NCBI GenBank assembly: GCA_048938445.1
Contig: JBHLME010000109.1
Span: forward strand, 1-15,547
Length of the DNA: 15,547 bases
Reading direction: 5' to 3'
Source: Promethearchaeota archaeon
GTDB taxonomy: Archaea > Asgardarchaeota > Lokiarchaeia > Sigyniarchaeales > SOKP01
In this document: positions 1 to 15,547 of the stretch, piece after piece
How positions within the stretch are numbered: position 1 is the stretch's first letter
How the letters are laid out: every line of letters starts with the position of its first letter
The notes under the pieces: model-generated
What the model saw: only the letters and a program-made list of their open reading frames with translations
What the model was told of the DNA's origin: nothing
The model's database searches: none
Program-made: the position numbers and the translations under genes

Positions 1-2
1 CC

Positions 3-137
3 CCTCCTCAATTTTTAACACCCCCCCCTCCTGCATATAGTTCCAGAAAAGATCCCATAGCAAACAGTCCTAGCGCAAGAGCCGCAGTATTACAAGAATT
101 ACAAAGTTTATTTGAAAAAAGAAAGAAGCTAAAGTAA
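3..137 (+). CDS. 3' end of a proline-rich protein with an amphipathic/basic C-terminal helix (5'-truncated by the window)
   Basis: Not in the ORF track. The frame from base 3 reads PPQFLTPPPPAYSSRKDPIANSPSARAAVLQELQSLFEKRKKLK, then TAA (135-137). It is more GC-rich than the following spacer and converges on the kelch gene. Confidence 0.75.
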   Translation, partial: PPQFLTPPPPAYSSRKDPIANSPSARAAVLQELQSLFEKRKKLK

Positions 138-225
138 ATAAAAAATTTCGTTTATTTAAGGAAATTCAAGATAATATTGTCTAAATCAAGTCATTTTAAA
201 GAAAAAAAATATAATGTTGTATGAT

Positions 226-1671
226 TTAACTCACTAAATCGGGATCATATTTCCACAAGTCATTTAAATACCCCATTCTTAACAATCCTTCTGCTGGAAA
301 ACCTTCACCACCAAAGAGCCAAAGTTTATTTTTAGAATCCGCCCAAGAAATGGCGCCCACTCGGGCTCCAGGTCGGCATCCTGGACTATAGACGCCCTTG
401 GTGCCATATATACCATAACTACGATATCCGGTTATTTCACTACCTCCTGATAACCATGTCCAATTTTCACCATCAAATTTCCATAGATCATAGTTCCAAC
501 TCGCTGAATTTAGTGTAAGTGATCCAAAACCACCAAATAAGTAGAAATTATCATCAGAATCCGTCCAAGAGACAGCTCCATATTTACTCCCGGGATAATT
601 TCGTGAATCAGGAATAAATTTCGTTCCAAATACTCCAGGTTGGTTGAGTGTATCATTTCCCGAGATCCAAGTCCAGTTTCCACCGTCAAATTTCCATAGA
701 TCGTTTAATTTGTAAGGATAATCTCGTATTGAATATTTGTCTACCCCACCTCCAAAGAGCCAGAGATTATCATCACTGTCAATCCAAGAAACGGCATCTG
801 TCCTACTTCCGGGATTATTTGAGGGATCTGGAATACCCTTGGTGCCATATACCCCATAATCCGTTCCTACAGCATATCCCGACACCCATGTCCAATTTTC
901 ACCGTCAAATTTCCAAAGATCCCTTAAATATCCCGCCTCTCCTGATTCAGAATATCCCTCTCCCCCATAGAGCCAGAGATTACTATCAGAATCGATCCAT
1001 GAGACGGCATCAGTTCTACTCCCGGGATAATTTAGAGGATCTGGAACACCTTTCATTCCATATACTCCATGTGCATCATGTGTATTATTTCCTGAGATCC
1101 ACGTCCAATTCATTCCGTCAAATTTCCACAAGTCATTTAAATATGCCAATTCTCCCGATTCGTTCAGTCCTTCACCGCCGAAAAGCCAAAGATTATCATC
1201 AGAATCGATCCAAGAAATAGAACCCCTTCTCCCTCCGGGTTTATTAGATGCATCAGGGATACCTTTTTCACCATACACGCTACTGACATTTGCAGTATTA
1301 TCTCCTGACATCCATGTCCAATAAAAACCATCAAATTTCCAGAGGTCATTCAAATATCCACACCTTCGATATACATATTCTTGATTTTCTGCACCGCCAA
1401 AAAGCCAGAGATTATCATTTGAATCAGTCCAAGAGACGGCACCTTCTCTACTCCCAGGACATGTTATTAGACTTGGCACACCTTTCGTCCCATATATACC
1501 GTAAGCACCTGGAAAGTGATTTCCCGAAATCCAAGTCCATCCAAATTCATTATATGGGTTGCTGGATGTGTTAATCAAAAAATAGAACACACTTATAACA
1601 CCAAGAGAAGATCCTACCATGATAATAACTAAAATGATAGCTTTACGTTTCTTTTCCATTTTTTTCACCAT
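226..1671 (-). CDS. Membrane-anchored kelch/galactose oxidase-like beta-propeller protein (6 repeats)
   Basis: Basic N-terminus (KKRK) and one hydrophobic helix (AIILVIIMVGSSLGVISVFYFLI), then six ~71-73 aa repeats WTWxSG...YGxKGxP...PGxRxxAVSWxDSxDNLWLFGG...NDLWKFDG, with the kelch-type GG and W. ATG at 1671 or 1659 is more likely than the track's TTG at 1695. Confidence 0.88.
   Translation of the reverse strand: MVKKMEKKRKAIILVIIMVGSSLGVISVFYFLINTSSNPYNEFGWTWISGNHFPGAYGIYGTKGVPSLITCPGSREGAVSWTDSNDNLWLFGGAENQEYVYRRCGYLNDLWKFDGFYWTWMSGDNTANVSSVYGEKGIPDASNKPGGRRGSISWIDSDDNLWLFGGEGLNESGELAYLNDLWKFDGMNWTWISGNNTHDAHGVYGMKGVPDPLNYPGSRTDAVSWIDSDSNLWLYGGEGYSESGEAGYLRDLWKFDGENWTWVSGYAVGTDYGVYGTKGIPDPSNNPGSRTDAVSWIDSDDNLWLFGGGVDKYSIRDYPYKLNDLWKFDGGNWTWISGNDTLNQPGVFGTKFIPDSRNYPGSKYGAVSWTDSDDNFYLFGGFGSLTLNSASWNYDLWKFDGENWTWLSGGSEITGYRSYGIYGTKGVYSPGCRPGARVGAISWADSKNKLWLFGGEGFPAEGLLRMGYLNDLWKYDPDLVS
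240..1545 (-). repeat. Intragenic tandem repeats (~213-219 nt period) encoding the propeller blades
   Basis: Near-identical DNA blocks such as tccaattttcaccRtcaaatttcca recur at about 459, 672 and 891, with further variants near 1104 and 1317. Confidence 0.85.
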
Positions 1672-1907
1672 TTTTGATTTTCTGTTTATTCTCAAAAGAA
1701 TGTCTTGTCTTTTTTTAATAAGACTTGAATTATAACATTAGCCTGTTTTATATCTTATTTAGTTTTAATTAGATCATGATGATATATAAAGCTTAAAAAT
1801 TTTGTAATATTTTCAAAATTTCTAATATTGTTATAAAAAAATCCTTAATTTATTTGAAAAAAGAAAGAAATTTAAATAAAAATTGAAAATAAATATATGT
1901 TTTATTT

Positions 1908-2591
1908 TTATTTCTTTATTCCATTAATATTAATGAATTTGACTCCATTATCAACCATATCTCTCAAGGAATTAGAGATATTTCCTTCAGGTGCATCAAT
2001 ACCTTTAGCCAAATCAATAAAAAAATGTACTTCAAAACCTAATTTAAGACCATCAATGGCAGTATAATAACAACAATAATCTAAAGCTAAACCTGCTATA
2101 AAAATTCTTTTTATATTCAAGGATTTTAAATAACCTGCTAATCCCGTTTCTGTTTTTTGATCATTTTCAAGAAAAGCTGAATAACTATCAATGTTAGGAT
2201 TAGTTCCCTTTCTAATTATCAGGGCGCCCCACACAGTTTCTAAATTATCATGAAATCGTGCACCTTCAGTTCCTTGAACACAATGATCTGGCCATAAAAT
2301 GGGGCCAATTGAACCATCATCTGATTGAAATTCATCTCCGGGTTCCTTTCCAGGATGCATGCTAGCAAATGAAAGGTGATTTCTTGGATGCCAATCTTGA
2401 GTAAAAACTATTTTGGCATTTTTTTCATAGAAAATTGTGGCTATGTGATTAATATTTTCTATAATTGTATCTCCTTCTTCTACAGGCAGCGCTCCACCCG
2501 GTATAAAATCATTTTGTATGTCTACGACAATGAAGGCATCATTTTCATTAACACTTATGTTTTTTTCAAGACTTAAATCATCTAAATCCAT
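1908..2591 (-). CDS. pncA: Nicotinamidase/pyrazinamidase (isochorismatase family)
   Basis: Motifs VVDIQNDFIPGGALPV (catalytic Asp), TQDWHP and WPDHCVQG (metal ligands), IRKG (catalytic Lys), DSYSAF and GLALDYC (catalytic Cys). Confidence 0.95.
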   Translation of the reverse strand: MDLDDLSLEKNISVNENDAFIVVDIQNDFIPGGALPVEEGDTIIENINHIATIFYEKNAKIVFTQDWHPRNHLSFASMHPGKEPGDEFQSDDGSIGPILWPDHCVQGTEGARFHDNLETVWGALIIRKGTNPNIDSYSAFLENDQKTETGLAGYLKSLNIKRIFIAGLALDYCCYYTAIDGLKLGFEVHFFIDLAKGIDAPEGNISNSLRDMVDNGVKFININGIKK

Positions 2592-2662
2592 AACAAAATC
2601 CTAGATTTCTTTTATTAATAAATATATAAGAAACTATTATGAATGCAATTCTTATTAAATTT

Positions 2663-3313
2663 TTATATTTTTTTATAAAGAGTATATGATGATATGACAA
2701 GAATCCATAACATGATAGAAAAAACCATCATCCATTCTGTAATAGGGACTAGATATTGTGTAAAAGGATATATAATTGATATTAAAATAAGTATTAATAA
2801 AAATGCCATCATAAAAGCAGGTATAAAAGCAAATAATGCGATAAAATTTGAATATTTCGAACATTTTATGATTAAATATCCAAATATCGTACAATATATT
2901 ACACCAGTAACCCATGTCAATAAGGCGGTTATGTAATGTAAAATACCTATATAAAGATTGTTTTGATCCGCGGGGAGAACTCCAATCAGAGCCATTAGAA
3001 TACTTGAGATAATAGAGAAAATTATTGCTCCTTTAATAATTCGTTTATCTAAATCTTCTTCATAAAATGAAATTCCAACATACAGGTATAAAATCACTCC
3101 AAAAATACCCGAAAAAATTAATCCAAAATTAAAAATAAGGGCTCCAGGCCCCACTCCTAAAGTACTAACCATATCATGTAAAATACTATATCCTGGGTAT
3201 AAATAAATGGCAATAAAATCACAGATTAAGAAAACTACAGTTGAAACTAAACCAAAAATACCTCCTGGAATAATCTTAAAAAATTTGCTTAATATATCAA
3301 TATAGTTTCCCAT
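2663..3313 (-). CDS. Polytopic membrane protein, DUF998 / Frag1-DRAM-Sfk1-like
   Basis: About 6 hydrophobic helices. YPGYS....VSTLG follows TM1, then FNFGLI, IGVLP and a conserved-type H...A in TM4, with a late EW. The pattern is typical of DUF998-like proteins. Confidence 0.72.
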   Translation of the reverse strand: MGNYIDILSKFFKIIPGGIFGLVSTVVFLICDFIAIYLYPGYSILHDMVSTLGVGPGALIFNFGLIFSGIFGVILYLYVGISFYEEDLDKRIIKGAIIFSIISSILMALIGVLPADQNNLYIGILHYITALLTWVTGVIYCTIFGYLIIKCSKYSNFIALFAFIPAFMMAFLLILILISIIYPFTQYLVPITEWMMVFSIMLWILVISSYTLYKKI

Positions 3314-3390
3314 GAATATTCAAATATATTAAACTTTAAATTATTTTACGCTTAAAAACCTTTAAATTTTGGGTTATTAAAGGCTATTAA

Positions 3391-3993
3391 TTAGACTTCT
3401 TTTAAAATTAGTTTAGATAAGTGAATAATAAGTTCCTTAATTCCTTGTTTGGTTTTTCCAGATCCTTCAAATACTTTTTCGTCAATTAATTCTGAGATTT
3501 TTTCGCATCCTTGAAAGTCATCTTTATCTGATTTATTTGCAATGATAATTATTGGGATTTTTTTTTCTATAAATGCTTTAGTTTCATCCAAAGCTTCTTT
3601 AGCACCAGATAAACTCTCCAAGTCACAACCATCTATTAAAAAAATCACACCATCACATCCTTTTGATAAAATTTCCCGAATAACAGAAAATTGAGTCTTT
3701 CCGGGAACTCCTTTTAACTCGATATCTTTTTTAAACCATCCGATATAATCCTCTTTTTTCGATTCATATTCGGATTCATTAAATATTTCTCCAATAGTCT
3801 CTTTTTCTAAATCTCGGCGTATCCAAATCAACCTTCCTAAATCAAATCCTGTAGTTGTTTCAGTTTTTTCTTCTGAAACGGCATGAATTAATTTTTTTTC
3901 TATGATAATCGCATCATTATCAAGAGATTGAATTAGTGTAGTTTTTCCCGAATTAAAATATCCAGTTATTAAAATTTTAATTGGTTTAATCAA
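3391..3993 (-). CDS. Small Ras-superfamily P-loop GTPase, MglA/CvnD-like, divergent G3
   Basis: G1 GYFNSGKTT, G2 region TTTGFDLG, G3-equivalent GVPGK, G4 ANKSD, G5-like GSGK. TTG start. Confidence 0.88.
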   Translation of the reverse strand: MIKPIKILITGYFNSGKTTLIQSLDNDAIIIEKKLIHAVSEEKTETTTGFDLGRLIWIRRDLEKETIGEIFNESEYESKKEDYIGWFKKDIELKGVPGKTQFSVIREILSKGCDGVIFLIDGCDLESLSGAKEALDETKAFIEKKIPIIIIANKSDKDDFQGCEKISELIDEKVFEGSGKTKQGIKELIIHLSKLILKEV

Positions 3994-4464
3994 TATGAAG
4001 AACTCGATTAAGTTATTAATTATAAGTTTCTAAATAATATAAAGTAACAATTTTTACTATTTAAATGTTTATCAGATAATTCAGAATCGCTTAGAGGAAC
4101 CTTAAGATTTCAAATTTGAAGTAATTTTTTTTCTCAATAAGATTTTATTTACATACTAGTTTTATATATGTTACCTAATATGATTTATATTGATAATAAT
4201 GAATTTAAGAAATCAACGACTCTTGTTAATCCTGAGTGCTATTATAATAACTGTAATAGTTATAATTATTGTAATAAATATCCCAAACATCATTATATTA
4301 ATAGAACAGGCAATAGAACAGAATACTCCATGTCCATGATCTTAAAGAAATAATTGATATTTTAATAAACAAAAAACCGATAAGAATGATTTTCATGAGA
4401 AAAATTATAGTCATGAAAGAACTACCCTCGCAAGGGTTTCGGAAAACATTAATAATTCAAATAA

Positions 4465-4472
4465 TTTATAAA
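4465..4472 (+). promoter_or_regulatory. Putative TATA box of the tRNA-Gly gene
   Basis: TTTATAAA lies 24-31 nt upstream of the mature tRNA 5' end, which fits archaeal spacing. The AT-rich background limits specificity. Confidence 0.45.
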
Positions 4473-4495
4473 AAATTAATGCTTTAATAAAGTAA

Positions 4496-4566
4496 GCGCT
4501 CGTAGTATAGTGGTAGAATCTCTGGTTCCCAACCAGAGGGCGCGGGTTCAATTCCCGCCGGGCGCA
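4496..4566 (+). tRNA. tRNA-Gly(CCC), intronless, CCA not encoded
   Basis: Acceptor stem GCGCTCG/CGGGCGC, D loop AGTGGTA, anticodon stem TCTGG/CCAGA with loop TT-CCC-AA (anticodon 4528-4530), T arm GCGGG-TTCAATT-CCCGC, discriminator A (archaeal/eukaryotic Gly type). Confidence 0.97.
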
Positions 4567-4660
4567 TGTTATTTCTATATACATTATATATGCTTTTTAA
4601 CTAATTTGATATTAGTATGTATAATTTTCCTTTTATGTCGGATGAACTCTCAATAGAAAA

Positions 4661-4702
4661 TTTTTTTTTAGAAAAAAAAAGAGAGAGATATACATCGTAT
4701 AT
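4661..4702. terminator. Back-to-back T9/A9 tracts with a small hairpin, a likely bidirectional termination zone
   Basis: T9-AG-A9 at 4661-4680 lies between the convergent tRNA (+) and the 7TM operon (-). ATATAC-ATC-GTATAT (4688-4702) precedes the T tract on the minus strand. Confidence 0.45.
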
Positions 4703-4872
4703 TTTTGTCGGGGGAATCCTGCTAAGCCCTTTATCTAATGATTTCAACATAATTTCATTACTTTTTCTCATTTTGGAGAAATTCTTAAAATAATGAAGTT
4801 CTATCTTCTCATATTTTTTATTTAATGACTTAATGCTTACTTCTTCGACTTTAACATAAAATAAAAAAAAAA

Positions 4873-5136
4873 TTATGGACTTATAGTAAAAAGAATTTGA
4901 TTATCTATAAGTTTAGCCATCAGAAGGTTTACAATTTCATCACTATTATCAATATTACTCTTGACGAGTCTTGATTTTAAATATTTTGTAAATACTTCTT
5001 TATATTCTTTAAAATTAGAAGTAGAAGGATCTAAACTGGCATCTCTAAATGCTAGCCTAATCATACCATTACAAGCCAAATGCTTTACTCCTGTCTTTTC
5101 AGATAAAATTTGTCCGTAAACACTAATGAAATCCAT
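4873..5136 (-). CDS. Small soluble, probably all-helical hypothetical protein (87 aa), partner of the 7TM protein
   Basis: The ATG is 3 nt after the upstream stop, with an SD-like GGAGGGA at 5149-5143. Amphipathic helical pattern (GMIRLAFRD, YKEVFTKYLKSRL). A T tract follows the stop on the minus strand. Confidence 0.8.
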   Translation of the reverse strand: MDFISVYGQILSEKTGVKHLACNGMIRLAFRDASLDPSTSNFKEYKEVFTKYLKSRLVKSNIDNSDEIVNLLMAKLIDNQILFTISP

Positions 5137-5139
5137 GAT

Positions 5140-5874
5140 TCATCCCTCCATGAAGCTTTTCATTATTTCATCTTCCGAGAGCTCATCCTTTTCTACTTCG
5201 GGATTATAATTACGATTCAACCACTTTTTCAAGCCCTTTGGTTGGATCCATGCTAAAGATTGAGAAATTATATTCAAGAATATAAATATTGACAGTATTA
5301 TTTGAGCCACCATCGCACTTCGGTCAACTGCATAGAAAGGATATATTACTCCCATAAACCCATAAGAAATTTCAGATAAAATGATTAATAAATATCTCGT
5401 TTTTATCCTTGGTTCAACAAATTGATTGTGTCTAATTTTTCTGTAAGGTCCGATAAGAGCATACGAAATCGATCCATGAACGATGATAAGATTTATACCG
5501 TTAAATATTTCTGTTCCATATAACACCAGGATATGAGAATTAATTCCTAAATAATATAGTCCTCCAAGAGTCAGTTGTATTATTGAAGTAGGAATCAGTA
5601 TTATTAGCAATATCCAAAGAGGATTTTTTTTATCTTTAAAGAGAGCAGTTGATATGAAAAGCACTAATATCACATGATTAAATGGTGTCATGACTATGGA
5701 TAGATAGGTAGACACTGTAAAAATAATATAATTGAAAGCTTCTCCATAAAAGTAAATAGATAGAAGATATAAATTTTTTATTCTATTTTTTTTAGCATGG
5801 AACAGAATAGCTGTTCCTATCAGAGCCCTAATTATTACTAAAAGAATTTGTACACTAAGAAATATAATTTCCAT
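5140..5874 (-). CDS. Seven-transmembrane hypothetical protein (sensor/receptor-like)
   Basis: Seven hydrophobic segments (approx. aa 3-26, 35-55, 57-79, 86-111, 115-141, 161-183, 188-210). Basic loops follow TM1, TM3 and TM5, an amphipathic PKGLKKWLNR follows TM7, and the tail is acidic (ELSEDEIM). Confidence 0.82.
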   Translation of the reverse strand: MEIIFLSVQILLVIIRALIGTAILFHAKKNRIKNLYLLSIYFYGEAFNYIIFTVSTYLSIVMTPFNHVILVLFISTALFKDKKNPLWILLIILIPTSIIQLTLGGLYYLGINSHILVLYGTEIFNGINLIIVHGSISYALIGPYRKIRHNQFVEPRIKTRYLLIILSEISYGFMGVIYPFYAVDRSAMVAQIILSIFIFLNIISQSLAWIQPKGLKKWLNRNYNPEVEKDELSEDEIMKSFMEG

Positions 5875-6170
5875 TGTATATCATTTAAAATTTTTTTTTT
5901 TTAACTAGTACTGCTTTTTATTAATAAATATTTGTGTAAACTAATATGAAGCTAGTTTCTAGGGAGTCTGTCTTAGGTAAATTAGTAATCCATACTAACT
6001 TCAATGAGATTAATTCTAAATTTTGAATCATATTTAATTCTTGTCTCGAACCATTTCCTACATTGGAAGATTCAGGAATTTTAATTTGATTAATTTCTTT
6101 AACCAGAAAGGTTTACTAGTAGGGATGAGTAGAATTTCCTTTTTTGTCAACTAAGTATATAATAGAAAGT

Positions 6171-6198
6171 ATTTTTTTTACCATAGGGTAAAAAAAAT
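6171..6198. promoter_or_regulatory. Perfect 12-bp inverted repeat (operator or hairpin) in the divergent intergenic region
   Basis: ATTTTTTTTACC-ATAG-GGTAAAAAAAAT. The repeat is directly visible, but its function is inferred. Confidence 0.5.
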
Positions 6199-6367
6199 TA
6201 GTATCCATATATCCACGGTATATATTTATCGGCTTTATCTCACCAGGTGTATAAATCTAAATACTTTAATAAACAATTATAAATCTTTTTAAAAAAAAAT
6301 TAAAATATATTCATAGTCTATAATATTATGATTTCTTAAAAAAATTTCGAATAATAATTAACTTTTT

Positions 6368-7111
6368 GTGATGAATATTTCAAAAGAAGAAAAAAAAATT
6401 GATGATACAAAAAAATATATTGGATTTAATGTTTCTGAAGAAACTAAAGATTTTTGGCAAAATTTTGCAAATGAAAATAAAATATCCACAATTTCAAAAT
6501 TAATCCGCCAAAGTGTAGATTTTTACATAAAAATGAAGCCTAAAATGGATTTTTTGGAGAATATCGACAAAATTACTCATGGATTTAAGGAACCTTTAAC
6601 TGCGATTAAGGGGTACTCTCAACTATTAATAGAAGATTATAAAGACGAGTTAGATTGGGACATTTTACTCAAAATTAAAAATATCTTTGATGAGAGTTTA
6701 AAGCTTGAAAAAAAGATTAGTGATGCTATCGAACAGATTTCAACTGAAGATATTATTTTTGATGTTCTAATAATTGATGATGATGATTCAACCATTAATT
6801 TATTAAAAGATTATTTTGATACTAAGGGGTATTCAACCAAGGAAGTGGCAAAGGGAAAAGAAGCACTCATATTATTGAAGAAAAATGTACCTAAACTAAT
6901 AATGCTAGACGTTTTATTACCAGATATCAATGGTTATGAGGTATGTAATAAAATACGTTCTGAACTAAATTTAAAGGATATTCCTATATTTTACATTACC
7001 GCTGTTCCGGAAGGGGAAGTGCGTGAAAAGATAAAAGAAACAGGTGCAAATGGTTATTTTATCAAACCATTTGATTTAAAAAATTTTACTAAATTAAAGT
7101 CTTATTTATAA
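6368..7111 (+). CDS. Response regulator with N-terminal ribbon-helix-helix and HisKA-like domains (RHH-HisKA-REC)
   Basis: KYIGFNVSEETKDFWQNFA...TISKLIRQSVDFYI has the RHH strand-helix-helix pattern. THGFKEPLTAIKGYSQLL is H-box-like (His71). The REC domain has IIDDD, MLD181VLLPDINGYEV, ITA and IKPF. No HATPase domain. Start is GTG 6368 or ATG 6371. Confidence 0.9.
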   Translation: MMNISKEEKKIDDTKKYIGFNVSEETKDFWQNFANENKISTISKLIRQSVDFYIKMKPKMDFLENIDKITHGFKEPLTAIKGYSQLLIEDYKDELDWDILLKIKNIFDESLKLEKKISDAIEQISTEDIIFDVLIIDDDDSTINLLKDYFDTKGYSTKEVAKGKEALILLKKNVPKLIMLDVLLPDINGYEVCNKIRSELNLKDIPIFYITAVPEGEVREKIKETGANGYFIKPFDLKNFTKLKSYL

Positions 7112-7139
7112 ATTACTTTAGAGTTTAAAAAGTAAGAAG

Positions 7140-10100
7140 TCATCCATATTTTTTATTTTTAAACAAGCGTATAGTAAAAATACTTCCTTTATGTCTTCCC
7201 TTTGATTCAACTAGTATATCACCATTATGTAGTTGAACGATTTCTCTTGAAATATATAATCCCAGACCACTACCCTCGGTTATAATGTCTAAATCCTCAT
7301 CAAACCGTTCAATTTTTCCAAATCTTGTAAATAGTTTTTCTCTTTCCTTTTTTGTTATTCCTACACCCGTATCACTCACAATAATATCGATATAGTCGTC
7401 ATCTTCTTTCAGCTTTATAAAAATAGCACCCATTTTAGGCGTATTTTTAATGGCATTTGATAGTAAATTTGAAATTGCTTGACTAATCCAAATTTCATCT
7501 ATTTTTATATGTAATTCTTCGGGAATCTCTTTTTTTAAAAGAATTCCTCTCTCTTTCATGAAAATTTGAAAACTATCAATTGAATCATTAATTACTTTTA
7601 CTAAATCTTGATTTCGAAAATTTAATTTTAAACCACTGGATTCTAACCTCAAGCTATTAATCAGATTATCACTCAATAGTTTTAATCTTTTACCCCCTTT
7701 GTGAATAGTGGAGATCAAATTAAAAATTTTTGGGCTTAAATCTTCTCTATAATTCTCTATTAAGTGTTGGGATGTGCTAAAAATTGATATTAAAGGTGTT
7801 TTCAATTCATGTGAAATTCTTCTAACGAGATCGTTTCTGATTTGGTCAATTTCTCTAAGTCGTTCTATCTCTTGTTTAATTAGTTTTTCAGCTCGTTTAT
7901 TTTCAGTTATATCAAAAATAATTACTTGTACTAAGAATTCTGAACCTAATTTTACCAAATTGAGTTGAGAAAGTATCCAAGCTGAAGTACCATCTTTTTT
8001 ATATATTTGAAATTCATCAGGCTCAACATTTTCCCCCTTGGCTACTCTCTTGAACCGATTTGAAACTTTAGGTAAAATCTCTTTAGGATAGTGTGCTAAA
8101 TCCTTAAAATTCTTATTTAGTAGATCTTGCTTTGTATAACCAAATATTTTTTCTGTAGCTGGATTACAATCATTTATATTTCCATTTAATGATATTAGAG
8201 CAATAGCATATGGAGCAGTTTCAAATAATTGCTTGTATTTTTGTTCAGATTGCTTCAATTTAGTGTCAGCTAACTTTTGTTTGGTCGTATCGGAAACAAT
8301 CATGCCTAATCCCTCACCGACCTTAAATGTTTTAACTGATAAATAACGTCTTCCTACTTTTGGATCTTTATAATTATGCTCTAAGATTATAGGTTCTCCA
8401 GAATTTAATGTGTTAAGAAAATCTTTTAATATATCTGAACCTTTTAAATTTGGAACGATATCTATAATATTATGCCCGATTATAGATTCTTTAATCGTAC
8501 CATTAGGAAAATAATCTTTGATACCAATATCTGATACATCAACGAGATTAAGATTAGAATCCCATATGAAAAAAGCATCTGTTGCAGAATTCATGAAAGA
8601 TCTTAATTTTTCTTCAGATTCCTTTAAGATTACCTCGGCTTTCTTTCGAAATGATACATCTCTCGCTATTAATATTATTTTTAATTCATCCTTGTCATTG
8701 TAGAAGACATTACCTTTTATGTCTAACCATATATAATGACCATTTTTATGTTTAATTCGTGCTTCAATAGCGCCTTCACCACTTATTATCCCACGATTTA
8801 ATACTTTCATTGTCTTGTCTGCATCTTCTGGATGTAATATCTCAAGTGTTGATTTTCCCATTACTTCATCAATCTTATAACCCATGATACGATAACATGG
8901 TTCTTCATTAACATATTCTAATCTAAACTTATCGTCGAGGATTCCAATAATATCATTTGCATTTTCTGTAATTAGTCGATATTTCTTTTCAGATTCTTTT
9001 AATTTTTTTGTTGCTTCTTTCTGCATGGTAATATCTCTTGCATAGATGAGAATTTTTTTTTTATTATCCACATCAATAAATGTATTTCCTTTGAGATGGA
9101 ACCATATAGGTGTTCCATTACTATGTATTAGTTTAGTTTCCAAAGAACCCTCACCTTCTTCAAAGATTTTTAAAAAAGCATTCTGAGTTTTTTCACGACT
9201 ATGAGGATGAATGAAATCTATTGGAGCAAGGTTTTTAATATCTTCTCGTGAATACCCCAATACCTTCTCATGAACAGTTTCATTAATGTATTCAATCTCA
9301 TAATCTTGATTAAAAACAACAATTAAGTCATTTGCATTTTCCGTCATGCGCCTATATTTTTCTTCTGAAATTTTTAATTTTTCATCAGCTTTTACTTGCT
9401 CTGTTATATCATAAATTATACCTTGAATGACCTGTTTTTTTTCTATTCCACTACTAACAGACCTTACAAGATCTCTAATCCATTTTATTTCTCCATCCTT
9501 TTTACGAATGCGATATTTTATATCAGTTATATATCCATCGATTTCATTTAATTTTCTTCCTTCTTCCTTTTTAATTGCTGAATCTTCGGGAATAATGAGA
9601 TCTTCCCAAGTAATATTACCTTGATAAAAATCCTCTTCTAAATATCCAGTGATTTCTTGAACATTACCACGGAAAAAAAACGGATTTGATGATATACTTT
9701 CTGCTTGATACGCAATTCCTTGAAAATCATTTATAAATGAATGATATTTTTCTTCGGTTTCCTTAAATTTAAGTTCAACTTCTTTTTTTTCAGAGATATC
9801 TCTCAAGGTTGATATAAAACCGATTATATTTCCATGTTCATCGTAATAATTCTTCGAGATACTTGAAACCCAGACATAATGTCCTTCTTTATGCAGAATT
9901 CTATATTCTATTGGATTACTGGTTAGAGTTTCTTTTTTTATAACAGCTTCGGAAAAGAGCTTCAATAATTTTTCGCGCTCCTCTGGATGGAGTCTACTAA
10001 ACTTTAATCGTTTTTCACTACCTTCCTTTTCTCCAATAATATCATAATATTGAGGTGATGCATAAATAAAATCACCATCAAAAGCGGTTATAATTATAGC

Positions 10101-10694
10101 ATCTTTCATATTTTCAATGATATTTCGATATTTCTTTTCCGATATTTTTAATTTCTCTAAAACATGATGTTTTTCAAGAACATTACTGATAATATCAGAA
10201 GAAATTTGAAGAATAAGCAAGTCTTCTTTACTCCACTCATGATTTTCCTCTTTACTACAAAGTAATAATGACCCTGCTATTTTTTCTTCAATTTTTAACC
10301 TAAAAGCAACTATGGATTGAATCTGAATGTTTATAAAGAACTTCTTGGTATTTTCACCCTGTAGTATACTTTTAATATCACTCATTTGAACTGGTTTGTC
10401 CTTTCTAAGTTCTTGACAGAACCAAGAGATTTCTTTTGGTGTAATGAGTATTTTCTTATTTGAGGAATGACTTGTTTTTGACCACTCATTTATTAAAGTA
10501 AGAATTCCATTATCTTCATCAAAAAGAAATACACAAACATTATCTATTTTACATAAATTACCTACTTCCATGATTGCTAAATTAATAGCATTTTCAATAC
10601 TTATTGCTTCAATAAAATGACCTGAAATTTTTAAAACAGTATCTTCAATATTAAATCTACTATTTAGCTTATCTAAGTTTTTACTTACCTTCAT
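7140..10694 (-). CDS. Soluble sensor histidine kinase, GAF-6xPAS-HisKA-HATPase_c
   Basis: N-terminal GAF-like region ending EWSKEDLLILQISSDIIS. Six PAS/PAC units each begin SEEKYR-like and end RDISE, YDITE, RDITM, RDVSF, SDTTK and FDITE. H box SHELKTPL, N box NLLSNAIK, G1 DTGVGI, F box LFTRF, G2 GSGLGL. No TM helix. Confidence 0.95.
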   Translation of the reverse strand: MKVSKNLDKLNSRFNIEDTVLKISGHFIEAISIENAINLAIMEVGNLCKIDNVCVFLFDEDNGILTLINEWSKTSHSSNKKILITPKEISWFCQELRKDKPVQMSDIKSILQGENTKKFFINIQIQSIVAFRLKIEEKIAGSLLLCSKEENHEWSKEDLLILQISSDIISNVLEKHHVLEKLKISEKKYRNIIENMKDAIIITAFDGDFIYASPQYYDIIGEKEGSEKRLKFSRLHPEEREKLLKLFSEAVIKKETLTSNPIEYRILHKEGHYVWVSSISKNYYDEHGNIIGFISTLRDISEKKEVELKFKETEEKYHSFINDFQGIAYQAESISSNPFFFRGNVQEITGYLEEDFYQGNITWEDLIIPEDSAIKKEEGRKLNEIDGYITDIKYRIRKKDGEIKWIRDLVRSVSSGIEKKQVIQGIIYDITEQVKADEKLKISEEKYRRMTENANDLIVVFNQDYEIEYINETVHEKVLGYSREDIKNLAPIDFIHPHSREKTQNAFLKIFEEGEGSLETKLIHSNGTPIWFHLKGNTFIDVDNKKKILIYARDITMQKEATKKLKESEKKYRLITENANDIIGILDDKFRLEYVNEEPCYRIMGYKIDEVMGKSTLEILHPEDADKTMKVLNRGIISGEGAIEARIKHKNGHYIWLDIKGNVFYNDKDELKIILIARDVSFRKKAEVILKESEEKLRSFMNSATDAFFIWDSNLNLVDVSDIGIKDYFPNGTIKESIIGHNIIDIVPNLKGSDILKDFLNTLNSGEPIILEHNYKDPKVGRRYLSVKTFKVGEGLGMIVSDTTKQKLADTKLKQSEQKYKQLFETAPYAIALISLNGNINDCNPATEKIFGYTKQDLLNKNFKDLAHYPKEILPKVSNRFKRVAKGENVEPDEFQIYKKDGTSAWILSQLNLVKLGSEFLVQVIIFDITENKRAEKLIKQEIERLREIDQIRNDLVRRISHELKTPLISIFSTSQHLIENYREDLSPKIFNLISTIHKGGKRLKLLSDNLINSLRLESSGLKLNFRNQDLVKVINDSIDSFQIFMKERGILLKKEIPEELHIKIDEIWISQAISNLLSNAIKNTPKMGAIFIKLKEDDDYIDIIVSDTGVGITKKEREKLFTRFGKIERFDEDLDIITEGSGLGLYISREIVQLHNGDILVESKGRHKGSIFTIRLFKNKKYG

Positions 10695-10781
10695 ATAATC
10701 TTCATTTTACGAAAAGCAAATTCTTGTATCAATTTCTCTAAACAGATATGAAATTAGTCTTTTATATTTTTTTGTTTTTCA

Positions 10782-12971
10782 TTACCAAGAAAGTCCTTTA
10801 AGAAAGCGTAAATTGTTTATAATTTCCTCCGATTCGTGAGCTGGAACTTCCATATAGGCATGAAACTCATTTTGCCAGAAAGCTTTCCCTGATGTCATTG
10901 AACGGATATCCTCTGCAAATTTAATTGAATTTCTGACAGGTAGGAGAATCTCTATTACTGCTTGATATTCATCTTCATGATCTATCTTTATAATCTTTGC
11001 CGAATTTTTTGATAGTAAGGAACGAGTAGTTTTAATATAATTGGGAGGTAATTGAATGAATGTTTTATATAATGGTTCTAACAAAATTAGCTCACCTTCC
11101 ATCAATCCTTCTTTAATTGCTCTATAAAACATCGTTGAAAGCTCTGTAAAGGCATTTTCTTCATTGAGGTTATCAATATTTAAATCTTTTATTATAATTT
11201 TTACTTCAGTTAAGGATTCACCGCATAAAGGCCCATTTAAGTGGATTTTATCAATTATTTCAAGAATCAGATTTTTATAAAATTCATTTAATTCATTTTT
11301 TCCTTGATATATAACAATATTTAAATCATCATCACATTTCCATAAATTTTCAATATTTTCAGCAGATAAACCTGTATTATCCTTTAAAATACTCTTTATA
11401 TCTTCGAATTCTTTTATAGATTCATAATCATGATACTGGAAATAGTTAATTGTCTTACGATCTAAATGTTCAACTTGAAGTTCTATGAAATTTTGTTTTT
11501 CCTCACTTTTGACAGAAATAATTGAAGATGATTGCCTTAAAGATTCTTTGAAGACAGCTCTGGGTTCAGAAATCGAAACATTGATGCCTCTTTTTTCTAT
11601 ATCATTAGCTGTAACTTCAAGATGTAGGGGGCCTGTTCCAGATAGTAAATATTCACCATTTTCTTCTTTGATTTCGAATTTTATATTTGGGTCTTCAATC
11701 AGAATATTTTCAATCAATTGTTTCATTCTTTCTAAGTCTCTTAAATATTCTGGTTCAATTGAAACTGTAACTACTGGAGTAGAAACATATTTTACACTTT
11801 CAAAGGGAATCATTTTATCTCTATATTCTTGTTCTATTATTGTATCTCCACTTTTTACTCCTTTTAAACCTTCAATTGCTACTATATTCCCAACTGGAAG
11901 AGAATCAACTTGTTCTCTCCTCTGTCCCATGAAAAGGGCTATTTTTTGAATAGTATCATTTTTTTTTTCATTTAAAAGGTATACTCCTCGTTTTTTGGAA
12001 CAACACCCTGAAAAAATTCTTCCCGTTGCTATAAGACGCTGTTTTTCTACTTGAACTTTACTTAAACAAACAATTAGTGGTCCATTTGGAGAACATTCTA
12101 ACATTGCATTTCCAACATCAGAAGTAATATTACCTGCCCAGATCTTCTTAATTCTATATTTTTGAGCCATTACTGGATCGGGTAGATGATCAACAACCAT
12201 TTCTAATATTGCTTCATGAATTGGAAAATATACTGCTAAATCTGAATATGATTCCTTCGTGTATGTCTCCTTTTTATATCTTGATCGAATATCTTTAAAT
12301 TTTAACGTATTTTTTTCTAAAATACTTAATGTAAATCCCCATTTATGAAGAGCACTTCCAAAAGCAACATTTCCATCTGCTGGTGAGACTTTCCATTTGT
12401 TATCAAAAGGTGGATCCGCATGTCTTTCTATTAATTTATTAAAATCATTTATTATTCTCGAATATTTTTTTCTAATCTGTTCATCAGTTAATTTTAATTC
12501 TCTAATAAGGCGATCAACTTTATTAATAAAAAGAATTGGACGCACTCCTTCTTGTAATGCTTGTTTTATGACAGTTTCAGATTGTGCGATGATTTCTTCT
12601 ACAGCATCTACAACAACAATAACACCATCAATTAATCTAAGCGCTCGAGTTACTTTTCCCGAAAAATCTAAATGTCCCGGTGTATCAACTAAATTAATTA
12701 AAAATGATTCATTTTCTTTTGAAGATTTTTCATAATAAAGGGAAATATTTGTAGACTTCATGGTAATTCCTCTCTTCTGCTCCTCTTCTAAATAATCTAA
12801 TGCTCGAGCTTCTCCTGCTAATTCAGGTGATAAAAGTCCTGCTTGACTTAGTAGTGAATCACTTAGCGTAGTTTTCCCATGATCTATATGACCAACAAGA
12901 CCAATATTCCTAATTTTCCGAGTATTTTTCATTAGGTCTAAAATTTCGGATATATCTTTTCGACGGGGCAT
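10782..12971 (-). CDS. Archaeal elongation factor 2 paralog (aEF-2p-like), lacking the diphthamide HRG motif
   Basis: G-domain motifs GHIDHGKTT, RGITM, DTPGHLDF, NKVDR and FGSALHKW, plus GPLCGE, LLEP and IRSMTSGKAFW. Length of 729 aa is typical of aEF-2. Domain IV reads DLNIDNLNEENAFTE where canonical aEF-2 has H-E-D-x-x-H-R-G. The gene is not in a ribosomal protein cluster. Confidence 0.9.
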   Translation of the reverse strand: MPRRKDISEILDLMKNTRKIRNIGLVGHIDHGKTTLSDSLLSQAGLLSPELAGEARALDYLEEEQKRGITMKSTNISLYYEKSSKENESFLINLVDTPGHLDFSGKVTRALRLIDGVIVVVDAVEEIIAQSETVIKQALQEGVRPILFINKVDRLIRELKLTDEQIRKKYSRIINDFNKLIERHADPPFDNKWKVSPADGNVAFGSALHKWGFTLSILEKNTLKFKDIRSRYKKETYTKESYSDLAVYFPIHEAILEMVVDHLPDPVMAQKYRIKKIWAGNITSDVGNAMLECSPNGPLIVCLSKVQVEKQRLIATGRIFSGCCSKKRGVYLLNEKKNDTIQKIALFMGQRREQVDSLPVGNIVAIEGLKGVKSGDTIIEQEYRDKMIPFESVKYVSTPVVTVSIEPEYLRDLERMKQLIENILIEDPNIKFEIKEENGEYLLSGTGPLHLEVTANDIEKRGINVSISEPRAVFKESLRQSSSIISVKSEEKQNFIELQVEHLDRKTINYFQYHDYESIKEFEDIKSILKDNTGLSAENIENLWKCDDDLNIVIYQGKNELNEFYKNLILEIIDKIHLNGPLCGESLTEVKIIIKDLNIDNLNEENAFTELSTMFYRAIKEGLMEGELILLEPLYKTFIQLPPNYIKTTRSLLSKNSAKIIKIDHEDEYQAVIEILLPVRNSIKFAEDIRSMTSGKAFWQNEFHAYMEVPAHESEEIINNLRFLKGLSW

Positions 12972-13238
12972 TTTTATTTTTTTTGGAAGAATATCTTCAT
13001 CTTATTTATGTATTTACAATTCTTTTTCTGATTAAAATTTTTATAAAAATAGGGGGAACATTTGTTCTTACAGAAATTTAACTCTAATATAAAATTCATA
13101 TTAATATACTATTTTAATAATTCATTCTTAGCATTTTTTAAATAAAGGGATTTTAACAAATAGTTAAAGCTAACTCCTTAAAACTATAAATTCTAAATTT
13201 TATCAATATACTTAAATTTGTATATCTCTTATTTAATT

Positions 13239-13325
13239 TGAGGATTCTCTCAAGGATTTATCTGACCCATCTGATGTATTAAATAACAAATGATGAAGAT
13301 CTTGAGTTAATAGAGGCAATCCTCA
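13239..13325 (+). ncRNA. Candidate K-turn (box C/D-motif) small RNA
   Basis: Terminal stem TGAGGATT/AATCCTCA, inner stem CTCAAG/CTTGAG, box D CTGA (13262 and 13271), box C ATGATGA (13290-13296). CTGA-TGT...ACA-AAT-GATGA fits K-turn geometry. TATA-like CTTAAAT at 13211-13217 and T tracts at 13332-13354. Confidence 0.55.
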
Positions 13326-13550
13326 CCCTACTTTACTTTTTCTCCCTATTTTTTAGAGATTAATCTTTAAATTGGTATTAATGAAAAGATTAGGAGAAAA
13401 ATATGAAAAAGATAGATTAAGATTAACTTTAAAGGAGAATTATTTAATTGAATCTCATAATAACGACTATTTTTCTCCTATTAAATTTAAATTTTTATTG
13501 GAATTTCTTATTTCAAATAAAATATACAAAATAAAAAAAAAAGAAATTTA

Positions 13551-15547
13551 TTAAAGATATTTTTCGTTCTTGTTATTTTCTTCATCCATGTTATCCGAAG
13601 GTTCAGGTGAATCGCTTTTACTATCAATTACAGCATCACTTGATGAATCTTTTCTATAAATTGCATCTGTGAGTTTATTAACACTTTTAGAACTACTTTT
13701 GGTTACTTTTCTTCTCTTAGAAACTACGCTACCTGTTATACTAACTGCTCCAATTCCAACTAAAAGACCTCCTATTCCAATACCCCCGATTTGAATAATG
13801 TTTCCTAAGGTTATTGAATCTGTTGGTAGGCCATATTGATGCTGGGCAAGATATGGCATTACATTTTGTTGAAAGTTCGGTATCCAATTAATAATGCATT
13901 GCATCGCGTGATCATCCAAGCCATTCGCAGATATGAGCTCAGCATAGGCATCGGTATCTTGGGCAACTGCAGCGAACCATTTAGCAAGCCCATTTGGATT
14001 AACCAAGGAATAATCACTCTCTGGATCCCATAATGCCAAGGCAGATTCCAAGGACATGCCCGTTGCTTCGGGAATGCCCACTTCAAATCCGACTCTCTCA
14101 CCACCAACCAAGGGAAGCGGAAAGCCCTCTTCATACATGGCATTTCCCATGACAGTACCATTTGCCCATTGTTCTAAGAGTAAATGGAAACAGAAATCTG
14201 CCATTGGTATTCCATATCCTAATTCGCTTTCGATGAGAATTGGAACTAAATAATCACTAAAACCTCCCGGAGCCCATAACCAATTGAGGATCTTGTCTAT
14301 TTGTTGAAGAGTAATCCCAAAATAGTCCATTAGATCTTGTTTGACAGAAGTATCATCTTTTGCTTTAACCCATGCAGGTATGCCAGTCATCATGTCAAGG
14401 AGAGACAATGGAATGCTTATATTCCATAAATCTTCACATTGATCTAAGGTTAAACCCGATGGTTCTGGAATTCCAACTTCAAGTCCAACCACGGGTCCAC
14501 CAAATCCACCGATAAGTTCATTGAAATCGATTCCCTCATCATATAATTCCATTCCCATTACAGTACCATTCGCCCATTGTTCAAATAATATGATTCTCGC
14601 GAGTTTTTCCATGGGAACGCCGTACCCATACGGTGGAGGTGCTTGTACCAGCTTGGGGAGCAGTTCGTCTGCGAACCTTCCAGGAGCCCATAGCCAGTTG
14701 AGAATGTCATCCAATTGATTTGGATTCAAGAATGTGAATTCATTCAATAAGGTCGTCTGGTCAGTTGATGATGAATTGGCACCAAGCCATACTAGAATTC
14801 CGTCAATATTGGTCAGTGCTAAATCATTAGTCTCATCCCACAACGCCTCGCATTCCTCGACGGTTAAACCTAAAGGATCTGGCAATCCCGCCTCGAAGCC
14901 CGTGGTGTCCGGATCGATTCCATCGATCAAGTCTCCAAAATCCATCCCCAAAGGATAGAGATCCAATCCTAATGCAGTGACGTTAGACCATTGCTCGTAC
15001 AAGATCTGGACCGCAAGCTCGTCAATTGGAACTCCGTATCCTAATTCGCTTTCTATGAGAATTGGGAGTAATTGGTCACTAAAACCACCAGGAGCCCATA
15101 ACCAATTAAGGAGCATGTCCATGTGGGTTTCATTCAAGCCATGCTCATCAAATTCATCTAAAAGCATCGCATATTCTGAAGAACTACTAGATTTATTTGC
15201 TTCATACCATTCTAAGATACCAGTCAAATTAAGGAGGGAATGTTCATTGTTTTTATCCCATAGAGCATAAGACGCATTTAAAGTAATCCCCGAGGCATCT
15301 GGTCGATTGATTTCTAATCCAAACGTGCCTTCAGGAATTTCTTCAACTACGGTGTGAAAATCAACACCATCTTCAAACATTTCACAATCGGCCCATTGTT
15401 CCAAGAAATACATGTATGCGATGTCTTTCGTGTCCATTCCAATGAAGGCGGGCATCATGGTGCTCAATGCGGATTCGGGATCGGCAAATTCATTGATTAA
15501 CAGGGGAATTGCCTTGGGAACCCAATATTCATAATAATAATCATACA
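13551..15547 (-). CDS. Large acidic repeat protein with C-terminal membrane anchor, probably a cell-surface glycoprotein (5'-truncated by the window)
   Basis: The frame stays open past the track start to the window edge (YDYYYEYWVPKAIPLLINEFADPESALSTMMP...). Four ~136-138 aa repeats (EQW...GxExxxP...LWD...GI..W...NWLWAPG). Many NxS/T sequons. A Gly-rich TM (GIGIGGLLVGIGAVSITG) is followed by KRRK and an acidic tail. Confidence 0.88.
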   Translation of the reverse strand, partial: YDYYYEYWVPKAIPLLINEFADPESALSTMMPAFIGMDTKDIAYMYFLEQWADCEMFEDGVDFHTVVEEIPEGTFGLEINRPDASGITLNASYALWDKNNEHSLLNLTGILEWYEANKSSSSSEYAMLLDEFDEHGLNETHMDMLLNWLWAPGGFSDQLLPILIESELGYGVPIDELAVQILYEQWSNVTALGLDLYPLGMDFGDLIDGIDPDTTGFEAGLPDPLGLTVEECEALWDETNDLALTNIDGILVWLGANSSSTDQTTLLNEFTFLNPNQLDDILNWLWAPGRFADELLPKLVQAPPPYGYGVPMEKLARIILFEQWANGTVMGMELYDEGIDFNELIGGFGGPVVGLEVGIPEPSGLTLDQCEDLWNISIPLSLLDMMTGIPAWVKAKDDTSVKQDLMDYFGITLQQIDKILNWLWAPGGFSDYLVPILIESELGYGIPMADFCFHLLLEQWANGTVMGNAMYEEGFPLPLVGGERVGFEVGIPEATGMSLESALALWDPESDYSLVNPNGLAKWFAAVAQDTDAYAELISANGLDDHAMQCIINWIPNFQQNVMPYLAQHQYGLPTDSITLGNIIQIGGIGIGGLLVGIGAVSITGSVVSKRRKVTKSSSKSVNKLTDAIYRKDSSSDAVIDSKSDSPEPSDNMDEENNKNEKYL
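13860..15410 (-). repeat. Intragenic ~411-nt tandem repeats
   Basis: The anchor ggagccca (WAP) occurs at 14269, 14683 and 15091, giving spacings of 414 and 408 nt. EQW occurs four times. Confidence 0.85.

Follow-up and report, generated by a model that had tools for sequence, protein, structure and literature searches.

The window, that is, the whole stretch of 15,547 nucleotides that was analyzed, contains a two-gene unit in which the gene of a seven-transmembrane (7TM) protein is directly followed by the gene of a small partner protein (Table 1). The stop and start codons of the two genes were separated by only 3 nt (TGA ATC ATG), which suggests that their translation is coupled, and the T10 run behind the partner stop codon is likely to mark the end of the two-gene transcript, as T-runs terminate archaeal transcription. 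The first-pass annotation had described an 87-aa helical protein directly behind the 7TM gene, and this description was confirmed by the spacer and by an all-helical structural model.

Table 1. Features of the 7TM locus and its surroundings in the window.
Feature	Position	Strand	Basis or remark
GTPase gene	3391-3993		
tRNA-Gly(CCC)	4496-4566	+	Between the 7TM/partner pair and the GTPase gene
T10 run	4863..4872	-	Directly 3' of the partner TAA stop; sequence read
Gene of the 87-aa four/five-helix cytoplasmic partner	4873..5136	-	ORF, alignment, AF2 model, predicted 7TM binding
GGAGGG Shine-Dalgarno-like box	5144..5149	-	Inside the end of the 7TM ORF, 7 nt 5' of the partner ATG; sequence read
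Gene of the 7TM protein, 244 aa	5140..5874	-	ORF, hydropathy, charges, AF2 model, family consensus
AT-rich intergenic region, 493 bp	5875..6367		Common to the 7TM operon and the divergent HisKA-REC gene
HisKA-REC protein, 247 aa	6368..7111	+	Pfam Response_reg 2.3e-22, HisKA 3.6e-4
Multi-PAS histidine kinase, 1184 aa	7140..10694	-	Pfam PAS domains, HisKA, HATPase_c

The hydropathy profile of the 7TM protein agreed with seven helices. The AlphaFold2 model, which was based on an alignment of 92 relatives, showed a pLDDT of 92.8 and a pTM of 0.87 and placed the helices at residues 2-30, 34-54, 56-78, 86-108, 115-147, 155-181 and 187-210; these were followed by two further helices, a short one (213-219) and one in the tail (234-243), and the chain ended 34 residues past TM7. 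As evident from the distribution of Lys and Arg, of which 17 were found in the proposed inner loops and one in the outer loops, the topology of the query was N-out/C-in, and the family showed means of 12.9 inside and 0.72 outside over the 92 relatives. The outer loops were very short and formed no ectodomain, and several polar residues were present in the outer TM halves of the query. The seven helices and the topology had both been claimed in the first-pass annotation, together with a basic inner loop (YRKIRHNQFVEPRIKTR), a helix-8-like PKGLKKWLNR segment, an acidic tail, and the lack of a TM7 Lys and of a fused kinase or cyclase. All of these held: the peptides and the acidic tail were read from the translation of the 244-aa ORF, residues 187-210 contained no Lys, and Pfam and NCBIfam scans revealed no kinase or cyclase domain in either protein.

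Neither the 7TM protein nor the partner matched a Pfam or NCBIfam model at E <= 0.1 beyond chance-level rows, and the PADLOC defence-system models gave only one chance-level row of 17 bits and 38 residues. No recurrent Pfam family was found among the 92 7TM relatives; Tetraspanin matches in 5 of them were rejected as a composition artefact. Profile searches of the PDB by sequence returned nothing usable. A match to APH-1B (E 0.025) was rejected because the alignment was non-collinear, with TM3-5 of the query aligned to TM5-7 of the target. The protein-atlas clusters nearest to the 7TM protein were unnamed clusters from Promethearchaeota.

Conservation computed over the 92 relatives was asymmetric. 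The score was 0.451 for the 138 cytoplasmic positions as opposed to 0.244 for the 100 outer ones (Mann-Whitney p = 8e-17), 34 of the 35 most conserved positions were cytoplasmic, and pairwise identity reached 29.8% in the inner TM halves versus 13.5% in the outer halves. The family consensus comprised EPWIKxRY at the start of TM6, LAWVMPxxxKxxLNRNY across the end of TM7 and helix 8, and an LSEEEI tail, which correspond to EPRIKTRY, AWIQPKGLKKWLNRNY and LSEDEI in the query. The query departed from the consensus at L78 and S135, two near-invariant columns in which most members have F and W. Across the 92 relatives, we found no conserved polar or charged site within the membrane and no conserved polar residue in the outer half. 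The variability of the outer half could reflect relaxed constraint rather than diversified sensing.

The family was strongly expanded in one Loki-type genus, with 4-14 diverged copies per genome in the genus of the source organism. Additionally, the source genome contained about 38 ORFs of a sister 7TM subfamily, which were identified as distant homologues by hhalign (probability 97.1%, E 7.4e-11, 218 collinear columns). They share WVMPxxxKK at the end of TM7, but have neither the EPWIKxRY and TFYxxxKSP motifs nor the 87-aa partner. Another recurrent protein of ~285 aa, unmatched in Pfam, is encoded next to eleven of the sister-subfamily ORFs, and three of these ORFs end in a Cys-rich tail.

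The AlphaFold2 model of the partner was all-helical (pLDDT 88.5), with helices at residues 3-15, 19-32, 42-59, 65-78 and 80-84. In the partner alignment, L11, R56 and Q80 were invariant and the C-terminal tail followed the pattern NQ(S/I)L(I/F)T; the C-terminus of the query's partner is NQILFTISP. No Pfam domain was found among 139 partner relatives, and a scan of 68 partner relatives showed no recurrent Pfam family. Fold searches with the partner gave nothing above noise, the best results being a retroviral matrix protein in Foldseek (E 0.77) and a VIA Z of 7.1. Af1502 (5a1q_B; Z 6.5, 67 aligned residues, 19% identity) was noted but was not separable from chance. In the protein atlas, the partner model resembled hypothetical Myxococcota proteins of ~100 aa (TM 0.84 and 0.79).

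The pairing of the 7TM protein with the small partner is real. Among 81 modules, counted in the source genome and 77 fetched loci, the small gene adjoined a 7TM gene on the same strand or was fused to it in 75, which bears out the expectation that the pair would be conserved across genomes. Both gene orders were seen among the paired loci, and the spacers were mostly between -11 and +68 nt. In the source genome, 13 ORFs matched the partner profile, of which 11 adjoined or were fused with a family-A 7TM gene; of the remaining two, one lay at the end of its contig next to a 7TM fragment and the other was solitary. Two fused genes (345 and 351 aa) were present in this genome. Among 138 7TM relatives, the long forms carried the small-partner domain rather than a kinase, and 11 of the 16 representatives of at least 300 aa matched the partner HMM at the C-terminus. 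One fused gene was labelled Sigynarchaeota, and another came from an Aggregatilineales bacterium (Chloroflexota), where the neighborhood comprised genes for PEP carboxylase, an aminotransferase and transposases but included no kinase gene.

Structure prediction of the complex suggests that the partner docks physically onto the 7TM bundle. The ipSAE values of the three runs were 0.72, 0.68 and 0.68, compared with 0.03 for the best control, so that the multimer check proposed in the first-pass annotation passed its controls. The partner showed a pLDDT of 86, and the runs agreed in at least 90% of contacts. In calibration, 116 of 157 solved complexes and 2 of 215 mismatched pairs had attained this mark, counts that apply only roughly here because our own alignments were used. 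In the model, the NQxLxT tail of the partner is inserted into the cavity that the cytoplasmic ends of TM2, TM3, TM5 and TM6 enclose, and the acidic C-terminal tail of the receptor wraps around the partner. Among the predicted contacts are two near-invariant 7TM residues, R160 and Y161, the conserved tail at 232-244 and, on the partner side, Q80 and position 81. Conservation at the predicted interface (0.498) did not significantly exceed that of the remaining cytoplasmic face (0.436, p = 0.11).

The first-pass annotation had suggested that the pair may feed the divergent regulator, the membrane-less kinase or the nearby GTPase. The link to the first two gained support from a recurrent cassette and from an enrichment of kinases among the neighbors. 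The 1184-aa PAS kinase had no hydrophobic segment (maximum 19-residue hydropathy of 1.46), and the N-terminal segment of the HisKA-REC product resembled, by eye, a ribbon-helix-helix. The cassette, in which the 7TM gene and its small gene lie beside a divergent HisKA-REC gene and an oppositely oriented PAS kinase gene, recurred at a paralogous locus (C214) and in another genome (G150). HisKA-REC relatives (37% identical) occupied the equivalent place next to the module at both C214 and G150:C37, and the 7TM protein at C214 was only 32% identical to that of the window. A histidine kinase was located at most two genes away in 24 of the 81 modules and was directly adjacent in 20, against a background of 3.4% of the 4350 genes of the source genome. 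The link was present in 8 of 37 sequence clusters, and 15 of the 24 linked loci, many of them orthologous, fell into one cluster. Five gene orders were found: small-7TM-HK, 7TM-small-7TM-HK, HK-7TM-small, HK-small-7TM and the divergent HisKA-REC/PAS-HK cassette. Nine of the 10 neighboring kinases that were checked had no hydrophobic segment. The HisKA-REC protein and the PAS kinase of the window are thus probable downstream partners of the pair. No kinase was found within two genes of 57 modules, including 10 of the 13 in the source genome; therefore, the kinase is perhaps one output of several, or a lineage habit.

Because the pairing is nearly constant and soluble histidine kinases are frequent neighbors, the 7TM protein probably provides membrane sensing to kinases that themselves lack a membrane segment, and the pair probably constitutes a new receptor-plus-adaptor family that feeds two-component kinases. 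We lean, by a little, towards a two-part membrane sensor that passes its signal via the docked adaptor to soluble PAS histidine kinases and HisKA-REC proteins. We infer that signaling would begin with ligand sensing in the outer half, which differs among paralogues and may respond to a small or lipophilic ligand or to the state of the membrane, and would run from there towards the kinases. The cytoplasmic half would be conserved because it holds the 87-aa partner, whose NQxLxT tail is predicted to plug the cavity while the acidic tail of the receptor wraps around the partner. A change in the bundle may then be relayed by the adaptor to the soluble partners, which in the window would be the PAS kinase and the HisKA-REC product, and kinases without a membrane segment would thereby obtain a membrane input.

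An unlikely but serious alternative is that the 7TM protein senses nothing and serves as a passive anchor or scaffold that tethers soluble partners such as kinases, its outer half being simply unconstrained. The cytoplasmic location of every strongly conserved position would be expected of such a tether, as would the very short outer loops and the lack of a conserved polar residue in the outer half. However, seven helices with a pLDDT above 90 throughout are many for an anchor, and the 4-14 diverged copies per genome fit differing inputs better than a generic tether.

It is improbable that the pair represents a transporter or channel and its regulatory subunit, or that the 7TM protein is a surface immunity or conflict protein that varies under an arms race. 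The expansion of paralogues with a hypervariable outer half and the polar residues in the outer TM halves of the query would suit such roles, but no transporter, channel or enzyme fold led the structure searches, a result that also answers the concern over a transporter or enzyme fold in the first-pass annotation. Moreover, the conserved intramembrane polar or charged site that was sought in the 92 relatives was absent, the defence-system models gave nothing beyond the chance-level row mentioned above, and no recurrent toxin, nuclease or mobile-element genes were found beside the Asgard loci.

We give similarly little credence to GPCR-style coupling, in which the small protein would adapt the 7TM protein to Ras-, Arf- or RagA-like GTPases. 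A same-strand GTPase gene was found directly beside the module at several loci with spacers of 125-205 nt, for example RagA-like at C154 of the source genome and at L132, Arf-like at L081 and L101, and Ras-like at L049, L102 and L112. Nevertheless, these GTPases belong to three different families, and a small GTPase was at most two genes away in 10 of the 81 modules versus a background of 7.5%, which is no excess; the source genome is rich in GTPases, with 94 ORFs that match a GTPase profile and 27 Gtr1_RagA-type matches. In the window itself, the GTPase gene lies 880 nt away from the pair, beyond the tRNA-Gly(CCC) gene, and is therefore not part of the pair's transcription unit. GTPase coupling as a general feature of the module was rejected on the background-level neighbors and their mixed families, and this part of the first-pass annotation was not supported. 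Finally, that the two genes are mere chance neighbors without a functional link is scarcely credible in view of the 75 paired loci out of 81, the fusions in archaea and bacteria, the pairing that is kept when the gene order is inverted, and the complex model that clears its controls.

Taken as a whole, the earlier reading held for a stand-alone 7TM protein with a dedicated partner and gained support for a kinase link, but not for GTPase coupling or for a GPCR relation beyond architecture. If the two-part sensor is correct, a 7TM sensor with a gene of its own, a docking adaptor and a kinase link would explain how membrane or external input enters phosphorelays. The 244- and 87-residue pair would also offer a small, testable case for GPCR-like docking in the cytoplasmic cavity of prokaryotic 7TM proteins, and it bears on the long-standing question of the origin of eukaryotic 7TM signaling. 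Kinase link aside, the modelling points to a membrane complex that is new and is widely conserved among the archaea most closely related to eukaryotes. A bolder proposal is that the ~13 7TM proteins and the ~38 sister receptors form a chemoreceptor-like repertoire, each member being tuned to a small ligand of its own that is bound in its outer half, and that they signal in GPCR fashion through a soluble transducer whose C-terminal tail plugs the cytoplasmic cavity, with phosphorelays and, in some lineages, also small GTPases as recipients. We regard this as a long shot; if true, the receptor-plus-plug-in-transducer logic of eukaryotic GPCRs would predate eukaryotes in their archaeal relatives, and the two may share descent. 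The pair was not described in the literature that we covered on Asgard 7TM or GPCR-like proteins and two-component kinases, and the fuller lists of a 2026 preprint may include it; the accessible part of that preprint reports '7TM proteins' and GPCR-like clusters among Asgard-eukaryote structural clusters. Asgard kinases were earlier read as sensing internal signals only, as far as the available portion of the source goes (PMC10343646).

To place the 7TM protein among known systems, its model was compared with known folds. GPCRs and microbial rhodopsins ranked top, with Foldseek E >= 0.2, VIA Z of ~10-12.7 and rmsd of 4-5 Å, all within the tool's noise band for helical bundles. The best match, also within this band, was 8oyx_B, a soluble GPCR-like fold obtained by design (Z 12.7, rmsd 4.3, 198 aligned residues). 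Natural GPCRs (Z 10-11.7) and rhodopsins (VIA Z 9.9-11.6, rmsd 4.1-4.6 Å, 198-209 aligned residues, Foldseek E >= 0.27) scored alike, again within the band.

The likeness to GPCRs consists of seven helices in the N-out/C-in orientation with a short amphipathic helix after TM7, a conserved cytoplasmic half and a variable outer half, and lineage-specific expansion. Additionally, the C-terminal segment of the partner is predicted to enter the cavity of TM2, TM3, TM5 and TM6, and the C-terminal helix of G-alpha binds GPCRs in a similar cavity mode. In contrast to the GPCR system, the partner is not a GTPase, and the 7TM family has no sequence or HMM relation to GPCRs. Class A GPCRs carry the DRY motif at the end of TM3 and NPxxY in TM7, whereas in this family TFYxxRKSP follows TM3 and LAWVMP occupies the end of TM7. 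A nematode serpentine-receptor match in 1 of the 92 relatives (1.5e-3) was at chance level. The GPCR-like label of the first-pass annotation therefore stands for the architecture, but not for any GPCR HMM or motif, and the fold scores do not leave the helical-bundle noise band.

A microbial rhodopsin was ruled out by the lack of the Schiff-base Lys in TM7, where Lys occurred in 4 of the 92 relatives, each time in a different column. Rhodopsin sequence models matched neither the query (Pfam E <= 0.1) nor the 92 relatives (E <= 0.01), and there was no PDB sequence match. The arrangement nevertheless resembles that of SRI/SRII with HtrI/HtrII, in which a stand-alone N-out/C-in 7TM protein without an output domain has a dedicated partner encoded alongside. 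In Anabaena, the gene of ASRT, a small soluble partner, reportedly lies directly after the sensory rhodopsin gene in an operon. Unlike the sensory rhodopsins, the 7TM family has no retinal-binding TM7 Lys and no rhodopsin HMM match; the 87-aa partner is a soluble four-helix protein rather than a 2-TM HAMP transducer or a beta-sandwich, and its contact is predicted at the cytoplasmic cavity and not at the membrane face. The halobacterial transducers HtrI/HtrII signal to the histidine kinase CheA, according to the part of the source available to us (PMC13466386).

The 7TMIC proteins of the insect odorant-receptor type have, in the accessible section of their description, an intracellular N-terminus, an extracellular C-terminus and long TM4-TM6 (10.1101/2023.08.30.555482). 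They were ruled out by the opposite topology from the positive-inside count, the 244-aa length and the absence of an intracellular TM4 extension.

HisKA_7TM (PF16927) resembles the present system in that a 7TM module provides the input of a histidine kinase. HisKA_7TM was found in 9 of 101 sampled Asgard genomes (E <= 0.001), in 7 of them over the family cut-off, and its HMM matched neither the query, the 92 relatives nor any protein of the source genome. When the 92 relatives were compared by hhalign with ten HisKA_7TM segments from Asgard archaea, the match reached only 45.5% probability over 166 columns at 10% identity. The nearest named protein-atlas cluster (score 0.87) has HisKA_7TM on 10% of its members, which we treat only as a lead. 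Where HisKA_7TM joins sensor and kinase in one chain, the system described here is divided among three polypeptides: the 7TM protein, the small adaptor that it needs, and a soluble kinase.

The pairing of the 7TM protein with its 87-aa partner is the strongest result of this analysis. The own genome (G000) contained 13-14 matches to the partner profile, and 11 of 13 partner ORFs adjoined or were fused to a 7TM gene of the query's family, family A; of the remaining two, one lay at a contig end beside a 7TM fragment and one (contig C109) was alone. With ORFs called uniformly in this genome and in 77 further loci fetched from related genomes, a 7TM gene was present in 75 of the 81 modules that hold the small gene, and three of the six exceptions were at contig ends (C184, L095 and L103). 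Both gene orders and 7TM-small-7TM triplets were observed, with spacers of mostly -11 to +68 nt. Two fusions (345 and 351 aa) were encoded in the own genome, and among 16 long 7TM representatives (at least 300 aa) the partner HMM matched the C-terminus in 11, in addition to two fragments, while the C-terminal domain of the other five aligned with weakly matching members. Conservation of the gene pair across Asgard genomes, which the first-pass annotation had named as a check, was thus evident. One fused form was labelled Sigynarchaeota; another was found in an Aggregatilineales (Chloroflexota) genome, so the module is not strictly confined to Asgard archaea.

Two of these loci deserve mention. 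The Aggregatilineales fused gene (L029; contig JBBRMW010000032.1, 4001-5005) lies beside two DDE transposase fragments, which may point to inter-domain transfer. The only complete own-genome partner gene without a 7TM neighbour (G000:C109:10469-10744) lies just downstream of deoxyhypusine synthase; since the same gene precedes a small-7TM-small cluster in locus L054 of the same genus, C109 seems to have lost its 7TM gene.

Pfam and NCBIfam at E ≤ 0.1 revealed no match for either protein beyond chance rows, sequence-profile searches against solved structures gave nothing meaningful, and Pfam scans of each of 92 7TM and 68 partner relatives revealed no recurrent family. Judged by sequence, the receptor and partner appear to belong to no described family. 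When 1.84 billion representatives were searched exhaustively, 138 relatives of the 7TM protein came up at E ≤ 0.001, most of them 230-275 aa long (16 reached at least 300 aa), and the partner profile retrieved 139 proteins of about 90 aa. The close relatives, two for each protein (72-81% identity), apparently came from the same two contigs. Partner relatives with a source name were from Lokiarchaeota/Promethearchaeota, Hermodarchaeota or Hodarchaeales. Among 201 sampled genomes of the phylum, 14 contained the partner and 21 the 7TM protein; the partner occurred in 46 of 135 genomes of the window's GTDB family, and all five other genomes of the genus carried 4-8 copies. Full-text literature searches turned up no description of the pair; for Asgard archaea, the accessible part of a 2026 preprint names '7TM proteins' and structural clusters that are GPCR-like, with no detail there. 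In kind, the module would be a 7TM sensor that stands alone and has a transducer of its own.

The own genome also encodes a sister 7TM subfamily (~38 ORFs; hhalign 97.1% to family A) without the 87-aa partner. Eleven members adjoin a recurrent 279-287-aa protein with no Pfam match (for example G000:C137:25499-28335, C17:1636-5439 and C242:352-3012; L071, L072 and L075), which may constitute a second receptor-partner system. Three members of 352-356 aa (G000:C13:5123-6184, C230:11060-12130 and C204:12920-13978) end in a tail that contains four CxxC pairs and looks like a zinc finger; the one scanned against Pfam had no match at E < 0.01.

Features of the gene pair and its neighbours in the window
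Feature	Position	Strand	Remark
Kelch-repeat protein	226-1695	minus	G+C 38-44%
DUF998 membrane protein	2663-3313	minus	
Small GTPase, 200 aa	3391-3993		beyond tRNA gene; Pfam Arf, Ras, MMR_HSR1
tRNA-Gly(CCC)	4496-4566	opposite to pair	downstream of pair, between pair and GTPase
T10 run	4872-4863	minus	directly after partner stop codon
Partner gene	4873-5136	minus	ORF, 87 aa
Partner start codon ATG	5136-5134	minus	read from sequence
7TM stop codon TGA	5142-5140	minus	read from sequence
GGAGGG box	5149-5144	minus	7 nt upstream of partner ATG
7TM gene	5140-5874	minus	ORF, 244 aa
HisKA-like/receiver protein (HisKA-REC), 247 aa	6368-7111	plus	divergent from pair, 493 bp upstream of 7TM gene
Multi-PAS histidine kinase, 1184 aa	7140-10694	minus	next after HisKA-REC gene, convergent with it
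EF-2/EF-G-like GTPase, 729 aa	10782-12971	minus	domain IV E only 0.093
Repeat protein, >660 aa	13551-15545	minus	G+C 38-44%

The small ORF had been described as directly coupled behind the 7TM gene, and indeed only 3 nt separate the 7TM stop codon from the partner ATG. This spacing, the GGAGGG box and the T10 run together make the pair look like a compact two-gene unit. Elsewhere in the window, Pfam gave no match for the repeat protein, in which a ~130-aa unit carrying an 'LNWLWAPGGF' motif occurs ~4 times and a membrane helix forms the C-terminus; this protein and the Kelch-repeat protein occupy opposite ends of the window, where G+C is otherwise 25-30%. The EF-2/EF-G-like GTPase may belong to the divergent EF-2 paralogues that occur in Asgard archaea. 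Two paralogous loci have DUF998 proteins close to the module: the window holds a single copy, and two more lie directly upstream of the tandem pairs on own-genome contig C154 (8402-10260).

Hydropathy and an AlphaFold2 model of the receptor (alignment of 92 relatives; pLDDT 92.8, pTM 0.87) agreed on the seven helices previously proposed, and revealed a short helix at 213-219 and a tail helix at 234-243. The proposed inner loops contained 17 Lys and Arg residues and the outer loops 1 (means over the 92 relatives, 12.9 and 0.72), an excess that upholds the suggested N-out/C-in orientation. The outer loops were short, and model and loop analysis showed no N-terminal ectodomain in the query. TM7 of the query lacked Lys, which occurred in only four of the 92 relatives, in a different column in each; with no HMM match either, rhodopsin identity was rejected, as the first-pass annotation had done. 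Foldseek returned nothing at E ≤ 0.001, and its list mixed GPCRs and microbial rhodopsins (E 0.2-0.7). An exhaustive structural aligner placed a designed GPCR-like fold (8oyx_B) first, with a Z-score of 12.7 and an rmsd of 4.3 Å over 198 residues, followed by GPCRs of several classes and rhodopsins at Z 10-11.7; such values are within the range that helical bundles reach by arrangement alone. The partner model (four to five helices; pLDDT 88.5) had no match above noise in structure databases.

The complex of the two window proteins was modelled, each with its own alignment, together with three controls. In this check, which the first-pass annotation had proposed, the pair scored well, with ipSAE values of 0.72, 0.68 and 0.68 versus 0.03 for the best control, a partner pLDDT of 86 and at least 90% of contacts shared between runs. 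Of 157 solved complexes, 116 scored this high, as did 2 of 215 mismatched pairs, a calibration that is rough here because own alignments were used. The model lends support to binding of the partner to the 7TM protein, with docking predicted in its cytoplasmic cavity. The partner tail (residues 77-87, the last eleven, with conserved NQxLxT) is predicted to contact receptor residues 32-35, 76-82 and 140-164 at the inner ends of TM2, TM3, TM5 and TM6, and the receptor tail (225-244, with a conserved LSEEEI motif) to rest on the partner; near-invariant receptor R160 and Y161 and invariant partner Q80 are part of this interface. In the 351-aa fused paralogue (C226), an LSxEE motif lies directly ahead of the partner domain, which fits the receptor tail being a natural linker. 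Counting against the docking picture, conservation of the predicted interface (0.498) was not significantly higher than that of the rest of the cytoplasmic face (0.436; p = 0.11).

A possible link to the divergent regulator and the membrane-less kinase, raised earlier, gained support from gene neighbourhoods. The window arrangement, with the pair divergent from HisKA-REC and the PAS kinase convergent with it, recurs at own-genome contig C214, where the 7TM protein is only 32% identical to that of the window, the HisKA-REC protein 37% and the kinase 36%, and C37 of another genome (G150) holds the same three partners. On C43 of the own genome the gene immediately upstream of the pair encodes a kinase. 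Other genera have a soluble PAS-PAS kinase (about 510 aa) encoded downstream of the module, on its strand and at a distance of 47-250 nt; overall, the 7TM-partner-kinase trio is kept in five distinct gene orders. A kinase was found within two genes of 24 of the 81 modules (directly adjacent in 20), versus a background of 3.4% of 4350 own-genome genes (45 HATPase_c matches). Fifteen of these 24 loci fell into one orthologous cluster; a kinase-linked member was present in 8 of 37 sequence clusters at an identity of at least 45% (rough binomial P 3e-5). The window kinase lacks a hydrophobic segment (19-residue hydropathy maximum, 1.46), as do nine of ten neighbouring kinases checked. Counting against the kinase link, no kinase was nearby in 57 of 81 modules or beside the Aggregatilineales fused gene. 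By eye, an N-terminal segment shared by HisKA-REC proteins beside the module (window; L031:1275-2171; L047:803-1696) looks like a ribbon-helix-helix DNA-binding motif (e.g. ...LYVP...STLSKLIR...); if it is one, these would be phosphorelay proteins that, unusually, bind DNA.

Conservation over the 92 relatives scored 0.451 across 138 positions on the cytoplasmic side of the 7TM protein and 0.244 across 100 on the outer side (Mann-Whitney p = 8e-17), and the contrast held for TM halves alone (0.443 versus 0.244). Thirty-four of the 35 most conserved positions were cytoplasmic, and pairwise identity was 29.8% in inner and 13.5% in outer TM halves. A receptor family whose members share a coupling surface and differ in their inputs would be expected to show this pattern. 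Computation established the fold class, the topology, the gene pairing with its fusions, the asymmetry of conservation and the kinase synteny, and a model supports the docking; that the 7TM protein senses and that its signal passes to a kinase is our inference. The outer half of the bundle would be the signal-specific part, and the partner would sit in the cytoplasmic cavity, secured by its own C-terminal tail and the receptor's acidic tail, and pass on a conformational change to soluble PAS kinases and HisKA-REC proteins. For this mechanism as a whole, the balance tips slightly in favour. A passive scaffold under relaxed constraint would show a similar asymmetry; we consider it unlikely.

Coupling of the pair to GTPases is improbable. 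GTPases neighboured 10 of 81 modules versus a 7.5% background and came from three families (RagA-like, Arf-like and Ras-like), the own genome having 94 GTPase-profile ORFs and 27 Gtr1_RagA-type matches; the earlier suggestion that the module feeds the nearby GTPase, which lies beyond the tRNA gene, was not sustained, and there is no general link. Same-strand adjacency is kept in a few orthologous groups (own C154, L132, L081, L101, L049, L102 and L112), so a lineage-specific link is possible. A channel, transporter or conflict protein is a reading that we hold to be doubtful in like degree: no conserved polar intramembrane site was present over the 92 relatives, no transporter or enzyme fold headed the structural-aligner list, and PADLOC gave no match. 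That the two genes are chance neighbours is scarcely credible beside the fusions.

Compared with known systems, the GPCR likeness proposed earlier was retained for architecture, helix 8, conservation pattern and predicted cavity docking, whereas the 7TM protein failed every sequence-level membership test. HisKA_7TM is the 7TM kinase sensor known from archaea; its HMM matched nothing in the own genome, and its profile-profile comparison with the 7TM family reached only 45.5%. The 7TM ion-channel superfamily, as far as our source describes it, has the opposite topology. Anabaena sensory rhodopsin has a small soluble transducer, an arrangement that the module resembles. Asgard kinases are mostly cytoplasmic according to the accessible part of one report (PMC10343646), and the module matters because it would give them a membrane input. 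The mode of working most like that of the module, in the available portion of the source, is that of sensory rhodopsins, whose separately encoded transducers feed a histidine kinase (PMC13466386).
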